Positions 1 to 64,000 of a stretch of DNA of 64,000 nt are shown in pieces. The notes below the pieces were generated by a model. That model ran no database searches and was not told the DNA's origin. It saw nothing but the letters and a program-made list of their open reading frames with translations. Source of the stretch: Herpetosiphon sp. NSE202 (GTDB lineage Bacteria; Chloroflexota; Chloroflexia; Chloroflexales; Herpetosiphonaceae); NCBI RefSeq assembly GCF_042688385.1, contig NZ_JBHUPY010000007.1, positions 2,110 through 66,109 of the forward strand, written 5' to 3'. Positions within the stretch are counted from its first letter, which is position 1, and every line of letters begins with the position of its first letter. Both the position numbers and the translations under genes were made by a program.

Positions 1-1567
1 GAGCGCGCTCGACCACCCACTTGAGCACCCGCATATTTTCACCAAAGCCTGGCCACAGGAACTTGCCATTTTTATCCTTGCGGAACCAGTTGACACTGAA
101 GATCCGTGGTGGATTGGGAATTGTGCGGCCAAACTGCAACCAGTGGTTGAAGTAATCGGCCATATGGTAGCCCACAAATGGAAGCATTGCCATGGGGTCG
201 CGGCGCACTTCGCCAACTGCCGACATTGCTGCTGCTGTGGTTTCCGAACCCATCGTTGCTGCTTGATACACCCCATACGTCCAGTTGAACGCTTGGTAAA
301 CCAATGGCATCAAGGTGCTACGGCGGCCACCAAAGATAAAGGCTTCAATCGGCACACCTTGGGGATCTTCCCAAGCTGGGTCGATACTTGGGCACTGGCT
401 GGCTGGAGCCGTAAAGCGCGCATTAGCGTGAGCTGCTTTGCGGCCACAATCTGGTGTCCATTCTTGGCCCGTCCAGTCGATAGCCTTGGCAGGTGGAGTT
501 TTGGTCATGCCTTCCCACCAAATATCGCCATCTGGCGTGAGCGCTACGTTGGTAAAGATCGTATTTTTGCTCAAGGCCGCCATCGCATTTGGATTCGTTT
601 CCTCGGATGTGCCAGGTGCTACGCCAAAATAGCCACTTTCTGGATTGATTGCATACAGTTTGCCATCTTTGCCAGGCTTGATCCAAGCAATGTCATCGCC
701 AACCGTGGTCACTTTCCAGCCATCCATTGCGGTTGGCGGAATCAACATTGCAAAGTTGGTTTTGCCACAAGCGCTTGGGAAGGCCGCAGCCACATAGGTT
801 TTTTCACCAACAGGCGATTCGACACCCAGCACCAACATATGTTCGGCCAACCAACCTTCATCGCGAGCCATGTTCGAGGCAATCCGCAGCGCGAAGCATT
901 TCTTGCCAAGCAAAGCATTGCCGCCATAGCCACTACCATACGACCAAATCGAGCGTTCTTCAGGGAAGTGCACGATATATTTTTCTTTTTCGTTACACGG
1001 CCACGAAACATCAGCTTGGCCTGGTTCGAGTGGCGCACCAACCGAGTGCAAACAAGGAATAAAGTGGCCATTATCGCCCAGCACAGCATAGACATCGCTG
1101 CTCATGCGGGTCATAATTTTCATATTGACCACAACATAGGGCGAGTCAGTCAATTCGACCCCAATGTGAGCGATTGGCGATCCAAGTGGTCCCATGCTGA
1201 ATGGCACGACATACATGGTGCGCCCACGCATTGAGCCATCAAACAAACCGGTCAGTTTTTCCTTCATCTCCTTGGGCTGCATCCAATTATTGGTTGGGCC
1301 GGCATCGCCTTTGCTCAAACTACAAATATAGGTGCGATCTTCGACCCGAGCCACGTCGGAAGGATTAGAGCGAGCCAAAAAGCTATTGGGGCGTTTTTCG
1401 GGATTCAATGGAATAAACGTTCCAGACTCAACCAAGCGCCCACACATCAAAGCATATTCTTCGTCAGAACCATCACACCAATACACATCGTCGGGCTTGC
1501 ACAAGGCAACCATTTCTGCGACCCAACGTTTGAGTTCTTCATTGCGTACATAGGCTGGTGCGTTCAT
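1..1567 (-). CDS. pckG: Phosphoenolpyruvate carboxykinase (GTP-dependent); the C-terminus runs off the window start
   Basis: Translating the reverse complement from the ATG at 1567-1565 gives [16 protein letters not shown]...[13 protein letters not shown]...[15 protein letters not shown]...[10 protein letters not shown], which carries hallmark GTP-PEPCK motifs. The reading frame stays open to position 1. The plus-strand ORF 143..1234 is its antisense shadow. Confidence 0.9.
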
Positions 1568-1689
1568 AATACTGATTCCTCCAATGCTTCGCGATGTCGG
1601 GTTATTTGTAGCCCCTGCACGCCATCGCGAACCTGTCTATAGAATACCAGCCAGCCCTGAAACTTAAGGAAAAACTTCACAACCTAAGA

Positions 1690-2086
1690 CAGAGGGATGA
1701 CAACAAACGATAAAATTATGAAGGATGAGGGATGAAGGATGAACAATCTACGAAGCACGCGAAGATCGCGAAGCACGAATTTTTAGCCACAGATTCCCAC
1801 AGATTTCCCTAATTATGCTTCCCATAGCTCATAGCCTACAGCCGATAGCCTCATCCCTCTGCGCCTCTGCGTTAAAAATCTGATCCACGAAGGACACCAA
1901 GGCCACGAAGGGTTGAAACCGCGAAGGACGCGAAGATCGCGAAGCACGAATTTTTAGCCACAGATTGCCACAGATTAACCAACATTGAGGCTCTAGGCTA
2001 TGGGTTATAGGTTTTTGCCTTCTGCCTTTTGATTTTTGATTTTAGCTCTGTTCTTCATCCCTCATCCCTCATACTTCATCCTTAAA
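1690..2086. repeat. Modular word-mosaic interspersed element. Modules are (ggatgaa)n, cgaag/cgcgaag runs, 'cacgaatttttagccacagattcccacagatt' duplicated internally, atagcc words and 'ctctgcgcctctgcgttaaa'. The ends are inverted ggatgaggg/ccctcatcc repeats.
   Basis: The same oligo modules recur at 2787-3125, 14862-15075, 19895-20070, 23119-23480, 24205-24560, 43376-43570 and 56196-56505, in both orientations. Confidence 0.8.
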
Positions 2087-2683
2087 TTAGGGCGTTGCGG
2101 TTGGCGTTAAGCTCGGAAGCACGGTTCCGAGTGGGTCAAGCCACTGGCGCGTTTCGAGGTTGAACAGGAGATGGGTCGTATTGGTATACACATCCACGAT
2201 TGGATAATTAACTGTATGGATTTTGATTGATCCTATGCGTTGGGGAGTGTCATAGGCTGCAAGCCCATCGTTGTAAACGAGAATTCTACCCTGTTGTGGA
2301 TCAATATTCTGTGTGCCAGCCTGAACAGCGACATTTCTACGTTCGCTAATCCAACAATTGCTAGGTATAAAATTACGCCACAGCTCACAAGAATTAGATA
2401 GTTCATCTGGGTAGATAGTTGGTGTTGGAGGAAACGTGACGATTGGACGCGGTGTTGGTGATAAGGAAAGCTCGGTTGCGATACTAATAGCCACCTGGGT
2501 ATCAAACACAAATTTTTTCGCCAAGGTCGGGCTGGGGACAAGAGCAGTAGCGGTATGGACGACAGCTATCTGGCCACTTTGACTTGCTGGTTGCACTGCT
2601 GGCTGGTTGTTGGTTCGGCCACAGGCGGCGAGGATGAGCAACAATCCAACACTCAGGTTGATCGTTCGCTGAAGGCTACGCAT
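2087..2683 (-). CDS. Hypothetical lipoprotein
   Basis: ORF 2087..2728. The internal start MRSLQRTINLSVGLLLILAAC has a positive n-region, a hydrophobic core and an L-A-A-C lipobox. No recognisable catalytic motif. Confidence 0.5.
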   Translation of the reverse strand: MRSLQRTINLSVGLLLILAACGRTNNQPAVQPASQSGQIAVVHTATALVPSPTLAKKFVFDTQVAISIATELSLSPTPRPIVTFPPTPTIYPDELSNSCELWRNFIPSNCWISERRNVAVQAGTQNIDPQQGRILVYNDGLAAYDTPQRIGSIKIHTVNYPIVDVYTNTTHLLFNLETRQWLDPLGTVLPSLTPTATP

Positions 2684-2786
2684 CAAAAGCTCCACACACT
2701 CTCTGAAAAAGGCTTTGCTCGCCATCATTGCATAGGTGAATGCATTGTCTCAATGATAAGCAACTGAAAGTTGTCTGAGGTTATCG

Positions 2787-3125
2787 ATGTTGATCCACGA
2801 AGAGCACAAAGCTTGGGCTATTGGCTATTGGCTATTGGCTATCGAAACAATTGTTGCCATTTCAAAAAATCTCCGATAGCCCAGAGCCATCAGCCATACT
2901 TGCTCTGCGCCTCTGCGTTAATTCATTGATCCATAGGATACGAAGGGTTGAAACCGCGAAGAGCGCGAAGGACGCGAAGCACGATTGTTTAGCCACGAAT
3001 TCCACGAATTACACGAAGCTTTTTTCGCCACAGATTCCACAGATTATTATTCCCATAGCCAAGAGCCACATCCCCACGCGCTTTATGCTCTATGCTCTAT
3101 GTTCTATGTTCTTCATCCTTCTATT
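2787..3125. repeat. Word-mosaic interspersed element (gatccacgaag.., cgcgaag, ccacagatt, ctctgcgcctctgcgttaa, (gctctatg/gttctatg)n, ttcatcc)
   Basis: Shares modules with 1690-2086 and the other copies. The ATG-initiated ORF 2821.. is open through this element only by chance. Confidence 0.8.
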
Positions 3126-3168
3126 TCGGTGCTATCATAGCAAACGGCTTTGTTTCAGAGGATTTGCC

Positions 3169-3897
3169 GTGAGTTCAACGATTTTTTCCAATGTGATAAC
3201 GGTTTTGCACGAGCCTCAGCGCGAGGTCAATATTGGCTCGACAGTGCGGGCCTTGCTCAACACTGGCTTTCAACGCTTGCGCTTAGTTCAGCCAGTTTCC
3301 TACTCAATCGAACGGCTCGATGACATGGCGCATCGCAGCAGCCCGTTGGTCGAGCAAATCGAAACTTTTGCCAGCCTTGGCGAGGCCTTAGCCACTATTC
3401 CGTATGTGGTGGGCTTTAGTGGCCGCGCTCGTGGCGAACGACGCGCCGTCAGTTTGCCCGAATTCGCCCCAACTTTAGCCGCATTGGCGGCGAGCGCACC
3501 GCTAGCCTTGGTGTTTGGCCGTGAAGATCGCGGGCTAGATAACGCAGCGCTTGAGCAATGCAGCCAATTAATCAGCATTCCGGTCGATCCTAGCTATCCA
3601 TCGTTGAACTTGGCCGATGCTGTGCTGTTGGCGTTGTACACGTTGCGCGGCTTGGCAACCTCAGCCGAAGCCTTGCCCAAGGTTGAATTAGCCGACCAAG
3701 CAGCCCACGATCGCTTGCTCAATTTGCTTGATCAATTGTTGAGCCAGCTGAAATTCTCGCGGACTGCTGGCCAACAAGCGAGTGCCGTGCGCACGGTGCG
3801 CGATTTGCTAGCTCGCGCAACCCCAAGCCCCAGCGAAATAGCCCTCGTTACCGCGATGTGCCGCAAAATGCTAGCAGCCTTGCAAAATAATGAATGA
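3169..3897 (+). CDS. SpoU/TrmH-family RNA 2'-O-methyltransferase (TrmJ-like)
   Basis: NVITVLHEPQREVNIGSTVRALLNTGF matches the N-terminus of TrmJ/TrmH. LVFGREDRGL and SLNLADAVLLALY are SPOUT SAM-binding knot motifs. Start chosen at GTG 3169 after the repeat; the start is uncertain. Confidence 0.7.
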   Translation: MSSTIFSNVITVLHEPQREVNIGSTVRALLNTGFQRLRLVQPVSYSIERLDDMAHRSSPLVEQIETFASLGEALATIPYVVGFSGRARGERRAVSLPEFAPTLAALAASAPLALVFGREDRGLDNAALEQCSQLISIPVDPSYPSLNLADAVLLALYTLRGLATSAEALPKVELADQAAHDRLLNLLDQLLSQLKFSRTAGQQASAVRTVRDLLARATPSPSEIALVTAMCRKMLAALQNNE

Positions 3898-3905
3898 TTG
3901 CTAGG

Positions 3906-3952
3906 TTCCCTCACCCCAACCCCTCTCCCACTGAACGCGGGCGAGGGGCTTT
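3906..3952. repeat. Half copy of the GC-rich 'ccctcaccccaacccctctccc...cgggcgaggggc' palindromic element (PE family)
   Basis: One arm only. Full copies are at 6919, 8371, 15153, 26190, 27196, 31165, 40406, 43592 and 46012. Confidence 0.7.
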
Positions 3953-4043
3953 TCATTCTGTTGTAATCTGGTGTTTTCTTGCAAAAAGCCGACAATTGCT
4001 CTACACTCATTCGGCACGACGACTGCAATGAGGCACGCTGGTT

Positions 4044-5951
4044 ATGATCGATACAGACGCTCCAAATGCGGCAATTCTCGCGATTTTGCAAAATGATAAT
4101 GCTGTGGCTCAAGCCCAGGAGCTGCGAGCGTTTGGCGCAACGTGGCAAAGCCAAAACGCTGATCCTCAAATGTTGACCAAACTTGGCATCGATGCCGCTA
4201 CCCAAGCTCGGCTTGATCCCAGTGCGGTGGTAACTGATTTGCTGCTTGGCTATGCTGCCGCCCGCGAGGAACAGCGCACCCGCCATTGGCAAAACCACTT
4301 GATGCGCCGCGTGCAACAGCTCGATGGCTTGCATCGAATTATTAGCGCCGCCAACTCAACCCTTGATATTGATGCCTCGCTGCAAACTGTGGTCGATACG
4401 GTTAGCGATGTGATGCGGGTCGATGTTTGTTCGATTTATCTTTTCGATCAGCATCGGCGCATGCTGCGTTTGGTCGCAACTCGTGGGCTGAATCCCAAGG
4501 CGATTGGCACGGTTGAGGTTGAAATTGGGGTCGGCGTAACTGGTTGGGCTGGCGAATTAGGCAAGCCGGTGGCGATTTTCGATGTGCGCAACGAGCCGCG
4601 CTACCAGCTTGAACCGCTGCTCGAAGAATGGCATTTCCGCTCGCTGCTAGCAGTTCCCGTGATTTTATTTGCCAGCGAGCGCCACCATATCGAAACCCTG
4701 CAAGGCGTGATCACAGTGCAGAATCGCGATCCGCATGAGTTTTCGCAAGAGCAAACCTCATATCTCGAAGTGGTGGCGGGTGAAATTGCACTCTCAATTG
4801 CCAATGCGCAAATGTATCAACAAACTGATGCCCGTTTGCACCAAAAAATTCGTGAATTAACCACCTTGCAGCGCGTAACGGCGGCCTTGGCTTCAACCTT
4901 GGATGTTGATAATCTGCTGCATTTGATTGTTGAGCAAGCTGTTAAAATCGCTGATGTTGATCGCACCGATATTTTCCAAGTGCGACCAAATAATAAAGTT
5001 AAAATGTTGGCTTCGTATGGCCCTGGCCGCACTTCCGGCGTAGAAGATATGATTGTGCAAGTAATTCGTGAGCATCGGGCGATTGCCGTGCCCAATGCCT
5101 ACACCGACGAGCGTTGGTCGGGCGTGCAGGCAATTGCCTATCGCGAGGGCTTTCACTCGTTGTTTGCGCTGCCGATGCGCACTGGCAATCGAATTATTGG
5201 GGCCTTGTGTTTTTATAGTTATGCGCCGCGTCACATCGAATACGAACAAGTTCAATTGCTCACCACGTTTGCCGATGAAGGCGCAATTGCAATCGAAAAT
5301 GCCCGCTTGTATGAAGAAACTCAGCGCAATCTGACGATCAAATCGACCTTGCTGCAAGAGATTCATCATCGCGTGCGCAACAATTTGCAAACGATCTCGG
5401 CCTTGTTGCAAATGCAAGCCCGCCGTTTGAACACCGAAACTGAGGGTCGGCAGGCGCTTGATGATAGTGTGCGCCGCATCCATGCGATTGCTGCTGTGCA
5501 TAATTTGCTCAGCCACGATGGCGAAGGCCAAACCACCGTCCAAGATATTGCCAAGCAAATTGCCGAAAATATTCAGATGAGCTTGCCAACCGAAACTCCA
5601 GTCGAATTTTTGATCACTGGCGATTCGGTGTTGGTCAATGCGCGGGCAGCAACGGTGTTGGCGATTGTCATCAATGAATTAGTGCATAATGCGCTTGATC
5701 ACGGCCTGAGCGCCGAAGGCGGCATCATCGGCATCGATGGCTGGCTCGAAGCTGAACACGCGTGGGTGCAAGTCCGTGACGATGGCCCGACCAGACCAGA
5801 GCCAGTTAAACGCCGCGTCAGCACTGGGCTGGGGCTTGGCATTATCGAAACCTTGGTCAACACCGACCTTGGTGGCAGCTTTGAATTCAAACGCGAAGCC
5901 GAATGGACTCGCGCACTGATTAAATTTAGCCCTGATGAATTAGATGATTGA
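4044..5951 (+). CDS. Sensor histidine kinase with two GAF domains and a HisKA_2/HWE-type H-box
   Basis: There are two GAF-like blocks (VCSIYLFD.., DIFQVRPNN..) and the H-box EIHHRVRNNLQTISALLQMQ. A C-terminal HATPase region (VHNALDHG.., GLGLGI) is present. Confidence 0.85.
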   Translation: MIDTDAPNAAILAILQNDNAVAQAQELRAFGATWQSQNADPQMLTKLGIDAATQARLDPSAVVTDLLLGYAAAREEQRTRHWQNHLMRRVQQLDGLHRIISAANSTLDIDASLQTVVDTVSDVMRVDVCSIYLFDQHRRMLRLVATRGLNPKAIGTVEVEIGVGVTGWAGELGKPVAIFDVRNEPRYQLEPLLEEWHFRSLLAVPVILFASERHHIETLQGVITVQNRDPHEFSQEQTSYLEVVAGEIALSIANAQMYQQTDARLHQKIRELTTLQRVTAALASTLDVDNLLHLIVEQAVKIADVDRTDIFQVRPNNKVKMLASYGPGRTSGVEDMIVQVIREHRAIAVPNAYTDERWSGVQAIAYREGFHSLFALPMRTGNRIIGALCFYSYAPRHIEYEQVQLLTTFADEGAIAIENARLYEETQRNLTIKSTLLQEIHHRVRNNLQTISALLQMQARRLNTETEGRQALDDSVRRIHAIAAVHNLLSHDGEGQTTVQDIAKQIAENIQMSLPTETPVEFLITGDSVLVNARAATVLAIVINELVHNALDHGLSAEGGIIGIDGWLEAEHAWVQVRDDGPTRPEPVKRRVSTGLGLGIIETLVNTDLGGSFEFKREAEWTRALIKFSPDELDD

Positions 5952-5957
5952 GCCAGC

Positions 5958-6908
5958 ATGACCCAACTATCGCTCATTTGCACCGTCAAAAACGAAGCCG
6001 ATACTATTGCCGCTTTGCTTGATTCGATGTTGGCCCAAAGCCGCCAGCCCGATGAAATTGTGGTCAACGATTGTGGCTCGACCGATGCCACTGCGGCAAT
6101 TGTGCAAAGCTATATCGATCGCGGCGCAGCAATTCGGCTCGTCCATGGCGGGTTTAATATCTCTTCTGGCCGTAATAATGCGATTATGCATGCCCAAGGC
6201 CACTTGATTGCCTCCACCGATGCGGGCTTAGCGCTCGATCGCGAATGGCTCGAACGGATTGTCGCGCCGCTCGAAGCAGATCAAGCAGATTTAGTGGCGG
6301 GCTTTTATCAAGCAGCGCCGCGCAGCGACCTCGAAACCGCAATTGGCGCAACCAACTATCCACTAGCCGCAGAAGTTGATCCCAGTCGATTTTTGGCGGC
6401 TGGTCAATCGGTGGCGTTTCGCAAAGTTGTGTGGGAAACAGTTGGCGGCTATCCTGAATGGCTCGACCACTGCGAAGATTTAGTGTTTGATCAAGCGGCT
6501 ACTGCGGCGGGGTTTCGCAGCACAACGGTGCTTGATGCAGTTGTACATTTTCAGCCGCGCTCAAGTTTTCGCGCCCTCTTTCGCCAATATTTCTTCTATG
6601 CCCGCGGCGATGGCGTTGCTAACCTCTGGCCATTGCGCCAGGCAATTCGTTATGCAACCTATTTTGGTTTGTTGCTGTTGCTCCGTAACCTATTACAACG
6701 CCCATGGCTTGGCGTTTTATTGGGCCTCGGCCTTGCTGGCTACACCCGCAAACCCTATCGCCGCTTGTGGCGAGCAACCAAAGGCTGGGCATTCGCCCGT
6801 CGGCTCAAAACCCTCAGTTTACCGCCAATGATTCGCGTGGTTGGCGATGTCGCCAAAATGGTTGGCTATCCTGTTGGGTGGCTGGTGCGGCTGCGTAAAT
6901 TCAAATAA
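5958..6908 (+). CDS. Family 2 glycosyltransferase
   Basis: LSLICTVKNEADTI..DEIVVNDCGSTD...TDAG is a GT-A DxD-type fold. It starts 7 nt after the stop of the kinase gene. Confidence 0.8.
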   Translation: MTQLSLICTVKNEADTIAALLDSMLAQSRQPDEIVVNDCGSTDATAAIVQSYIDRGAAIRLVHGGFNISSGRNNAIMHAQGHLIASTDAGLALDREWLERIVAPLEADQADLVAGFYQAAPRSDLETAIGATNYPLAAEVDPSRFLAAGQSVAFRKVVWETVGGYPEWLDHCEDLVFDQAATAAGFRSTTVLDAVVHFQPRSSFRALFRQYFFYARGDGVANLWPLRQAIRYATYFGLLLLLRNLLQRPWLGVLLGLGLAGYTRKPYRRLWRATKGWAFARRLKTLSLPPMIRVVGDVAKMVGYPVGWLVRLRKFK

Positions 6909-6918
6909 TCGGGGTTGT

Positions 6919-7046
6919 AATCTTCCCTCACCCCAACCCGCTCCTGTGACGTGGACAAGGGGCTTTAATCTGGTGGTTCTCTCCCAATTCCATGGTAAAA
7001 ACGGATGCTCCCTCTCGCCCGCGTTTTCGTGGGAGAGGGAACGTTT
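6919..7046. repeat. PE-family inverted-repeat element
   Basis: Left arm ccctcaccccaaccc...ggggcttta and right arm ccctctcgcccgcgtt..gggagaggg. Confidence 0.8.
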
Positions 7047-7143
7047 CCAATCACTAAAACCCAACAAATGGCTGATTGACAAGCCCTAAGTACCTTTGAT
7101 AGCATCGGATTCTCTGGATTCTAGAAGATATAGGAGTGATGTG

Positions 7144-8364
7144 ATGCGTTATCGTCGAGGGTTGGCTTGGTTATTGTTGGGTTTGGTGGGCTGTAGTAGC
7201 GCCACTAGCCCGACCAGCCAACCACAACCAAGCGCCAATGTGATTGTCGCCGAGCCAAGCGCAATTCCTGCCGCAACCAGTGCCCCAACGGTTGCCGCCA
7301 CCCTGCAACCAAGCCCAACCGTGAGCAGCCAATTATTGCCTCAGCCGTTGTATGCGCTCTCGTCGCAACCAAATGGCGTGCAGATTGTGCGCCTCGAAAC
7401 CGATGGCAAAACACTTACGCCAATTACCAGCGAGCAAAATGGGGTCTTCGATTATCAGATCAGCAACCTCGGCCAAATTGCCTACATCGCCAACAACGAT
7501 TTAATTTTGGTCGATGCGCTGGGCCAAAATCGCGAGATATTGGTCGATGGACCAACCATCGACCCCCAAGCAGATACCAATGTCTTTCATCGTGATCAGC
7601 TCAATACGCCGCGCTGGTCGCCCGATGGCAGTTCGATTGCCTTTAGTTGGGGCGGTTTGCAAGTGCTCAATCTGATTGATCGTAAGCAAACTATGCTTCA
7701 ACCGCACACCAGCAACACAGATGCAGCCTTGGCCGATATTTATGATTATTCGGTGTTGTATGGGCCAAATAGTTGGTCGCCTGATGGCAGCAAAATTTTG
7801 GCTGCGGCAGGGTTTGTGCCCGAGGGTGGCAATTTAGTTTTGTTTGATTTGGCTACATCTGCGCCCCTAACGATTACCATCAATGGCAATTATCCATGTT
7901 GTCATGTGAGCTGGGAGCCAGATGGCAGCGCAATCAACGTCACGAACGAGGTTTTTGGCATGTTCCCAACTGGTTGGTGGCATATCAACCCCAGCACAGG
8001 CGAGGCCAAAGCCATGATCGATGGCGATAATGTTGCACCATTCCAGCCAGTTTCGAGCGTCTTTATGCAACCCGATGACAGTCATTTGGCCTTTGTTGGC
8101 ACGGTCGATAGCAATGATCCGATGGAAATTTCGGCTCCACTAACCCTCAGCCGAATTGGCTTGGATGGGAGCATCACGCCATTGCGCCAAGATAGCCAAA
8201 CCGTTGGCAGCGTCTTATGGTCGCCTGATGGCAGCGGCGCAGTCATCATCCCATCAATCATGGCTGAAACGCAATTGCAATGGGTTCCCAGCAATGGCAG
8301 CGCGATCGCCGATTTGGCACTAAGCGGGGCTAATATGCAATGGGCGATTGCGCTCGATCAATAG
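7144..8364 (+). CDS. TolB-like PD40 beta-propeller lipoprotein
   Basis: Signal peptide plus lipobox LVGCSS. WSPDGS motifs recur (RWSPDGSSIAF, SWSPDGSKIL, LWSPDGSG). GGAG lies 7 nt upstream of the ATG at 7144. Confidence 0.75.
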   Translation: MRYRRGLAWLLLGLVGCSSATSPTSQPQPSANVIVAEPSAIPAATSAPTVAATLQPSPTVSSQLLPQPLYALSSQPNGVQIVRLETDGKTLTPITSEQNGVFDYQISNLGQIAYIANNDLILVDALGQNREILVDGPTIDPQADTNVFHRDQLNTPRWSPDGSSIAFSWGGLQVLNLIDRKQTMLQPHTSNTDAALADIYDYSVLYGPNSWSPDGSKILAAAGFVPEGGNLVLFDLATSAPLTITINGNYPCCHVSWEPDGSAINVTNEVFGMFPTGWWHINPSTGEAKAMIDGDNVAPFQPVSSVFMQPDDSHLAFVGTVDSNDPMEISAPLTLSRIGLDGSITPLRQDSQTVGSVLWSPDGSGAVIIPSIMAETQLQWVPSNGSAIADLALSGANMQWAIALDQ

Positions 8365-8370
8365 TTAAAT

Positions 8371-8578
8371 TCCCTCACCCCAACCCCTCGCCCGCGTTCA
8401 GTGGGAGCGGGGGCTGCTTACAAGGGTAGGTAATAAGATCCCCTCACCCCAACCCCTCTCCCGTGGCGCGGGCGAGGGGCTTTAACGCGCTGGTTCTCCC
8501 GCAATTCCTTGGCGAAACATGGTTGGCTCCCCCTCGCCCGCGTTCAGTGGGAGAGGGGGCTGGGGGGTGAGGGAACAA
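8371..8578. repeat. Two adjacent PE-family elements
   Basis: ccctcaccccaacccctcgcccgcgttcagtgggagcggggg followed by a full ccctcaccccaacccctctcccgtggcgcgggcgaggggctttaa ... gcgttcagtgggagaggggg ctggggggtgaggg copy. Confidence 0.8.
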
Positions 8579-8580
8579 CC

Positions 8581-8799
8581 CTAATCATCCTCACGTCGCT
8601 CGTTTGGATTTGGCTCATCGAGTGGGAGGGGCGCAACCTGCAAGCCATCGCGATCGACATATAGCGGTGGCGTTGGCATCACCCCATTTTCAAAGGCTGG
8701 GTTTGGTGCAACCGGCGGCACAACTGTAGCGTCGGATGCTTGATCGCCAACATAGGTACGCTCAAATTCATCAGCATCTTTAAATAATTGGTCGCTCAT
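8581..8799 (-). CDS. Small hypothetical protein (72 aa, acidic)
   Basis: The ATG at 8799 is preceded by AGGAG. The product is MSDQLFKDADEFERTYVGDQ... It is divergent from the DUF4230 gene. Confidence 0.45.
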   Translation of the reverse strand: MSDQLFKDADEFERTYVGDQASDATVVPPVAPNPAFENGVMPTPPLYVDRDGLQVAPLPLDEPNPNERREDD

Positions 8800-8923
8800 A
8801 CAAACTCCTAACACAAATATCATCGCCCTACGCCCTAGGCTATAGCAGAAAATGCACCACGCCAGCATTTTTCGGCTATACTACCAAGTACCTATGATTG
8901 AGCTTCGCCAAAGGAGGCTCCAA

Positions 8924-9742
8924 ATGTACCGGCAACGGAATTCTGGCTGTATAAGTAGTTTGTTTTTTCTGCTCATCGGAGCACTTGGAATTATGGTTGT
9001 GCTTTCGATAACTGGCCTTTTTGACCCAATTGGCGTGTGGTTTAACAAGCCACAAACCGTCAACAATGCCCAAGGCCCAGCGATTGTGCAGCAATTACGT
9101 GCTCGTAACGAGTGGATCACCTTTTCATATCAGGCCGATCAAGTGATTGAGGCCCGTAACGAAGGCAACTTCTTCCAAGAGTTGCTGTATGGCGACCGGA
9201 TTTTGCTGCAAGCACGCGGCGAGGTCGGGCTTGGCATTGATATGAGCGAATTGCGCGATGATCAAATTGAGATCGACGGCAAATCGATTAAAATTACCTT
9301 GCCACCAACTCGGATCATCTACTCGCGCTTAGATAATGAAGCAACGCGAGTCTATGACCGCGAACGTGGTTGGCTCAGTCGGGGTGATGTCAATTTAGAA
9401 AGTAATGCTCGCAGTTTCGCTGAACAATCAATTATTCAGAGTGCTTGTGAAAACGGCGTGCTTGATCGCGCTGCAATCGAGGCCCAAAAAAATGTCAGCG
9501 ATTTATTGTATTCGCTCGACTATACCAATGTGACAGTGAATGTGAGCAAAGTTGGCGATTGTGCTGGCAGCGCCAATCAACCGGCTCCCCAACAGCCCAA
9601 TGCGCTTGAGCCAACCGCGCCAGCCAGTGTCCCGACCAATAGCACCGCCCAACCAAGCGTTGCGCCCCAACCAAACCTTGCGCCAACGCCAACCAGCAGC
9701 GGCGGTAGTCTTTCCGGAACTGCGGTTCCAATTAACCCTTAA
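8924..9742 (+). CDS. DUF4230-like membrane-anchored protein with a Pro/Ala/Gln-rich C-terminal tail
   Basis: AAGGAGG at 8911-8917 sits 6 nt before the ATG at 8924. There is an N-terminal TM helix. Motifs ARNEGNFF..GEVGLGIDMSEL..IKITLPP resemble DUF4230. Confidence 0.55.
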   Translation: MYRQRNSGCISSLFFLLIGALGIMVVLSITGLFDPIGVWFNKPQTVNNAQGPAIVQQLRARNEWITFSYQADQVIEARNEGNFFQELLYGDRILLQARGEVGLGIDMSELRDDQIEIDGKSIKITLPPTRIIYSRLDNEATRVYDRERGWLSRGDVNLESNARSFAEQSIIQSACENGVLDRAAIEAQKNVSDLLYSLDYTNVTVNVSKVGDCAGSANQPAPQQPNALEPTAPASVPTNSTAQPSVAPQPNLAPTPTSSGGSLSGTAVPINP

Positions 9743-9771
9743 AGTGATTAACACTAGAATTTGATGGAGCT

Positions 9772-11244
9772 ATGTTAGAACTTACTTTTGATGCTGATGC
9801 ACGGGCTTTATATGCCTACTTTACCGATATTAACGAAGGCGATGACGCGAGCCAGCTGGAAATTCCAGGGGTCTTTTTATTAGATGCCGCTGGGCAGATC
9901 GTTGGCGTGCAGTTGCAATTGGCTTCAGCACCGAAAAAAAGCTTTTTGCAATATGCCCAAGGCTTCGAAGAGCTACACTACAACGAAGAGAATCGCCAAT
10001 TAACCCTGAGCTTCGGCCAGCACGAAGTCGTCACCAGCGAGGAACTGCCCTACGAGGCGATTGTTGATCTCGATCGCAAAGGCCGCGCCTTGGGCATCGA
10101 AATCCAGGCGATGATTGAGTTTGGCATCAACGATCGGCTTGAAGCGCTGAACCCATGGTTGGTTGCTTTCGACGAAGATGGCGACGCTGAGTTCGACGAC
10201 GACGATGAATCTGACGACGAGCAACCAGAAGTCAAGGCTGCGCCACAGGCCGCTGCCGAGGTTGACGACGAGGACGAAGATGGGCCGGTTGTGCATCAAC
10301 TGCCAGTCAAACTCAACCCAAATTTACCCAAGCCCTTGCTGCCAACCGATCATGAAGTCCACAGTGGGTTCGTGGCCTTGGTCGGCAAGCCCAACGTCGG
10401 CAAATCGACCTTGTTGAATGCCTATCTTGGCCAAAAAGTCTCGATTGTTTCGCCGAAACCGCAAACAACGCGCGTGCCAGTGCGTGGCATTCTCAACGGC
10501 CCCGATGCCCAGATTATTTTCGTCGACACGCCAGGGATTCACAAACCACGGCATAAGCTTGGCAATTTTATGGTCGATGTGGCCAAAAAGGCAGTGCCAA
10601 ACGCCGATGTGATCTGCTTTATGGTCGATATTACTGTGCCACCCAACCGCATGGATCGCGAAATTGCCCAAATGGTTTTGCTTTCGCGCAAGCCCCATAT
10701 TTTGGTGCTCAACAAAGTCGATGCCACTGACGAGGCCGATAAGCATTTGCAAGAATATCGCGACCTTGCGCCATGGGAAATGGAAGTTGCCGTTTCGGCC
10801 CGCGATAAGCTTGGCATGGAAACCTTGCTCGAAGAAATCGTCAAGCGCTTGCCCGTTGGCCATCGCCTCTACCCAGAAGATCAACTTTCCGATGTTTCCG
10901 AGCGCACCTTGGTCGCCGAGATGATTCGCGAAAAGGTTATGCTCAACACCGAGGAAGAAATTCCGCACTCGGTCGCGGTCGAAGTTGAAGAATGGGAAGA
11001 TCGCGGCAAGGTGATTTACATTCGTGCCAACATTTCAGTCGAAAAAGATTCGCAAAAAGGCATCATCATTGGGGCCGGTGGCTCGATGCTACGCAAAATT
11101 GGCGCAACTTCACGCTTTGAAATCGAGCGCTCAATTGGTCGCCAAATCTATCTCGATCTGTGGATCAAGGTACGTGAAAATTGGCGACAAAAGCCCAATG
11201 AGCTGCGATGGCTCGGCTATGACGTAAAGTACTATAGGGATTAA
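9772..11244 (+). CDS. era: GTPase Era (G-domain plus C-terminal KH) fused to an N-terminal extension of about 190 aa: two DUF2283-like units and a poly-Asp/Glu linker
   Basis: The Era part has FVALVGKPNVGKSTLLN (G1), DTPG (G3), NKVD (G4) and a C-terminal KH domain. The N-terminus MLELTFDADARALYAYF...IPGVFLLDAAGQIVGVQL matches the DUF2283 consensus (xDxEADALYIxx..PGVxLDxDxxGxIVGIEI). The single ORF has no stop between the parts. Confidence 0.85.
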   Translation: MLELTFDADARALYAYFTDINEGDDASQLEIPGVFLLDAAGQIVGVQLQLASAPKKSFLQYAQGFEELHYNEENRQLTLSFGQHEVVTSEELPYEAIVDLDRKGRALGIEIQAMIEFGINDRLEALNPWLVAFDEDGDAEFDDDDESDDEQPEVKAAPQAAAEVDDEDEDGPVVHQLPVKLNPNLPKPLLPTDHEVHSGFVALVGKPNVGKSTLLNAYLGQKVSIVSPKPQTTRVPVRGILNGPDAQIIFVDTPGIHKPRHKLGNFMVDVAKKAVPNADVICFMVDITVPPNRMDREIAQMVLLSRKPHILVLNKVDATDEADKHLQEYRDLAPWEMEVAVSARDKLGMETLLEEIVKRLPVGHRLYPEDQLSDVSERTLVAEMIREKVMLNTEEEIPHSVAVEVEEWEDRGKVIYIRANISVEKDSQKGIIIGAGGSMLRKIGATSRFEIERSIGRQIYLDLWIKVRENWRQKPNELRWLGYDVKYYRD

Positions 11245-11273
11245 CCCCAATAGGCTAACCCTTTATGGACAAA

Positions 11274-11300
11274 TGGCAGGGGATACGCATCCCCTGCCTT
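11274..11300 (+). terminator. Possible hairpin terminator after era
   Basis: ggcagggga-tacgca-tcccctgcc is a 9-bp GC-rich stem followed by a T-containing tract. Confidence 0.4.
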
Positions 11301-11358
11301 AGTGATTTTATGCCATACTACAGTGTGTGGTATTTTTTTGTAATCCATGAGGCGGCCT

Positions 11359-14232
11359 ATGCACGATGTTGAGCGAATCCGTCAGAAAATTATCAACCTC
11401 CAAGCCCGCCGCGCCCAAGAGAATGACCAAGATCTGATCGAAGCCCTCGATCAAATGATTGGCCAACATCAACAGCAACTCAGCCAGCTCGCCCAACAAG
11501 CCGCCGTCGTTGCCGAAACGCCAGCCCCTGCTGCAACTCAAGGCCAAATCTATGGTTCCAGCGTTATGACCAACCTTGGTCATGTTTGGATAAATCAGGT
11601 TTTTAATGCACCGCTGAGCACTGGCGAACGCACCGATCAATTAATTTTGCACTATTTGGCCCATATTCAGGGCAACGCCGATCGCTTGGTGCTGGGAACC
11701 GATGTGCAGGATAGCGATCAGGAGCGCATGTCGTTGCAGCGAGTTTTTACCATGCTGCAAGCTGATTTTTATGGGCCTATTGCTGGCGATGCCTTGTTGC
11801 AATCGTTGCTCTTGGGCAGCCCGCAGCCGCGTCCGCAACTGCAAGATTCAATTCTCAAGGCGCTGAACCAAATTCAACACCAAAAAGCTGTGATTTTGGG
11901 CGTGCCAGGCGGCGGCAAAACCACCGTGGTTTCGTATTTAGCCTCTGCCCAAGCGGCAGCCTTGCTCGATCCAGCCAAAGCTGAGTTTTTGCATAGCCAA
12001 GGTTGGATGCATACCAAACTTGTGCCAGTGCGCGTGCGGCTCAAACATGTGCAACCGCCAGCCAACCCAGAGCAACAAACCGCCGACGCATTTTGGGAAG
12101 TTGTGACCGAGCTGCAATTGGCTGGACGCTTCGGCCAGCGTTCGATCAACAGCGATGTTGGTTTTCAGCGCGTCGAGATCGAGCGCCAACAACGCCTGCA
12201 AGATGCAATTGAAGAATTGTTGATCAACGGCAATGGCTTGCTGCTGCTCGATGGCCTTGATGAAGTGCAGCCCGAACATCTGGCCGCAGTCAAGCGCTGC
12301 ATCGAACATGCTCAGCGTATGTTTCACAAAAGCAGGATTATCGTTACCTGTCGGGTTTTTGATTATGAACACCCGCTGCCGCCGCCGTTTCCCTCGCGCC
12401 AGCTCTACGATTGGCCAACAATTCAATTGATGCCGTTTGATCTGACGGCGCAGCACGTCTATATCACCAATTACTATAGCGAATTGGGCCGCTTGCATGC
12501 CTCGCACGCCGATATTGTGAGCATTCGCAAAAAACACGCCAAACTGCACGCCGAATTGATGAAATCGGGGATGTTACATGAACTGACCCGCACGCCCTTG
12601 TTGCTGGCGTTGACCGTCCATGTCAATATGGTGCATACCGATTTACCGGAGAGCGAAGGCAAATTATTGCACATTTGTATCGACGAATTGCTCAAACGCC
12701 GCGCGCCCGAAGCAATTGCCGTTTCGCTCGAAGATCTGTACGATTTGGTGGCCTTGTTGGGCTATTATGCCCATAGCCAAGAGGAAATTCAGGGCAAAGC
12801 CTTGCTCAGCTTGCAGCAAATTAACACCGTCGTGCAGCGCTATTACAGCGATCGCTACCCGCATCCTAATCAAATTCATATGCTCTCGCAGGCAGTGGGC
12901 AATGCAACCTTGCGGCTGATCAATAGCAATGGCTTGTTGCAAGAAGCCAGTAACAATCAACAAGATAATCCGCATTATGATTTTGCCCATCGCTTGTTTC
13001 AGCAATTTTTGGCTGGCATGTATTTGCTCAATCAAGAGCGCCACGATGAATGTATCGAACGCTCTGGCAGTGAGCATTGGCGGGTTTGCCTGCATTACAT
13101 GGCCAATTTTGCGCCCTACATTCAAAAGCAAAGCTTTATTTTTGGGGTCATTCAAGATTTGCTTGGTGGCATGCCCGACGAACAGGTGCAAGGCTCGCAT
13201 TTGCTCTTGGCGATTGGCAAGCCCAAAGTTGCCAGCGCAGGGCGACGCAATCTCTGGCAACAAGCGATTAATCATCTCAAAAATATTGGCGGCCTGAGCG
13301 GCAGCAGTCGCGGTGTGCGGCGTTGGGCACCACCACGAATTGCCTTCCCAACCCGTATGCGTGCGGCCATGGTGTTGGGCGCAATTGGCGATACGCGCTT
13401 TATCGGCGAAGATGGAGCCTTGATTGCGCTCACCGAGCGGGTTGTCTGCATTAATCCAGGCAGCGTGGAGATTGATGATCCGCATGCGCGGCCCCAAACT
13501 TACAGCGTTGAGCGTTTTTGGATGAGCCGCTATTTGCTGACCAACCTTGAATATAGCCAATTTATCGCGGCCCGTGGCTACTTGGATGATCAATGGTGGC
13601 AACACGATGATGCCCGCCACTGGCGACGCGGCGACCCTTCGTGGTTGCATGGGTTGCCGCCATGGGCCGCGCCACGGCGCTTGCCCGATTTATGGCATAA
13701 CGAACGCTTTAATAACCCAACTCAGCCAATCGTCGGCATCAATTGGTATGAAGCCAATGCCTTTTGTGCTTGGCTGACCCAACAACTGCGGCCCCAACTC
13801 GATGCGCTTGGCCAAAATTTAGTGGTACGCTTGCCAAGCGAGGCCGAATGGCAACTAGCGGCCAGCCAACAGAGCAACCGTGAATATCCATGGGGCGATG
13901 AATGGCGCAACGATCATGCCAACACCAGCGAAAGCGATCTTGAGCAACCAACGCCGGTTGGCATGTTTCCCTATGGCACGTGGAGCGATGGCCCAATGGA
14001 TTTAGCGGGCAATGTGTGCGAATGGACAAATAGCGTTAATCGCGACCCTGAGCTTGACCCGCAAATAACCCGCAATCGGCGCTTGCAACATCGCGATTTG
14101 GTAGTGGCGGTGCGTGGTGGCTCGTGGTTTCATAATCGCTATTTTGCCCGTTGCCGTTCGCGGCTGCATCATCGCCCATTTAGCCATGGCCCCAACATTG
14201 GCGTGCGCTTAATTATTGGCCACGCAGAATAA
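11359..14232 (+). CDS. STAND NTPase with an N-terminal coiled-coil/helical domain, a NACHT core and a C-terminal FGE-sulfatase (SUMF1-like) domain
   Basis: Walker A VILGVPGGGKTT is at about 11899-11925. Walker B is LLLLDGLDEV, followed by the sensor-1 motif IIVTCRVFDY (NACHT signature). The C-terminal roughly 300 aa (RFWMSRYLLTNLEY...VGINWYEANAFCAWL...RLPSEAEWQLAA...GNVCEWT..VRGGSWF) is typical of the FGE-sulfatase fold. The start is ATG 11359 or 11347. Confidence 0.85.
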   Translation: MHDVERIRQKIINLQARRAQENDQDLIEALDQMIGQHQQQLSQLAQQAAVVAETPAPAATQGQIYGSSVMTNLGHVWINQVFNAPLSTGERTDQLILHYLAHIQGNADRLVLGTDVQDSDQERMSLQRVFTMLQADFYGPIAGDALLQSLLLGSPQPRPQLQDSILKALNQIQHQKAVILGVPGGGKTTVVSYLASAQAAALLDPAKAEFLHSQGWMHTKLVPVRVRLKHVQPPANPEQQTADAFWEVVTELQLAGRFGQRSINSDVGFQRVEIERQQRLQDAIEELLINGNGLLLLDGLDEVQPEHLAAVKRCIEHAQRMFHKSRIIVTCRVFDYEHPLPPPFPSRQLYDWPTIQLMPFDLTAQHVYITNYYSELGRLHASHADIVSIRKKHAKLHAELMKSGMLHELTRTPLLLALTVHVNMVHTDLPESEGKLLHICIDELLKRRAPEAIAVSLEDLYDLVALLGYYAHSQEEIQGKALLSLQQINTVVQRYYSDRYPHPNQIHMLSQAVGNATLRLINSNGLLQEASNNQQDNPHYDFAHRLFQQFLAGMYLLNQERHDECIERSGSEHWRVCLHYMANFAPYIQKQSFIFGVIQDLLGGMPDEQVQGSHLLLAIGKPKVASAGRRNLWQQAINHLKNIGGLSGSSRGVRRWAPPRIAFPTRMRAAMVLGAIGDTRFIGEDGALIALTERVVCINPGSVEIDDPHARPQTYSVERFWMSRYLLTNLEYSQFIAARGYLDDQWWQHDDARHWRRGDPSWLHGLPPWAAPRRLPDLWHNERFNNPTQPIVGINWYEANAFCAWLTQQLRPQLDALGQNLVVRLPSEAEWQLAASQQSNREYPWGDEWRNDHANTSESDLEQPTPVGMFPYGTWSDGPMDLAGNVCEWTNSVNRDPELDPQITRNRRLQHRDLVVAVRGGSWFHNRYFARCRSRLHHRPFSHGPNIGVRLIIGHAE

Positions 14233-14240
14233 GGAGCTTT

Positions 14241-14855
14241 ATGATGCAACTTTCGATGTTAGAGCAAATGAGCACCCAAAGCTTATACGATTTACGCGAA
14301 CAGCACCGCAAAAATTTGAATATTTTGGCGCAGCAGGCAGGCCAATGGGGTGCTGGCAGCGTACCGCCCGAAACCCAAGCCCAAATTAGCCAAACCCAAG
14401 CCATGCTCGAACAAATTAATTTGGTACTTGGGCAGCGCGGGCATAGCAACCAAAGCGATCCAGCCCGTGGAGCCTCGTTGCAGGCTGTGCTTGAACATTA
14501 TCGCCAGCAAGCGCCAGTCCAGAATACGGGCACGGTCAATCTCAATAACAGCTCTGTTTACGGCGTGGTAACGGGAGTCAATACGGGCACGATTACGGTC
14601 AATCAACACACAGGCCAAACAGCTTCAAGCCTGCAACAAGCAGCTCAGCTGATCCAACATTTGTTGCCCATGGCCCGCAGCCAACGCAGCCCGTTTCGCC
14701 ATGCCCTGAGCGATGCAGAATTAACTATCGGTGATGCGCTGAGTGCGCAGCGTAATGGCAATGATCCCCAGCCATTGATTCAGCAGGCTCGCGCTGATTT
14801 ACAAGCGTTTGGCGACTATCCAGAGATTCAGCAAGTATTGGGGTTGTTGCGGTAG
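14241..14855 (+). CDS. Hypothetical 204-aa protein, translationally coupled to the NACHT gene; its N-terminal helix resembles the N-terminus of the NACHT protein
   Basis: AAGGAG at 14231-14236 overlaps the NACHT stop (TAA 14230-14232). LAQQAGQWGAGSVPPETQAQISQTQAMLEQINLV aligns with NACHT LAQQAAVVAETPAPAATQGQIYGSSVMTNLGHVWINQV. Confidence 0.6.
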   Translation: MMQLSMLEQMSTQSLYDLREQHRKNLNILAQQAGQWGAGSVPPETQAQISQTQAMLEQINLVLGQRGHSNQSDPARGASLQAVLEHYRQQAPVQNTGTVNLNNSSVYGVVTGVNTGTITVNQHTGQTASSLQQAAQLIQHLLPMARSQRSPFRHALSDAELTIGDALSAQRNGNDPQPLIQQARADLQAFGDYPEIQQVLGLLR

Positions 14856-14861
14856 TAGTTG

Positions 14862-15075
14862 GGGATCGGGGGCTGGGGGTTGGGGGCTGAGGCTGGGGAT
14901 CGGGGATTAGGGATCAGGAGTTTAACGCAGAGGCGCAGAGCCACGAAAGTATGAAGGATGAGGGATGAAGGATGAAATCAAAAGGCAGAAGGCAAAAGCT
15001 TTTTTAACCACGAAGAGCACGAAGACATAGGGTTATGGGCTGTTGCCTGTTGGCTATCGGAACATGATTCGGGCA
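14862..15075. repeat. Word-mosaic element (ggggatcgggg/ggggctgg, tttaacgcagaggcgcagag, ggatgagggatgaaggatgaa, cacgaag, ggctat)
   Basis: Modules are shared with the other copies, in inverted orientation. Confidence 0.7.
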
Positions 15076-15152
15076 ATTCGTGACATTCGTGGCTAAAAAT
15101 GTTCATGGCTTTTGGCTATGTGTACTTGTGCATTGGCTTGGCAACCGTGTTC

Positions 15153-15362
15153 CCTCACCCCCCAGCCCCTCTCCCACTGAACGCGGGCGAGGGGAGCGCT
15201 TGTGTTTTCGACTAAGAACAATAGGATTAGATGGAAACCAATTATTACCCCACTGGACGCGGGCGAGGGGGAGCACGCATTTGTACCACGCCGTGCGGCA
15301 GAACCACGGCATTAAAGCCCCTCGCCCGCCACGTGGGAGAGGGGTTGGGGTGAGGGGATCTT
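15153..15362. repeat. PE-family element with an internal triplication of the cgggcgaggggag arm
   Basis: ccctcaccccccagcccctctcccactgaacgcgggcgagggg ... cccctcgcccgccacgtgggagaggggttggggtgagggg. Confidence 0.8.
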
Positions 15363-15519
15363 CACAACCTATCCTTGTAAGGATCGGGGGTCAGGGGCTA
15401 GGAATCGGATACGGGTGTAATTCCCAACATCTTTGACAGCCCACTCATGCTTCCGATAGCCAAAAGCCTATAGCCTTGTCCTTCGCGATACCCGATCCCC
15501 AACAACCGATCCCCAATTA

Positions 15520-16236
15520 CTACTGACCCCGATCTTCGAAGATGGCGGTGCGCACACCAGCCCAGCGTTCGCGGATCATGCCTGCGAGGGTGCGCAAACC
15601 CCAGTGTTCAGCGCGTTTGATGCCGGTGCTAAATGCAGCGATATTATTGGCGCGGCAGCTTGCTTGGGACGATTCACGCAAAATTGGCGTGAGGAAGGCT
15701 TGAGCGCCGCGATTGGCGGCCTCTTGCACGAGCGTTGGCGTAATTTGATTAACAATCGCTACCTTACGGATCGACTGCACGTTATTTTCCCAAACCTCAT
15801 CAACCCCGCCATACATATCCATCACCAAGCGTCGCCATTCGGCAGGCGTTACAGGTTTAGGCAAATCGCCGACCATGCCTAAGGGACGGCCACTTTTATC
15901 GGCCATGGGCGAGCGCCCGCGCAACCCCAAGACCTCGGCCAAACGTGGCACAAAGCCAATCGTTAAGCGTTCGTCAAAGGGTGCGCCTGCATATAACACC
16001 CCACGAGTTGGTGGCACGGTATCACGATCGAGTTGTTGTGGGCGATGCAAAAAGATCGCATCGAGATCTTCGTGTTCGAGCCACGATGGCAAGGTTGGCC
16101 ATGGATCGAGCGCAAAGCCCATGCGGCGAATTGGCCGCACCGACGAAATATAGATCGTACCCCGTTCTTCACTTGGAAAGTACTCGGTCTCTAGAATGGT
16201 TTGCAAGAAGGTAGAAAGTTCAGCGAGGTTTGGCAT
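15520..16236 (-). CDS. Conserved hypothetical protein, tentatively NIF3-like
   Basis: ORF with MPNLAELSTFLQ..; ..LDAIFLHRP.. resembles the NIF3 'DLIIxHHP' region. Weak call; no canonical metal ligands identified. Confidence 0.35.
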   Translation of the reverse strand: MPNLAELSTFLQTILETEYFPSEERGTIYISSVRPIRRMGFALDPWPTLPSWLEHEDLDAIFLHRPQQLDRDTVPPTRGVLYAGAPFDERLTIGFVPRLAEVLGLRGRSPMADKSGRPLGMVGDLPKPVTPAEWRRLVMDMYGGVDEVWENNVQSIRKVAIVNQITPTLVQEAANRGAQAFLTPILRESSQASCRANNIAAFSTGIKRAEHWGLRTLAGMIRERWAGVRTAIFEDRGQ

Positions 16237-16253
16237 GATGCAGACTCCAAGTA

Positions 16254-16290
16254 ACAACAAAAGGAAGCCCGGAGGGCTTCCCTTCCGTAA
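16254..16290 (-). terminator. Rho-independent terminator for the minus-strand operon ending with the Trm112-like gene
   Basis: On the minus strand: ggaagggaagccctccgggcttcc followed by ttttgttgtt. Confidence 0.6.
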
Positions 16291-16310
16291 TAGGGTTCCA
16301 CGCTGGAAAA

Positions 16311-16670
16311 TTAGGCCCGAATCAGGCTGGTATCTTTGTGCTTTTCGCCTTCATCGATCAACATAATTGGAATCCCATCTTCAATTGGGTAGCGGTAGCC
16401 ATTCCGTGGATTGAGCAACCATTCTTTGCCATTGGCATCGCTGTACAATTCAACTGGCTTTTTATCGACTGGGCAAGCCAAAATTTCCAGCAACTCTGGG
16501 CTAATTGAACGTTTGGTGTTACCTGCGCTGACGGCAGTGGTGTTTGAAGCCAAATTGCTGACCGGAGCCAACTCAAATGCTTGATCAGCCTTATATTGTT
16601 TATAAACCCGATAAACCAAGGCCCCTGCACCAGCGATGATACCGAAGCGCAACAATTTACCAAATTTCAT
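16311..16670 (-). CDS. Trm112-like (UPF0434/DUF343) small protein with an N-terminal TM helix
   Basis: LLEILACPVDKKPV...IEDGIPIMLIDE is the Trm112p zinc-ribbon-like motif. It overlaps the trpF stop by 4 nt. Confidence 0.65.
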   Translation of the reverse strand: MKFGKLLRFGIIAGAGALVYRVYKQYKADQAFELAPVSNLASNTTAVSAGNTKRSISPELLEILACPVDKKPVELYSDANGKEWLLNPRNGYRYPIEDGIPIMLIDEGEKHKDTSLIRA

Positions 16671-17338
16671 GCATTCCTCCTAGCAACACGCAGCGCATTC
16701 AAGGCTTGCTGCGCGATTTTCACAAATTGAATTATTTTGTTGAGATCTTTGTTTCCAGCGGTTTCGATGCCGCTGCTCACATCAACGCCCCATGGTTCAA
16801 CTGCTTGAATCGCTTGGGCGACATTGGTTGGTTCAAGCCCACCAGCGAGCAATAATGGCGTTGTTTGAGCCAATCGCCGCGCTGCTTGCCAATCAGCTAA
16901 TACACCAGCCCCACCGTATGAGCCTGGCACATGGGCATCGACCACCAAGCGAATTCGCTGCTGGTCTTGGGCTATATCATACCATGCTTGCTCGCTGTTT
17001 TTATTGCTTAAACGCACAGCTTTCAGCAATGGCAGCTCAATGTGCTCGCTGATGGCAATTGGTTCATCGCCGCTCAGCTGCACCACATCGAGGCCAACTG
17101 CTTGAGCAATTGCTTGAATTTCACTTGCAGGCGCATTAGCAAATACGCCGACCAACCGACAATCAGTTGCGGTCGCGCGCACTGCTTGGGCAATTTCCTG
17201 CGCTAAACTCACCTCAATTTGGCGTTTGCTGGGCGCAAAGATCATGCCAATCAGGTCTGCGCCTGCCGAAGCCGCTGTAACAGCGGCCTCGACACTACGC
17301 ACACCACAGATTTTAATCGCCTGCTGCGGCCAACTCAC
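16667..17338 (-). CDS. trpF: N-(5'-phosphoribosyl)anthranilate isomerase
   Basis: IKICGVRS...GADLIGMIF...VQLSGDE...DVSSGIE are PRAI signature regions. Confidence 0.85.
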   Translation of the reverse strand: MSWPQQAIKICGVRSVEAAVTAASAGADLIGMIFAPSKRQIEVSLAQEIAQAVRATATDCRLVGVFANAPASEIQAIAQAVGLDVVQLSGDEPIAISEHIELPLLKAVRLSNKNSEQAWYDIAQDQQRIRLVVDAHVPGSYGGAGVLADWQAARRLAQTTPLLLAGGLEPTNVAQAIQAVEPWGVDVSSGIETAGNKDLNKIIQFVKIAQQALNALRVARRNA

Positions 17339-17340
17339 GC

Positions 17341-19644
17341 TTACTCTCCGCTTTCGCTGGGCGTAACTTTTTTGCGGCGACGGGGCTTGGCTGGATCCGC
17401 AGGAGCTGGTGCTTCAGCAACTGGCTCAGCTTTTTTGCGACGAGTGGTTTTCTTAGGTTTTTCTTCGACAACTTCGGCAGTCTCAGCAGCTTTGCGCTTG
17501 CCACCACGTTTTTTGGGCTTTTCAGCCACTGGCTCGGCCGCAGCTTCAACTACTGGCTCAGCCACGACTTCGGCCACAGGCTCGCTGATGACTTCGCCAA
17601 CCGGCTCGGCCACAGCTTCAACCACTGGCTCGGCAACTGGCTCAGCCTGGTTATTGGCGGCAATTGCTTCGGCCACACTCAGCGGCACAATCGACTTGCG
17701 GCGGCGGCTTGGCTTACGTGGCTTGATTGCTGCATTGGTCGCAGCGCCCACGGGAACTTCATAATCGATTGGCTCAGCAAACGAATAATCTGCATCGTTA
17801 TCGGGCAATGGCTGCTCTTCAAAGCTTTCGGGCAAGGCCACTTCGTCGATTGGCGCAGTGTAATCGTCGTCAATCGCAATTGCTTGACCACCAATCATCG
17901 CTGGCAACAAGCGTGGCTCTTCGTCAACCAAATCGGGCAAGCTTGGGCCATCATCGAAGGCGGTATGTTCGCTTGGCTCAAAGCTTGAGCCAGCGGCATC
18001 ATGCTGTTCTGGGTTGAGCACAAGCCGATAGTGGGCTTTGGCTCCGCGATTTGAGCGTTGCACTTTGCCTTCATTAATCGCCTGCTTGATCAATTCCTTC
18101 AAGGCATTATTGGTCAATTCAAGTTCTGCGGTATTGCGCATTTCACGCAAATCGTTAAAGATGTCGGCAAACGGCACAGGCTCGCTGTAAACACCCATCA
18201 CTTGATAGAACAATTGCCATTCGCGCTCGCCAAAGCTAAAGCCTTCGGGTAACGCGGGAACCAAGACCGTTTCGCCCAGTTCATCGGGCACAATATCGGC
18301 GGTTGGTTGCTCGCTACGACTGCTGCCACGGCGGCGACGGCGGCGGCCATTGCGATCGCCACGATCGCTGCTTGCAGTTGCATCTTCGCCTTCGCCTAAT
18401 TCCATTGGCTCGTCGGCAATGCCAATCGTTTCGATTGTAATTGGCGCAATTGCTTCTGCTTGCAATTCAAGCTCTTGTTCAAGCTCGCGTTCTGCTTCAA
18501 CTGAAGGCAGATCTTCGGCAAACTGCGAGAGCTTGTAGGGATCTTCATCGGGCAAGAACACTTCGTTGACCGTGCCACTGGTGAAGATCTGAATCTTGCC
18601 GAGGCGTTCGGCTTCGCGCACAAAATCGGTAAATTTGGTGAATGGTTTGCCCTGAGCGTCGCGATAGCGGCTTTCCTTGAAGTTGGGCATCAACTCTTTC
18701 ATCAAGACTTTAAGCGAGCCAAACGAGGTGACATAGCCGCGTTTGCGGGCTAAGTGCAAGGCCTCGACCAACTTATCGTAGATCGCTGCATCGGGGTTGG
18801 TTGGGGTAGTGGCCACGACTGGCGTAATGCTCGGCGCTGGGCGAACGACAATTTCGGCTGGTTTTTCAACTGGCTTTTCAGTGCGTGGCTCTGGTTTTTC
18901 AGCCCGCGAATCAAGCCGCTCGAAATGTGGTTCGCTGTGTTTTTCTGGGCGTTCGCTGCGATCGCGGCGGCGTTCATCGCGGCCATTGCGCTCGCTGCGC
19001 TCACCACGGTCGCTACGTTCGTTGCGCTCGCTGCGGTCGCCACGTTCTGCGCGGTCGTTGCGCTCAACCCGTTCTGGGCGCTCAACGCGCTCGAAGGTTT
19101 TTTCGCTGCGATCGTGGCGTTCGTTGCGGCGGCCACCCATTGGGCGAATATCGACAATTTGCTCGTAGAACAAAAATTCATCGGCGCTTTGGGCAAGGTG
19201 GCTCGAAGCAGCGCCGCCAATCCCAACGATAATCACATCTTTGCCTTCTTGGCGCACACAGTTGACCAAAGCGATAAAATCGCGGTCGCCGGTGATAAAA
19301 ATATAGGCTCCGATGTTGGTGCGGGTGTAAAGCGTGCGCATGGCATCGATACACATGTGCATATCAACACTATTTTTGATGGGACGGCCCATGCGGCCTT
19401 CGTCCTTATCATAATAGTAGGTTGGCACATACATCGGCTCAATATTATTGGCAAATAAGGCGCTAGTAATGCGTGGGTAACGATACCAATCGGCGTAAGC
19501 GCGGGCTACAACAACACGGCCATAGTCTTCGCAGCGTTCCATCAAGGCTTCGAAATTGGGGGTAGCGTCGAACTTCTCGCGAACTGAAACATAAATGTTC
19601 TCGAAGTCGATAAAAACCGCAACATCCTGCTTGGGTTTGTTCAT
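17341..19644 (-). CDS. NYN (LabA-like) nuclease-domain protein with two OST-HTH/LOTUS-like domains and extensive low-complexity repeats
   Basis: The N-terminus has VAVFIDFENI...ITGDRDF (NYN). The central region is ER/DR-rich ((E/D)R(S/A)ER..). Two OST-HTH-like segments are present (YDKLVEALHLARKRGYVTSFGSLK.., FYQVMGVY..ELIKQAINEGKV). The C-terminus has (AEPV/VAEPV)n repeats and a lysine-rich tail. Confidence 0.7.
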   Translation of the reverse strand: MNKPKQDVAVFIDFENIYVSVREKFDATPNFEALMERCEDYGRVVVARAYADWYRYPRITSALFANNIEPMYVPTYYYDKDEGRMGRPIKNSVDMHMCIDAMRTLYTRTNIGAYIFITGDRDFIALVNCVRQEGKDVIIVGIGGAASSHLAQSADEFLFYEQIVDIRPMGGRRNERHDRSEKTFERVERPERVERNDRAERGDRSERNERSDRGERSERNGRDERRRDRSERPEKHSEPHFERLDSRAEKPEPRTEKPVEKPAEIVVRPAPSITPVVATTPTNPDAAIYDKLVEALHLARKRGYVTSFGSLKVLMKELMPNFKESRYRDAQGKPFTKFTDFVREAERLGKIQIFTSGTVNEVFLPDEDPYKLSQFAEDLPSVEAERELEQELELQAEAIAPITIETIGIADEPMELGEGEDATASSDRGDRNGRRRRRRGSSRSEQPTADIVPDELGETVLVPALPEGFSFGEREWQLFYQVMGVYSEPVPFADIFNDLREMRNTAELELTNNALKELIKQAINEGKVQRSNRGAKAHYRLVLNPEQHDAAGSSFEPSEHTAFDDGPSLPDLVDEEPRLLPAMIGGQAIAIDDDYTAPIDEVALPESFEEQPLPDNDADYSFAEPIDYEVPVGAATNAAIKPRKPSRRRKSIVPLSVAEAIAANNQAEPVAEPVVEAVAEPVGEVISEPVAEVVAEPVVEAAAEPVAEKPKKRGGKRKAAETAEVVEEKPKKTTRRKKAEPVAEAPAPADPAKPRRRKKVTPSESGE

Positions 19645-19894
19645 AGGGATTCCAATGTGCTCCTGGGTAGTTCTTTGTTTCTTGGCATGCCATTAAATTT
19701 CTGGCGAGTGATCGAGTACGGTCACCCATTACCGCTTAAAACTACCAACAATTAGACAAATACAATTTGATATGTGACGACATCAAACCAGTTGGAATGA
19801 TGTATTGCGTGGGCGGCATCGCCTCTCATGGGATACTCAACGCGGCTAGTATACCATATCATCGCTGTCTGTATAGCCCTGAATTTGTGCACAA

Positions 19895-20070
19895 GGGGTC
19901 AGGGGCTAGGAGTCAGGGGTCAGGGGCTAGGCTATTGGTTATAGACTATTGGCTATAGGATGACAAATCAGGATCATAGCAACATATCCGCCGCTAGTTC
20001 ATAGCCTGAAGCGCTTAGCCTTCGTAGGCGGTTGGGTTAAAGCCTAGCCCCTGATGCCTGAATCCTGGCC
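19895..20070. repeat. Word-mosaic element (ggggtcaggggctagg, ctattggctata, catagcc...)
   Basis: Shared modules. It includes an inverted copy of the ggggctagg/cctagcccc module. Confidence 0.65.
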
Positions 20071-20081
20071 CCTACTGACGT

Positions 20082-20110
20082 TTGACGCACATGCAATGGG
20101 TAGGTAGAAT
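20082..20110 (+). promoter_or_regulatory. Sigma70-like promoter candidate: TTGACG, 17-nt spacer, TAGAAT
   Basis: The -35 box ttgacg is at 20082-20087 and the -10 box tagaat at 20105-20110, with an exact 17-nt spacer. It lies 54 nt upstream of the UbiA-family gene. Confidence 0.5.
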
Positions 20111-20163
20111 GATCACTGCTAGGCGAAAGTGATTCGTCAGGCTCAAGGAGTAGAGTAATTTGT

Positions 20164-21096
20164 ATGCAACAGCCCTATAAAATAGCTCAACCGAAACTCT
20201 CAAAAATGCCCAAATATCTGTTTTTGACGATGCGGCCCAAACAGTGGGTCAAGAATATTTTTGTGTTTGCAGGCTTAATTTTTGCCAATGATATGCTCTT
20301 GACCAACCCCCAGAGCTTATTACGGGTGCTCGCAACCTTTGGCCTGTGGTGTTTAATCGCTAGCTCAATTTATCTCATCAACGATTTGGTCGATATTGAA
20401 AAAGATCGCGATCATCCCAAAAAGCGCTATCGCCCGCTGGCAAGTGGCCATCTTGCGCCAAGCAGCGCAATTATCGCAACCCTCATTTTTCTGGGCATTG
20501 GCTTGCCTTTGGCTTGGATGCTGAGCCGTGGCGTAGCAATTATTCTGGCCGTTTACGTGGTGATGCAATTGGCCTATTCGTTTCGGCTCAAGCATGTGGT
20601 GATTCTCGATGTGTTTATCATTGCCGCAGGCTTTGTCTTTCGCACAGTTTCGGGCGCGGTAGTGCTGCGCATCGATATTTCGCCATGGTTGTTGATTTGT
20701 ACTGGGCTGTTGTCGCTGTTTCTGGCGCTGGCCAAACGCCGCCACGAGTTGGTTTTGCTCGAAAGTGGTGCTGGCAGCCATCGCCGTGTGCTCGAAGAAT
20801 ATTCAACCGAGCTGCTGCAAGAAATGATTTCGCTGATTACCGCCAGCACCTTGATTGCCTATATTTTGTATACACTTAACCCAACCAATCCTCATGTGCC
20901 GACCAGTCCTTTTCCATTAATGTTGATCACCGTGCCATTTGTCATTTATGGTATTTTCCGCTACCTCTATTTGGTCTACAAAAAAGATGAAGGCGGTAGC
21001 CCAGAAGAATTGTTGCTTAAAGATTTGCCAATGTTAGCCGATATTGTGCTTTGGGGCATAACGGTTGTGGCAATTATGTATATCTTTCGCCAATAG
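20164..21096 (+). CDS. UbiA-family prenyl/phosphoribosyl transferase (decaprenyl-phosphate phosphoribosyltransferase-like)
   Basis: LTMRPKQWVKNIFVFAGLIFA...NDLVDIEKDRDHPKKRYRPLASG is the UbiA Asp-rich motif with the DPPR-synthase-type N-terminus. It has multiple TM segments. Confidence 0.75.
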   Translation: MQQPYKIAQPKLSKMPKYLFLTMRPKQWVKNIFVFAGLIFANDMLLTNPQSLLRVLATFGLWCLIASSIYLINDLVDIEKDRDHPKKRYRPLASGHLAPSSAIIATLIFLGIGLPLAWMLSRGVAIILAVYVVMQLAYSFRLKHVVILDVFIIAAGFVFRTVSGAVVLRIDISPWLLICTGLLSLFLALAKRRHELVLLESGAGSHRRVLEEYSTELLQEMISLITASTLIAYILYTLNPTNPHVPTSPFPLMLITVPFVIYGIFRYLYLVYKKDEGGSPEELLLKDLPMLADIVLWGITVVAIMYIFRQ

Positions 21097-21105
21097 GAGT
21101 TGGTT

Positions 21106-21570
21106 ATGCAAACACCTCGTTCACCGTGGTTGGATCGCCTGTTTAGCCTTGCAAACCTCGCGGTTATCCCAGGTTGGCTATTGATGATCGGCGCACCACG
21201 TTCACGCTGGACACAACGGGTGATCAACGATGATCGCTTTTTTATTGGGATGGGCGGTCTCTACGCAGCCATGTTGGGTGGCGCACTGGCTGAAAACGAT
21301 GGCAAAGGCTTCAATTTCAGCGCGATGCTCAATCCAACCCTCGATTCGATTGGCAAATTGTTTCAAGAAGGCGGCCCCAAGGGCACATTTGCTGGCTGGA
21401 CGCATTATTTAATCTTTGATTTCTTCGTTGGGCGGGCGATTTTGCGCGATGCTCAAGAGAAAAATATTCCCCATTGGCTGATTGTGCCAGCCTTGATTTG
21501 CACATTAATGAGCGGGCCATTGGGCTTGGCCTATTATCAAGTGCTGTTGCGCTTGCGAGGTGCAGCGTGA
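21106..21570 (+). CDS. Small integral membrane protein (ABA4-like/DUF4281 suspected)
   Basis: AGGAG at 21095-21099 sits 6 nt before the ATG at 21106. Three or four TM helices. Weak similarity call. Confidence 0.45.
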   Translation: MQTPRSPWLDRLFSLANLAVIPGWLLMIGAPRSRWTQRVINDDRFFIGMGGLYAAMLGGALAENDGKGFNFSAMLNPTLDSIGKLFQEGGPKGTFAGWTHYLIFDFFVGRAILRDAQEKNIPHWLIVPALICTLMSGPLGLAYYQVLLRLRGAA

Positions 21571-22073
21571 ACGAACGCCCAATTCGGCGCACGCCGCTGA
21601 TTCGTATGTCGGATATTGTGCTACCCGGCCAGACCAATAACCATGGCACGATGTTTGGTGGTGAAGTCTTGGCGATGATGGACCGCGCGGCAGCGATTGC
21701 CGCGATTCGCTTTTGCCGCCAACAAGTCGTCACCGCTTCGACCGAACGAATCGATTTTCGCACGCCGATTCATCATGGCGATTTGGTTGATATGCTGGCC
21801 AAAGTGATTTACACCGGCACGACTTCGCTGATTGTACGGATCGATGCCTGGGCCGAAGACCCAATTTCTGGCGAACGGCGCTGGTGTACGACCGGCTTTT
21901 ATTCGATGGTTTCGGTGGGCATTGATGGCCGACCGACTGCGATCCCGCGTTTGTTGGTCGAAACCGCAACCGAACAAGCCGATTGGGAGCATGGTGCGAA
22001 GATCAAAGCCTTAATTAGCGAACGGCTCAAAGCCAACGATGCGCCGATTCCCGCTGATCCGCTGACGTTATAA
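21567..22073 (+). CDS. Hotdog-fold acyl-CoA thioesterase (YciA-like)
   Basis: IVLPGQTNNHGTMFGGEVLAMMDRAAAIAA is a 4HBT motif. The start is either the GTG overlapping the upstream stop (GTGA) at 21567 or the ATG at 21606. Confidence 0.75.
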   Translation: MNERPIRRTPLIRMSDIVLPGQTNNHGTMFGGEVLAMMDRAAAIAAIRFCRQQVVTASTERIDFRTPIHHGDLVDMLAKVIYTGTTSLIVRIDAWAEDPISGERRWCTTGFYSMVSVGIDGRPTAIPRLLVETATEQADWEHGAKIKALISERLKANDAPIPADPLTL

Positions 22074-22137
22074 ATTGAAATTCTGCTAACGTGTTGGGCT
22101 AAATGCTCAACACGTTTTTTGATCGATGAGGTGAATT

Positions 22138-23118
22138 ATGCAAGCGATTGTGTTTGATCAAGCTGGCGATGCTGAGGTTTTGAAATTGGCCGAAGTTGCC
22201 GATTTGCAGCCGCAGGCTGGCGAATTGTTGATTCGGGTGCATGCTACCGCCGTCAACCGCGCCGATATTTTGCAGCGCCGTGGGATGTATCCAGCGCCAG
22301 CGGGAGCCTCGGAAATTTTAGGTTTAGAAATTGCTGGCGAAGTGATTGGCCATGGCGCAGGAGTTACAGCGCCAGCGCTGGGCACGCGAATTTGTGCCTT
22401 ATTACCAGGTGGCGGCTATGCCCAACAAGTGGTGATTCCGGCAGAATTGGCAATGCCAATTCCCGCTAATTTGAACTACGAACAAGCAGCTGCTATTCCC
22501 GAAGTCTGGATGACGGCTTATGACAACTTGTTTAACTGGGGTCGTTTGAGCGCTGGTGAACGCTTATTGGTGCATGGCGGCAGCTCAGGCATTGGCACGG
22601 CAGCGATTCAACTGGCAGGTTGGCGCGGTGCTGAAGTGATCATCACTGCTGGCTCGGAGCAAAAAATTGAGCGTTGCCGCGAGTTGGGTGCGCTTGCAGG
22701 CATCAATTATCGCACTGAAGACTGGCCCGAGCGCCTGCAAGAACTGACCAATCAACAAGGCGTTGACGTAGTGTTGGATATGCTAGGAGCCAGCTATTTC
22801 AACGATAACTTGGCCAGTTTGCGGGTTGGCGGGCGTTTGGTGATTATTGCAACCATGGGCGGGGCGCAAACCGAGCTTGATCTGCGCACGTTGATGCTCA
22901 AACGCTTGACGGTGTGTGGCACGACCTTGCGCGCACGCCCGGTTGCCGCCAAAGCTGCGCTGACCCAGCAAATGCTTCAGGATGTATTGCCCCGTTTTGC
23001 AGATGGCACATTTGAGCCAGTAATTGAAGCGGTCTTTGATTTGGCCGATGCTAGCGCTGCCCATCGTTTGCTAGAATCGAGCCAGCACGTGGGCAAAATT
23101 GTGCTGCGAGTGGGCTAG
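22138..23118 (+). CDS. qor: NADPH:quinone oxidoreductase (MDR/zeta-crystallin family)
   Basis: MQAIVFDQAGDAEVLKL...IRVHATAVNRADILQRRGMYP; nucleotide-binding region GGSSGIGTAAIQLA. Confidence 0.85.
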   Translation: MQAIVFDQAGDAEVLKLAEVADLQPQAGELLIRVHATAVNRADILQRRGMYPAPAGASEILGLEIAGEVIGHGAGVTAPALGTRICALLPGGGYAQQVVIPAELAMPIPANLNYEQAAAIPEVWMTAYDNLFNWGRLSAGERLLVHGGSSGIGTAAIQLAGWRGAEVIITAGSEQKIERCRELGALAGINYRTEDWPERLQELTNQQGVDVVLDMLGASYFNDNLASLRVGGRLVIIATMGGAQTELDLRTLMLKRLTVCGTTLRARPVAAKAALTQQMLQDVLPRFADGTFEPVIEAVFDLADASAAHRLLESSQHVGKIVLRVG

Positions 23119-23480
23119 GAGAACAGAGAGCATAGAACAGAGAGCATAGAACAGAGAGCATAGAACATAGTTTGATCCACAAAGGGCACGAATGACGGAA
23201 ACCGCGAAGACCACGAAGAGCGCGAAGAAGGGTTTAACGCAGAGGCGCAGAGAGAACCAGGCTATGGGCTTTTGACTATGGAGATTCTTGAGTTACTACC
23301 CATGTTCCGATAGCCTATAGCCATCAGCCAAAAGCCATCGTTCCTCTGCGCCTCTGCGCCTCTGCGTTAAATGTGATCCACGAAGGCTGTTTTCGCCACA
23401 GATTGGCACAGATTCGGAGGATTAAGCTTTTAACTTCATCCCTCATCCTTCATAATTCATAATTTCGTGGCTCTTTGCTC
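23119..23480. repeat. Word-mosaic element with TIR-like ends (gaacagagagcatagaac x3 at the left, gctctatgttctatag at the right)
   Basis: It contains gatccacaaagg, cgcgaag, tttaacgcagaggcgcagag, atagcc words, ctctgcgcctctgcgcctctgcgttaaa, ccacagattggcacagatt and ttcatccctcatcc. Confidence 0.8.
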
Positions 23481-23486
23481 TATGTT

Positions 23487-24197
23487 CTATAGTTTGGGCA
23501 AGGCTTGGTGGGGAAAGACTTTAACCGCCGAGCCTTTGGCCAAAACAACTGAATAGGGCCTTTCGTTGGCAAGCCAAGCCCACTGCGGGCCATAGATCGC
23601 GCCCCAATCGAAGTGCAGTTGGTAACGCTCCACGGGATACACATCCCACTCAGGGTGCTCAACACGATAGACAATCGGCTTGCCATTGCGCCTGCGCCCA
23701 AAACCCCATTCGTGTTCTTTGAAAAAATGTTCAGTGCTTGCGGCATCAGGGTGATAAAGCTGATTGCTGGCGGTCAGTTTGACCAAATTGGTTTGGCCTT
23801 GCCAGTATAGCGTGTGTTCAACCGTGATTTGGCTTGCACTGTGGTGGGTTTGGCTCTGCAACGGTGCGGCCACATATGGCTCGTTGTAGAGCAGATTCGC
23901 CAAGCTGGCAACCAACCATTGAGGCACAATTTCGCGTATAAACACTACCCCGCGTTGCTGGCCACGACGCACATAAAAACGCAAATTCATCTCGGCAAAA
24001 TTGCGAAAGCCGGGCCAAGCCACGCCTAAAACCTTGGTTTGCAGAAAATCAAACACTACCAAACTCACAAACGCCGAGCCATCACGCCGATCAAGCTCTA
24101 AGCCATTTGGCAAATAGGGCAGCAAAAGTTGATCTGGCACGGCATACGAGATTAAGCCAAGATTGGCCCATTGGGCCGCTAAAAACGCGAAGCTCAT
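23487..24197 (-). CDS. DUF2071 (YqjF-like) family protein
   Basis: The ATG at 24197 is preceded by AAGGAG (5-nt spacer). Sequence MSFAFLAAQWANLGLISYAVP...NFAEMNLRFYVRR. The longer ORF reaching 24284 runs into the repeat. Confidence 0.55.
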   Translation of the reverse strand: MSFAFLAAQWANLGLISYAVPDQLLLPYLPNGLELDRRDGSAFVSLVVFDFLQTKVLGVAWPGFRNFAEMNLRFYVRRGQQRGVVFIREIVPQWLVASLANLLYNEPYVAAPLQSQTHHSASQITVEHTLYWQGQTNLVKLTASNQLYHPDAASTEHFFKEHEWGFGRRRNGKPIVYRVEHPEWDVYPVERYQLHFDWGAIYGPQWAWLANERPYSVVLAKGSAVKVFPHQALPKL

Positions 24198-24204
24198 GTT
24201 TGCT

Positions 24205-24560
24205 CCTTGGTGGATTAGAGATCGGGGTTCAGGGGCTGTGGATTGGAAGGAGGGGCTAGGATTCAGGGGCCAGGGGTCAGTCACACATACTGCCCATAGC
24301 TCAAACTATGATCCCTAATTTTGCCACAGATTGGCACAGATTCTTAGGATTATGATTGTGCCAGCCCACAGCCCATAGCCAAAAGCCATTGTTCCTCTAC
24401 GCCGCTGCGTTAAATGCTGATCCACGAAGGACAAGAAGCATGGAACCGCGAAGATAGGACTTTTGCCTTCTGACTTTTGACTTTTGACTTGCCCCCTAGC
24501 CCTTTCATCCTTCATCCCTCATCCTTCGTCCTTCACTCTGTTCTCTGTTCGTCTGCTATA
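24205..24560. repeat. Word-mosaic element
   Basis: ggggttcaggggct.., ccacagattggcacagatt, catagcc words, ctctacgccgctgcgttaaa, gatccacgaagg, (cttttga)n, ttcatccttcatccctcatcc, ctctgttctctgttc. Confidence 0.8.
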
Positions 24561-24595
24561 CTGAGGCCAATGGTTCTTTAGCTTCGGTAGGCCGA

Positions 24596-25768
24596 TTGAT
24601 GCAACCTGCAAGCCTCAGTATTTTGACCCCAACCCCGCTGTATCCAGCCCATGCTGGCGCGAAAACCCATAGTCTCAATGCTTTACGCCAATTAAGTCAC
24701 TATTATACCGTCGATAGTTATTGTTTAACCAAGCAACCAGAAAGCGTCGATTGGGGGCCGCTAGCGCAATGGTGCCGCGATCTGCGGGCATTCGCGCCAA
24801 CTAAGCCAACGCGGCTCAACCTCGACCCGCCAGCGGTTGATTTGGAGTTTTCGCAGCCGATGTTGGATTATTTGCAGCAACGCTGGCTACAAGCGGCCCC
24901 AAATTTGCTACAACTTGAGGGCACGACAATGGCCCAATATGCGCCGTTTGCACGACGCTTGGGCGTGCAGGCAACTATTTGTACCGTGCACCAAGTTGGG
25001 TTTGTGGCCCAATGGCGACGCTTGCAACGCGAAAAAAGCTGGCCGCTGCGTGCGCGCCGCTTAGCAGGTTTGCTCAGTTTGTGGCTGTATGAGCAGCGTG
25101 CCTTGCGCCATTGCGATTTGCTCGTAACCTTGAGCGAAACCGATCAACAGACCTTGGCGCGTTGGCAGCCCAAATTAAAAATCGTAACCGTGCCTTCGGG
25201 CGTTGATTTAACTGAATGGCCATTATGTCGGCAGCCTCAAGCACCACAGCAAGTGCTATTTGTGGGCAATTATTTTCATCCGCCGAATGTTGAAGGTGCT
25301 TTGTGGCTGGCGCGTGAGGTCTGGCCATTGGTTCAAGCCCAAATGCCTGAGGCGCGTTTGATGCTGGCAGGCCGCAGCCCCACGCCTGAAATTCAACAAC
25401 TGGCGAGTGCTACAATTGAAGTGCCAGGCACAGTCGATGATTTGCGCGCAATTTATCGCCAAAGTCGAGTGGTGGCAGCGCCAATTTTCTGGGGCAGCGG
25501 CGTGCGGATTAAAATTCTCGAAGGCTTGGCGGCGGGCTTGCCGTTGGTAACAACTGCGCTTGCTGCGGAAGGCTTACCACTTAAACCCGAAGAACATGCC
25601 CTGTTTGCCGAGCGCCCAGCAGATTTTGCCGCCGCGCTTGTCCGCGTCTTGCAAAACCCAGCTTTGGGTACACAACTTGGTGACGCAGGCCGCCAGTTAA
25701 TTGCCGAGCGCTACGATTGGCGCGCAATTGGCCTGCAACTACAGCAACACTATCAGGCCTTACTTTAG
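24596..25768 (+). CDS. Family 4 glycosyltransferase (GT-B)
   Basis: VLFVGNYFHPPNVEGALWL ... GVRIKILEGLAAGLPLVTT is the GT4 C-terminal EX7E-type region. Confidence 0.8.
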   Translation: MMQPASLSILTPTPLYPAHAGAKTHSLNALRQLSHYYTVDSYCLTKQPESVDWGPLAQWCRDLRAFAPTKPTRLNLDPPAVDLEFSQPMLDYLQQRWLQAAPNLLQLEGTTMAQYAPFARRLGVQATICTVHQVGFVAQWRRLQREKSWPLRARRLAGLLSLWLYEQRALRHCDLLVTLSETDQQTLARWQPKLKIVTVPSGVDLTEWPLCRQPQAPQQVLFVGNYFHPPNVEGALWLAREVWPLVQAQMPEARLMLAGRSPTPEIQQLASATIEVPGTVDDLRAIYRQSRVVAAPIFWGSGVRIKILEGLAAGLPLVTTALAAEGLPLKPEEHALFAERPADFAAALVRVLQNPALGTQLGDAGRQLIAERYDWRAIGLQLQQHYQALL

Positions 25769-25782
25769 CCAGGAGCTTGAGC

Positions 25783-26121
25783 ATGGAAATGGATCATGTC
25801 GCGGTTGTTGTCAACAATATTGCTGAATCAACTGCATGGTATGTTGAGCAATGTGGAGCACAGGTCTTGTATGCTGACGATACATGGGCTTTTTTGCGGA
25901 TTGGCCAAGGCAAGTTGGCCTTGGTCATGGCCTATCAACACCCGCCGCATGTGGCGGTGCGCGTTGATGAAACCCAGCTGAATGCCCTTGCAGCGCAGCA
26001 CAATCAGCCGATTGATCGCCATCGCGATGGAACCAAAGGCTTTTATCTGCGCGATCCCAATGATAATGTGCTCGAAGTTATTTGCTATCCACCAGCAGAA
26101 ACGGTTTACACTGGGGGCTAG
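25783..26121 (+). CDS. VOC/glyoxalase-family protein
   Basis: MEMDHVAVVVNNIAESTAWY...HVAVRVDE...GFYLRDPNDNVLEV is the paired beta-alpha-beta-beta-beta module. Confidence 0.75.
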   Translation: MEMDHVAVVVNNIAESTAWYVEQCGAQVLYADDTWAFLRIGQGKLALVMAYQHPPHVAVRVDETQLNALAAQHNQPIDRHRDGTKGFYLRDPNDNVLEVICYPPAETVYTGG

Positions 26122-26189
26122 GGTTCAGGGTTCAGGGGTTAGGGTTCAGGCTATTGGCTATTTGTAATAGTTCATCAGGTTAACCACGG

Positions 26190-26330
26190 CTTGATCCCCT
26201 CACCCCCTCTCCCGCCTGCGAGCGACGGGGAACCGCTGAATCAGTGCTCCCCTCGCCCGCGTTCTCGTGGGAGAGGGGCTGGGGGTGAGGGCATGCACCT
26301 GGTTGCCAATCCAATGTACTAGTATAGCTA
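26190..26330. repeat. PE-family element plus a 'gcatgcacctggttgccaatccaatg' tail, forming a direct repeat with 27196-27336
   Basis: The two copies are near-identical over about 140 bp, in the same orientation, and flank the carbonic anhydrase gene. Confidence 0.8.
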
Positions 26331-26423
26331 TGGGCTACTGAACCTTCGCGCTTTTCGCGATCTTCGCGCTTTCAAGCCTTCGTGGTGCTTAGTAGTACTT
26401 CATGAATCAAATTTACGAGGAGC

Positions 26424-27143
26424 ATGATGACTGATTTTGCTGATGAAAACAAGGATCGCCAACTGCTTGATGCCATTCGTGGCCGAGCCTCGATGGAAGA
26501 TATTGCTAATCTGCGCAGCCCTGAAGTCAGTACACCTGCGGCAGCAATCGAGGCGCTAAAACTGGGCAACGAACGCTTTTTTAGTGGCGAAACCCAGCGC
26601 ACAGTAGTTAGCGTCAATCAACGCCGCTCGCAAATTATTAGCCAAACCCCATTTTCGGTGATTCTTGGCTGCTCGGATAGCCGCGTACCACCGCAGATGA
26701 TTTTCGACTGTAATTTGGGCGATTTGTTTGTGGTGCGGGTAGCAGGCCAAATTGTCGATCAAGCAACCCAAGGCAGCATTGAATATGCGATCTCGCATCT
26801 TAAGTGCAAGTTGATTGTGGTGATGGGCCATGAAGGTTGTGGCGCAGTGAAAGCAGCGCTTGCCAGCGACGAGCAAATTGCCAAAGAATCAGCCAATATT
26901 CGCTACCTGATCGACCAAATTCGGCCTGTGTGCCAGCGCTTGCCTGCAATTCGCGACGAAAAAGCTCGCATGCGTGAGGCCGTAACCCAACATGTGCGCG
27001 CCCAAGTAGCGCTTTTACGCCAAAATCCGGTTGTGGCGGCCTACGAAGCGGCTGGTACCATTGCCGTGATTGGAGCCTACTATGAGATTGGCAGCGGTGC
27101 TGTTGATTTCTTCGTCACCCCCGATGAACTAGCGTTTGATTAG
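26424..27143 (+). CDS. Beta-class carbonic anhydrase
   Basis: GCSDSRVPPQMIFDCNLGDLFVVRVAGQ and VMGHEGCGAV are the beta-CA zinc-ligand motifs (Cys/His/Cys). Confidence 0.9.
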   Translation: MMTDFADENKDRQLLDAIRGRASMEDIANLRSPEVSTPAAAIEALKLGNERFFSGETQRTVVSVNQRRSQIISQTPFSVILGCSDSRVPPQMIFDCNLGDLFVVRVAGQIVDQATQGSIEYAISHLKCKLIVVMGHEGCGAVKAALASDEQIAKESANIRYLIDQIRPVCQRLPAIRDEKARMREAVTQHVRAQVALLRQNPVVAAYEAAGTIAVIGAYYEIGSGAVDFFVTPDELAFD

Positions 27144-27195
27144 CAGCGCGGGGAAAAGAACATAGAGCAAAGATGTATCGGTACATTGCGTTAAC

Positions 27196-27336
27196 CACCG
27201 TCTGATCCCCTCACCCCCTAGCCCCCTCTCCCGTCGAACGGGCGAGGGGGAACCACGGAGTCGGTGCTCCCCTCGCCCGCGTTCAGTGGGAGAGGGGCTG
27301 GGGGTGAGGGCATGCACCTGGTTGCCAATCCAATGA
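27196..27336. repeat. PE-family element plus 'gcatgcacctggttgccaatccaatg' tail (direct-repeat partner of 26190-26330)
   Basis: See 26190-26330. Confidence 0.8.
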
Positions 27337-27453
27337 ACCAGTACACCTATATTCTATGTTCTTTGCTCTCCTGCCCCTTCATTTGCACAATGGAGTGCTA
27401 TCCGTAATAATGCAGCGTTAAAGCTACTCCAGTCATGGAAGGACACCTCGGAT

Positions 27454-28338
27454 ATGCCTTCGCCAGTGCCAGATGGACACGTTCGCGGCGCGTTGCTGCC
27501 AATTGGCGGTGCAATGGATTTGCAGCGCAGACGGTTAATTTTATTACGCTTCTTCGACCTAGCAGGCGGCACCAATGCCCGCATCGTGGTTATTCCCACT
27601 GCCTCGGAACTGCCTGATGGTGGCCGCGAATACCTTGAGGTCTTTGGCAATTTAGGCGTTGCCAGCGTCGATCTGCTGCCAGTGCGCGAACGGATCAACG
27701 CCAATGATCCCAAGGCGCTGGAAATTATTTCCCACGCAACGGGCATTTTCATGACCGGCGGCAATCAATTGAAGCTCACAGCGGTGCTTGGTGGCACACC
27801 AGTTGCCACTGCTATTCGGCGAGCTAACGCGCGGGGGGTTCCGGTGGCGGGCACCAGTGCAGGTGCTTCGGCGATGAGCGCCCATATGATTGCCTATGGA
27901 GCGAAGGGGCTTGTGCCACGGTATGGCATGGTCCAGTTTGGCCCAGGCCTTGGGCTAACTAATCGCGTCGTGCTTGACCAACACTTTGGCGCACGCCATC
28001 GGCTTGGGCGATTAATTGCGGCAGTCAGCTTTAATCCATTTCTGATTGGGCTAGGCCTCGATGAAAACACCGCCGCCGAGATCGATGATGATCATCTGAT
28101 GCAGGTGATTGGCGAAGGCTCAGTGACGGTGGTCGATGGCGCTGGCATTACCTATAGCAATATTCACCAGCTGAAAGTTGGCCAAAAAGAGGCCATCGTT
28201 GGCGTAAAATTGCATGTGCTGACCCGTGGTTGGTCGTATGATTTGATCAAACGCGAGGTCATTCCGCCAGTGGTGATGCCGCCCTTGCCTGTGGCTCCAC
28301 GGCTTGAGCAACCAGCTGCCGATAGCGATATTGTCTAA
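27454..28338 (+). CDS. cphB: Cyanophycinase (peptidase S51)
   Basis: LLPIGGAMD..., GTSAGASAM is the catalytic Ser motif of S51 cyanophycinase. It lies upstream of cphA. Confidence 0.85.
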   Translation: MPSPVPDGHVRGALLPIGGAMDLQRRRLILLRFFDLAGGTNARIVVIPTASELPDGGREYLEVFGNLGVASVDLLPVRERINANDPKALEIISHATGIFMTGGNQLKLTAVLGGTPVATAIRRANARGVPVAGTSAGASAMSAHMIAYGAKGLVPRYGMVQFGPGLGLTNRVVLDQHFGARHRLGRLIAAVSFNPFLIGLGLDENTAAEIDDDHLMQVIGEGSVTVVDGAGITYSNIHQLKVGQKEAIVGVKLHVLTRGWSYDLIKREVIPPVVMPPLPVAPRLEQPAADSDIV

Positions 28339-28463
28339 ACCTTGGTGCGTTAGCCGCTCGTGGTACAATACGGCGCAACGTGGTTCAACGCTGCGCCACC
28401 CACTTTCCCTATTTCCCCAAAATTCTCGCCTACCCATTGCCACTATTCTGTGGAGGTTTCCCG

Positions 28464-31148
28464 ATGAAAATTCTCGACACGCGCGTCTATCGTGGGCCGA
28501 ATTATTGGTTGTATAAGCCAGCCATCAACATGACGATTGATCTGGAGGAACTTGAGGCTTATCCAACCGATGTATTGGGTGATTTTGTTGATCGGTTGTT
28601 GGCGCTCGTGCCAAGTCTCGATGATCATCATTGTTCGTTGGGACGACCAGGTGGCTTTGTGGAGCGGCTGCGCAATGGCACATGGCTTGGGCATGTGATG
28701 GAGCATTTGGCGCTCGAATTGCAGTGTTTGGCTGGAACCTACGTCACCCAAGGCAAAACCCGTGGTACTGGCCAAGAGGGGCGGTATTTTGTTATTTTTC
28801 AATATGGTCAAGAGGATGTTGGCATTGAGGCCGCCAATTTGGCGCTGCGCTTAATTCAATTTTTGCTGCCAGCAGAATTGCCTTCAGCCATGCCCGCTGC
28901 CGACCGCGCGACCTTCGATCTGGTGCGTGAAAAGGAAGATCTGGCCCGTATGGCGGTGCGTTTGGCCTTTGGCCCTTCAACTGCTTCGTTGGTCAAGGCT
29001 GCCGAGGAGCGCGGAATTCCATGGTTGCGGCTCAACCAACATTCGCTGGTGCAATTTGGCCATGGCAAATATCAAAAACGGATTCAAGCGACGATTACCT
29101 CGCAAACCAGCCATATTGGGGTCGAAGTTGCCCAAGATAAGCAATTGACCAACAAATTGCTTGAGGATGCAGGCTTGCCTGTGCCGCGCCAACGCGTGGT
29201 ACGTTCAGCCGAGGGCGCGGTTGAAGCAGCGCGACGCTTGCGCTATCCTTTAGTGGTCAAGCCCTTGGATGCCTCGCATGGACGCGGGATTTCGATTGGC
29301 CTGACCACTGAGGCGGAAGTTGAAGTCGCGTTTGCTCAAGCCCAAGAGCATCGCTCATATGTGATTGTCGAAGAGTTAGTGCCTGGTAGCGATCATCGGG
29401 TGTTGGTGATTAATGGCGAGGTTGTCGCGGTTTCAGAGCGTGTGCCGGGCCATGTGGTTGGCGATGGTCAACACACGGTCGCCGAATTAGTCGAGATCGT
29501 CAATAGCGATCCACGGCGCGGCGTTGGCCACGAAAATGTTTTGACGCGGCTTGAAATTGATCATCAAGCTGAACGCTGCATGGAAAAAGCTGGCGTGAGC
29601 TTGGAAACGGTGCTTGAGGCAGGCCAATTGCTCTATTTGCGCTCAACAGGCAACCTTTCAACTGGCGGCACGGCGATCGATCGCACCGATATGATTCATT
29701 ATGAAAATGCCCAAATTGCGATTCGCGCCGCTAAAATCGTGGGCTTAGATGTGGCTGGGATCGATTTTATCATTCCCGACATTAGCCGTCCGGTCAGCGA
29801 AGTTGGCGGCGGAATTGTTGAAGTTAATGCAGCGCCAGGCTTTCGCATGCACGTTGCCCCATCAGAAGGCACACCACGCGATGCTGCAGGCCCAGTCATC
29901 GATATGTTGTTTCCGGCAGGCACGCCCAGCCGCATACCCTTGGCTGCATTAACTGGCACCAACGGCAAAACCACCACCGCCCGCATGACCGCTCACATTC
30001 TCAAAATGGCGGGCTACCACGTTGGCATGACGAGCACCGATGGCATTTATATCGATGGCGAGCGCGTGTTGCGCGGCGATATGACTGGGCCAAAATCGGC
30101 GCGCATGGTGCTGCGCGACCCAACCGTTGACGCAGCAGTGCTTGAAACAGCGCGGGGCGGCATTTTGCGCGAAGGCTTGGGCTACGACGAGGTTGATGTT
30201 GGGGCAATTCTCAATATCAGCGCTGATCACCTTGGCCTGCGTGGGATCGATACGCTTGAAGAAATGGCCAAAGTTAAATCGCTGATCATCGAAGTGATCA
30301 AGCGTGATGGCTGGGCCGTTTTGAATGCAGATGATCCGCTGGTGGTCAAAATGATCAAACGCACCCGTGCCAAACCCTTTTACTTCAGCTTTGACCCCGC
30401 CAATCCGTTGGTGCGCGAACAAGTGCAAAATGGCGGACGGGCGATTGTGGTCGAAAAAGGGGTCAACGGCGATATGGTGACGCTCTACGACAAAGGTCGG
30501 CATATTCCGCTTTTGTGGACGCACCTGATTCCTGCGACTTTGGAAGGCCGCGCTAAATTTAATGTTGCCAATGCCATGGCAGCATCAGCAATGGCCTATA
30601 GCTTGGGCATTAGCATCGAAAATATTCGCCAAGGCCTGCGCACCTTCACAACATCGTTCTACCAAACCCCAGGCCGTTTGAACGTTTTTGATGAGCATCC
30701 ATTCCGCGTGATTTTGGATTATGGGCATAATCCGGCGGCGGTCGGCAATCTGGTTGATGTGGTGCGCCAATTGCCCCGCGAAGGCAAAGCAATTTGTGTT
30801 ATTTCGGTGCCCGGCGATCGGCGCGAAGTTGATGCACGTGAGATTGGGCGCTTGCTCGGCTCAGGGGTGTTCGATCAGATTATCATCAAAGAAGATACCA
30901 GCTTGCGCGGACGCAAAGAGGGCGAAATGCCTGGCTACATTCGCGAGGGCTTGCTTGAGGCTGGCTTTGCTGAGAGCAATATTCAATACTATCGCCAAGA
31001 GCGCGAGGCCATTGCCTTGGCCTTAGATTCAGCACAGCGGGGCGATTTGCTGATGATTTTTGCCGATGAGCCAACCGATGCTTGGAAGCAAATTATCTAT
31101 TGGGGCAAGCCCCGCGATGCCCAAAGCAAAGTTGGACGCGTAATTTAG
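28464..31148 (+). CDS. cphA: Cyanophycin synthetase
   Basis: GGAGG sits before the ATG at 28464. MKILDTRVYRGPNYW is the canonical CphA N-terminus. An ATP-grasp region is followed by a Mur-ligase-like region (LTGTNGKTTT). Confidence 0.9.
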   Translation: MKILDTRVYRGPNYWLYKPAINMTIDLEELEAYPTDVLGDFVDRLLALVPSLDDHHCSLGRPGGFVERLRNGTWLGHVMEHLALELQCLAGTYVTQGKTRGTGQEGRYFVIFQYGQEDVGIEAANLALRLIQFLLPAELPSAMPAADRATFDLVREKEDLARMAVRLAFGPSTASLVKAAEERGIPWLRLNQHSLVQFGHGKYQKRIQATITSQTSHIGVEVAQDKQLTNKLLEDAGLPVPRQRVVRSAEGAVEAARRLRYPLVVKPLDASHGRGISIGLTTEAEVEVAFAQAQEHRSYVIVEELVPGSDHRVLVINGEVVAVSERVPGHVVGDGQHTVAELVEIVNSDPRRGVGHENVLTRLEIDHQAERCMEKAGVSLETVLEAGQLLYLRSTGNLSTGGTAIDRTDMIHYENAQIAIRAAKIVGLDVAGIDFIIPDISRPVSEVGGGIVEVNAAPGFRMHVAPSEGTPRDAAGPVIDMLFPAGTPSRIPLAALTGTNGKTTTARMTAHILKMAGYHVGMTSTDGIYIDGERVLRGDMTGPKSARMVLRDPTVDAAVLETARGGILREGLGYDEVDVGAILNISADHLGLRGIDTLEEMAKVKSLIIEVIKRDGWAVLNADDPLVVKMIKRTRAKPFYFSFDPANPLVREQVQNGGRAIVVEKGVNGDMVTLYDKGRHIPLLWTHLIPATLEGRAKFNVANAMAASAMAYSLGISIENIRQGLRTFTTSFYQTPGRLNVFDEHPFRVILDYGHNPAAVGNLVDVVRQLPREGKAICVISVPGDRREVDAREIGRLLGSGVFDQIIIKEDTSLRGRKEGEMPGYIREGLLEAGFAESNIQYYRQEREAIALALDSAQRGDLLMIFADEPTDAWKQIIYWGKPRDAQSKVGRVI

Positions 31149-31164
31149 ATCGCGGGATCAGTAG

Positions 31165-31745
31165 CAAGGTTCCCTCACCCCCCAACCCCCTCTCCCACTA
31201 GACGCGGGCGAGGGGGAGCACGCATTTTTACCGACTAATGGCGTAAGAACCATCGTTGACTCCCCCTCGCTCGGGCACGGGAGAGGGGTTGGGGTGAGGG
31301 GATCTTAACAACCGATCCCCAAATGTTCTATGTTCTATGTGTACTAGTTCATTAGGTTGGCAACCATGTCCCCTCACCCCCCAGCCCCCTCTCCCACGAA
31401 AACGCGGTCGAGGGGGAGCCGACCATGGTTCGCCAAGAAATTGCGTAAGAACCACGTGCTAAAGCCCTTCGCCTGCGCCACGGGAGAGGGGTTGGGGTGA
31501 GGGGATCTTAACAACCGATCCCCAAATGTTCTATGTTCTATGTTCTATGTGTACTAGTTCACTAGGTTGGCAACCATGTCCCCTCACCCCCCAACCCCCT
31601 CTCCCACGAAAACGCGGGCGAGGGGGAGCCGACCATGGTTCGCCAAGAAATTGCGTAAGAACCACGTGCTAAAGCCCCTCGCCCGCGCCACGGGAGAGGG
31701 GTTGGGGTGAGGGGATCTTAACAACCGATCCCAACCCCAAATATT
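31165..31745. repeat. About 2.7 tandem copies of a 210-bp composite unit (PE-family element plus 'gatccccaaatgttctatgttctatgtgtactagttcattaggttggcaaccatg')
   Basis: Copies are at about 31165-31366, 31367-31576 and 31577-31745 with over 90 percent identity. The array lies between the convergent cphA and rqcH genes. Confidence 0.85.
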
Positions 31746-33482
31746 CTATGTTCTTTTCTGCTCTTTCTTTGGCTCAACCCGCAAGGTACGTTCGGCGGTG
31801 TAACGCACCAAGCCTGGCGGGCCGCCTTTGATTTTGCGTACATGTTTGCGCAGCGAAATATCAACTTCAACCGCGCCATCGTTGCGCGCCGATGAATAGT
31901 AGGCTGCCAGTTGGGCTGCCTGTTCGAGCGTGCGTGGCGGCACGGTCGCCGCTTGCATACGAATGATCACATGGCCGCCAGTGCGTTCGCGGGCATGCAA
32001 CCAATAATCTTCTGGCTGACCAAGTTTGAAGGTCACTTCATCGTTTTGGTCGGCGCTACGGCCCACGAAAATTGTCCAGCCATCGGGCGAAATAACCCGC
32101 AATGGGCCACGGCCAACGCTCGAATTGGGCTTGTTCTTGGCTTTGCCAATGGTTTGGCGCAACCAGCCACCAGCAATCAACTCGCGCTCAAATTGCTCGA
32201 TTTCCGCAAAACTCTCGGCCAAACTTAGCAAATCGTTGGTTTGTTGCAAGTATTCTGCTTGGGCCTCGGTTTGCTCCAACAGCTGCGGCACATCTTCCAA
32301 CGCACCTTTGGCTTTGTCGTACTCGCGAAAACGGGCTTGAGCGTTCTCCACCGCAGACAATTTTGGGTCAAGCGTGATTACGCCTTGGTCAAGCAATAAT
32401 TCGCTTTGACCAGGCTTGATCGCGTAAATATAGCCAAAAATCATCTCGCCTTCCCAGCGCAATTGTTCAAGCTGTTCGACGCGCGCCAGTTGAGTGCGCA
32501 ATTGATCGGCCTTGGTTTTGGTGCGGCGTTGCGCTTCGGCCACCCGTTCGAGCAAGGCATCGCGGCGTTGCGCATGAGCCGTTACTTGATCAAGCTCGGC
32601 AAAGGCGGTCGCCAAAGCCTCGTTCATGCTTGGGTAGGCTTCGGTGTTTGCTTGGTGCTGCAAGGCAAAGGCGGCGATACCAATTGGCGTACCTTCGGCG
32701 TTGCGGGCTAAGGTTGGCTCAATCGTTGCGAGGCTGGTTAATTCGCGCAGCTGGTTGGCGATCTGCTCAAAATCAAGCGCTGGCGTAATTTCGACGCTGG
32801 TTGCACCAGTTGCGCGCCAAGCAATTTCGCGCCCAGTTTGCGGCGAAACCCCACTATATTCAGTTACCAAGGCTTTGGCCAAATCGCCGCCCAAAGCCGC
32901 AATCGCGGTGGCGGTTGCTATGCGTGGGTCGTTTTTGCCTTGGCTCGGTGGCCCTTCGTAGATACTGCGCGGCATAATTGGGCGCTGCGAACGTTGCGGG
33001 TTATAGTGGCGAATGCTTTCCAAAACCAAGCCATTATCATCAACCAAAATAATATTTGATGAATGGCCGATAATTTCTAGTACCAACTCACTATAACGCG
33101 GCGTAAGCATCACCTCATCGTCGTCATCGTCATCAGGCTCTAGTTCCTTGCGAGGAATTGGCATCTTGGCTATACTGAGCGAAATAACCCGTTCCAATGG
33201 CGCAGATTCGATCTTTGTGATTCGTCCGCCGCGAACATATTTGCGTAACAACAATAACAAAGGCGAATCGGCATTGGGGTCACGGGTTAGTTTGGTTGGC
33301 ACGGTATGCAGGCGGGCAAATTTGGCATTGGCCGAAAGCAACAGCTGGTGGCGCTGGCCATCGGCATAGACTTCAAAGCCCACACTATCGGGATTTGGCA
33401 AAACCACCTGTTGAATTTTGCCACCAACCAAAATCTGTAATTCAGCGACAATCGCTGCTACAACAAGCGCATCAATGTGCAT
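31746..33482 (-). CDS. rqcH: NFACT-family ribosome quality control protein (RqcH/FbpA-like)
   Basis: The ATG at 33482 has AAGGAG upstream. An N-terminal NFACT-N region is followed by coiled-coils and the C-terminal NFACT-R/DUF814 region (..GGHVIIR.., ..ISLRKHVRK..). Confidence 0.8.
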   Translation of the reverse strand: MHIDALVVAAIVAELQILVGGKIQQVVLPNPDSVGFEVYADGQRHQLLLSANAKFARLHTVPTKLTRDPNADSPLLLLLRKYVRGGRITKIESAPLERVISLSIAKMPIPRKELEPDDDDDDEVMLTPRYSELVLEIIGHSSNIILVDDNGLVLESIRHYNPQRSQRPIMPRSIYEGPPSQGKNDPRIATATAIAALGGDLAKALVTEYSGVSPQTGREIAWRATGATSVEITPALDFEQIANQLRELTSLATIEPTLARNAEGTPIGIAAFALQHQANTEAYPSMNEALATAFAELDQVTAHAQRRDALLERVAEAQRRTKTKADQLRTQLARVEQLEQLRWEGEMIFGYIYAIKPGQSELLLDQGVITLDPKLSAVENAQARFREYDKAKGALEDVPQLLEQTEAQAEYLQQTNDLLSLAESFAEIEQFERELIAGGWLRQTIGKAKNKPNSSVGRGPLRVISPDGWTIFVGRSADQNDEVTFKLGQPEDYWLHARERTGGHVIIRMQAATVPPRTLEQAAQLAAYYSSARNDGAVEVDISLRKHVRKIKGGPPGLVRYTAERTLRVEPKKEQKRT

Positions 33483-33565
33483 AGACGATTCTCCTTCATG
33501 GCTCAATCGTACTCAAGCATTGGCGGATCGTCAATAATTTAGCAACCCTTAGTTTAGGAGGCATT

Positions 33566-34198
33566 GTGTCACACCCAGAACTCAACCCGATTTTGCACAA
33601 CCAAGCTCCTGTGCCGCTGCTCGTCATTATTTCAGGCCCATCAGGGGTTGGCAAAGATACGGTGTTGATGCGGATGCGCGAATTTGGCATGCCCTTTCAT
33701 TTTGTGGTCACTACGACCAGCCGTGGCCAACGCCCAGGCGAAGTAGAGGGCTTTGATTATAATTTTATCTCCAAAGATGAATTTGAAACCATGATTGCCA
33801 ACAACGATTTGTTGGAGCATGCCGTGGTCTATGGCGAATACAAGGGCATTCCCAAATCGCAGGTGCGTGATGCGCTTGCCAGTGGCAAAGATGTAATTTT
33901 GCGGATCGACGTGCAGGGCGCTGCGACCATGCGCAAATTAGTGCCCGATGCAGTGTTGATCTTCATTGTGCCACCATCGAGTGCCGAATTGGCCAACCGC
34001 CTGCGCCTGCGCCGCACCGAATCGGCAGAAGGCTTAGAGCGGCGCATGGCCTTGGCCGAAGAAGAAATGGGCCGCGTCGATGAATTTGATTATGTCGTGA
34101 TGAACCCCGAATCACGGCCCGACGAAGCAGCAAGTATGATTCAAGCCATTATTCGGGCTGAAAAATCGCGCATTCGTCCGCGCCGAATTAAACTCTAA
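33566..34198 (+). CDS. gmk: Guanylate kinase
   Basis: LLVIISGPSGVGKDTV is the P-loop and TTSRGQRPGEVEGFDYNFISKDEF is the GMP-binding region. GTG start with AGGAGG upstream. Confidence 0.9.
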   Translation: MSHPELNPILHNQAPVPLLVIISGPSGVGKDTVLMRMREFGMPFHFVVTTTSRGQRPGEVEGFDYNFISKDEFETMIANNDLLEHAVVYGEYKGIPKSQVRDALASGKDVILRIDVQGAATMRKLVPDAVLIFIVPPSSAELANRLRLRRTESAEGLERRMALAEEEMGRVDEFDYVVMNPESRPDEAASMIQAIIRAEKSRIRPRRIKL

Positions 34199-34371
34199 AA
34201 CCTCGATTGGGCTTAATTGGCCAAACGTGGCTGGTTAAGCCCATTTCCTCAGCATCTCTTCATCAAAGTAGCACTTTCGGGCAAACCAAAAAACCTCTAT
34301 AATACTTATTAATCTATGCTCCACCGCAGGGTTGCATTGGAGTGTCTGTGTGGCTCCGAGGATTGAACAAC

Positions 34372-35217
34372 ATGACCACTGCATTGGTTACCGCCTCTAC
34401 ATCGAGCTTGCCAATGGAGCTTATTCAGCGCTATGGCATTGAATTAATTCCATTTACCATTCAGTTTGTCGATGGCAATCTGCGCGAAAGCGAAGATGTT
34501 TCACTCGATGAATTTTATCGCCGTTTAGTTCATGAAGATGTCATTCCGACAACTGCGCCTTCATCGGCAGGCCAGTTTATTAATTATTTTCGTCAACACC
34601 CAGCCGATGACATCATTGTGATTCATGTTGGGTCGATGCTGAGCCAAAGCTATGCCAACGCCATGCAAGCAGCTTCACGGGTTCAAGGCCGCATGATTTA
34701 TAACATCGATTCGCGCCAATTTGCGCTTGGCACCGGTTTATTGGTGCTCGAAGCCGCCGAAGCCATGGCCAACGGAGCTAGCGCCGCAGCGGTCGTTTCG
34801 CAAATCGAACATCAAATTCCGAATATTTTGACCGTGGCCTCACTCGAAACTGTGCGCTATTTGCGGCTGAGCGGTCGCTTGGGCCGCATCGGTGCAATGG
34901 CAGCTTCGCTCTTGGGTATCTACCCAATTTTGGGCCTCGACCGCAAAGGCCAAGCTGAAATGGTTGGCCGTGCTCGCTCACGCGCCGATTCGCTCACCAT
35001 GATGATTCAACAAGCAAAAGAGTTTGTGGGCAAAGCTAAAATTCGACGCATGGGCATTTTGCACACCAACGTGCAAGCAGAAGCAGAAGCCTTTGCCAAA
35101 CAGGTTGCCGAGCATTTCCCTGGCATTCCCTTGTTGATCTCCGATGCTGGCCCAGTTTTGGCTGTGCACGGCGGGCCGGGCGCATTGGGCATTTCAGTCT
35201 TGCGAGAAGAAGCCTAA
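34372..35217 (+). CDS. DegV-family fatty-acid-binding protein
   Basis: MTTALVTASTSSLPMELIQRYGIELIPF and the overall DegV layout. Confidence 0.8.
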   Translation: MTTALVTASTSSLPMELIQRYGIELIPFTIQFVDGNLRESEDVSLDEFYRRLVHEDVIPTTAPSSAGQFINYFRQHPADDIIVIHVGSMLSQSYANAMQAASRVQGRMIYNIDSRQFALGTGLLVLEAAEAMANGASAAAVVSQIEHQIPNILTVASLETVRYLRLSGRLGRIGAMAASLLGIYPILGLDRKGQAEMVGRARSRADSLTMMIQQAKEFVGKAKIRRMGILHTNVQAEAEAFAKQVAEHFPGIPLLISDAGPVLAVHGGPGALGISVLREEA

Positions 35218-35220
35218 ATT

Positions 35221-36105
35221 ATGCATTTGTTTCGGCGCGTGCCCAGCATTCACGATTTGGCGATGCGGCCACTGCTTGAGAGCGATCTCGCACCGCTCAT
35301 GGGTTTGCTTGAGCAAACTCCATGGGCTTCGCTTTCGATTCCTCACGATGAGTTTGGCCTAACCCTCAGCGATCAACTCAGCATTGTTTTGGAATACAAC
35401 GGCAAATTGTGGGGCTGCGTGCTGATGGGCTACGCAGTTGGTCCCATTGCTTGGATTCGCGCGCTGATCGTGCATCATTCGCTGCGCCCCGCCGATGCAG
35501 TAACGACCTTTTTGCAGGCCGCCGAAGGTTATGCCAAGGCCCGAGGTGTCGAGCGCTTGCTGCTGATGAGCGACGAACGCGATGCAAGCTGGCTCTTGCC
35601 GTGGGTCTTGCACGAAGGCTATCAGCAACAACTCGATGTCGTGGGCTATGAAAAACGGTCGATGCAGATTCCTGCTTGGGGCAATACTGGGGCGTGGATT
35701 CGCCCAGCAACGCATGCCGACGTGCCAATGATCGCCAAAATCGACGCTGCGGCCTTTGCCGCCGAATGGGTCAAAAGTAGCACAATTCTGGCTGGAGTTT
35801 TTCCAGTTGCGCCATTCTACATCGTGGCCGAACTTAATCAAACAATTGTGGGCTATGCCTTTGCAACCGTGCATCATGGCGGCATCATGGCCCATCTCGT
35901 GCGGATTGCGGTCGATCCGGCACTGCAAGGCCAAGGCATTGGGGTGCGGCTGTTGGCCGAATTGGTCGATTGGTGTAGTTTAAATGGCGTGCAGTTGCTT
36001 TCGCTCAATACCCAAAATACCAACCAACATGCCCAACGACTCTACGAGTGGTTTGGGTTTATGCGCAACGGCGAACGCCAAACTGTTTTAGTCAAAGATC
36101 TCTAA
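35221..36105 (+). CDS. GNAT-family N-acetyltransferase (two-lobed)
   Basis: The C-terminal lobe has VRIAVDPALQGQGIGVRLL...LYEWFGF, the acetyl-CoA-binding motif A. Confidence 0.7.
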   Translation: MHLFRRVPSIHDLAMRPLLESDLAPLMGLLEQTPWASLSIPHDEFGLTLSDQLSIVLEYNGKLWGCVLMGYAVGPIAWIRALIVHHSLRPADAVTTFLQAAEGYAKARGVERLLLMSDERDASWLLPWVLHEGYQQQLDVVGYEKRSMQIPAWGNTGAWIRPATHADVPMIAKIDAAAFAAEWVKSSTILAGVFPVAPFYIVAELNQTIVGYAFATVHHGGIMAHLVRIAVDPALQGQGIGVRLLAELVDWCSLNGVQLLSLNTQNTNQHAQRLYEWFGFMRNGERQTVLVKDL

Positions 36106-36135
36106 GCGTGGCTCTGTTTTCGGGAGGATTTTGAA

Positions 36136-37119
36136 ATGAAACATGTGCAAGATATAGCGCAGCGGCTGGCGGCCAACGTCGAAAAGGTGATCATCGGCAA
36201 ACGTGCTGCGGTGGATTTAACTCTGATTGCCTTGTTGTGTCGCGGCCATGTGCTGTTGGAAGATGTGCCTGGCGTGGGCAAAACCACCCTTGCCAAAGCA
36301 ATTGCCCGCAGCATTGGCTGTAGCTTCAAGCGCATTCAGTTCACCCCCGATCTCTTGCCAACCGATGTCAGCGGGGTTTCGATTTTCAATCAAAAATCGG
36401 GCGAATTTGAGTTTCGACCTGGGCCAATTATCGCCAACTTAGTGCTGGCCGATGAAATTAATCGCGCTACGCCCAAAACCCAATCGGCCTTGCTCGAAAG
36501 CATGGAAGAAGGTCAATTGACTGTCGACGGCATCACCCGCCCATTGCCCCAGCCCTTCATCGTGCTCGCCACCCAAAATCCAATCGAATACGAAGGTACC
36601 TTTCCCTTGCCCGAAGCCCAACTCGACCGCTTTTTGCTGCGAATTACCTTGGGCTATCCCGCCAAGGCCGATGAATTGGCGATCTTGGAGAGCCAACGCA
36701 AAGCCCACCCAATCGATGCTTTAGATCAAGTCGTTACAATTGAAGAGTTGCAACAGCTGCAAGCTGAAATTCGCGATGTCTATGTCGATGAGCAGATCAA
36801 AGAATATATTGTGGCAATTACCACCGCCACCCGTAATAATAGCGATGTCTATCTTGGCGCTAGCCCGCGTGGCTCGTTGGCGCTCTATCGCACTGCCCAA
36901 GCCTTAGCGGCCTTGCAAGGCCGCGATTATGTTATTCCCGATGATATTAAAGTCTTGGTCAAACCTGTCTTAGCGCACCGCATGATCATCAGCCCTGCAG
37001 CACGGATTCGCAACATTCATGCAGACGAATTGATTCACCAAATTGTGAGCCAAGTGCCCGTACCAGGCGCACGCGCTGGGCGACGATATGAGCGGCAGCA
37101 GCCAGCGGTTGCACAATAG
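36136..37119 (+). CDS. MoxR-family AAA+ ATPase
   Basis: [23 protein letters not shown] (Walker A), [10 protein letters not shown] (Walker B). Confidence 0.9.
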
Positions 37120-37128
37120 GGGCAGCAT

Positions 37129-38388
37129 ATGCGGGCATTAGGCATTCTCAGCTTGGCCGTCGTTCTATTTCTGACTGGGCTTTCGAGTAATATTCCCTTC
37201 TTTTATTACTTGACCTACACCCTGCTTGGGTTGTTGGTGATTGCCTATGCTTGGGCTTGGAGCAACCTCGAAGGCCTCGAGATTGAGCGCGAATCGAGCA
37301 CCACCCGCGCCCAAGTTGGCGAAACAGTGCGCGAACGCATCACCATTTACAATACCTGGCCATTGCCCAAGCTTTGGGTCGAAGTGCGCGATCACTCCGA
37401 TTTGCCGTCGCATGGCTCGGGCTTTGTGAGCTATATTCCAGGCCGAGAGAAACGACGTTGGATGGTGCGCACGCCCTGCACCTTGCGCGGCAAATGGCGC
37501 TTGGGGCCAGTTTCGGTACGCAGCGGCGATCCATTTGGTATCTTTCAACTGCACAAAATGGTCGATCTGACCCACGATCTCTTGGTCTATCCGGCAACCG
37601 TCGATTTGCCCAAATTCGAGTTACCAACTGCTGAGCTAATTGGCGGCCAAGATGTGCGTTCGCGCACGTTTCACGTTACGCCGAATGTTTCGACCGTGCG
37701 CCAATATGTGCCAGGCGATAGCTTCAACCGCATTCACTGGCGTTCAACCGCCCGTACTGGTGCGTTGATGGTCAAAGAGTTCGAGCTTGATCCCTCGGCA
37801 GATGTCTGGATCATCTTGGATATGGAAGAGCGTTTTCACCACGGCCAGCCCGATGCAGCGATTCCGGCGATTATCAAAAGCTTACAAGGCAAGATTGCAA
37901 TTCCCAATACCACCGAGGAATATAGCATTACCTTGGCAGCTTCGTTGGCCCGCCATTTGTTGCGGCTCAATCGCAGCGTCGGCTTATTGACCTACGGGGC
38001 ACAACGGGAAATTATTCTGCCTGAGCGCGAAGCTCGCCAGCTATATAAAATTTTAGAGCCATTGGCGATGCTGCATGCCACTAGCAACACCTCGTTAGCT
38101 GAATTATTGGCCGCTGAAAGCCAACGTTTTGGCCGTAATTCCTCGTTGTTGATCATCACGGCGGCGCTTGATGAGCGTTGGGTAGCGGCGGTACAACGCT
38201 TGGTCTATCGCGGTGCACGAGCTTCAATTATGTTTCTCGATGGCAAATCGTTTGGCGGCTGGCGCGACCCCGAGCCAACCTTTGCTCGCCTGGCCGAACT
38301 ACGGGTGCCAGTCTATCGCATTCATGCTGGCGATGGCTTAGATCGCGCCTTGGCCGAGCCAGCGATTCGCGCTATGGGGCGGAGTTAG
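37129..38388 (+). CDS. DUF58 (VWA-like) protein partnering MoxR
   Basis: VRQYVPGDSFNRIHWRSTARTGALMVKEFE is the DUF58 signature. It has N-terminal TM helices and lies immediately downstream of moxR. Confidence 0.85.
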   Translation: MRALGILSLAVVLFLTGLSSNIPFFYYLTYTLLGLLVIAYAWAWSNLEGLEIERESSTTRAQVGETVRERITIYNTWPLPKLWVEVRDHSDLPSHGSGFVSYIPGREKRRWMVRTPCTLRGKWRLGPVSVRSGDPFGIFQLHKMVDLTHDLLVYPATVDLPKFELPTAELIGGQDVRSRTFHVTPNVSTVRQYVPGDSFNRIHWRSTARTGALMVKEFELDPSADVWIILDMEERFHHGQPDAAIPAIIKSLQGKIAIPNTTEEYSITLAASLARHLLRLNRSVGLLTYGAQREIILPEREARQLYKILEPLAMLHATSNTSLAELLAAESQRFGRNSSLLIITAALDERWVAAVQRLVYRGARASIMFLDGKSFGGWRDPEPTFARLAELRVPVYRIHAGDGLDRALAEPAIRAMGRS

Positions 38389-38390
38389 CA

Positions 38391-39032
38391 ATGCCACACA
38401 ATCAACCAACTGTCGAATTACGCCCAGCCAACGCCAACGATTTGGCGATTTTGGGCGAATTGTTGCTCGATTTATATGATGCAGAATTGCCCGATTCGTT
38501 GCGTGGAGCCGATAGCCAACGCCAAGCCTTGTTGCGCTACACCTTGCATGCCAACAATTTTGCTGGCGTGCGCGGGCGCTATGTCGTGCGCAATCAAGCA
38601 GGCGAGATTGTCGGCATGGCAGGCATTCAATTCCCCAACGAGCCAGCCCCTGATCGAGTGCCACGCGGCACATTGAACATGGCGGTGCAATTGATTGGCC
38701 TGAAGCATACGCTGCATCTATTGAGCACCGTCGCGGCCTCGATGCTAATGCCACCACCAAAATTCAACCCCGACTATGCCTATATTCATGGGATTGTGGT
38801 GCGTGCCCAGCAGCGCGGCCAAGGCTATGGTGCGGCGATTATGCAGGCAGTTGAGCAGCAATTAGCGGCGCGCAAGGTTGCTGGCGCACAACTACAAGTG
38901 ATCGTTGATAACCAGCAAGCGGCCAAATTATACGAGCGCTTGGGCTATCGCACGGTCTATCGCTCACCAAAATGGCTCGATCGCGTGACGATTCCCAATA
39001 TTCTGATGCAAAAACCATTGACAACCGGCTAG
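38391..39032 (+). CDS. GNAT-family N-acetyltransferase
   Basis: GGAG sits 6 nt before the ATG at 38391. IHGIVVRAQQRGQGYGAAIM...LYERLGY. Confidence 0.75.
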   Translation: MPHNQPTVELRPANANDLAILGELLLDLYDAELPDSLRGADSQRQALLRYTLHANNFAGVRGRYVVRNQAGEIVGMAGIQFPNEPAPDRVPRGTLNMAVQLIGLKHTLHLLSTVAASMLMPPPKFNPDYAYIHGIVVRAQQRGQGYGAAIMQAVEQQLAARKVAGAQLQVIVDNQQAAKLYERLGYRTVYRSPKWLDRVTIPNILMQKPLTTG

Positions 39033-39062
39033 GCTAACCACATATGTTGAGGGAGGGAAATC

Positions 39063-39653
39063 ATGTACAAAATTTCAGCGGCGTTACCCGTTAAGCGCCA
39101 ACTACCACTATCAACCATAGGACTATGGATAGCGGCCCATCTGCCTGGCCTCTTTCTCATTGCTTGGCTCGCTCGGCTTGATGATGCAGCAATTCCTGAT
39201 ATTATGTTTATTCCATTAATGCTGATTGTATCTACTATCTTGATCCAAACTGGACAAGCAATGGTAATCAGCAAATTGACCAAAAAACGCCTATTTATTG
39301 CTTGGTGGCCGATTACGATCGTTTTATCGGTCGTGTTCCAACGCATGTTTGGCGCATCACTTTATTTTTTATGGCCATTTGCGACATTTCAAGCAACATT
39401 ATTTATAGCAATTGCCCAATTTATCATCGCAAAATACTATGGTTATACAATGCGTTTCTGGGTTGTGCTAAACCTTGGCGCATATGTTATGCATAAAGTG
39501 CTGCTCCATATTTTCGATTACTACAAGCATCTAGCAATATCAAACTATGCAGTTATGATTATCACAATTACAACCATGTTTATAACTAGCATAGGCTTAT
39601 TTTTTATCCAGCCAAACCACGAATCAAAATCAAGACTTAAAGGTTTGCTTTAA
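39063..39653 (+). CDS. Polytopic membrane protein, paralog A; the local sequence is AT-rich
   Basis: GAGGGAGGG RBS. Five or six TM helices. Motifs QTGQAMVISKLTKKR and C-terminal GLFFIQPNHES are shared with the downstream paralog. Confidence 0.6.
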   Translation: MYKISAALPVKRQLPLSTIGLWIAAHLPGLFLIAWLARLDDAAIPDIMFIPLMLIVSTILIQTGQAMVISKLTKKRLFIAWWPITIVLSVVFQRMFGASLYFLWPFATFQATLFIAIAQFIIAKYYGYTMRFWVVLNLGAYVMHKVLLHIFDYYKHLAISNYAVMIITITTMFITSIGLFFIQPNHESKSRLKGLL

Positions 39654-39718
39654 ACATACAACCAAAACAGAGTATATCCGCAAAACACAATCTAAATAAT
39701 TAAGCAAAGAGGTCGAGA

Positions 39719-40378
39719 ATGTATGAAGTTGCCCATGCCCGCTCACAACGACTGCGAATTCCAGTCGTCACATGGCTGTATTGGATTGGCGTGCATATTC
39801 CAGCGCTGCTTTTGAGTGTGTATAGTATGCTGTTTTTTGTGCAAGATCAGCCTGATGGCGGTGAAATTGTATATTTTGGATTATTTTTGCTTATGGAATT
39901 TGTTTGTATTGGAAGTATCAGCATTGGACAAGCTTGGATTTTGAAAAGAACAATTAATCCACAATTATTTTCATCATGGATTTCGAAAACAATGTTTACG
40001 GCCATGGGCTTTGGCATATTAAGTTTTATGCTGCAGCTTAATTCTATAATCGATAGAATGTATCAAACCCCTCGGACTATAGCTACAGTGCAACAGTTAT
40101 TACCTTCTCGATTAATCTTAATGACCCTGCTTGGTGGATTGATTGGTTTTGTTCAAGCACGAATTCTCCATAGCTATGGCTATCGTATGTGGCATTGGAT
40201 AGCAGTACAAGGGCTGAGTTATCTTTGTACAACGAGCATTATTGGCTGGTTGATGACCGATGTACGCTACATCTACTTAGCAGGAACAATTCCGATTGTT
40301 ATGGCTGGCGCTGGGATAATTAATAGTTTGGGGCTTTTTCTGATTCAGCCAATTCATAATCATGGGCAAAAACTATAA
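39719..40378 (+). CDS. Polytopic membrane protein, paralog B
   Basis: SIGQAWILKRT and C-terminal GLFLIQPIHNHGQ match paralog A. Six TM helices. Confidence 0.6.
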   Translation: MYEVAHARSQRLRIPVVTWLYWIGVHIPALLLSVYSMLFFVQDQPDGGEIVYFGLFLLMEFVCIGSISIGQAWILKRTINPQLFSSWISKTMFTAMGFGILSFMLQLNSIIDRMYQTPRTIATVQQLLPSRLILMTLLGGLIGFVQARILHSYGYRMWHWIAVQGLSYLCTTSIIGWLMTDVRYIYLAGTIPIVMAGAGIINSLGLFLIQPIHNHGQKL

Positions 40379-40405
40379 CCTAGCTGTAATAGTTCATTAC
40401 ACAGC

Positions 40406-40549
40406 CTGATCCCCTCACCCCAACCCCTCTCCCGTGGCGCGGGCGAGGGGCTTTAACTTCGTGGTTCTTGCGCAAAGCCTTGGTAAACACGGGTACTCCC
40501 CTCGCCCGCGTTCAGTGGGAGAGGGGCTGGGGGTGAGGGGAATCGATCA
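40406..40549. repeat. PE-family inverted-repeat element (canonical full copy)
   Basis: gatcccctcaccccaacccctctcccgtggcgcgggcgaggggctttaac...ctcgcccgcgttcagtgggagaggggctgggggtgagggg. Confidence 0.85.
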
Positions 40550-40575
40550 AGCGCTGATCCACGGTGGATTTTAAA

Positions 40576-41106
40576 TTAGGCCGACCAGCCCCAGCCAACC
40601 CCATCGGGCTTGGCAGCGGCACTGGGCATGGTGCGGGTCAAGCGCCAAACTTGACGGGTCGTTGGATCGGTAATTTGAAAAAGAGCTTGGGTTTCGGTTT
40701 GATCGATCAACAAAAATTCGAGGTTTAAATTTGAATGCGGATTATTGAGCCATTGCTCAATCTCTTGAATGTAGCGTTGAGGTTGCTGGGCAAAAAGCGC
40801 ATCGCCTTCGCCCAAGCCAAGGTTTGCCGCCTTGTGATCAAGCTCCAACATTATTGCGCTATTCAGCATATCGGCAATTTCGTGGGCACTGCTTTCCTCG
40901 CGATTGGTACGAATACACACATATTCGGCCAAATCGACCGGCTCGCCATGCTCTGCAACTGGGTGCAATGGAAACGTAGCCAAGGGGAAACCAAGCTGAT
41001 CGGGGTGGAGCGGTTCTGATACGGCGGTACAGACTTGCGAATCGGTCGCCGCAATCACCAACCATTGGTCGCTGGTTGGATGATGTAACAACATCCGGCG
41101 TTCCAT
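40576..41106 (-). CDS. Hypothetical protein (177 aa)
   Basis: GAGGAG sits 5 nt before the ATG at 41106. No recognisable motif. An AT-rich putative promoter region lies upstream (41107-41310). Confidence 0.5.
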   Translation of the reverse strand: MERRMLLHHPTSDQWLVIAATDSQVCTAVSEPLHPDQLGFPLATFPLHPVAEHGEPVDLAEYVCIRTNREESSAHEIADMLNSAIMLELDHKAANLGLGEGDALFAQQPQRYIQEIEQWLNNPHSNLNLEFLLIDQTETQALFQITDPTTRQVWRLTRTMPSAAAKPDGVGWGWSA

Positions 41107-41312
41107 AAAGACTCCTCTGCGCATCGTTGAGAAAGGAGAATCAACGTTATTTTGGATGTTTCTCGCAATGCGTGCTGTATTATAACCCAAGTTATAAAAA
41201 TAATTAATATATCGTTATGTATATAGCTCGCTACGGTAACATTCATCTGTGGCGTTAATACACCCAATTTGATATAGATTTGATCGATAAATAGCAAGAA
41301 CTGGCGCTTAAA

Positions 41313-41347
41313 ATAAAAATAACGTGGTAATCCACGTTATTTTTATC
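41313..41347 (-). terminator. Hairpin terminator for the upstream GNAT gene
   Basis: aaaataacgtgg-taat-ccacgttatttt is a perfect 12-bp stem flanked by T-runs on both strands. Confidence 0.6.
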
Positions 41348-41366
41348 AGTAACAACACGGATTAGG

Positions 41367-42251
41367 TTATTGTGCTACGACATCGCGACGTAAGCTAACC
41401 ATTTCATGAGATAAACGAAAGCCAACTTTTTCGTATAAACCGCGCGCCGTTGGATTATCTTGGTCAACAACTAATTCAAGTTCCTGAATCTCAGGTGCAC
41501 TAAAAATCCATTCCAAACAATGCTGCATAATCTTGGTGGCAATTCCACGGCCACGGGCAATCGGCGCAACACCAACAAATTCAATCCCTGCTTCGGCAAA
41601 TTCTGGTTGGCGCTCAGTATGAATATAGCCCAACAATTGTTCACCGTCACGCATAATAAATACTTGACGATCCTGATTAATTCGTTCGAGAATTTGGCTG
41701 CCGCTATAGTAAGTTTGGGGGAATAATTGATCATGCAATTCGCAGAAGGCTGCGTGTAATTCTGCTGGCAACGCTTCAACATCACTCTCGGTTGCATGAT
41801 CAGTTAATTGTGAACGTTTGTAGGCCAGAATTGCGTGGGTATTGCGCTGGTAAAATTGCTGACGCGCAGCCCAATCGCGTACAAATTGATTTTGCAAATT
41901 GCAAAACATATCAATCATGGTGACATGGGGCTTAAGTTCGGGCAATAATTCAGCCAGCAAGCGATCTGCAAGCTCAAAGCGCTCAGCGCCCAAGGCAATT
42001 GGCCCCCATAAGAAAGCACGGCCAGTATCCGAAATTTGCTCAAGGCCCATCAAGCCTTGCAATTGTTCATCGGCGCTAGCCAAAGCAAATTGCTGCTCAA
42101 TTGGGGCTTCTAGCTCACGCCATGTTTGGGCAATTTGGTCGGCTTGCGCGCCAGCAAAACCCAAGTGGGTGCTTGGTTCGCCCTGAAATTGGGCCATAAA
42201 CGCGGCTGCTTGGTCAATCTGGGCTGGTTGCATACGGCTAATCGTTGGCAT
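41367..42251 (-). CDS. GNAT-family N-acetyltransferase with an N-terminal extension
   Basis: GVAPIARGRGIATKIMQHCLEWIF...LYEKVGFR. Confidence 0.75.
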   Translation of the reverse strand: MPTISRMQPAQIDQAAAFMAQFQGEPSTHLGFAGAQADQIAQTWRELEAPIEQQFALASADEQLQGLMGLEQISDTGRAFLWGPIALGAERFELADRLLAELLPELKPHVTMIDMFCNLQNQFVRDWAARQQFYQRNTHAILAYKRSQLTDHATESDVEALPAELHAAFCELHDQLFPQTYYSGSQILERINQDRQVFIMRDGEQLLGYIHTERQPEFAEAGIEFVGVAPIARGRGIATKIMQHCLEWIFSAPEIQELELVVDQDNPTARGLYEKVGFRLSHEMVSLRRDVVAQ

Positions 42252-42302
42252 CTATCTACCTCACATTCGGCTAATTTGGTACTACGCTATTTTGTTGGTA
42301 TC

Positions 42303-43373
42303 ATGGCCAAACGAGATCATTCGTTGGATGGATTGGAGCGTACAGCGGTGGGAGCATGGAATATCATCGGAAATGAGTGGGCGGTCGAATTATTGCGCTT
42401 GGCAATTGCCCGTCATTCGGCCAGCCATGCCTATTTGCTCACCGGTTTGCCCAATATTGGCAAAGCAACCTTGGCCTTGCACATCGCCCAAGCGCTCAAT
42501 TGTGAGCACAACAATGGCGATGTTTGCGGTGAATGTCGCGCCTGCAAACGCATCGCCAAAGGTAATTTTCCCGATGTGCGGATTGTTGGCTTGGCCGAAC
42601 AAGCAGCCCAACAAAAAGCCAGCGAAAGCGTCAAAACCCGCTTGGGCATTGACACCGTGCGCGAATGGCAGGCCGATATTGCCCTGCGACCCTACGAAGG
42701 GCGACGGCGGGTTTTTATTATGCACGATGCTGAAACCATGACCGAACAAGCAGCCAATGCCTTGCTCAAAACCCTTGAAGAACCACCACCGTTTGCCACC
42801 TTGATTTTGGTTGCCAATAGCGCTGGCGATTTGTTGCCAACAATCACCTCACGCTGCCATGTGCTGAAATTGCGCCCAGTGCCACGCCAACAAGTGACCC
42901 AAGCATTAATCGAACGTTGGCAGATTGCGCCCGCCGATGCGGCGATTGTGGCCGCTTGGAGCGCAGGCCGCATTGGCTGGGCCGCGACGGTTGCCCAATC
43001 GCCCGACCTACTGCAAGCCCGCTCCGAACAACTTGAGAGTTTGATCGAATTGCCAAGTAAGCCATTGGTCGAGCGCTTCAAATGGGCCGAAAGCTGGAGC
43101 AAAGCCAATCGCGAGCGCGATGAACTTTTTGCCATGCTCGAATTATGGCAAGTGTGGTGGCGCGACGTGCTGCTGACCGCCGCTGGCACGCAACAAGGCC
43201 TAATTAATATCGATCGGGTTGAGGATTTGCAAGACCTCGCTCGCCTGCCCTTGCCAGCAATTCATAAAACGCTCAAAGGCATCAACGATGCAGTGACCCA
43301 AATTCGCGAGAATGTCAGCCCTCAATTGGCGCTCGAAGGGGTTTTGCTCAATTTAGCTGGAGCGAAGGGGTAG
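42303..43373 (+). CDS. holB: DNA polymerase III delta-prime subunit
   Basis: HAYLLTGLPNIGKATLALHIAQALNCE...CGECRACKRI is the Cys4 zinc module, followed by the RFC-like box VFIMHDAETM. Confidence 0.8.
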   Translation: MAKRDHSLDGLERTAVGAWNIIGNEWAVELLRLAIARHSASHAYLLTGLPNIGKATLALHIAQALNCEHNNGDVCGECRACKRIAKGNFPDVRIVGLAEQAAQQKASESVKTRLGIDTVREWQADIALRPYEGRRRVFIMHDAETMTEQAANALLKTLEEPPPFATLILVANSAGDLLPTITSRCHVLKLRPVPRQQVTQALIERWQIAPADAAIVAAWSAGRIGWAATVAQSPDLLQARSEQLESLIELPSKPLVERFKWAESWSKANRERDELFAMLELWQVWWRDVLLTAAGTQQGLINIDRVEDLQDLARLPLPAIHKTLKGINDAVTQIRENVSPQLALEGVLLNLAGAKG

Positions 43374-43375
43374 CG

Positions 43376-43570
43376 TTTGATCCACGAAGGGAACGAAGAG
43401 CACGAAGGACGGAAACCGCGAAGGACGCGAAGGACGCGAAGATGGGCTTTTGGCTCTAGGATTCATCCTTCATCCTTCGCTTCTCTGCGCCTCTGCGTTA
43501 AAAATTTGTCCACGAATTGCCCGAAGCATGTTCCGATAGCCTACAGCCTTGGATTCTAGTTCCTGAACCT
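43376..43570. repeat. Word-mosaic element
   Basis: gatccacgaaggg, cgaag/cgcgaag runs, ttcatccttcatcc, ctctgcgcctctgcgttaaaaa, catagcctacagcc. Confidence 0.75.
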
Positions 43571-43591
43571 TCCAAGAGTAGGTTGTTAAGA

Positions 43592-43730
43592 TCCCCTCAC
43601 CCCAACCCCTCTCCCGTGGCGCGGGCGAGGGGCTTTCATACTGTGGTTTTGCAACGATTCTTCGTTAATACTACGGCTCCCCCTCGCCCGCGTTCAGTGG
43701 GCGAGGGGGTTGGGGGTGAGGGGGCAAACC
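43592..43730. repeat. PE-family element, followed by (gttctatg)n at 43745-43785
   Basis: Canonical left arm and right arm ctcgcccgcgttcagtgggcgagggggttgggggtgaggg. Confidence 0.8.
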
Positions 43731-43788
43731 GTCTTTAATGCCATGCCCCCTATGTTCTATGTTCTATGCTCTATGTTCTATGTTCTTA

Positions 43789-44820
43789 TCACGGAACCCG
43801 CGTCATGCCGCCGATATCGCCTGGTTCTTCGATTAGAACTGGTGGATTGCCCGCCAAATCCATCTGCCAAAGGCCAGAGAACGTCCAAACATACAATAGC
43901 GAACCATCGAGCACAATCCGCGGATCTTCGAAGATTTCGCGATTGACTGCTTTGCCTTGGCCAGATGCAACATCGACCGACCAGACTTGCCAACCCAACC
44001 CATGCGCCGCCGCAGGCTTGACAAACCAATCGACCCAACTTGGCTGGCGTTGGCTAAGTGTCAACGGGCTTGCGGCCAGATAAATCGTTTTGCCATCTGG
44101 CGACCAAATCGGCGCTTCCAAGGCACTGACCAATTCTGGTTGGTCAAACAACACCCGTTCTTGCTTGGTTTGGAGATCGTAGAGATAGAGGGTTGGATAA
44201 ATGCCATCACGGGTGCGCACAAACGCCATTTGCCTGCCATCTGGCGAAATCGCAGGAAAGGTTCCGGTCATAACGATGGTTTGTTGCGTGCTGCTAGCAA
44301 CATCAATTGCGACGATTGAACTCCCAGATTGCAAAAAGACCCCATCGTTATCAAAGCGCAAGGTCTGATACACGCCATACAAGGTTTTGCCATCTGGCGA
44401 CCAAACCGGCGTATCGAGTGAATCATAAATTTGCTGGCCATCGCGTTTGCCAGCCTCGGGCACAAACAACGCTTTGCTGGCTCCGCCAGCAACCGAAAGT
44501 TGGTTGGCGTGATTGACTGGAACCACAAATGGCTGTTCTGCGCTTGGGGTTGGAACAGGAGGCCGATACGAATAGACCACGCTTTTGCCATCGGGGGCAA
44601 TGCTGGGGAAGGTTGAATAGGCATTGGGCGCTTCGTTGGTTAATTGCGTCCACTGTTTAGCGGGCAAATCGAAGCGCCACAAATCACCACCGCGCGAGAT
44701 AATCAGCGAAATAGTGCCAAGCGTGGGAGCAGCGGCAGCTGGCGGCGTGGCCGTCGGCGAGCTAGCAGCCCCACAACTCGACAAGAGAATACAAACAAGA
44801 ACACAAATCATGAATCGCAT
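43789..44820 (-). CDS. TolB-like PD40 beta-propeller lipoprotein
   Basis: Signal peptide plus lipobox LLSSCG. Repeated [VI]WSPDGKT motifs. Confidence 0.7.
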   Translation of the reverse strand: MRFMICVLVCILLSSCGAASSPTATPPAAAAPTLGTISLIISRGGDLWRFDLPAKQWTQLTNEAPNAYSTFPSIAPDGKSVVYSYRPPVPTPSAEQPFVVPVNHANQLSVAGGASKALFVPEAGKRDGQQIYDSLDTPVWSPDGKTLYGVYQTLRFDNDGVFLQSGSSIVAIDVASSTQQTIVMTGTFPAISPDGRQMAFVRTRDGIYPTLYLYDLQTKQERVLFDQPELVSALEAPIWSPDGKTIYLAASPLTLSQRQPSWVDWFVKPAAAHGLGWQVWSVDVASGQGKAVNREIFEDPRIVLDGSLLYVWTFSGLWQMDLAGNPPVLIEEPGDIGGMTRVP

Positions 44821-44823
44821 GCA

Positions 44824-45900
44824 TTATCGCTCGCGGAGATAGAGCGCGATATCAGTGCCTTGATTATTGCGCGGATCGATATAGGCCTTAGGAATAAACC
44901 CAACTCGCTCGAAACCTGCTTGCTCATAGGCCGCAGGCAACGCCGGATGATCAAGCGGCACATGCCCGATCAACTGGTTGGCAAAATGGTTGGCTGGTAA
45001 TTGGCGCAGCATTTCATTCAACAATATCGGTGCTTGCTCGATATGGCCTGCGGCCAAATAACAATCAACCAAAAGCTGATGTTGCTGGTAATAGGGGTTT
45101 GGCCATGGATAAACTGGTGGCATAATGCTGCCCCAGCCAACAATCGCCCCGCTAGCTGCGGTCAGGCCCGTTAATACCGCCACATCGCCCTCTTGCTGCT
45201 CGAAGGCTGGAAAGAAATCGTCGGCTCCAATGTTGGCATCACCAAGCATTTGCAAGCCGTAATGGCGCACAATCCGATTATCGGGCGCATTGAACAACGA
45301 TAATAACAATGGCACATCGGCCCGATCCGATGATCGCATAAAGACCGCGGTACTGGGCGCAAATAAATGCTTGAGGAAGTTTTCGGGCGAATCGCCATCG
45401 CTAATGCGCCATGCAATGCGATTGCCTGTGCGGCTACTTTCGCTCTCATTAATCGTCACAAAATGATACTGCTCATAAAACGACATGGCACTATCATTAT
45501 GTTCAGTGCTAATAATCAGCGCTTGGCCGCCACTTGCCTCAAAATCGTTAATCGCCAACTTCAACAACTTACTAGCCAAGCCCCGGCGACGATACGGCTC
45601 AGCTGTATAGACCCGATGAATCGAACCCAATTGTGGACAGAATTTTGAACGACACAGCAGCATAGCGCTCACAGGCCGTCCCTGCACTTGGGCCAAATAC
45701 CATACATCTTGGCTAAAGCGCAGCCCAACAAGGCGCAGGTGCATATCAAATGACCAACGCCATGCTACCGCCGGATCTTCACCCCATCGGTGATAAAGCT
45801 CCTCAAGCGGTTGGGCAAATTCAGAAGCAAGCGGTTGGATGCGCGAGAGGACTGCCTCAGTTCCTGCACCCAGAGCAATCCGCGCAACTTCTTCGTACAT
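44824..45900 (-). CDS. Tandem-GNAT acetyltransferase (two GNAT lobes)
   Basis: GGAGGG sits 8 nt before the ATG at 45900. VYTAEPYRRRGLASKLL is a motif A; a second lobe has MPPVYPWPN.. Confidence 0.65.
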   Translation of the reverse strand: MYEEVARIALGAGTEAVLSRIQPLASEFAQPLEELYHRWGEDPAVAWRWSFDMHLRLVGLRFSQDVWYLAQVQGRPVSAMLLCRSKFCPQLGSIHRVYTAEPYRRRGLASKLLKLAINDFEASGGQALIISTEHNDSAMSFYEQYHFVTINESESSRTGNRIAWRISDGDSPENFLKHLFAPSTAVFMRSSDRADVPLLLSLFNAPDNRIVRHYGLQMLGDANIGADDFFPAFEQQEGDVAVLTGLTAASGAIVGWGSIMPPVYPWPNPYYQQHQLLVDCYLAAGHIEQAPILLNEMLRQLPANHFANQLIGHVPLDHPALPAAYEQAGFERVGFIPKAYIDPRNNQGTDIALYLRER

Positions 45901-46011
45901 CAGCGACCCTCCAAGCTCGATAGCTCGTCTGTTGGTCGCATCATACTCTAGGCCTCGCTGCTTGTCCACTACAGCCGATAGCGCAGAGATTGCGACGACC
46001 CATGTCCGATC

Positions 46012-46224
46012 GTTCCCTCACCCCCCAGCCCCCTCTCCCACTGGACGCGGGCGAGGGGGAGCACAATGGGCAAGCCAAGGAATGGTGCAAGAACCACAGC
46101 GTTAAAGCCCCTCGCCCGTTGGACGGGAGTCATTCGAGATAGAAACCGCTATCTACAATTGGACGAACCACAGCGTTAAAGCCCCTCGCCCGTCCAACGG
46201 GCGAGGGGTTGGGGTGAGGGGATT
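46012..46224. repeat. PE-family element with a duplicated internal arm
   Basis: ccctcaccccccagccccctctcccactggacgcgggcgaggggg ... gttaaagcccctcgcccg (x2) ... gggcgaggggttggggtgagggg. Confidence 0.8.
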
Positions 46225-46458
46225 TTCAAATCTTACCCTTGGAAGTTTCTCTTACCTCGATTTCACTCAACGCTGAAGAAAAATTGGCGTGAGGGGAACT
46301 TATTTCAATCATTGACGTTATTCCTGCATAGGCATATGCGATTTTATTGATATGCCTTCGATTTACTTAGGTTGGGGGGTGCAATGAGGGAGGAATTGGG
46401 TTGATCATGGCCAACACCAGGCCCAGATTCTTGCAGCAGTATTCGGGACATACTGCCT

Positions 46459-48408
46459 TTGGAGGTATTAGTGGTTCATCGTTTGCTTCGTTGTAGCCTG
46501 CTCCTTGCGTTTGTCGTTGGAGCTATCGCCAGCCATCGCGCCACTCCGCTGGCCGCCCAAAGCCCACAGTCTAGCCCCAGCCAATTGGCAATTACTGGCC
46601 AAATTGGCGGCGACAGCTCGACCATGGTCGTTGCCGCCAACGCAGCCTATGTTGGCATCGGCCCCCGAATCGCCACCTATGATCTTAGCAACCCCGATCA
46701 GCCAAGCCTCTACAACCAAAGCGACATCTTACCAGCCACGGTGCAAGATTTAGCGCTTGGCGATGGATATTTGTACGCTGCCTTGGGCTATGGCCGCGAG
46801 CATGGCTTAGCAACCTTTTCATTAGCCACGCCGCTCACCCCAACCTTGGTCAGCTTTTATCAACTCGAATTATCGGCCATGACAGTTTTCAGCTATCAAA
46901 ATTATGTCTATGTGCAAGTTGATGATGGCTTGAAGGTATTTGACCTGACGAATCCGCGTCAACCACAGCTGGTCAATCAACTCAACCAGTATGGGATTGC
47001 CAACGTCACGATTCAAGGCAATCAGGCATTTTTGAACATTCAATCGTGGCTTGCTGGTTTCGATAGCCTCGATATTCTCGATTTGAGCGAGCCAATGACC
47101 CCAACGCTCAAAAGTTCAACTACGCTGGGCGATATTTTAGATATTGAAATTACCAATGATTTTGCGTATGTCAATACCCAACTAGGCCTGCGGGTGGTTG
47201 ATATTCGCAATGCGAGCAACCCAAGCATCATCAACCAAACCGATGCTGTTGCTGGCATGCAACTCGCAGTAAGCGATAATACCCTCGCCATGATTGGGCT
47301 GGATTTTGCCTTACACACCTGGGACATCACCAATCCCATCACGCCGACCGAAATCGCCGCCAGTAGCGAAACGATTCTTGGCTGGCCAACCAACTTAATT
47401 GCCAAACAACAACGTGGCTATGTGCTGACCCGTTCAGGCCAGCTGAATGTGTTCGATTGGAGCAATCGCCAAGCGCCCACACGGCTTACCCACAGCGAAA
47501 CCCCTGGTTGTAAAGAAAATGTGGCCTTGCAAGTCGTCGGCGATTATGCCTATGTTGCCGATTGGGGGCGTGGTTTGTGTATCGTCGATTTGCGCAACCC
47601 CAACCAACCAACGGTCGTTGGGCGCTTCGACCTCACAACCGAGCGCAATGCAGTCAGCGATATTGCCGTCCAAGGCTCATTGGTCTATATGGTCGATTGG
47701 AGCCATGGCATTTATGTGATCGATGTCAGCGACCCGACCGCACCAATCCAAGTCAGCTTCTTTACAACTGCTGGCTTTCCGGCGGCAATTGCGGTCAACG
47801 GCCCAATGGTCTATGTTGGCGAGTCGATCAACGATCAAGGGGTTGGTGGCAGCGTACGAATTTTTGATCTGACGGATTTGGCTAATCCAGTTGAGCACAG
47901 CCAGTTTTACACCAGCAAGGTTGCTCAACTCGCGGTGGTTGATCAAACCCTGTATGTGGCAGATAACGAGGGCGGCTTGCGGATTCTCGATGTGCGCAAC
48001 CCAGACAATATTCAAATGCTCGGCCAATATGCCGATAATTGGTTTGCGATGGATGTGGCAATCCAGGATAACCTTGCCTTTGTAGCAACCACCGCAGGCC
48101 TCGAAATTGTCGATATTAGCGACTCAACAGCGCCAACCGCAGTTAGCCGCTTGGAAAGTAGCTTGGTTGATGGCGTTGTGGTTGCCGATGATCAGCTGTA
48201 TATTGGCGTAGATGGTGGCATTCAGCAAATCGATATTCGCCAGCCAAGCAACCCCCAAATTGTTGCCAATTTACTGCTCGCTCGCGATTCGTGGATTCTG
48301 CCAGCGTTGCATGACGAGGCGATTGTGGCGCTAAGCTATCATGGTGGTGGCATGTTTGTGATTCGTGAACAACATCAACTCTTTCTGCCCGTTGTAAGCA
48401 AAAACTAA
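46459..48408 (+). CDS. Secreted LVIVD-repeat beta-propeller protein
   Basis: N-terminal signal peptide. Repeated GL(C/R)I(V/L)D(L/V)xNPxxP motifs (GLCIVDLRNPNQP, GIYVIDVSDPTAP, GLRILDVRNPDN, GLEIVDISDSTAP) match the LVIVD repeat. The start is ATG 46459 or GTG 46471. Confidence 0.75.
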   Translation: MEVLVVHRLLRCSLLLAFVVGAIASHRATPLAAQSPQSSPSQLAITGQIGGDSSTMVVAANAAYVGIGPRIATYDLSNPDQPSLYNQSDILPATVQDLALGDGYLYAALGYGREHGLATFSLATPLTPTLVSFYQLELSAMTVFSYQNYVYVQVDDGLKVFDLTNPRQPQLVNQLNQYGIANVTIQGNQAFLNIQSWLAGFDSLDILDLSEPMTPTLKSSTTLGDILDIEITNDFAYVNTQLGLRVVDIRNASNPSIINQTDAVAGMQLAVSDNTLAMIGLDFALHTWDITNPITPTEIAASSETILGWPTNLIAKQQRGYVLTRSGQLNVFDWSNRQAPTRLTHSETPGCKENVALQVVGDYAYVADWGRGLCIVDLRNPNQPTVVGRFDLTTERNAVSDIAVQGSLVYMVDWSHGIYVIDVSDPTAPIQVSFFTTAGFPAAIAVNGPMVYVGESINDQGVGGSVRIFDLTDLANPVEHSQFYTSKVAQLAVVDQTLYVADNEGGLRILDVRNPDNIQMLGQYADNWFAMDVAIQDNLAFVATTAGLEIVDISDSTAPTAVSRLESSLVDGVVVADDQLYIGVDGGIQQIDIRQPSNPQIVANLLLARDSWILPALHDEAIVALSYHGGGMFVIREQHQLFLPVVSKN

Positions 48409-48425
48409 ATTAACCAGCGAATAAG

Positions 48426-48475
48426 CAACTGTTGGCGCACAATCTGCTAGAGATTGGGCCAACAGTTGCTGCTTT
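48426..48475 (+). terminator. Hairpin terminator after the LVIVD gene
   Basis: gcaactgttggc ...23-nt loop... gccaacagttgc followed by tgctttta. Confidence 0.45.
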
Positions 48476-48674
48476 TAAGCATTTAACAAAAAACTTGCGT
48501 ATTTTGCACGAAGCTATGTTATAATGGCCCAAAGGTGCCGTTAGGAGGCACTACCACTGTGAAGAACCTCGTCGCTTGATGCACGTATTATCGTTCGGAT
48601 GTCCGCTGTACTCCCGATCATTCAAGCATGCACTGACGACCCCAACAGTAAGAACCACGACCTGTGGAGTAATA

Positions 48675-50927
48675 ATGGAACGTTTACATAAGTTTTTGGC
48701 GCGGGCCGGCGTAGATTCACGTCGGGCTTGCGAAGATTTGATGTTGGCTGGACGCGTATCGGTTAATGGGCGCGTTCAACGCGAATTAGGAACCCAGATC
48801 GACCCCGATAAAGATGACATTCGAGTTGATGGCGAACGAATTACCCCGCCAACCGAGCTTCATTACGTCTTATTGAACAAGCCAAGCAGCGTCATGACCA
48901 CGCTCAGTGACCCTGAAGGCCGCCAAACAGTCGCCGATTTGGTTAAATCACACAATCGTTTGTTTCCCGTAGGTCGCCTCGATTACGATAGCGAAGGGCT
49001 ATTGTTGATGACCGATGATGGCGATCTGACCTTTCGTTTGACCCACCCATCGTTTGAAGTCGAAAAAGAATATCAGGCCTTGTTAAATCAGACTCCATCA
49101 GTCGAGCAGTTGCGCGAGTGGCGCAATGGGGTTGAGCTTGACGATGGCAAAACCGCACCCGCTTGGATCGAAATGTTGAATGAAACACCCGATGGGACAT
49201 GGGTTCGGGTGGTTATTCACGAAGGCCGGAACCGCCAAATTCGCCGCGTGGCCGAAGCCCTTGGCCTCGAAGTCCGCCGCTTGATTCGCTTGCGCGAAGG
49301 CCCGCTCAGTTTAGGCGAATTAAAACCAGGTGAATGGCGTGCATTAACGCCAACCGAAATCGACCGCTTGCGCATGCACGGCAAGCAAAGCAAAGCTTGG
49401 ACTCCTGTCCGCCCACAAGAGAACGCCGAGGGTGGCAAACAGCGCCGCCAAGTGCGCCGCATTGATCGGTCTGGACAGTTGGTAGAACGTCGGGCTGATG
49501 TTGAACCGCGCTTACAACGAGCGCCTCACTTTACTTCACAGGAAAATACAATGTCATTTGAAGATTTCTCAATCGAAGAAGAACGCGCTAACGCCGATCG
49601 CCCAAGCCGTCGCCCAGAACCTCGCCGCGAAGGTGGATTTAGCGACCGTGGCCCCCGCCGTGATGGTGGCAGCCCCAGCGACCGTGGCCCCCGCCGTGAT
49701 TTTGGTGAGCGTGGCCCCCGCCGCGAAGGTGGATTTGGTGAGCGTGGCCCTCGCCGCGAAGGTGGCGATTTCGGTGACCGTGGCCCACGCCGCGAAGGTG
49801 GATTTAGCGAACGCGGCCCGCGTCGTGAAGGCGGTTTTGGCGAGCGCGGCCCACGTCGTGAAGGTGGCGGTTTTGGCGAACGTGGTCCACGCCGCGAAGG
49901 TGGCGATTTCGGTGACCGTGGCCCCCGCCGCGAAGGTGGCGGTTTTGGCGAACGTGGTCCACGCCGCGAAGGCGGCTTTGGCGAACGCGGTCCTCGCCGT
50001 GAAGGCGGCGATTTTGGCGAACGCGGCCTGCGCCGTGAAGGTGGATTTAGTGACCGTGGCCCTCGTCGCGAAGGTGGCGATTTCGGCGAACGCGGTCCTC
50101 GTCGCGATTTTGGTGACCGTGGCCCGCGCCGTGAAGGCGGCTTTGGCGAACGCGGCCCGCGCCGCGAAGGTGGCGATTTCGGTGACCGTGGCCCGCGCCG
50201 TGAAGGCGGCTTTGGCGAACGCGGTCCTCGTCGTGAAGGCGGCGGTTTTGGCGAACGCGGTCCTCGTCGTGAAGGCGGCGGTTTTGGCGAACGCGGTCCT
50301 CGTCGTGAAGGCGGCTTTGGCAAACGCGGCCCGCGCCGTGAAGGTGGCGGCTTTGGTGACCGTGGCCCGCGCCGTGAAGGTGGCGGCTTTGGTGACCGTG
50401 GCCCGCGCCGTGAAGGCGGCGGTTTTGGCGAACGCGGCCCGCGCCGTGAAGGCGGCGGCTTTGGTGACCGTGGCCCACGTCGCGATGCAAGTGGCTTCGA
50501 TCGCACCAATCGGCGCGAAGAATTTTTCGATGATCGACCCCGTGGCGAGCGCGGCTTAGCCCTTGATCGGGCGCATCGTGGCGATGATCGGCCTAAAAAT
50601 ACCTTTGGTGGTGGCCGACGCTCAAATAATCAAGGCTCGTTTGAACGCCGTGGCTTTGACAATCGTGGCCGCGATGATCGCCGTGGCTTTGATAACCGTG
50701 GCCGTGACGACCGCCGTGGCTTTGATGATCGCTCAGCTCCACGCCGCGATCAAGCTCCACGCCGTGATCAAGCCCCACGCGAAAATATCGCTGATCGTGG
50801 GCCAATTACTGCGCGGAATAACCCAGCACCTACGCCAGCGCCAAGCACTGAACAATCGGCTCAACCAGCACGTCGCATGCGCGTCGTTCGGCGTTTGAAA
50901 AAGGCAGGCGGTGATGAACAAGCTTAA
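48675..50927 (+). CDS. rluB: RluB-like pseudouridine synthase (S4 plus RsuA catalytic domain) with a repetitive Arg/Gly-rich C-terminal tail of about 470 aa
   Basis: GGAG sits 5 nt before the ATG at 48675. The S4 domain begins [23 protein letters not shown]. The catalytic region has [21 protein letters not shown] and the conserved Asp. After about residue 280 there are roughly 35 copies of (G)[12 protein letters not shown]. Confidence 0.85.
49600..50500 (+). repeat. Intragenic tandem repeat of 39/42 nt (cgtggcccccgccgcgaaggtggatttggtgag...) encoding ([12 protein letters not shown])n
   Basis: All three frames and the antisense are open across this region (spurious ORFs 49498..50559 and 49526..50509), which is diagnostic of short-period in-frame repeats. 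Confidence 0.85.
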
Positions 50928-51171
50928 ACAGGCCTTTCTCCAATTAGCAGTTGAACGCGATCGCACGCGGCGGCAAGCGCAACGCTACGCCGCTGAATCG
51001 CAACGTTGGCTTGAACGAATTGCGCTCGCAAAACGCTATGATGAGCCAGAATTGGCCCGTCAAGCTCGCGAACGCGCATTGCAAACCGCCCAAGCCGAAA
51101 TTCAACTGCGAACTGAATTAGCACGCCAAGACGTGCTCTTCGATCAATTGGCAGCGAGTCTCCAAGCTTAA
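50914..51171 (+). CDS. Small coiled-coil protein with a PspA/IM30-like motif
   Basis: [26 protein letters not shown] resembles the PspA central helix (W..KAE.AL.KG.EDLAR.AL). Its start overlaps the rluB stop. A strong terminator lies downstream. Confidence 0.45.
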
Positions 51172-51186
51172 TTCATCATTATTCCA

Positions 51187-51227
51187 AAGCACCAAACACT
51201 GCTTGAAGTTCAAGCAGTGTTTGGCAT
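51187..51227 (+). terminator. Rho-independent terminator
   Basis: caaacactgcttgaa-g-ttcaagcagtgtttg is a perfect 15-bp stem followed by cattta. Confidence 0.55.
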
Positions 51228-51325
51228 TTAACAAACTATGCTAAAATTCAGGCAGCATTCAGCATCCTTAGAGGAAGGAGCAACCTATCCGACGCATATC
51301 TTGGTCTTCAGCTTATTGGTGGCCA

Positions 51326-52840
51326 TTGCTCTTTTTCGCTCTCGCGATGGCTGGCGGCAGTTTATGGCTGGTCAATCCTGAAGATTTCTGGTGGCATCTC
51401 AAAATTGGCGATCTCATTCGTGAAACAGGCACGATTCCCGAGGTTGGGCTTTTTTCTGCCACCCAAGCCAATACCCCATTTTTCTATCAAAGCTGGTTGG
51501 CTGAAGTTATTTTTTCGTGGACATATCAGCTTGGTGGATTAGTGGCAATTTTACAATTGCGCAATATGTTATTAATTGCAACCTACGGATTATTACTCTG
51601 GCATAGCCTCCGCCGAGCAAAAGGCAATGGTCGCGCTGCCATGCTTGGCCTCGTATTTATGGTAATCGTCGCATTCAATAATTGGAATGTTCGGCCACAA
51701 ATGTTTTCATGGCTGCTTTTTGCTGCAACCTTTGTGATTGTCAGCGAAGTTGCCACTGAACGCTGGTCGACTAAAGCCTTATGGCTGCTGCCAATCATTG
51801 AAGTAGCGTGGGTTAACCTACATGGCGCGTTTACGCTTGGGCCGATTCTGGTCGGCGCAGCAGCAGTTGGCGCAATCATCGATCGGCGGCGCGATCATCC
51901 TGAAGCGCCAATTTACGCGACAATGCGGGCACTCTGGCTGGCCTTTGCAGCAATGCTTGCAGCAACCCTGATCAATCCCCGGGGCTGGGGAGTTTTAGTC
52001 TATGTCGGGAAGCTGTTAACCGATCCATCGAGCCAAGAACTTATCAGCGAATGGGCTTCGCCTTTATCCACCCTGAGCAAACCCGTTTCGCAGTTTTTGC
52101 TTGCAGTAGTCTTTATTGCTGTGGTCATGATCGTGGTGGTTTGGAAAAAAATGCGCACTGCTGATCTCTTGATCATCGGCACAATGATTGGATTAACCTT
52201 GACTGGCATTCGCTATCAGCTGTGGTTTGGCATGGTCGCAGGCCCAATTATCGCCGAAGCCTTGGTCCAGCGCGGACGTTTGAAATTGATCAAGCGCAAT
52301 CCCCCCGCACCCAAAGCAATTGCCTGGTTAACGATCGCGCTGGCTGTCGTTGGCTTGCTGGTGCAGCCACTCATTCGGATTTGGTTGCCAATACCTGCTG
52401 CATTAAATGGCGCAAGCGGCGATTTGCCTTATGCCGAATTAGCCACCGCAGCAACGCCAATTCAAGCAGTAGCCTTTCTGCAAGCCAACCCACCAAGCCA
52501 AGCCTATTATCATGAAATGCGCTATAGCAGCTATTTGATCTGGCAGGCTGGCGAACAATTGCCAGTGTTTGTTGATACGCGGGTTGAGTTGTACCCAATT
52601 GCCCAATGGAATGAATATAAGTGCATTATGGCGGGCAATGATTGGGAACGCCTCTTAGCGAAATATACGATGAATACCATTATGGTTGATCGCGAAATCG
52701 GCAAAGATCTGGTTAGCGCCGTCCAAGCCAACCCCGCGTGGCAAGAGGTTTACGCCGATCAACAAACCTTGATTTACGAGCGCGATTCGCAAATTGCCCA
52801 ACCATCCAATCAGCCAGTTCTCTGTCCTGCAACCAATTAG
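51326..52840 (+). CDS. Polytopic membrane protein, putative GT-C-type glycosyl/arabinosyl-transferase-like; start uncertain
   Basis: More than 10 TM helices. The N-terminal motif NPEDFWWHLKIGDLI is typical of DUF2079/GT-C-like membrane proteins. The start is TTG 51326 or ATG 51347. Confidence 0.45.
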   Translation: MLFFALAMAGGSLWLVNPEDFWWHLKIGDLIRETGTIPEVGLFSATQANTPFFYQSWLAEVIFSWTYQLGGLVAILQLRNMLLIATYGLLLWHSLRRAKGNGRAAMLGLVFMVIVAFNNWNVRPQMFSWLLFAATFVIVSEVATERWSTKALWLLPIIEVAWVNLHGAFTLGPILVGAAAVGAIIDRRRDHPEAPIYATMRALWLAFAAMLAATLINPRGWGVLVYVGKLLTDPSSQELISEWASPLSTLSKPVSQFLLAVVFIAVVMIVVVWKKMRTADLLIIGTMIGLTLTGIRYQLWFGMVAGPIIAEALVQRGRLKLIKRNPPAPKAIAWLTIALAVVGLLVQPLIRIWLPIPAALNGASGDLPYAELATAATPIQAVAFLQANPPSQAYYHEMRYSSYLIWQAGEQLPVFVDTRVELYPIAQWNEYKCIMAGNDWERLLAKYTMNTIMVDREIGKDLVSAVQANPAWQEVYADQQTLIYERDSQIAQPSNQPVLCPATN

Positions 52841-52854
52841 TACAAGGAAATTGC

Positions 52855-53139
52855 ATGCAACCGTCTGATCAGCAGCCACGTTCGCTCAATCGTGCCAACT
52901 TAAGCCCCGAAGAGCGCAAATTGCGCCGTTCGATCGCTTTGGCAATGCTTTTTTCGCCAACCATGTGTGTCTTGCCATTATTGGCTTTTACCGCAGGTCA
53001 AAGTAAGTATGGCGTGGTGATTTGGGCCGTCTGGTTGCTGATCACAATTGCTTTAGTGGCAGTTATTTGGCGGGCTGCAAGCGGGCTGCGCAAAATCGCC
53101 GAACAACGGCTACACAACGAATCAACATCCAATAACTAA
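52855..53139 (+). CDS. Small membrane protein (94 aa, two TM helices)
   Basis: AAGGA lies before the ATG at 52855. A terminator hairpin follows. Confidence 0.4.
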   Translation: MQPSDQQPRSLNRANLSPEERKLRRSIALAMLFSPTMCVLPLLAFTAGQSKYGVVIWAVWLLITIALVAVIWRAASGLRKIAEQRLHNESTSNN

Positions 53140-53146
53140 ACCAAAA

Positions 53147-53207
53147 CTGCATCTGCCTTGCTTGATTTCAACGAATAGAGGGCGATGCAGTTTTCTTTTT
53201 AGAATTG
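53147..53207 (+). terminator. Hairpin terminator
   Basis: aaaactgcatc ...loop... gatgcagtttt followed by cttttt. Confidence 0.45.
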
Positions 53208-53215
53208 GGTGGCTT

Positions 53216-53770
53216 ATGCTAGGACAATCGGTCGAGCGCAGTTTGTTGGTTATTGATGAAACTGATCAGCAGCTGGATTTACTGCAACGCTATCAGAACC
53301 GTTCAATGTTGTTAATGCTGATGCGCCATCTTGGCTGTGGCCTCTGCCGCCAACAGCTCTATCGCTTGCGCGACTATCAACAGCGCTTTGCAAATGCCGA
53401 TTGCGAAATTGCAATCATTACGATGGGCGATGCAGCCATGGCCAAGGGCTTTCGTCAGCTCAACCAGCTGCCATTTGCCGTCTATTCCGACCCCAAGCAA
53501 CAGGTCTACGAAGCCTTTGAAATTGGCCAAGGTTCGCTCTGGACGGTCGCAGGGCCACATGTTTTAGCCCGCCAAATGCTGCTAGCCTTCAAAGGCATTC
53601 CTTCATCGGTCAACCTTGCTGCCGAATCAATTCGCCGCCTTGGCGGAATCGTGTTGCTCAATCCGCAAGCAGAAATTGCCTTTCACCATGTTGCCAACCC
53701 AATTCATCGCTACCCGCCTTGGGAAGACATTTTGCACCTACTGGAACAGCCTCAACAACGAGCTGCTTAA
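53216..53770 (+). CDS. Thioredoxin-fold peroxiredoxin-like protein (AhpC/TSA_2-like), paralog 1
   Basis: MLLMLMRHLGCGLCRQQL has a CxxC motif. The downstream gene is a paralog (HHVANPIHRYPPWEDIL versus HHVANPIYRYPEWSSVL). Confidence 0.65.
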   Translation: MLGQSVERSLLVIDETDQQLDLLQRYQNRSMLLMLMRHLGCGLCRQQLYRLRDYQQRFANADCEIAIITMGDAAMAKGFRQLNQLPFAVYSDPKQQVYEAFEIGQGSLWTVAGPHVLARQMLLAFKGIPSSVNLAAESIRRLGGIVLLNPQAEIAFHHVANPIHRYPPWEDILHLLEQPQQRAA

Positions 53771-53842
53771 GCTGAATACATCCTTTTAGCGCTTGCTACA
53801 CGTAGGGTTAGATAGTGAATAGTGGAGCGCTAGGATACGATT

Positions 53843-54385
53843 ATGACAGCAGTAGCAACAACATCGATGGTCGATTTATGGATTTTAAATGAAGCAGGCG
53901 AACGAGTAGAATTTGAACAACTCTGGCAAGAAAAGCCGGTTTTGGTCTTTTTTATGCGCAATATTGGCTGTGGCATTTGCCGCCAAACGCTCTTGAAGCT
54001 GCGCGATCATGCTGCTGACTTCGAAAAGGCTGGGTGGCAAGTTGCGGTGCTGATGATGGGCAACGCCGAATTAGTGTCGCGATTCCGTTCGATGTATAAC
54101 ATTCCCTTCCCAATTTATATCGACCAAAGTTTGCAAGTGTACGATTATTTCGATATTGGCGAAGGTTCGTGGTTTGAAGTGCTCTCGCCACAAGTGTTGA
54201 TTCGCCAAGCGCGGCTGTTGGTTGGTGGCATGGAGTTGTTGAATGGCTCTGGCTCAATGCGCCGACTTGGGGGCACGGTCGCGATCAATCGGGCAGGCGA
54301 AGTTGTCTATCACCATGTCGCCAACCCAATTTATCGCTACCCAGAATGGTCAAGTGTCTTGCAGGCTTTGCCAAAGGCTAGCTAA
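53843..54385 (+). CDS. Thioredoxin-fold peroxiredoxin-like protein, paralog 2
   Basis: VLVFFMRNIGCGICRQTL has a CxxC motif. The C-terminus is near-identical to paralog 1. Confidence 0.65.
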   Translation: MTAVATTSMVDLWILNEAGERVEFEQLWQEKPVLVFFMRNIGCGICRQTLLKLRDHAADFEKAGWQVAVLMMGNAELVSRFRSMYNIPFPIYIDQSLQVYDYFDIGEGSWFEVLSPQVLIRQARLLVGGMELLNGSGSMRRLGGTVAINRAGEVVYHHVANPIYRYPEWSSVLQALPKAS

Positions 54386-55164
54386 AGCCAAACCAAGCCA
54401 TAGCTAATTAAGCCAGGTTGTTGCTGCAAACCAAGCTTTTGGGCCAGCCGATATGAAGCAAGATTTTTGCTTGAACATTCCCAATGGGCTTGCAGCCCAC
54501 GCCCGCGGCAGGCAGCAAGCATAGCGCTTGCCAAATGAAACCCTAAGCCTTGTTTTTGATAGGCTTCCAAGGTTTCGATGCCTAAGCCGCAGCGTTGCGC
54601 GCTTAGATATTCGGCGGTGCACCAGGCAACAATTGTTTGTTCAACACAGATTGCCAAACCCAAACCATTGGCTAAAAATCGCTCAAGGCTCGGCCACATC
54701 CAGCTAATTTCTTGGATAATTGGCTGAGCACTTGGCAGTTGCAAGAGTTCAGCATCAAGCTGGCGCAGTGCAAATTGGCTGGCCAATGGACTATTGACTA
54801 GGGTTTGCTCTTGATCGCGAAAGAAATAGCTGTTGCTTGGCTGGGCTTGGTAGGGGCTAAGCAAATCACTCAATTCTAGTTGGCTATTGCGCAGCAACCG
54901 CAGCTTAATCACATGGCGCGCTGGCATAGCGGGAACGACTGTTTGCAACCAGTGTTGGTTGAATTCAGCTTGATTGAGCGCACGCTCGCCCGCCAAATAC
55001 AGCACATTGTTAGCTTGATCCCAACAACTGCTCCAGGTTGCAGCGTGCCAGTAGCAGCCTTGCGAATTGCCAGCAGCCAGCGCGGCATAGACCAAGCCAA
55101 ATTGGGGATCAGGCGGAAAACGACGATCGTTGGCAAGTTCGGCTAAGGGTCGTTGTTCAATCAT
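54382..55164 (-). CDS. GNAT-family acetyltransferase
   Basis: The C-terminal lobe QKQGLGFHLASAML...LAQKLGL matches GNAT motif A/B. Confidence 0.65.
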   Translation of the reverse strand: MIEQRPLAELANDRRFPPDPQFGLVYAALAAGNSQGCYWHAATWSSCWDQANNVLYLAGERALNQAEFNQHWLQTVVPAMPARHVIKLRLLRNSQLELSDLLSPYQAQPSNSYFFRDQEQTLVNSPLASQFALRQLDAELLQLPSAQPIIQEISWMWPSLERFLANGLGLAICVEQTIVAWCTAEYLSAQRCGLGIETLEAYQKQGLGFHLASAMLAACRGRGLQAHWECSSKNLASYRLAQKLGLQQQPGLISYGLVWL

Positions 55165-55294
55165 CGCAACCTCATCTCGATTGATTAACCCTTAGCTTAC
55201 CACCATTATGTCTTTTCGATTGAGATCCACGCTCCGTTTCAGCATAATCAACTCAATGGATTGTTCCGATCAAGCTACGCTTCGCTGCTTGTTA

Positions 55295-56092
55295 TTAGGC
55301 AAATGCTTGCTGAGCCAAAGCCTTGGTTTCAACCCAATTGAGCGCATAATCGGCCACTTCTTGCCAGTTTGGCTGGCCCACAATATAGTGGTTGCGCCCA
55401 ACAAATTGCTTGAAATCGGTCAAACTTGGGCTGTGGCGATATTTGCGATAGTTGCTGTAATTCAGCGAGGCAGGAATAATATGGTCAATTTCGCCAGCAA
55501 TCAACAGCAGCGGCGCATGCTCGGCCTTGAAATCGACCTTGCTGACGCTGGTCAACGATTGACGCAAGTTTTTGAGCGATTCAGGCACAACTTGGCTTTG
55601 ATAAATTGCCTGTTGCTCGGCCAGTGGCATGCCATTAACAAACGTATATTGAAAATGCTCGAATGGCATCGAGTAGGGCTTGTTGGCTGAACGTAATGGA
55701 TTCATCATCGGCAAGGCCGATTTGATAAACGACCATTTGGTGCTGATCACGCCCTGCGGCGGCGCAGAATCGATCGCCACGCCAGCCCTAATTAATTGCC
55801 GATTCGCCAGAATTTGGGTAATCAGGCCGCCCATTGAGTGGCCAATGACAATTGGTTCTTCGGGCAGGCTCTGCACAAATTGAGCATGAAAATCGATACT
55901 TTCGCGTAAATCGTGCTGCGCCAAAGCTGGATCATTGGCCTGTTGCTGCAATGCAGCCACACTATGATCGCGGCCTGGCCAAGCAGGCGTTAAAACTGTA
56001 TAACCCTTGGCTTGATAGTGTTCAACCCATGGTTGCCATGAGTGCTTGGTAACAAATAAACCGTGAATCAACACAATCGTTGGCTTTGCCAT
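55295..56092 (-). CDS. Alpha/beta-fold hydrolase
   Basis: MAKPTIVLIHGLF...VIGHSMGG is the nucleophile elbow GxSxG. Confidence 0.8.
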   Translation of the reverse strand: MAKPTIVLIHGLFVTKHSWQPWVEHYQAKGYTVLTPAWPGRDHSVAALQQQANDPALAQHDLRESIDFHAQFVQSLPEEPIVIGHSMGGLITQILANRQLIRAGVAIDSAPPQGVISTKWSFIKSALPMMNPLRSANKPYSMPFEHFQYTFVNGMPLAEQQAIYQSQVVPESLKNLRQSLTSVSKVDFKAEHAPLLLIAGEIDHIIPASLNYSNYRKYRHSPSLTDFKQFVGRNHYIVGQPNWQEVADYALNWVETKALAQQAFA

Positions 56093-56195
56093 ATGAATCC
56101 ATCCATTTCTACAAAGCGATATTAGTCGCAACGCGATAGCTGAATGGATTCTAGCCCAGCCTCAAGGGACAAAATGTCCTTTGGCCATGTGTTAA

Positions 56196-56505
56196 AGAGC
56201 ATAGAACATAGAACATAGAACATAGAACATAGGGATTGCAGTATTGATCCACGAAGGGCACGAAGGCACACAAAGGATCGGAACCGCGAAGAACGCGAAG
56301 ATCGCGAAGTGTACGCAGGCTATAGGCGATAGGCTTTTGGCGATAGGCTTTTGGCTTTTGCTATTCCAACCCATGTCCGAAAGCCAATAGCCCAAAGCCT
56401 ATCGCCATCGGTTCTCTGCGCCTCTGCGTTAAAACCCGACCCCACGTTTTTCATCCTTCATCCTTCATCCTTCATCCTTCATCCTTCATCCCTCATCCCT
56501 TACTA
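56196..56505. repeat. Word-mosaic element ((catagaac)x4 ... gatccacgaaggg, cgcgaag, (ggcgataggcttttg)x2, ctctgcgcctctgcgttaaaa, (ttcatcc)x7)
   Basis: Shares modules with the other copies and has simple-repeat termini. Confidence 0.8.
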
Positions 56506-57447
56506 TTAGTTGCTATGATTAATCCCCAAGGGTAGGCCAATTTCGGCATAAATGGCTTGGCTCTCAGCATTGGCAGGCAAAAAAGCCACAATTTGTGGAA
56601 AATCAAATTGAAAATAGCCCGCCGACATTAATAAAGGTCGCAACCAAGCTCGCTTGGGCGTTGGCTGGGTATGCGGAATTAGCGCCTCAAGCACAATCGT
56701 TGGTGATTCAAAGCCGCCGCTTGGGGGCAGAATTGGTTTATCAAGGCTGACGGTTGGCCAGTGGCTGGCAAATTCGGGCAATTGTAACAAGCGTGCAACC
56801 AATTGTTGATACCACGGCTCATATTGACACAGCAGATTGGCCTGTTTAAAGCCATAGATCGTTTTGCGCAGCATATGCTGCCACGAAGCCCGATTCTGAA
56901 TCAACTGCTGGTAGAGCGGCAAGGTGGGATCGCATAAGAGACCCAAAACATTCAACTGGGTTGGATCAATCGCCGCCAGCATTTCGGGAGTTATGCCAAA
57001 TAAATTGAGTAAATGCTGATTGAAATAGTGCATCTGCCAATCGCGATTAATCACAAACGCTGGCATGCTCAGTTGCTGCACAATTTCAATCGTAATTTCA
57101 AGAATTGGGCTGAGTGCCGCGCCGGTCAGATACGGCATAATTGGCGAGCTATCAGCGGCAATTAATAAGCGATTGCGCTCCTCGATTGTACAATTCAGAT
57201 AATCGCCAATATCCATTACCACTTCGCGGCGCGGCGGGCGCGTAATGCGGCCTTTGCGCATCTGTTTGTAGCTGCTATAGACCATATCTTCGAGTTCGGT
57301 GCGGTTCCAAGTGCGTGGCCCCCAAGGGTCGTCGTGTTGCCAACGATTGTGCGGCACGTTGCCCTGTTGACGACGCGCTAACAATTCTTCAACGACCCCG
57401 ACAAACGCCAGACAATCGGGATGCACCAGTTGTTGCCCAAGCGCCAT
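56506..57447 (-). CDS. MmyB-like regulator ligand-binding-domain protein
   Basis: DYLNCTIEERNRLLIAAD and PAFVINRDWQMHYFNQHLLNLFG resemble the MmyB-family HTH end and C-terminal ligand-binding domain. Confidence 0.45.
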   Translation of the reverse strand: MALGQQLVHPDCLAFVGVVEELLARRQQGNVPHNRWQHDDPWGPRTWNRTELEDMVYSSYKQMRKGRITRPPRREVVMDIGDYLNCTIEERNRLLIAADSSPIMPYLTGAALSPILEITIEIVQQLSMPAFVINRDWQMHYFNQHLLNLFGITPEMLAAIDPTQLNVLGLLCDPTLPLYQQLIQNRASWQHMLRKTIYGFKQANLLCQYEPWYQQLVARLLQLPEFASHWPTVSLDKPILPPSGGFESPTIVLEALIPHTQPTPKRAWLRPLLMSAGYFQFDFPQIVAFLPANAESQAIYAEIGLPLGINHSN

Positions 57448-57529
57448 AGACCCTCCCTAATACCCAACTTGTCAAGTTCAAACAAGTACAGTATACTTTA
57501 TTTAAACGTTTAAATAGATGAGGCCAACG

Positions 57530-58462
57530 ATGGCAACGATTAAGGATGTTGCGCAATTAGCAGGGGTTTCATTTGCCACGGTATCGTATGTCTTGAACGA
57601 CAGCATGCCGGTGAGCGAAGCCACGCGCAACAAAGTGCTAGCCGCAGTCACAAAGCTCGGCTATCAACCCCATCGTCAAGGCCGCAATCTACAACGTCAA
57701 CGCACCTTAACCATCGGTGTGCTGCTCCCTCAAGCCAATCTCTTATGTGAAGTTGATTTAGCAACTTGGCTGCTCGAAGCAACCAATGCTGCAACCAGCG
57801 CAGGCTATAGTCTGTTATTGCAACCAGCAGATAGTCAAGCTCGCGGCGATTTGGCTGATGGTTGGATTAGCTTTGGTACGCCCCTCGACCCCCAATTGCC
57901 CCAAGTTTGGGCACTCGCGCCGCCGTTTGATCAACCAGCCGTCTTGTGTGACGCAGCGTTTGCAGCACAGCGCGCGGTCGAAACCTTGACCCATTCGGGT
58001 ATGCGGCGGATTGGCCTGATTACGCTGCCGCGTAGCATTCCAGGCTCGGCGCGTTGGTATCTTGGCTATCGGCGCGCGTTACGGCGGGCGGGCCTTGGCT
58101 TCGACCCAGGCTTAGTGGTTGAGCCAGCAGCCAATCGTTTTCACGATGGCGTAGCGGCCTACGAAACGCTTGCCGCCAGCGAAAACGACTACGATGGCTT
58201 GATTGTCTGTGGCCACCAATTAGCAACCGGAGTTGTGATGGTCGATCACGCCAAAGTGCCAGTGATTGTAAGCCATAGCAGCAGCCAACGCGGCATCTCC
58301 GGCTTTCGCTGGCCAACCGAACTCTGGGCGCACACCTTGGTTCGCAAACTCCTACAACAGCTTGATGGAGCTGCCATTGCCCACCGCACATGGCTTAACC
58401 CAAGCTTGGTCATTGGTTCATTAGGTTTCAAGGAGGATCTCGATGGCTTCAATTACGTTTGA
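57530..58462 (+). CDS. LacI-family transcriptional regulator
   Basis: [23 protein letters not shown] is the LacI HTH, followed by a periplasmic-binding-protein-like sugar-binding core. Confidence 0.85.
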
Positions 58463-59546
58463 TCACGTTGATAAAGTCTTTGGCGATGTCCATGTGCTCA
58501 AAGATCTCAACATTGATATTCCCGACCAAGAATTTTTGGTGCTGGTTGGCCCTTCAGGCTGTGGTAAATCAACCGCGTTGCGCTGTTTGGCTGGCCTCGA
58601 AGAAATCACCGGCGGCCAAATTATGATCGGGGATCGCGTGGTCAACAATGTTGCGCCCAAAGATCGCGATATTGCCATGGTGTTCCAAAGCTATGCCTTG
58701 TATCCGCACATGACCGTGTTTGATAACATGGCTTTTGGCTTGAAACTGCGCAAAGTGCCCAAGCCCGAAATTAAACGCCGCGTCGAAGAAGCTGCCGAAA
58801 TGATGGCGATCGGCCACTTGCTTGATCGCAAGCCACGCCAACTTTCGGGTGGTCAACGCCAGCGGGTTGCCTTGGGCCGCGCAATCGTCCGCGACCCAGC
58901 CGTCTTCTTGATGGACGAACCACTCTCAAACTTGGATGCCAAGTTGCGGGTGCAAACGCGGGCTGAAATTAGCAAGCTGCACCAACGGCTCAAAACCACC
59001 TTCATCTATGTGACCCACGACCAAACCGAAGCTATGACCATGGGTTCGCGGATTGCGGTTATGCGTGATGGATTGTTGCAACAACTCGATAGCCCGCAAA
59101 CCTTGTACGATCATCCAGTGAACAAATTTGTGGCAGGCTTCATTGGTTCGCCTTCGATGAACTTCATCAAAGGTACCTTGACCAAAGGCGATGGCCGCTT
59201 GTTCTTCGATGGCGGCAGCTTCGCGGTGCCAATTCCCAACAGCCGACGCGCTCATATCGAATCGCATGTTGGCAAAGAAGTTGAGCTTGGTGTGCGCCCA
59301 GAAGACGTGCACGATGCAGCGCTCTTGCCACCAGGCATTAATGGCGATGCAGTCGTCGAAACCACCGTCGATGTGACCGAACCAATGGGTAGCGAAATCT
59401 ACGCTTACCTGCAAAGCGGCCAACACTCGATCATCGGGCGCTTCGACCCCCGAACGTCAGCCCGCCCAGGCCAGCCAATTCGGGCAGTCTACGATATGGA
59501 AAAAATGCATATCTTCGATATCGCCACCGAAAAAGCTTTAGTCTAA
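58443..59546 (+). CDS. Sugar ABC-transporter ATP-binding protein (MalK/MsmK-like) with a C-terminal TOBE domain
   Basis: GPSGCGKST (Walker A), [14 protein letters not shown] (signature), [11 protein letters not shown] (Walker B). No permease or binding-protein genes are adjacent. Confidence 0.9.
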
Positions 59547-59552
59547 ACATAG

Positions 59553-59600
59553 GCTTCGGCGAAGCCTAAACATCAGCGCAGCATGGTTCATGCTGCGCTG
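59553..59600 (+). terminator. Rho-independent terminator
   Basis: atcagcgcagcatg-gtt-catgctgcgctgat is a perfect 14-bp stem followed by ttgcgttt. Confidence 0.6.
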
Positions 59601-59695
59601 ATTTGCGTTTAAATTCACCCTTGACAATCACTATAATTCCTTTAAACTCATGCTTTAAACCTAACATATAAAAACATCCCACAAGGAGGTTGTTT

Positions 59696-60865
59696 ATGAA
59701 CAAGCCTATCATACAAATACAGTATGATCAAATGCAGCAGATCGCCAAACGCTTCGATCAACAAATGCAAAAGGTTAATAATATCAATCAAATGCTTCAA
59801 CAGACGGTAGCTAACCTAAGGAATGGTGCTTGGCAAGGTCAAGCAGCCCAAGCATTCTTCAAAGAGTTTGAGACCGAAATTACCCCAACACTTCAACGCT
59901 TGGTTCAGGTTTTTGAGACCCACCAATCAGTAACCATCGAAATTGGTAAACTCTTCAAAACTCACGAAGAGGAAGCCGCACGCTTATTTCAGCATGAACC
60001 CAATGGGGTAATGGCAAGTAAACAACGTGGCAAAGGGGTCTTTGCTAGCCCACCAAACGAAGATCCAGAAGTCGCTGATGTTCATGATCCAAGTCGCGAT
60101 TTCAAAATATTTGGTCACACAATTTTCAAATATGAATATGCTCCTCAATACAAAACATTTAAAGGTCAAATTAGTCCTGACGGGATTAGTTCCAGCGATG
60201 TAAAACAGGGAAGTCTTGGCGATTGTTACTTTATGGCTGCTCTAGCCTCGGTTGCCCAGCAAAATCCTAATTTGATTAAAAATGCGATTGCTGATAATGG
60301 TGATGGTACCTATACTGTCACCCTGTATGAAAAGGGGAAACCAGTACAAATAACCGTTGATTCAGATTTCCCAGTGCGCCAAGATTCAAAGGGCAACCCA
60401 ACCATGATTCCAGCATATGCCAATACTGGCAGTACCAATGATGAATTATGGCCAATGATTCTAGAAAAGGCCTATGCGCAACATACCAAAAATAGCTATG
60501 AAAAAATTGAGGGTGGATGGCCAGGCGATGCGGTTGAATTATTAACTGGTAAGGCTCCAACTGAAATCAGCACCGCAGCATCAACTCCTGAACAAACCAA
60601 AACCGTCTTACAAGACTTAAATACTCGGATTAGCAACGGTGATAGTGTTACAGTTGCAACCCGCTCTGAAGGTTTGTTTGAAAGTTCATCAGGTTGGCCA
60701 TCAAAGGTCGTCCCTAATCATGCATACTCAATTGAAAAAGTCGATGTTGCCAACGGCATGATTTATCTGCATAATCCATGGGGAACAATGCATAATCCTC
60801 AACCAATGAGCCTTGATGATTTTAATAAATACTATACCTATACTGCGGTAAATCAGCTTAAGTAA
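59696..60865 (+). CDS. WXG100 (ESAT-6-like) N-terminal domain fused to a calpain-type cysteine protease (peptidase C2) domain; putative T7SS-exported polymorphic toxin
   Basis: AAGGAGG at 59683-59689 sits 6 nt before the ATG. The N-terminal 95 aa form a helical hairpin with W-x-G (LRNGAWQGQAAQAF). The C-terminus has QGSLGDCYFMAALAS (calpain Cys motif QGxLGDCW), NHAYSI (His) and HNPWG (Asn, calpain RNPWG). The region is conspicuously AT-rich. Confidence 0.8.
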   Translation: MNKPIIQIQYDQMQQIAKRFDQQMQKVNNINQMLQQTVANLRNGAWQGQAAQAFFKEFETEITPTLQRLVQVFETHQSVTIEIGKLFKTHEEEAARLFQHEPNGVMASKQRGKGVFASPPNEDPEVADVHDPSRDFKIFGHTIFKYEYAPQYKTFKGQISPDGISSSDVKQGSLGDCYFMAALASVAQQNPNLIKNAIADNGDGTYTVTLYEKGKPVQITVDSDFPVRQDSKGNPTMIPAYANTGSTNDELWPMILEKAYAQHTKNSYEKIEGGWPGDAVELLTGKAPTEISTAASTPEQTKTVLQDLNTRISNGDSVTVATRSEGLFESSSGWPSKVVPNHAYSIEKVDVANGMIYLHNPWGTMHNPQPMSLDDFNKYYTYTAVNQLK

Positions 60866-60889
60866 TATTTTAATTGAAGGATAAAAGTT

Positions 60890-61306
60890 ATGCGTTTTAG
60901 GCTATTATTAAGCATTTTTATCATCATAATGAGCGGATGTGGTACTACCCAACAGGAGCAAGCAACCATGACAAGCGAAGCAACGCGTTTTATTCAACAA
61001 ATGACGGTTAGCCAAGGCACACTCTATCGCACCGAAAATCAATTTGGCATTGGTCTAGAGTTTGTTGAAAATGGCGAATATACCGATGAGCAAGGCCAAA
61101 GCCAAAAGGGCGTATTTGCTCGCATTTCGGTCGGTGATGAAACCCAAACCGACCCTACATATCGTGCCGCGAGCATTATTGTGCATGAAGGCAGTATTTT
61201 CGAGGCTGGCGGACGCTACGAGGTGATTGAACTGCATAAAGGTTCATCAAATGGCATGCCTGGCTCGAATAGTAGTTATATGGTTTTTGGCAAATTAGCC
61301 GATTAA
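60890..61306 (+). CDS. Small lipoprotein (138 aa) immediately downstream of the WXG100-calpain gene; candidate immunity/inhibitor protein
   Basis: MRFRLLLSIFIIIMSGCG is a signal peptide plus lipobox. The gene is AT-rich and lies 24 nt after the toxin stop. Confidence 0.55.
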   Translation: MRFRLLLSIFIIIMSGCGTTQQEQATMTSEATRFIQQMTVSQGTLYRTENQFGIGLEFVENGEYTDEQGQSQKGVFARISVGDETQTDPTYRAASIIVHEGSIFEAGGRYEVIELHKGSSNGMPGSNSSYMVFGKLAD

Positions 61307-61384
61307 TTTCAGCCCTATCAACGGTATAATAAAAACTGGTGGATGTCACAATCCATCAGTTTTCATTTTAGTGGAATCAAATCT

Positions 61385-62038
61385 ATGCCAAACCAAGCCT
61401 TCGTTGCGGCGCTCCAAGCGCAACTCGCCAATTTAAACCACGATGATGAAGCGCGCGCACGGCTGTTGCCAACCTTCGATAATGGCAACCCGAGCCGTAA
61501 TTTATTGCCTCCAGCCAACATCCAGCCACGGCATGGCGCTGTACTGGCCTTGCTCTACCCTGAGGCCGAGCAATTATTTGTGCCATTAACCGTGCGCAGT
61601 GGCAACTTGCGCAGCCATACTGGCGAAATCTCGCTGCCTGGCGGCTCGATTGACCCAAGCGATGCCAGCCCCGAGGCCGCCGCCCTGCGCGAAGCCCACG
61701 AAGAAATTGGCCTACACATCGATCAGCCGACAATTATTGGGCGGCTCAGCGAGTTGTATGTGCCAGTTAGTAATTTTCTGATTACGCCAATTGTGGCATG
61801 GCTTGATCATGCTCCCAATTTAGCGCCAAATCCCAGCGAGGTTGCTGCCGTGCTGCATTTGCCATTACACCAGCTTTGGGCCGCCGATGCGGTGCAAACC
61901 GAAGAGCGAATGATCCGCGGCGTAGCCTTGCAAGTGCCCCACTACCCCTATGGCGAGCACAAAATTTGGGGCGCAACCTCAATTATTCTGACCCAATTAG
62001 CCTTACGCGCCCAAGCTGCGCTGCAACAAATAGTATAA
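61385..62038 (+). CDS. NUDIX hydrolase, CoA pyrophosphatase-like (NudL)
   Basis: ISLPGGSIDPSDASPEAAALREAHEEIGL is a Nudix box with the CoAse-type upstream motif. Confidence 0.75.
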   Translation: MPNQAFVAALQAQLANLNHDDEARARLLPTFDNGNPSRNLLPPANIQPRHGAVLALLYPEAEQLFVPLTVRSGNLRSHTGEISLPGGSIDPSDASPEAAALREAHEEIGLHIDQPTIIGRLSELYVPVSNFLITPIVAWLDHAPNLAPNPSEVAAVLHLPLHQLWAADAVQTEERMIRGVALQVPHYPYGEHKIWGATSIILTQLALRAQAALQQIV

Positions 62039-62069
62039 TGGCGACCTAATCACTTAGCGTTGAGAGCCA

Positions 62070-63107
62070 ATGAAACGGATTCTTGTTTGTACAGCCCAAG
62101 TGCCTTTTGCCCGTGGTGGAGCCGAATTGCTGGCCGAAGGGCTGGTAACCGCCTTGCGTCACGCTGGCCACGAAGCCGATTTGGTGGCACTGCCCTTCAC
62201 GCGCACGCCGCATCGCGAGTTGCTCAATAGCGCATTGGCCTGGCGCATGCTCGATCTCAGCCACGTCGAAGATCAGCCTGTCGATCAAGTTATCTGTACC
62301 AAATTCCCCTCATATGCGGTTGCGCACCCCAAAAAAGTGGTTTGGTTGGTGCATCAACATCGCCAACTCTACGATTGGCGCGGCACAAACTGGAGCGATT
62401 GGGGCAGCCAACCTGATGATGATCACCTAGCTCGTACATTAACCAAGCTCGATCACCAAGCCTTAGCTGAAGCCAAACGCCGTTTTAGTATCTCCAAAAT
62501 TGTCAGCCAGCGCTTGCAACGCTTCAACGATCTCGCCAGCACGCCACTATATCCACCTTCGATTTATAGCGGGCGCTTGCGCCAAGGCCGCTACGAACCC
62601 TATATTTTGAGCATTTCGCGGCTGGATCAGGCCAAACGGCTCAATCTTTTGCTGCATGCCTTGACCTACACCGAGCAACCAGTTAAGGCGATTATCGGTG
62701 GCCGCGGCCCAGCGATGGCCGAGCTTCAAGCCCTAGCCAAACAGCTTGACCTTGAACAACGGGTTGAGTTTCGCGGCTGGATGGATGATCAAACATTAAT
62801 TGATTTGTATGCTGATGCCCGCGCCGTGTTTTATGCTCCCATCGACGAGGATTTTGGCTTTGCCACCATCGAAGCACTTGAGGCTGCCAAGCCAGTGCTG
62901 ACCGCCCAAGATTCGGGCACGGTTTTAGAATTTATTCACGATGGCAAAACCGGCTTTGTAGCTCCCGCCGAGCCTCGCGCCATGGCCGCGCGGCTTGATG
63001 CACTTTGGCAGTCGCCAGCCTTGGCAGCCCAACTTGGCAGCAATGGCCCAGCAATGGTTGCCAATATTCGCTGGGAGCATGTCGTCAAGCAGCTAGTTTT
63101 AGCGTGA
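62070..63107 (+). CDS. Family 4 glycosyltransferase
   Basis: MKRILVCTAQVPFARGGAEL...; C-terminal EX7E region FGFATIEALEAAKPVLTA. Confidence 0.8.
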   Translation: MKRILVCTAQVPFARGGAELLAEGLVTALRHAGHEADLVALPFTRTPHRELLNSALAWRMLDLSHVEDQPVDQVICTKFPSYAVAHPKKVVWLVHQHRQLYDWRGTNWSDWGSQPDDDHLARTLTKLDHQALAEAKRRFSISKIVSQRLQRFNDLASTPLYPPSIYSGRLRQGRYEPYILSISRLDQAKRLNLLLHALTYTEQPVKAIIGGRGPAMAELQALAKQLDLEQRVEFRGWMDDQTLIDLYADARAVFYAPIDEDFGFATIEALEAAKPVLTAQDSGTVLEFIHDGKTGFVAPAEPRAMAARLDALWQSPALAAQLGSNGPAMVANIRWEHVVKQLVLA

Positions 63108-64000
63108 TTATTCTTTGTAGGTGCGGCCTTTCCAGGTTACGCCGCGCCCCGACCAAATGCGCCACGCTGCTTCTGCCGCTAGCAGCATATAACAGACAAT
63201 TCCCAAGGGAAAAAGCAGCGCATGGCGACGCGACAAGCCATATAATTGCTGCATAAAGCGACCCCAACTCCAAAATGCAAAGCCATTTAACAGCGTAGCC
63301 ATGCCACTCAACAAAAGTTTTGGCCAGAATGTCCAGCGGCGCAGCCAAGCCCACATGCTCAGCAAAGCCAAGCCAAATGGCACAACTCCAACCAAAATCT
63401 GGCGGAAACCAGCCCACGAAGAACGTGCACCGCCATTGCGCAAGCCAGCAATTGCATTTTTAACTAAGCCCTCGCGTACCTCGCTGCCATTGGTGTACAT
63501 GCGCACTCGCAGCAACTCGCCAGCATACACCGCCTTCATCACGCCGCCAGCCCGCACAATTGCTTGGGCCAACTCAACATCCTCAAGCACCCGATCGCGC
63601 ACTGCTGCATGGCCGCCAGCACGCAGGTAGGCGCTGCGCCGCACCAAAATAAACTGGCCATTCGCCAAAACCACGCCGGAGCCAGGCGTATTAACTTTGC
63701 TTACGGGATAGGCCGCCTGAATAATTGAGAAAAACGCAGGCAACAAGGTTTTTTCCCAAAAACTGCCAAGCTCCGAGAAAGGCAAAAATGTCAGCAAATC
63801 GAGCTTTTCTGCTTCAGCATAGGCCAACGCTTGGGCCAACATCGCAGGCTGCGGCTTGGTATCAGCATCAAGAAATAGCAACCATTCGCTCGAACTGGCC
63901 TCGGCCAATTGCCAACAAGCCCAGCATTTGCCAGTCCAGCCAGCAGGTAATGGTTGGCCTTGCAACAAGCGCACCCGTTGATCGTGGGCCGCAACTTCGG
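63108..64000 (-). CDS. Family 2 glycosyltransferase with C-terminal TM helices; the N-terminus lies beyond the window end
   Basis: ..LLFLDADTKP.. (DxD), ..VLANGQFILVRR.. The frame is open to position 64000. Confidence 0.75.
   Translation of the reverse strand, partial: EVAAHDQRVRLLQGQPLPAGWTGKCWACWQLAEASSSEWLLFLDADTKPQPAMLAQALAYAEAEKLDLLTFLPFSELGSFWEKTLLPAFFSIIQAAYPVSKVNTPGSGVVLANGQFILVRRSAYLRAGGHAAVRDRVLEDVELAQAIVRAGGVMKAVYAGELLRVRMYTNGSEVREGLVKNAIAGLRNGGARSSWAGFRQILVGVVPFGLALLSMWAWLRRWTFWPKLLLSGMATLLNGFAFWSWGRFMQQLYGLSRRHALLFPLGIVCYMLLAAEAAWRIWSGRGVTWKGRTYKE

Follow-up and report, generated by a model that had tools for sequence, protein, structure and literature searches.

The window, which is the whole stretch of 64,000 nt of Herpetosiphon sp. 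NSE202 DNA that was analyzed, contains on its plus strand a gene for an rluB-type pseudouridine synthase (48675..50927). It consists of a single ORF that starts with an ATG at position 48675, ends with a TAA stop codon at 50925-50927 and encodes a protein of 750 aa. A GGAG motif is located 6 nt upstream of the start codon and the N-terminal sequence MERLHKF is common to all orthologs, which bears out the proposal of an earlier, sequence-only reading that this interval represents one gene. An extended N-terminus beginning at TTG 48576 or ATG 48579 was discarded, as this frame is interrupted by a 1-nt indel in two species and the homologs begin with the heptapeptide mentioned above.

The folded enzyme part comprises aa 1-240 (48675..49394, plus strand). 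Pfam placed an S4 domain (PF01479) at aa 2-44 with 37.5 bits (cutoff 22.8) and the catalytic PseudoU_synth_2 domain (PF00849) at aa 63-194 with 82.8 bits (cutoff 26.8), and the subfamily model TIGR00093 was matched with 173.3 bits (cutoff 109.3). The best solved relative was E. coli RluB (4LAB/4LGT) with 143 bits, followed by RluF with 120 bits. The alignment with E. coli RluB spans aa 2-232 and pairs D103 of the GRLD motif with the catalytic D110 and Y133 with Y140 (PMC3919597). Both residues are invariant in 34 homologs. In the AF2 model, the pLDDT is 80-96 across aa 1-240 and drops from >80 to <50 at residue 241. Together with the end of the RluB alignment this shows that the fold stops at about residue 240 and not near residue 280, where the catalytic part had been thought to end. 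In aa 1-240, the S4 domain and the RsuA/RluB-type pseudouridine synthase are both intact, and the classification of the protein as an RluB-type synthase of the RsuA family that carries a long R/G-rich repeat tail at its C-terminus was confirmed. The RluB equivalog model NF007976 gave 145.9 bits, which is below its cutoff of 290 bits and still the best score among four equivalogs. Judged from these scores, the protein appears to be a distant RluB ortholog and the name RluB is provisional; because of the distance to the cutoff, assignment of its target uridine is tentative. In E. coli, RluB acts on U2605 of 23S rRNA in helix 93, near the peptidyl-transferase center.

Residues 241-750 (510 aa) are predicted to be fully disordered: in the AF2 model they have a pLDDT <50 and lack secondary structure, and a charge-hydropathy plot also classes the tail as disordered. 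With a net charge of +38, a charged fraction of 0.46 and a kappa of about 0.10, it is a well-mixed polyampholyte. Three parts can be distinguished, all encoded on the plus strand, namely a non-repetitive linker (aa 241-312, 49395..49610), the repeat array (aa 313-611, 49611..50507) and a post-array tail (aa 612-750, 50508..50924). The sequence-only reading had described a tail of about 470 aa made of about 35 repeats of 39/42 nt. Parsing of the units revealed an array of about 299 aa within the 510 non-catalytic residues, with the consensus RGPRR(E/D)GG(G/D)F(G/S)(E/D) and unit lengths of 9, 11 or 12 aa (27, 33 or 36 nt). We counted 25 units anchored by RG[PL]RR, or 26 if the degenerate first unit RPEPRRE is included. 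TRF reported a period of 36 with 22.6 copies at 49698-50476 (score 655). The R/D-rich segment noted downstream of the array was recovered, and TRF resolved in it a 33-nt unit of 11 residues (2.5 copies, 50646-50726) and an 18-nt unit encoding APRRDQ (2.6 copies, 50735-50780). The protein ends with a basic stretch followed by an acidic one. For the repeat itself, no Pfam or NCBIfam model was matched.

The array is composed of 34% G, 26% R, 19% E+D, 9% P and 8% F. In the whole 750-aa protein there are 34 RG and 22 FG dipeptides and 14 GFG tripeptides, but not a single RGG. The designation as an RGG/RG-rich tail therefore applies to RG only, and by a strict definition this is no RGG tail. Like a GAR domain, the array is rich in G and R, disordered and interspersed with aromatic residues, but 19% D+E is atypical for GAR domains.

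Upstream of rluB, the presumed 5' leader (48526..48674, plus strand), which is preceded by TGTTATAAT at 48517-48525, is almost invariant in the genus. In the alignment A2 of six genomes, only 3-4 columns of about 150 nt were variable, compared to a synonymous pS of 0.3 in rluB. The leader includes a GTG mini-ORF (48559-48579). A more speculative possibility is that the leader controls the expression of rluB. In the more distant relatives L051-L053, no conservation of the leader was recognizable by eye. A stable fold was rejected, as the minimum free energy of -33.6 kcal/mol compares with a mean of -38.1 kcal/mol for shuffled sequences (z = +1.22). Mimicry of 23S helix 93 was likewise rejected, since only the 6-mer GUUCGG is shared with E. 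coli positions 2603-2608, and blastn-short of the leader against the E. coli rrn operon returned nothing significant. Across the whole window, no Rfam family reached its gathering score, and at E ≤ 10 there was only one chance-level match on the opposite strand. A promoter and terminator scan of 48300-51500 found none exceeding the shuffle expectation.

Downstream, a small ORF (50914..51171, plus strand) overlaps the rluB stop codon by 14 nt, or by 17 nt if the alternative start GTG at 50911 is used instead of ATG 50914. It encodes an 85-aa protein, shows a pN/pS of 0.14-0.21, and is present with the same overlap in five Herpetosiphon genomes. A word-indexed homolog search with this ORF returned genus-level relatives only; the distant homologs of 83-84 aa, which lie directly downstream of rluB in the more distant relatives L051 and L053, surfaced only via gene position. 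The AF2 model (pLDDT 96.8) consists of two helices, 3-41 and 45-84, which correspond to the α1-α2 hairpin only and lack both the membrane-binding helix α0 and the polymerizing α3-α5. All of the top 20 PDB matches in Foldseek were Vipp1, PspA or CHMP1B (TMq 0.82-0.91 and 17-28% identity, with TMq 0.85-0.91 for the best-ranked ones and 26-28% identity for the Vipp1 and Synechocystis PspA entries), at E-values of only 7e-3 to 0.25 and with longer targets of 133-219 aa (TMt 0.35-0.57). The sole Pfam match, PF04012 at profile positions 39-123 of 220, scored 9.6 bits against 33.9 (E = 0.86). According to the model, the protein folds like the PspA/Vipp1/ESCRT-III hairpin. The earlier description of a PspA-like ORF at the stop codon is thus supported with respect to overlap and fold, but not by the Pfam threshold.

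Since short reads can mis-assemble repeats, a collapsed or expanded array, or a tail that is in fact a separate ORF, had to be considered. The same continuous fused gene, with 25-29 PRR[DE] motifs, is present in five other Herpetosiphon genomes, so that six assemblies of differing technologies, among them the finished H. aurantiacus genome CP000875 and a MAG with a 3.69-Mb contig, share one continuous ORF. An assembly artefact or a split gene is excluded on this basis. No exact DNA repeat in the gene is longer than 69 nt, and third-position variation follows the RluB frame throughout. We therefore regard an artefact or a mis-joining of genes as having hardly any chance of being correct; in every ortholog the tail is part of a single gene product. 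Two further ORFs that cross the array in different frames (49498..50559 on the plus strand and 49526..50509 on the minus strand) were dismissed as by-products, since the variation fits third positions of the RluB frame.

The array appears almost perfect at the peptide level only, as the units are on average about 84% identical at the DNA level. The codon table of the array places the variation at third positions of the RluB frame, almost all differences between units are synonymous, and Pro is encoded by all four of its codons, Arg and Gly each by both of their common ones. Among 21 canonical units, pS was 0.49 and pN 0.035 (pN/pS 0.07), and from these values it follows that purifying selection acts on the peptide and that the array is no fresh product of slippage. 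The comparison of units thus indicates that the repeat peptide is under strong purifying selection. Copy number does differ by species, as the earlier reading had suggested checking in related genomes, with arrays of 278-345 aa. The proposed hotspot for slippage is only weakly supported, however: synonymous sites are saturated, the length of every unit is divisible by three, and the array can still be aligned from both ends with that of a genome about 93.5% DNA-identical in the aligned region, with indels of unit scale. With 84% unit identity, an exact repeat of no more than 69 nt and modest copy variation between species, it does not behave like a slippage-prone contingency repeat.

These data also bear on the explanation that the tail is a functionless low-complexity expansion, which unequal recombination or replication slippage generated and which the enzyme tolerates at its end. 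Variable copy number, two adjacent identical 36-nt units (50220-50291) and the poor conservation of RluB C-terminal tails between distant species (PMC3919597) would fit such an origin. It is hard to reconcile with the low pN among units at high pS, with the retention of an array of 278-345 aa in every species examined and with the persistence of long tails of similar composition across phyla, and we consider it very improbable.

To place the tail within its enzyme family, we analyzed the 150 nearest 50%-identity clusters, which were searched with the catalytic domain alone. The C-terminal tail is at least 100 aa long in 86 of these, at least 300 aa in 27 and at least 500 aa in six, and nearly all of the 38 closest clusters have tails of 170-598 aa. 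The 86 tails of at least 100 aa have an R/G/P/acid-rich composition. Similar tails were found in Roseiflexaceae, Anaerolineae, Myxococcus, Corallococcus, Terracidiphilus and Opitutus, and at the N-terminus in Streptosporangium, and in related genera the tail sequence is wholly different while the composition is kept. The Herpetosiphon array is the most regular one of the 150-cluster sample, with 24 copies of one 5-mer compared to 15 in the next best; in other lineages 20-27 copies of one 5-mer occur. The judgment that the tail is extreme was therefore overstated. As far as the sampled sequences show, long tails are common in this enzyme family and the Herpetosiphon tail is a large representative of a known type. 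Among the papers searched for long RluB tails, only the 40-aa tail of the E. coli enzyme was described.

A search with the tail alone returned 118 proteins, of which 109 carry RNA-binding or RNA-enzyme domains, and at least three RGPRR[DE] motifs are present in 63 of the 108 newly returned matches. The unit (F/Y/W)G(D/E)RGPRR(E/D)GG also occurs on RlmB, Jag, PNPase, CSD, RRM, S3, Csl4 and DEAD-box proteins. Because so many of the tail-only matches are RNA-binding or RNA-processing proteins, the auxiliary RNA-binding or condensate-forming role suggested for the tail appears a reasonable reading.

Based on these data, we propose that the tail probably serves as a multivalent, low-specificity auxiliary RNA-binding tether on the Herpetosiphon RluB ortholog. 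The core of the tail, about 25 copies of (G)GFG(E/D)RGPRR(E/D)G, would contact rRNA via its arginines and phenylalanines and thereby raise the local concentration and the dwell time of the enzyme on nascent 23S rRNA or pre-50S particles. In addition, the tail may aid RNA rearrangement, and site specificity would come from the catalytic domain. The binding of the tail to RNA, the site modified on rRNA and an influence on activity or localization are inferred in this proposal. In its favor, the fusion is conserved, the peptide is selected and the unit co-occurs with RNA-binding domains. On the other hand, each unit contains two acidic residues, which reduce its net charge to about +1, and for this reason each residue should contribute less to non-specific RNA binding than a residue of a canonical RGG/GAR domain.

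A second point against the tether comes from the non-repetitive tail segments, whose near invariance within the genus fits a site for a specific partner better than generic stickiness for RNA. The linker is 94-100% identical across six Herpetosiphon genomes (pN 0.011 and pS 0.224 compared to the MAG), the first 80 aa after the array showed a pN of 0.005 and a pS of 0.48 in the same comparison, and the post-array tail is 82-100% identical across the genus. Within the genus, the pN/pS of these segments is about 0.01-0.05, and they are constrained to the same degree as the catalytic domain. The tail might be a protein-docking platform in which the conserved linker, the post-array region and the basic-acidic end bind a specific partner and the repeats act mainly as spacer. 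This partner could be a ribosomal protein or an assembly factor, or it could be the PspA-like hairpin protein of 85 aa, which is translationally coupled to rluB. The ORF of the hairpin protein overlaps the rluB stop codon in all six genomes and is also located behind rluB in more distantly related genomes. For a pure spacer, the strong purifying selection seen on the repeat peptide would be superfluous, and in related genera the tails differ completely in sequence while keeping their composition. Docking as the main role is accordingly a distinctly unlikely explanation.

Alternatively, the FG/RG polyampholyte tail could act as scaffold or client of a condensate, in which it self-associates or co-condenses with rRNA and gathers RluB and other unit-bearing enzymes in a nucleolus-like zone around rRNA transcription, with the GAR domains of GAR1 and fibrillarin and the eIF4B DRYG region as parallels. 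The GFG and RG content resembles that of self-interacting GAR domains with GF repeats (PMC12951762), the D/R/aromatic/G composition resembles that of the oligomerizing, phase-separating DRYG region (PMC11464913), the RGPRR unit is found on several rRNA- and RNA-processing enzymes, and tails of bacterial RhlE form condensates (PMC11260450). The well-mixed charges (kappa about 0.10) and an aromatic content of only 8% disfavor strong homotypic phase separation, and this model overlaps the tether model rather than excluding it. As the principal function of the tail, condensate formation seems unlikely to us. A bolder and still less likely extension is that the RGPRR unit is a discrete prokaryotic counterpart of GAR/DRYG regions that was repeatedly recruited to RNA proteins or moved between their genes and that directs them to a common assembly zone rich in rRNA. 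RluB, RlmB, PNPase, archaeal Csl4, helicases, Jag/KhpB, CSD, RRM and S3 proteins may belong to this group, and the 25-unit Herpetosiphon RluB would be its largest bacterial example.

Should the tether model be correct, bacteria would use long, selected, disordered repeats on stand-alone rRNA-modifying enzymes, in parallel to the eukaryotic GAR domains on snoRNP proteins, and the natural series of tail lengths in the family (0 to about 600 aa) would offer a test system for ribosome biogenesis. Apart from this, the description of the locus was corrected and the repeat was found to be no assembly error. The adjoining hairpin-only PspA-like protein coupled to rluB and the almost invariant leader are better-defined leads.

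Bacteria are generally not known to carry out the arginine methylation that regulates GAR domains. Among known systems, E. coli RluB (4LAB, 4LGT, 9CL9) shares with the Herpetosiphon protein the S4 plus RsuA-type catalytic domain with the conserved Asp and Tyr as well as a C-terminal tail that is basic and disordered (PMC3919597). In E. coli this tail has about 40 aa, is non-repetitive and varies strongly between species (PMC3919597), whereas the Herpetosiphon tail of 510 aa makes up two thirds of the protein, contains 25 regular units and has acidic residues interspersed. GAR domains contain GF repeats, bind RNA and self-interact (PMC12951762), and those of GAR1 and fibrillarin are disordered, G/R-rich sequences with GF/GFG motifs on the rRNA pseudouridylation and methylation machinery (snoRNPs). 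Canonical GAR domains are built of RGG/RG and nearly free of acidic residues, in contrast to the RGG-free Herpetosiphon tail with its fixed RGPRR core and 19% D+E, and there is no evidence of common descent. The Pseudomonas helicases RhlE1 and RhlE2, in which the disordered tails account for most of the RNA affinity and bring about clustering and phase separation (PMC11260450), are likewise bacterial RNA enzymes with disordered basic tails; they belong to another catalytic family and have shorter tails without a regular 25-unit array, although the GDRGPRR unit is present on some DEAD-box and DbpA-type proteins. The literal D-R-G-P-R-R core also occurs in eIF3a, a protein associated with translation and RNA, where it is part of the tandem C-terminal DDDRGPRRGx decapeptide repeats (sequence in PMC9957100), and the DRYG region of eIF4B, which oligomerizes and phase separates (PMC11464913), has a similar D/R/aromatic/G composition. 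Both are eukaryotic initiation factors with other unit lengths and flanks, and their similarity to the Herpetosiphon tail is probably that of convergent low-complexity sequences.

The rluB open reading frame extends on the forward strand from an ATG at 48675 to a TAA at 50925-50927 and encodes a protein of 750 aa. A GGAG motif lies 6 nt upstream of the start codon, and the protein begins with MERLHKF, the common start of rluB homologs. A longer N-terminus initiated at an upstream in-frame TTG or ATG was rejected, because this frame is broken by a 1-nt indel in two species. Pfam assigned an S4 domain (aa 2-44) and a PseudoU_synth_2 domain (aa 63-194). In NCBIfam, TIGR00093 scored above its cutoff (173 vs. 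109 bits), and the RluB equivalog ranked first among four equivalogs, yet stayed under its cutoff (146 vs. 290 bits). The nearest solved structure was that of E. coli RluB (4LAB/4LGT/9CL9, 143 bits), followed by RluF, RluE, and RsuA. Asp103 and Tyr133 align to Asp110 and Tyr140, the catalytic residues of E. coli RluB (PMC3919597), and were invariant among the 34 homologs compared. The protein is a bona fide RluB-type enzyme with a real, selected, and disordered repeat tail.

In an AlphaFold2 model based on a 34-sequence alignment, the pLDDT was 80-96 for aa 1-240 and below 50 for aa 241-750, where secondary structure was absent. The charge-hydropathy position of the tail agrees with the predicted disorder. 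The tail starts with a non-repetitive linker of 72 aa (aa 241-312), which precedes the repeat array (49611-50507, forward strand, about 299 aa including a degenerate unit). With units anchored on RG[PL]RR, the array comprises 25 units, each 9, 11, or 12 residues long (27/33/36 nt), from aa 325 to 611, and the degenerate unit stands before them; TRF reported a period of 36, 22.6 copies, and 78% matches. The sequence-only reading was right in its qualitative picture of an RluB with a repeat tail, but its 35 units of 39/42 nt, its repeat tail of 470 aa, and its catalytic part ending at residue 280 have to be replaced by these values, the pLDDT dropping after aa 240. The array consists of 34% G, 26% R, 19% E+D, 9% P, and 8% F. 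The tripeptide RGG is absent from the protein, which contains 34 RG, 22 FG, and 14 GFG. The post-array segment of 139 aa harbors two short repeats (an 11-letter unit, 2.5 copies; APRRDQ, 2.6 copies) and a C-terminus that is first basic, then acidic. The net charge of the whole tail is +38, with well mixed charges (kappa about 0.10). An internal in-frame ATG (49551-49553, Met293) is located just upstream of the array and is preceded by AGGAAAA (49540-49546); separate translation of a tail-only product from this codon is conceivable.

A search with the catalytic part returned matches in Herpetosiphon genomes, and a single ORF with the identical layout of linker, array, and post-array segment was present in all five genomes compared, namely H. 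giganteus, H. geysericola, H. llansteffanensis, the finished H. aurantiacus DSM 785, and a MAG on a 3.69-Mb contig. An assembly artefact is disfavored, since the ORF is continuous in these five genomes, the finished one included. The tail is likewise no separate gene, as it is fused to the enzyme in all six genomes. The ortholog comparison thus removed both doubts raised by the sequence-only reading. Between the landmarks RPEPRRE and DASGFDR, the array measures 278-345 aa in the other genomes vs. 291 aa in the window, and the six genes contain 25-29 PRR[DE] motifs each. The window shares about 93.5% DNA identity with H. giganteus DSM 589 over the aligned region (RluB 750 vs. 767 aa). This identity and the differing arrays indicate that the window derives from another, closely related strain or species of Herpetosiphon rather than from the GTDB representative of H. 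giganteus.

Among the 21 canonical units, variable codon positions differ almost only at the third base, with Arg encoded by CGT/CGC, Gly by GGC/GGT, and Pro by all four codons. Pairwise comparison of units gave a pS of 0.49 and a pN of 0.035 (ratio 0.07), and their mean DNA identity is 84%, which shows that the units are old and that the repeat peptide is under purifying selection. Exact DNA repeats reach at most 69 nt, and identical neighboring units occur only at 50220-50291 (two units). The array is therefore kept by purifying selection and does not reflect fresh slippage; neutral expansion as origin of the tail is disfavored. The third-position pattern also identifies the RluB frame as the selected one, so that two other array ORFs (49498-50559, forward, 353 aa; 49526-50509, reverse, 327 aa) were dismissed as by-products. 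Their translations are of low complexity, either A/V-rich or of the PRSPKPP type. Compared with the MAG, the post-array segment (pN 0.005, pS 0.48) and the linker (pN 0.011, pS 0.22) are constrained as much as the catalytic domain (pN 0.013, pS 0.30).

The presumed 5′ leader of rluB (48526-48674, forward, about 150 nt) extends from a TGTTATAAT box (48517-48525) to the ATG. It shows only 3-4 variable columns across the six genomes, where rluB synonymous sites have a pS of 0.3 and the upstream terminator stem and neighboring synonymous sites vary. The leader contains AGGAGG (48543-48548), a 6-codon GTG mini-ORF (48559-48579), and a GUUCGG matching the helix-93 target site. It matched no Rfam family, was not more stably folded than shuffled sequences (z = +1.22), and had no significant similarity to rRNA; a recognizable counterpart was not found by eye in more distant relatives. 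A candidate terminator (48425-48476) consists of a 12-bp inverted repeat (GCAACTGTTGGC ... GCCAACAGTTGC) with a T run after it and is located downstream of the gene for an LVIVD beta-propeller protein (46459-48408). Its arms change compensatorily in H. aurantiacus and the MAG in the leader alignment, which fits a real terminator; a pattern scan missed it because of the 21-nt loop. A 504-aa protein, multi-pass membrane by eye and without Pfam match, is encoded downstream of rluB (51326-52840). The surroundings also include three GNAT acetyltransferases and two tandem AhpC/TSA-type peroxiredoxin paralogs (jointly 41367-42251, 44824-45969, 54382-55164, 53162-54385). A ribosome-biogenesis operon context is absent, the neighbors in the window being functionally unrelated.

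An 85-aa ORF (50914-51171) overlaps the rluB stop codon in all six Herpetosiphon genomes and has a pN/pS of 0.14-0.21. A word-indexed homolog search gave matches at the genus level only. A recognizably similar gene of 83-84 aa is located directly downstream of rluB in distant relatives with 72-76% identical RluB catalytic domains (L051, 3511-3762; L053, 3014-3268). AlphaFold2 predicted a hairpin of two helices (pLDDT 96.8), whose best Foldseek matches were all Vipp1, PspA, or ESCRT-III hairpins (TMq 0.82-0.91, ≤ 28% identity), with marginal E-values of 7e-3 to 0.25. The proposed PspA likeness thus holds at the level of the fold and for the hairpin only, as PspA's other helices are missing and Pfam PspA_IM30, the sole match, was far under threshold.

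When 1.84 billion cluster representatives were searched with the catalytic domain alone, 86 of the best 150 matches were extended at the C-terminus by at least 100 aa (≥ 200 aa, 58; ≥ 300 aa, 27; ≥ 400 aa, 13; ≥ 500 aa, 6), as were nearly all of the 38 closest (170-598 aa). Tails of at least 100 aa contained on average 20% R, 14% G, 12% P, and 13% D+E. Tailed homologs occur in Roseiflexaceae, Anaerolineae, Myxococcus xanthus (731 aa), Corallococcus (859 aa), Terracidiphilus (826 aa), Opitutus, and Akkermansia; in the actinomycete Streptosporangium (P0101), R/G/D-rich repeats are N-terminal instead. A metagenomic homolog (P0051) has the synthase fused to cytidylate kinase domains. Unit sequences differ from lineage to lineage, which suggests that they turn over rapidly or arose independently. 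Ranked by the copy number of the most frequent 5-mer, the protein came first among the 150 and itself (24 vs. 15), and other relatives also reach 20-27 units. Length and regularity, previously called extreme, thus fall in the upper range of a trait that is common in this family: the tail is a large, unusually regular member of a widespread, unstudied class rather than an outlier of a novel type.

When only the array (aa 310-611) served as the query, 118 proteins were returned, 109 of which carry RNA-binding or RNA-enzyme domains according to the precomputed Pfam column: pseudouridine synthases, SpoU/RlmB methyltransferases, Jag/KhpB, RRM proteins, ribosomal protein S3, PNPase KH-S1 ends, cold-shock-domain proteins, archaeal exosome Csl4, and DEAD-box and DbpA helicases. 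Many hold the RluB unit literally, ending in (F/Y/W)G, and 63 of the 108 newly returned matches (P0121-P0228) contain three or more RGPRR[DE] motifs. Human eIF3a bears DDDRGPRRGx repeats (PMC9957100), the self-interacting GAR domains of GAR1 and fibrillarin combine RG(G) with GF/GFG (PMC12951762), and the DRYG region of eIF4B self-associates (PMC11464913); these resemble the array in low-complexity sequence, which does not prove homology. Mainly on such likenesses to RNA-associated proteins, the tail probably has an RNA-linked role.

As the best-supported reading, target specificity would reside in the folded 240 residues, and the tail would act as a multivalent RNA tether or chaperone of low specificity that increases occupancy on nascent 23S rRNA or pre-50S particles. 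Condensate formation and docking to a specific partner are live alternatives, both compatible with such a tether. Among known systems, E. coli RluB offers a precedent with its disordered tail of 40 aa (PMC3919597), RluB was found on stalled pre-50S particles (PMC11912913), and the tails of RhlE helicases raise RNA affinity 10-43-fold and drive clustering (PMC11260450).

Follow-up and report, generated by a model that had tools for sequence, protein, structure and literature searches.

A WXG100-calpain fusion and its lipoprotein partner as a candidate type VII toxin-immunity cassette in Herpetosiphon sp. NSE202

[quoted passage not shown] Pairs of a secreted cysteine protease and an inhibitor are represented by staphopain/staphostatin and by chagasin-type ICP lipoproteins. 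To our knowledge, no T7SS toxin with a C2-family protease warhead has been studied so far, the function of bacterial calpain homologues has in no case been firmly established, and contact-dependent weapons are not known in the predatory genus Herpetosiphon. The only studied bacterial calpain homologue is Tpr of P. gingivalis (MEROPS family C2; PMC4631099), and the one biochemical report on a bacterial homologue is doubted by Rawlings 2015 (PMC4631099). In that survey, WXG100 and C2 domains were found together in three proteins of H. aurantiacus and one of Segniliparus, which were suggested to be T7SS toxins; gene neighbourhoods, partner proteins, C-terminal swapping and EssC linkage were not examined there (PMC4631099). 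The WXG100-calpain fusion is therefore not new, having been published in 2015. An initial annotation of the present locus had called such a fusion uncharacterised, which holds for experiments but not for the architecture, already given for H. aurantiacus (PMC4631099). ESX systems have been predicted in several Chloroflexi (PMC4010439; PMC3482391), and the word "calpain" does not occur in the accessible part of the text of Zhang et al. 2012. What is new here is the polymorphic-toxin evidence, together with a partner family of 20 proteins.

The locus lies in a 64-kb stretch of Herpetosiphon sp. NSE202 DNA, referred to as the window, and its features are as follows.

59572-59602, + strand: intrinsic terminator (14-bp stem, T-rich tail) of the MalK-like ABC ATPase gene lying upstream
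59621-59648, + strand: promoter-like site TTGACA-16 nt-TAAACT upstream of the cassette (consensus match only)
About 59640-61200: hypervariable AT-rich cassette (sliding identity against L001 and L066; dS; GC)
59696-60865, + strand: WXG100-calpain fusion gene, ATG start, 389 aa; putative T7SS-delivered protease toxin
59696-59995, + strand: WXG100 delivery module, residues 1-100 (Pfam, NCBIfam, AF2)
59972-60055, + strand: disordered linker, residues 93-120 (pLDDT <50; gappy alignment region whose length differs among relatives)
60056-60862, + strand: calpain-type (peptidase C2) protease core, residues 121-389 (Pfam, AF2, Foldseek)
60206-60208, 60224-60226, 60719-60721 and 60773-60775, + strand: catalytic residues Gln171, Cys177, His342 and Asn360
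60890-61306, + strand: partner lipoprotein gene, 138 aa; candidate immunity protein/inhibitor
61332-61363, + strand: terminator-like hairpin of 13 pairs between the lipoprotein and NUDIX genes, closing the two-gene unit

Domain architecture and catalytic core

The open reading frame at 59696-60865 is preceded by an RBS (AAGGAGG, 59683-59689), and its product is a 100% match to P0001, an NCBI protein of Herpetosiphon sp. NSE202. In the AF2 model of the 389-aa protein (mean pLDDT 83), a helical hairpin is joined to a calpain core by a disordered linker, and the initial reading of WXG100 plus C2 is borne out for both domains by profile and fold searches. At the N-terminus, PF06013 (Pfam, WXG100) matches residues 6-91 (E 4e-12, 46.6 bits vs a cut-off of 27.3), scoring 51.3 bits with residues 1-100 alone, and TIGR03930 (NCBIfam) matches with E 9e-20 (70.6 bits vs a cut-off of 44.85). 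The hairpin helices are formed by residues 10-43 and 49-97, with W46-Q-G48, encoded at 59831-59839, located in the turn (AF2). W46 is invariant in 21 family members and in 149 relatives, and A90, E91 and A94 are nearly invariant in the latter; the junction motif (A/H)EEEAAR.F (residues 90-98), which ends the module, is kept across the family. A YxxxD/E export motif is not found after the hairpin, residues 85-125 being without Tyr. This motif defines actinobacterial T7SSa substrates only, and T7SSb-type substrates do not need it. LXG (PF04740) gives no match to the 389-aa protein at E <= 1 (Pfam), and a weak match in one of the 133 sequences covered by the Pfam scan of WXG100-module relatives. 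Judged by these profiles, the protein belongs with the WXG100 fusions, not with the LXG toxins.

The protease core is recognised by PF00648 (Pfam, Peptidase_C2) at residues 158-365 (E 7.5e-34, 117.6 bits vs a cut-off of 23.8). By sequence, its closest PDB entry is the protease core of calpain-1 (E 8e-14), and calpain cores fill the top 39 matches in a Foldseek search of the model (core pLDDT ~90, AF2) against the PDB, with E down to 2e-13. The first non-calpain fold match is staphopain (1pxv, E 7e-3). C177, H342, N360 and the oxyanion-hole residue Q171 align with the catalytic residues of calpain-1, and all four are unchanged throughout 21 family members (30-75% identity); conservation of the Cys, His and Asn, which the initial annotation had proposed as a check, thus extends to homologs of 30% identity. 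Some of its numbering required revision. The frame itself was correctly located, but 389 aa are read here and not 390; the W-Q-G turn motif was rightly recognised but placed at ~59837-59848; and the catalytic cysteine given as C183 is C177 when counted from the ATG start.

With the calpain Ca sites defined as in Rawlings 2015 (PMC4631099), the side-chain ligands of site 1 in calpain-1, D106 and E185, correspond to D168 and E250, which are invariant in the family, and G101 corresponds to G163. The site 2 segment (calpain-1 residues ~302-333) is deleted in the family. C2-like/CBSW and penta-EF-hand domains have no Pfam match in the protein, which stops at residue 389, right after the core; such accessory calpain domains are typically missing in bacterial homologues (PMC4631099).

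The partner lipoprotein

The 138-aa lipoprotein gene that had been annotated at 60890-61306 is present as described. Its signal peptide reads MRFRLLLSIFIIIM-SG-C17, and the lipobox M-S-G-C17 (Cys codon 60938-60940) obeys the lipobox rule. The partner is modelled as an all-beta domain with a mean pLDDT of 62 (core 71-89), and this moderate-confidence model does not match known protease-inhibitor folds. Its family of 20 proteins is likewise without a Pfam or fold match. Several short family members from NCBI (P0285-P0287) appear to be without a signal peptide.

The partner strictly accompanies the protease. An ORF of the partner family lies directly 3' of the protease gene in all ten WXG100-C2 loci, namely the window, L001, L002, L003, L005, L006, L061, L062, L063/L064 and L065 (L063 stops just past the toxin gene, and its partner was read from L064). 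The association extends to a Nostocaceae MAG (L032), in which a partner lies 3' of a C2 protease without WXG100. For the N-terminus of that protease, a likeness to a DUF4157/eCIS-type leader was considered and was not backed by Pfam. The two proteins also diverge together, the toxin/partner percentages of identity falling in parallel from 75/65 through 54/40, 53/38, 34/18, 34/12 and 31/16 to 30/20. The lipoprotein that had been singled out as the partner is therefore co-conserved with the protease, and it survives alone in H. geysericola. These patterns suggest that it may serve as an immunity protein. A role as a cytoplasmic T7SS chaperone was rejected on account of the lipoprotein signal and of this persistence without the toxin.

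A lipobox is present in eight of the ten partners adjoining WXG100-C2 genes and in both partner copies of L032, while the partners of L061 and L062 have no possible signal peptide. Extracytoplasmic action, as previously deduced from the lipoprotein, is thus in line with most of the family but is not uniform across it, because the partners of these two relatives are without the signal. By their sequences, the L061 and L062 partners are more easily reconciled with immunity in the cytoplasm than at the surface. Together with the similar appearance of P0285-P0287 and the precedent of Cpe1, which acts in the cytoplasm and is countered by a cytoplasmic immunity protein (PMC12136450), they lend some weight to a toxin that would be translocated into the target cell and cleave essential proteins of its cytoplasm. 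In that case, the lipid-anchored state of the partner would be of secondary importance, or would serve to catch the toxin ahead of its entry. Such a mode of action is nevertheless considered very unlikely, in view of the predominance of lipobox-bearing partners and of the fact that a toxin in the cytoplasm of the producer would be beyond the reach of a lipoprotein. Moreover, no translocation domain is evident between hairpin and protease, which are separated by just ~28 disordered linker residues.

Locus variability, C-terminal swapping and secretion linkage

The cassette sits within a syntenic frame of LacI, ABC/MalK, [cassette], NUDIX and glycosyltransferase genes. Sliding identity against H. 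llansteffanensis (L001) and H. geysericola (L066) demonstrates that the flanks are 97-100% conserved around it, whereas dS reaches 0.6-1.2 within the cassette compared with 0.15-0.37 in the flanks, a 3-6 times higher value. The GC content over 59696-61306 is 0.419, while the window averages 0.518 (sd 0.032); this lies in the lowest 0.9% of equal-sized segments, and GC3 of the toxin gene is 0.34 compared with 0.54-0.59 in the flanking genes, so that the AT-richness first noticed for the pair is clearly reflected in both measures. The terminator previously assigned to 59553-59600 is likewise recovered as the 14-bp stem with its T-rich tail at 59572-59602, preceded by a smaller hairpin at ~59553-59571, and is kept in both H. 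geysericola and H. llansteffanensis. The promoter-like region is ~100% identical to that of H. geysericola up to ~59640. On the other side, the start of the NUDIX gene (MPNQAF, ~61386) was deduced from L001 and L066.

At the same site, H. geysericola carries an orphan partner gene and no toxin gene; compared with the window copy, the orphan displays a dN/dS of 0.24, which indicates that it remains under purifying selection. H. llansteffanensis has one extra partner copy and one decayed copy. The search for further WXG100 fusions that had been recommended returned several in Herpetosiphon genomes, including a second C2 paralog in NSE202 (P0128). A very recent horizontal insertion of the islet was rejected, the site being occupied in three Herpetosiphon species; alleles that are long-lived and recombine therefore account for the low GC and high dS better than a new arrival would.

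C-terminal swapping was analysed from the delivery module. An exhaustive phmmer search with residues 1-105 gave 1,582 proteins at E <= 1e-3, and the tails were compared in 151 sequences, consisting of the best 150 of these 1,582 matches and P0001. Tails of at least 60 aa are found in 138 of the 151 and form at least 59 unrelated clusters. Domains identified in them by Pfam include Ntox5, Ntox28, Ntox44, CdiA-CT RNase A, two ADP-ribosyltransferase families and two glutamine deamidases, and further colicin M, NS endonucleases, GH19, a lipase and PT-TG. In L002, three different WXG100 fusions occur within one gene cluster. The swapping that the initial annotation had named as a hallmark to look for is thus evident, with known toxin domains among the tails. 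All the refuting conditions set by that annotation that were run turned out in support of the toxin reading. Among the polymorphic-toxin criteria of Zhang et al. 2012, a shared N-terminal module, alternative C-termini, a downstream partner tracking the C2 domain, orphan or extra partners and a hypervariable locus are all present.

These observations bear on whether the protease might be digestive, exported through the T7SS to degrade prey proteins, with the lipoprotein as a general inhibitor for self-protection. Such a role would suit a predatory genus and a surface-anchored partner; C2-only homologs, some of them fused to cell-wall-binding LysM domains, are also concentrated in other predatory or social bacteria (Myxococcota and Archangium, for example). 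It is, however, judged unlikely. The cassette is hypervariable between near-identical species, protease and partner diverge together, an orphan partner is kept without the protease, and the same delivery module bears classic interbacterial toxin domains, all of which argue for antagonism with allele-specific immunity and not for housekeeping digestion.

Regarding secretion, the WXG100-C2 gene has both FtsK_SpoIIIE (EssC-like) ATPases and small WXG100 genes as neighbours, at up to 10 kb, in five of the ten loci (L002, L003, L006, L063/L064 and L065); the EssC of L006 is 1,373 aa long. This linkage is provided by relatives from other Chloroflexota and not by Herpetosiphon. In the 64-kb window, tblastn with four EssC-like queries found no EssC-like ATPase and Pfam found no T7SS domain in the largest ORFs, in agreement with the earlier remark that T7SS core genes are absent from it. 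Within 10 kb of the fetched Herpetosiphon WXG100 fusions (L001, L005, L067 and L069), no EssC-type ATPase or other T7SS gene was detected; the neighbourhoods of other Herpetosiphon WXG100 genes contain stand-alone cassettes only, none of the short WXG100 matches came from Herpetosiphon, and literature searches on a T7SS core in this genus returned nothing usable.

In L002, L003 and L065, the WXG100-C2 gene occupies a fixed spot within the T7SS cluster, between small WXG100 genes and kinase/ATPase genes. This placement would be expected of a T7SS component, either a processing protease like mycosin (MycP) or a self-processing substrate, with the lipoprotein as an accessory factor. Such a function is highly improbable, given that the pair stands alone, far from T7SS genes, in Herpetosiphon, L061 and L062, that the C-terminus swaps with toxin domains, that the partner goes with the C2 domain even where WXG100 is missing, and that H. 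geysericola keeps the partner alone. The in-cluster copy of L003 is moreover frameshifted and therefore dispensable there. On the grounds of stand-alone cassettes, swapping, partner tracking and the orphan partner, the C2 domain as a MycP-like maturation protease was rejected.

Proposed mechanism and comparison with known systems

The calpain-type toxin and its lipoprotein antidote look like a candidate toxin-immunity pair, of a sort that is in general well known. The locus probably represents a polymorphic toxin-immunity cassette of two genes, belonging to the WXG100 class associated with type VII secretion. The N-terminal 100-residue ESAT-6-like hairpin would be the substrate of an export machine with an EssC-type FtsK/SpoIIIE ATPase, encoded elsewhere in the NSE202 genome. 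The flexible linker would bear the toxic payload, a compact calpain-type cysteine protease (Cys177, His342, Asn360, Gln171). Freed at the cell surface, the protease may cleave proteins of neighbouring bacteria, which could be competing bacteria or, in this predatory genus, prey. The lipoprotein encoded downstream, predicted to sit on the outer face of the producer membrane, would bind the protease directly, inhibit it outside the cytoplasm and thereby shield the producer and its kin.

A further, doubtful possibility is that the warhead is Ca-gated, idle in the low-calcium cytoplasm of the producer and switched on after T7SS export through site 1 (Asp168, Glu250). If so, most producers would need only the surface-anchored lipoprotein and no cytoplasmic antidote; the protein would then be the first T7SS protease toxin directed at the surface of prey or competing cells, and the lipoproteins that block it would form a protease-inhibitor family not described before. 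Unless the Ca-gating or surface-target idea is true, the advance would be incremental, because polymorphic toxins as a rule follow the same system logic and the fusion of the two domains has already been published. The compact pair of 389 and 138 residues nevertheless offers a way to learn what a bacterial calpain cleaves, and could reveal whether bacteria make any use of the calcium site that eukaryotic calpains inherited, and in what way a small beta-protein of a new kind blocks a calpain-type enzyme. It also extends the T7SS toxin repertoire, which is experimentally neglected, to Chloroflexota and specifically to a predatory genus.

In comparison with known systems, the protein shares with the bacterial calpains of MEROPS C2 the Peptidase_C2 core, the Cys-His-Asn triad and the lack of EF-hand (PEF) and C2-like domains. 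Relative to calpain, the window family retains both invariant side-chain ligands of site 1 and has lost the site 2 segment. Cpe1/Cpi1 resembles the window pair in several respects: a polymorphic toxin carries a clan CA cysteine protease as its C-terminal warhead, the toxin gene is followed by a small immunity gene that diverges quickly, and toxin and immunity identities co-vary (PMC12136450). In contrast to the window toxin, Cpe1 is papain-like and C39-like, not C2, is delivered by T6SS or CDI in Gram-negative bacteria, and acts on GyrB and ParE in the cytoplasm, where its immunity protein also resides (PMC12136450). With staphopain/staphostatin and ICP, the likeness lies in a small all-beta protein, presumed to be the blocker, encoded beside a papain-fold protease. 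With the WXG100/LXG polymorphic toxins, the family has in common the shared helical N-terminal module, the swappable C-terminus, the downstream immunity gene, orphan immunity and EssC linkage. It differs from them in its calpain-type protease warhead and in its host, a Chloroflexota predator; unlike the ~200-aa LXG domain (PF04740), its N-terminus is a true WXG100 of ~100 aa (PF06013). In logic, the closest counterpart of the window pair is TelC/TipC, since TelC exerts its effect outside the membrane and TipC is exposed on the surface.

Organization of the cassette and domains of the putative protease toxin

The candidate toxin gene and the gene for its partner lipoprotein form a two-gene unit in the same orientation, with hairpins at either side, in a species of Herpetosiphon, a filamentous and predatory genus of the phylum Chloroflexota. 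The elements of this cassette and its borders are as follows.

59546: end of the upstream MalK-like ABC ATPase gene
59572-59602: terminator with a 14-bp stem, 3' of the MalK-like gene
59621-59648: promoter-like site (TTGACA, 16 nt, TAAACT)
59683-59689: ribosome-binding site AAGGAGG, 6 nt ahead of the toxin ATG
59696-60865: toxin ORF, ATG start, 389 aa
60890-61306: partner ORF, 138 aa, 24 bases 3' of the toxin ORF
61332-61363: hairpin of 13 pairs between the partner gene and the NUDIX gene

The N-terminus of the partner, MRFRLLLSIFIIIM-SG-Cys17, is typical of lipoprotein signals. The toxin is a 100% match to the NCBI protein P0001 of Herpetosiphon sp. NSE202, labelled ‘WXG100 family type VII secretion target’. 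The sole other low-GC patch of the window (~38400-40400, GC ~0.42) holds two paralogous multi-pass membrane ORFs (39063-39653 and 39719-40378, + strand, 196 and 219 aa) with no match in Pfam, and a GNAT acetyltransferase gene is located just 5' of them.

WXG100 was detected by Pfam at toxin residues 6-91 (E = 4e-12, or 1.4e-13 with residues 1-100 alone), NCBIfam TIGR03930 at E = 9e-20, and Peptidase_C2 (Pfam) at residues 158-365 with E = 7.5e-34, all three beyond their curated cut-offs. A sequence search of the PDB with the toxin returned 19 calpain protease-core matches (best E 8e-14), with EsxA as a weak match to the N-terminus. An AlphaFold2 model built from 21 family sequences (mean pLDDT 83) displays two long helices, 10-43 and 49-97, connected by a turn with W46-Q-G48, followed by a disordered linker at residues 93-120 and a compact domain at 121-389 (pLDDT ~90). 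In a Foldseek search of the PDB with this model, calpain protease cores occupied the first 39 positions, with E down to 2e-13, and the first non-calpain match was staphopain at 7e-3. No substitution occurs at Trp46, Gln171 of the oxyanion hole, Cys177, His342 or Asn360 across the 21 family members, which share 30-75% identity. The WXG100-calpain fusion described in the initial annotation is thus confirmed by profiles, PDB sequences, model, fold search and catalytic residues alike; the coordinates assigned there hold to within a few bases, except that the catalytic cysteine is residue 177 and not 183.

Tail exchange and linkage of related loci to type VII secretion

The hallmark of a polymorphic toxin was taken to be one delivery module common to proteins with unrelated C-termini. 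When residues 1-105 were run exhaustively with phmmer against 1.84 billion representatives, 1,582 proteins reached E <= 1e-3; among the best 150 of these, nearly all are 260-590 aa long and aligned at residues 1-100. Together with P0001 they gave 151 sequences for tail analysis, 138 of which carry tails of 60 aa or more. By all-against-all BLAST these tails fall into 59 clusters that are unrelated to one another; 40 are singletons, and the calpain cluster is one of the 59. Pfam names only a minority of the tails, mostly as classic toxin domains: Ntox5, Ntox28, Ntox44, CdiA-CT RNase A, ART, ADPrib_exo_Tox, two glutamine deamidase families, Colicin M, NS-type endonucleases, GH19 muramidase/chitinase, lipase and the PT-TG pre-toxin domain. 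Helix 2 closes with a nearly invariant junction motif, AEEEAA..F, common to all these WXG100 fusions, and the metagenomic cluster L002 contains three adjacent fusions, each with a different tail. Such a diversity of tails on one delivery module therefore represents the polymorphic-toxin hallmark, and the C-terminal swapping raised in the initial annotation is found in homologs of the delivery module.

ESX systems have been predicted in several Chloroflexi (PMC4010439; PMC3482391). No EssC-like gene was found in the 64-kb window, as had been noted from the sequence at the outset. Among the ten WXG100-C2 loci examined, five lie inside or beside T7SS-like clusters. In the Anaerolineae MAG locus L006, the C2 fusion and its partner occur together with two small WXG100 genes and a complete EssC of 1,373 aa. 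At L065, an FHA/Trans_reg_C regulator, two WXG100 genes and an EspC-like gene accompany the fusion and its partner, as do a Ser/Thr kinase gene and one for an FtsK_SpoIIIE protein no shorter than 2,979 aa. At L063/L064, a 2,935-aa FtsK_SpoIIIE protein and an FHA protein are encoded directly 5' of the fusion, and L002 and L003 share the layout of the other linked loci.

The FtsK_SpoIIIE ATPases at L063 (1-7266) and L065 (7015-15425) are giant: at ~2,935 aa and no fewer than 2,979 aa, respectively, they are approximately twice the length of a normal EssC. Genes for FHA/Trans_reg_C proteins and Ser/Thr kinases are also present in these Chloroflexota clusters. In L002 and L003 the ATPase gene is ‘split’, perhaps through assembly frameshifts in this same giant gene. 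Within the L003 cluster (10001-11476), the WXG100-C2 gene is frameshifted into a 302-aa ORF and a 99-aa ORF with the His and Asn, and the partner gene is truncated; this copy is either a decaying gene or an assembly error.

The Herpetosiphon fusions are scattered and stand-alone (the window, L001, L005, L067 and L069), and P0128, the second WXG100-C2 paralog of NSE202, is on a different contig. In H. aurantiacus (L067, 10001-11555), the stand-alone fusion P0291 (ABX06816.1; 339 aa), whose tail has no match in Pfam, is followed by a 167-aa ORF; in H. llansteffanensis a partial fusion gene lies at a contig end (L069, 10001-10422). No T7SS gene was found within 10 kb of either fusion.

The partner lipoprotein and its divergence among species

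At each of the ten WXG100-C2 loci, a match to the partner-family HMM lies directly 3' of the protease gene, the H. aurantiacus partner being a 217-aa tandem form (hhalign, 92% probability). A lipobox is present in eight of the ten; for the L061 and L062 partners, a stop codon just 5' of the start makes a signal peptide impossible. The family is small, only 20 members having been detected by profile among 5.8 billion proteins, and has no match in Pfam or NCBIfam. Its AlphaFold2 model is all-beta with ~8 strands (core pLDDT 71-89, mean 62), and the fold search gave no informative match. Relative to the window pair, toxin/partner identities (%) are 75/65, 54/40, 53/38, 34/18, 34/12, 31/16 and 30/20, so that partner divergence parallels protease divergence across loci.

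In the Nostocaceae MAG locus L032 (8379-11602), an AAA+ ATPase gene is followed by a 397-aa C2 protease without WXG100 and then by two tandem partner-family lipoprotein genes, seemingly the same warhead/antidote pair in a different delivery context. Homologs with C2 but no WXG100 are numerous in Myxococcota (~575 aa), Planctomycetota, Actinomycetota and Cyanobacteria (P0033, P0058, P0066-P0088), and the LysM fusions among them hint that these act at the cell wall. A scan of the surrounding genes, made with the partner HMM only, gave a match at L032 and nowhere else.

H. geysericola has the same LacI-ABC-NUDIX locus with a lipoprotein gene 76-77% identical to that of the window and no protease gene. 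Between this gene and the ABC gene lie only 166 bp, in which the terminator and the promoter region are kept; the orphan is intact, with dN/dS of 0.24 against the window copy. In H. llansteffanensis (L001, 11194-12061) there are two tandem partner genes: an intact, divergent extra copy 65% identical to the window's, and the ortholog, 72% identical, which no longer has a signal peptide and carries a frameshift close to the 3' end. Co-divergence, the L032 pair and the H. geysericola orphan argue for the partner as a putative immunity protein that belongs with the C2 warhead.

Between the three Herpetosiphon species, the flanking genes retain 97-100% protein identity (dS 0.15-0.37, dN/dS 0.00-0.04), whereas the protease is 75% identical (dS 0.99, dN/dS 0.17) and the lipoprotein 65-77% (dS 0.6-1.2, dN/dS 0.24-0.27). 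The divergent block extends from ~59640 to ~61200 and coincides with the AT-rich stretch (GC 0.42 vs 0.52; toxin GC3 0.34). Its 3' limit falls within the lipoprotein gene, whose final ~35 codons (61200-61306, …VHEGSIFEAGGRYEVIELHKGSSNGMPGSNSSYMVFGKLAD) are near-identical in the window, L001 and L066 (H. geysericola), against 65-77% identity in the rest of the gene; recombination may have ended here, or the segment may be under constraint. Taken together, these values are in keeping with old toxin-immunity alleles that recombine at one fixed site in the chromosome, and are not what a recent insertion of the cassette would be expected to give.

Candidate mechanism and relation to known systems

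The best-supported candidate roles are a T7SS-exported protease toxin and a surface-anchored inhibitor. Since a lipoprotein is unable to act in the producer's cytoplasm, the protease would be harmless before export, or its targets would be extracytoplasmic. The side-chain ligands of calpain-1 Ca site 1, Asp106 and Glu185 (sites as defined in PMC4631099), correspond to the invariant Asp168 and Glu250 of the toxin family, and the loop forming Ca site 2 is deleted in the toxin. It may be speculated that calcium activates the toxin outside the cell, in which case a cytoplasmic antidote would not be needed. The signal-less L061 and L062 partners are unaccounted for by this idea, and cytoplasmic action may apply in part of the family.

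The reading as an exported toxin is supported by these sequence comparisons, with T7SS export in NSE202 putative. Rawlings (Biol Direct 2015, PMC4631099) had already described WXG100 with calpain in three proteins from H. aurantiacus and in one from Segniliparus, and regarded such proteins as possible toxins exported by the ESX system; the NCBI annotation agrees. The novelty claimed at first is accordingly more modest, the fusion itself being already on record; the claim that it is uncharacterised stands for experiments only. The literature search found no paper characterising a calpain-type T7SS or polymorphic toxin. Zhang et al. 2012 set out the polymorphic-toxin framework used here, and calpain does not appear in the available text of that paper. 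What the present comparisons add is evidence that C-termini are swapped, the linkage to EssC, a new putative immunity family that tracks the C2 domain, an orphan candidate immunity gene and the hypervariable-allele signature. The nearest studied analogue is Cpe1/Cpi1, with a C39-like papain-fold toxin, T6SS or CDI delivery and cytoplasmic targets.
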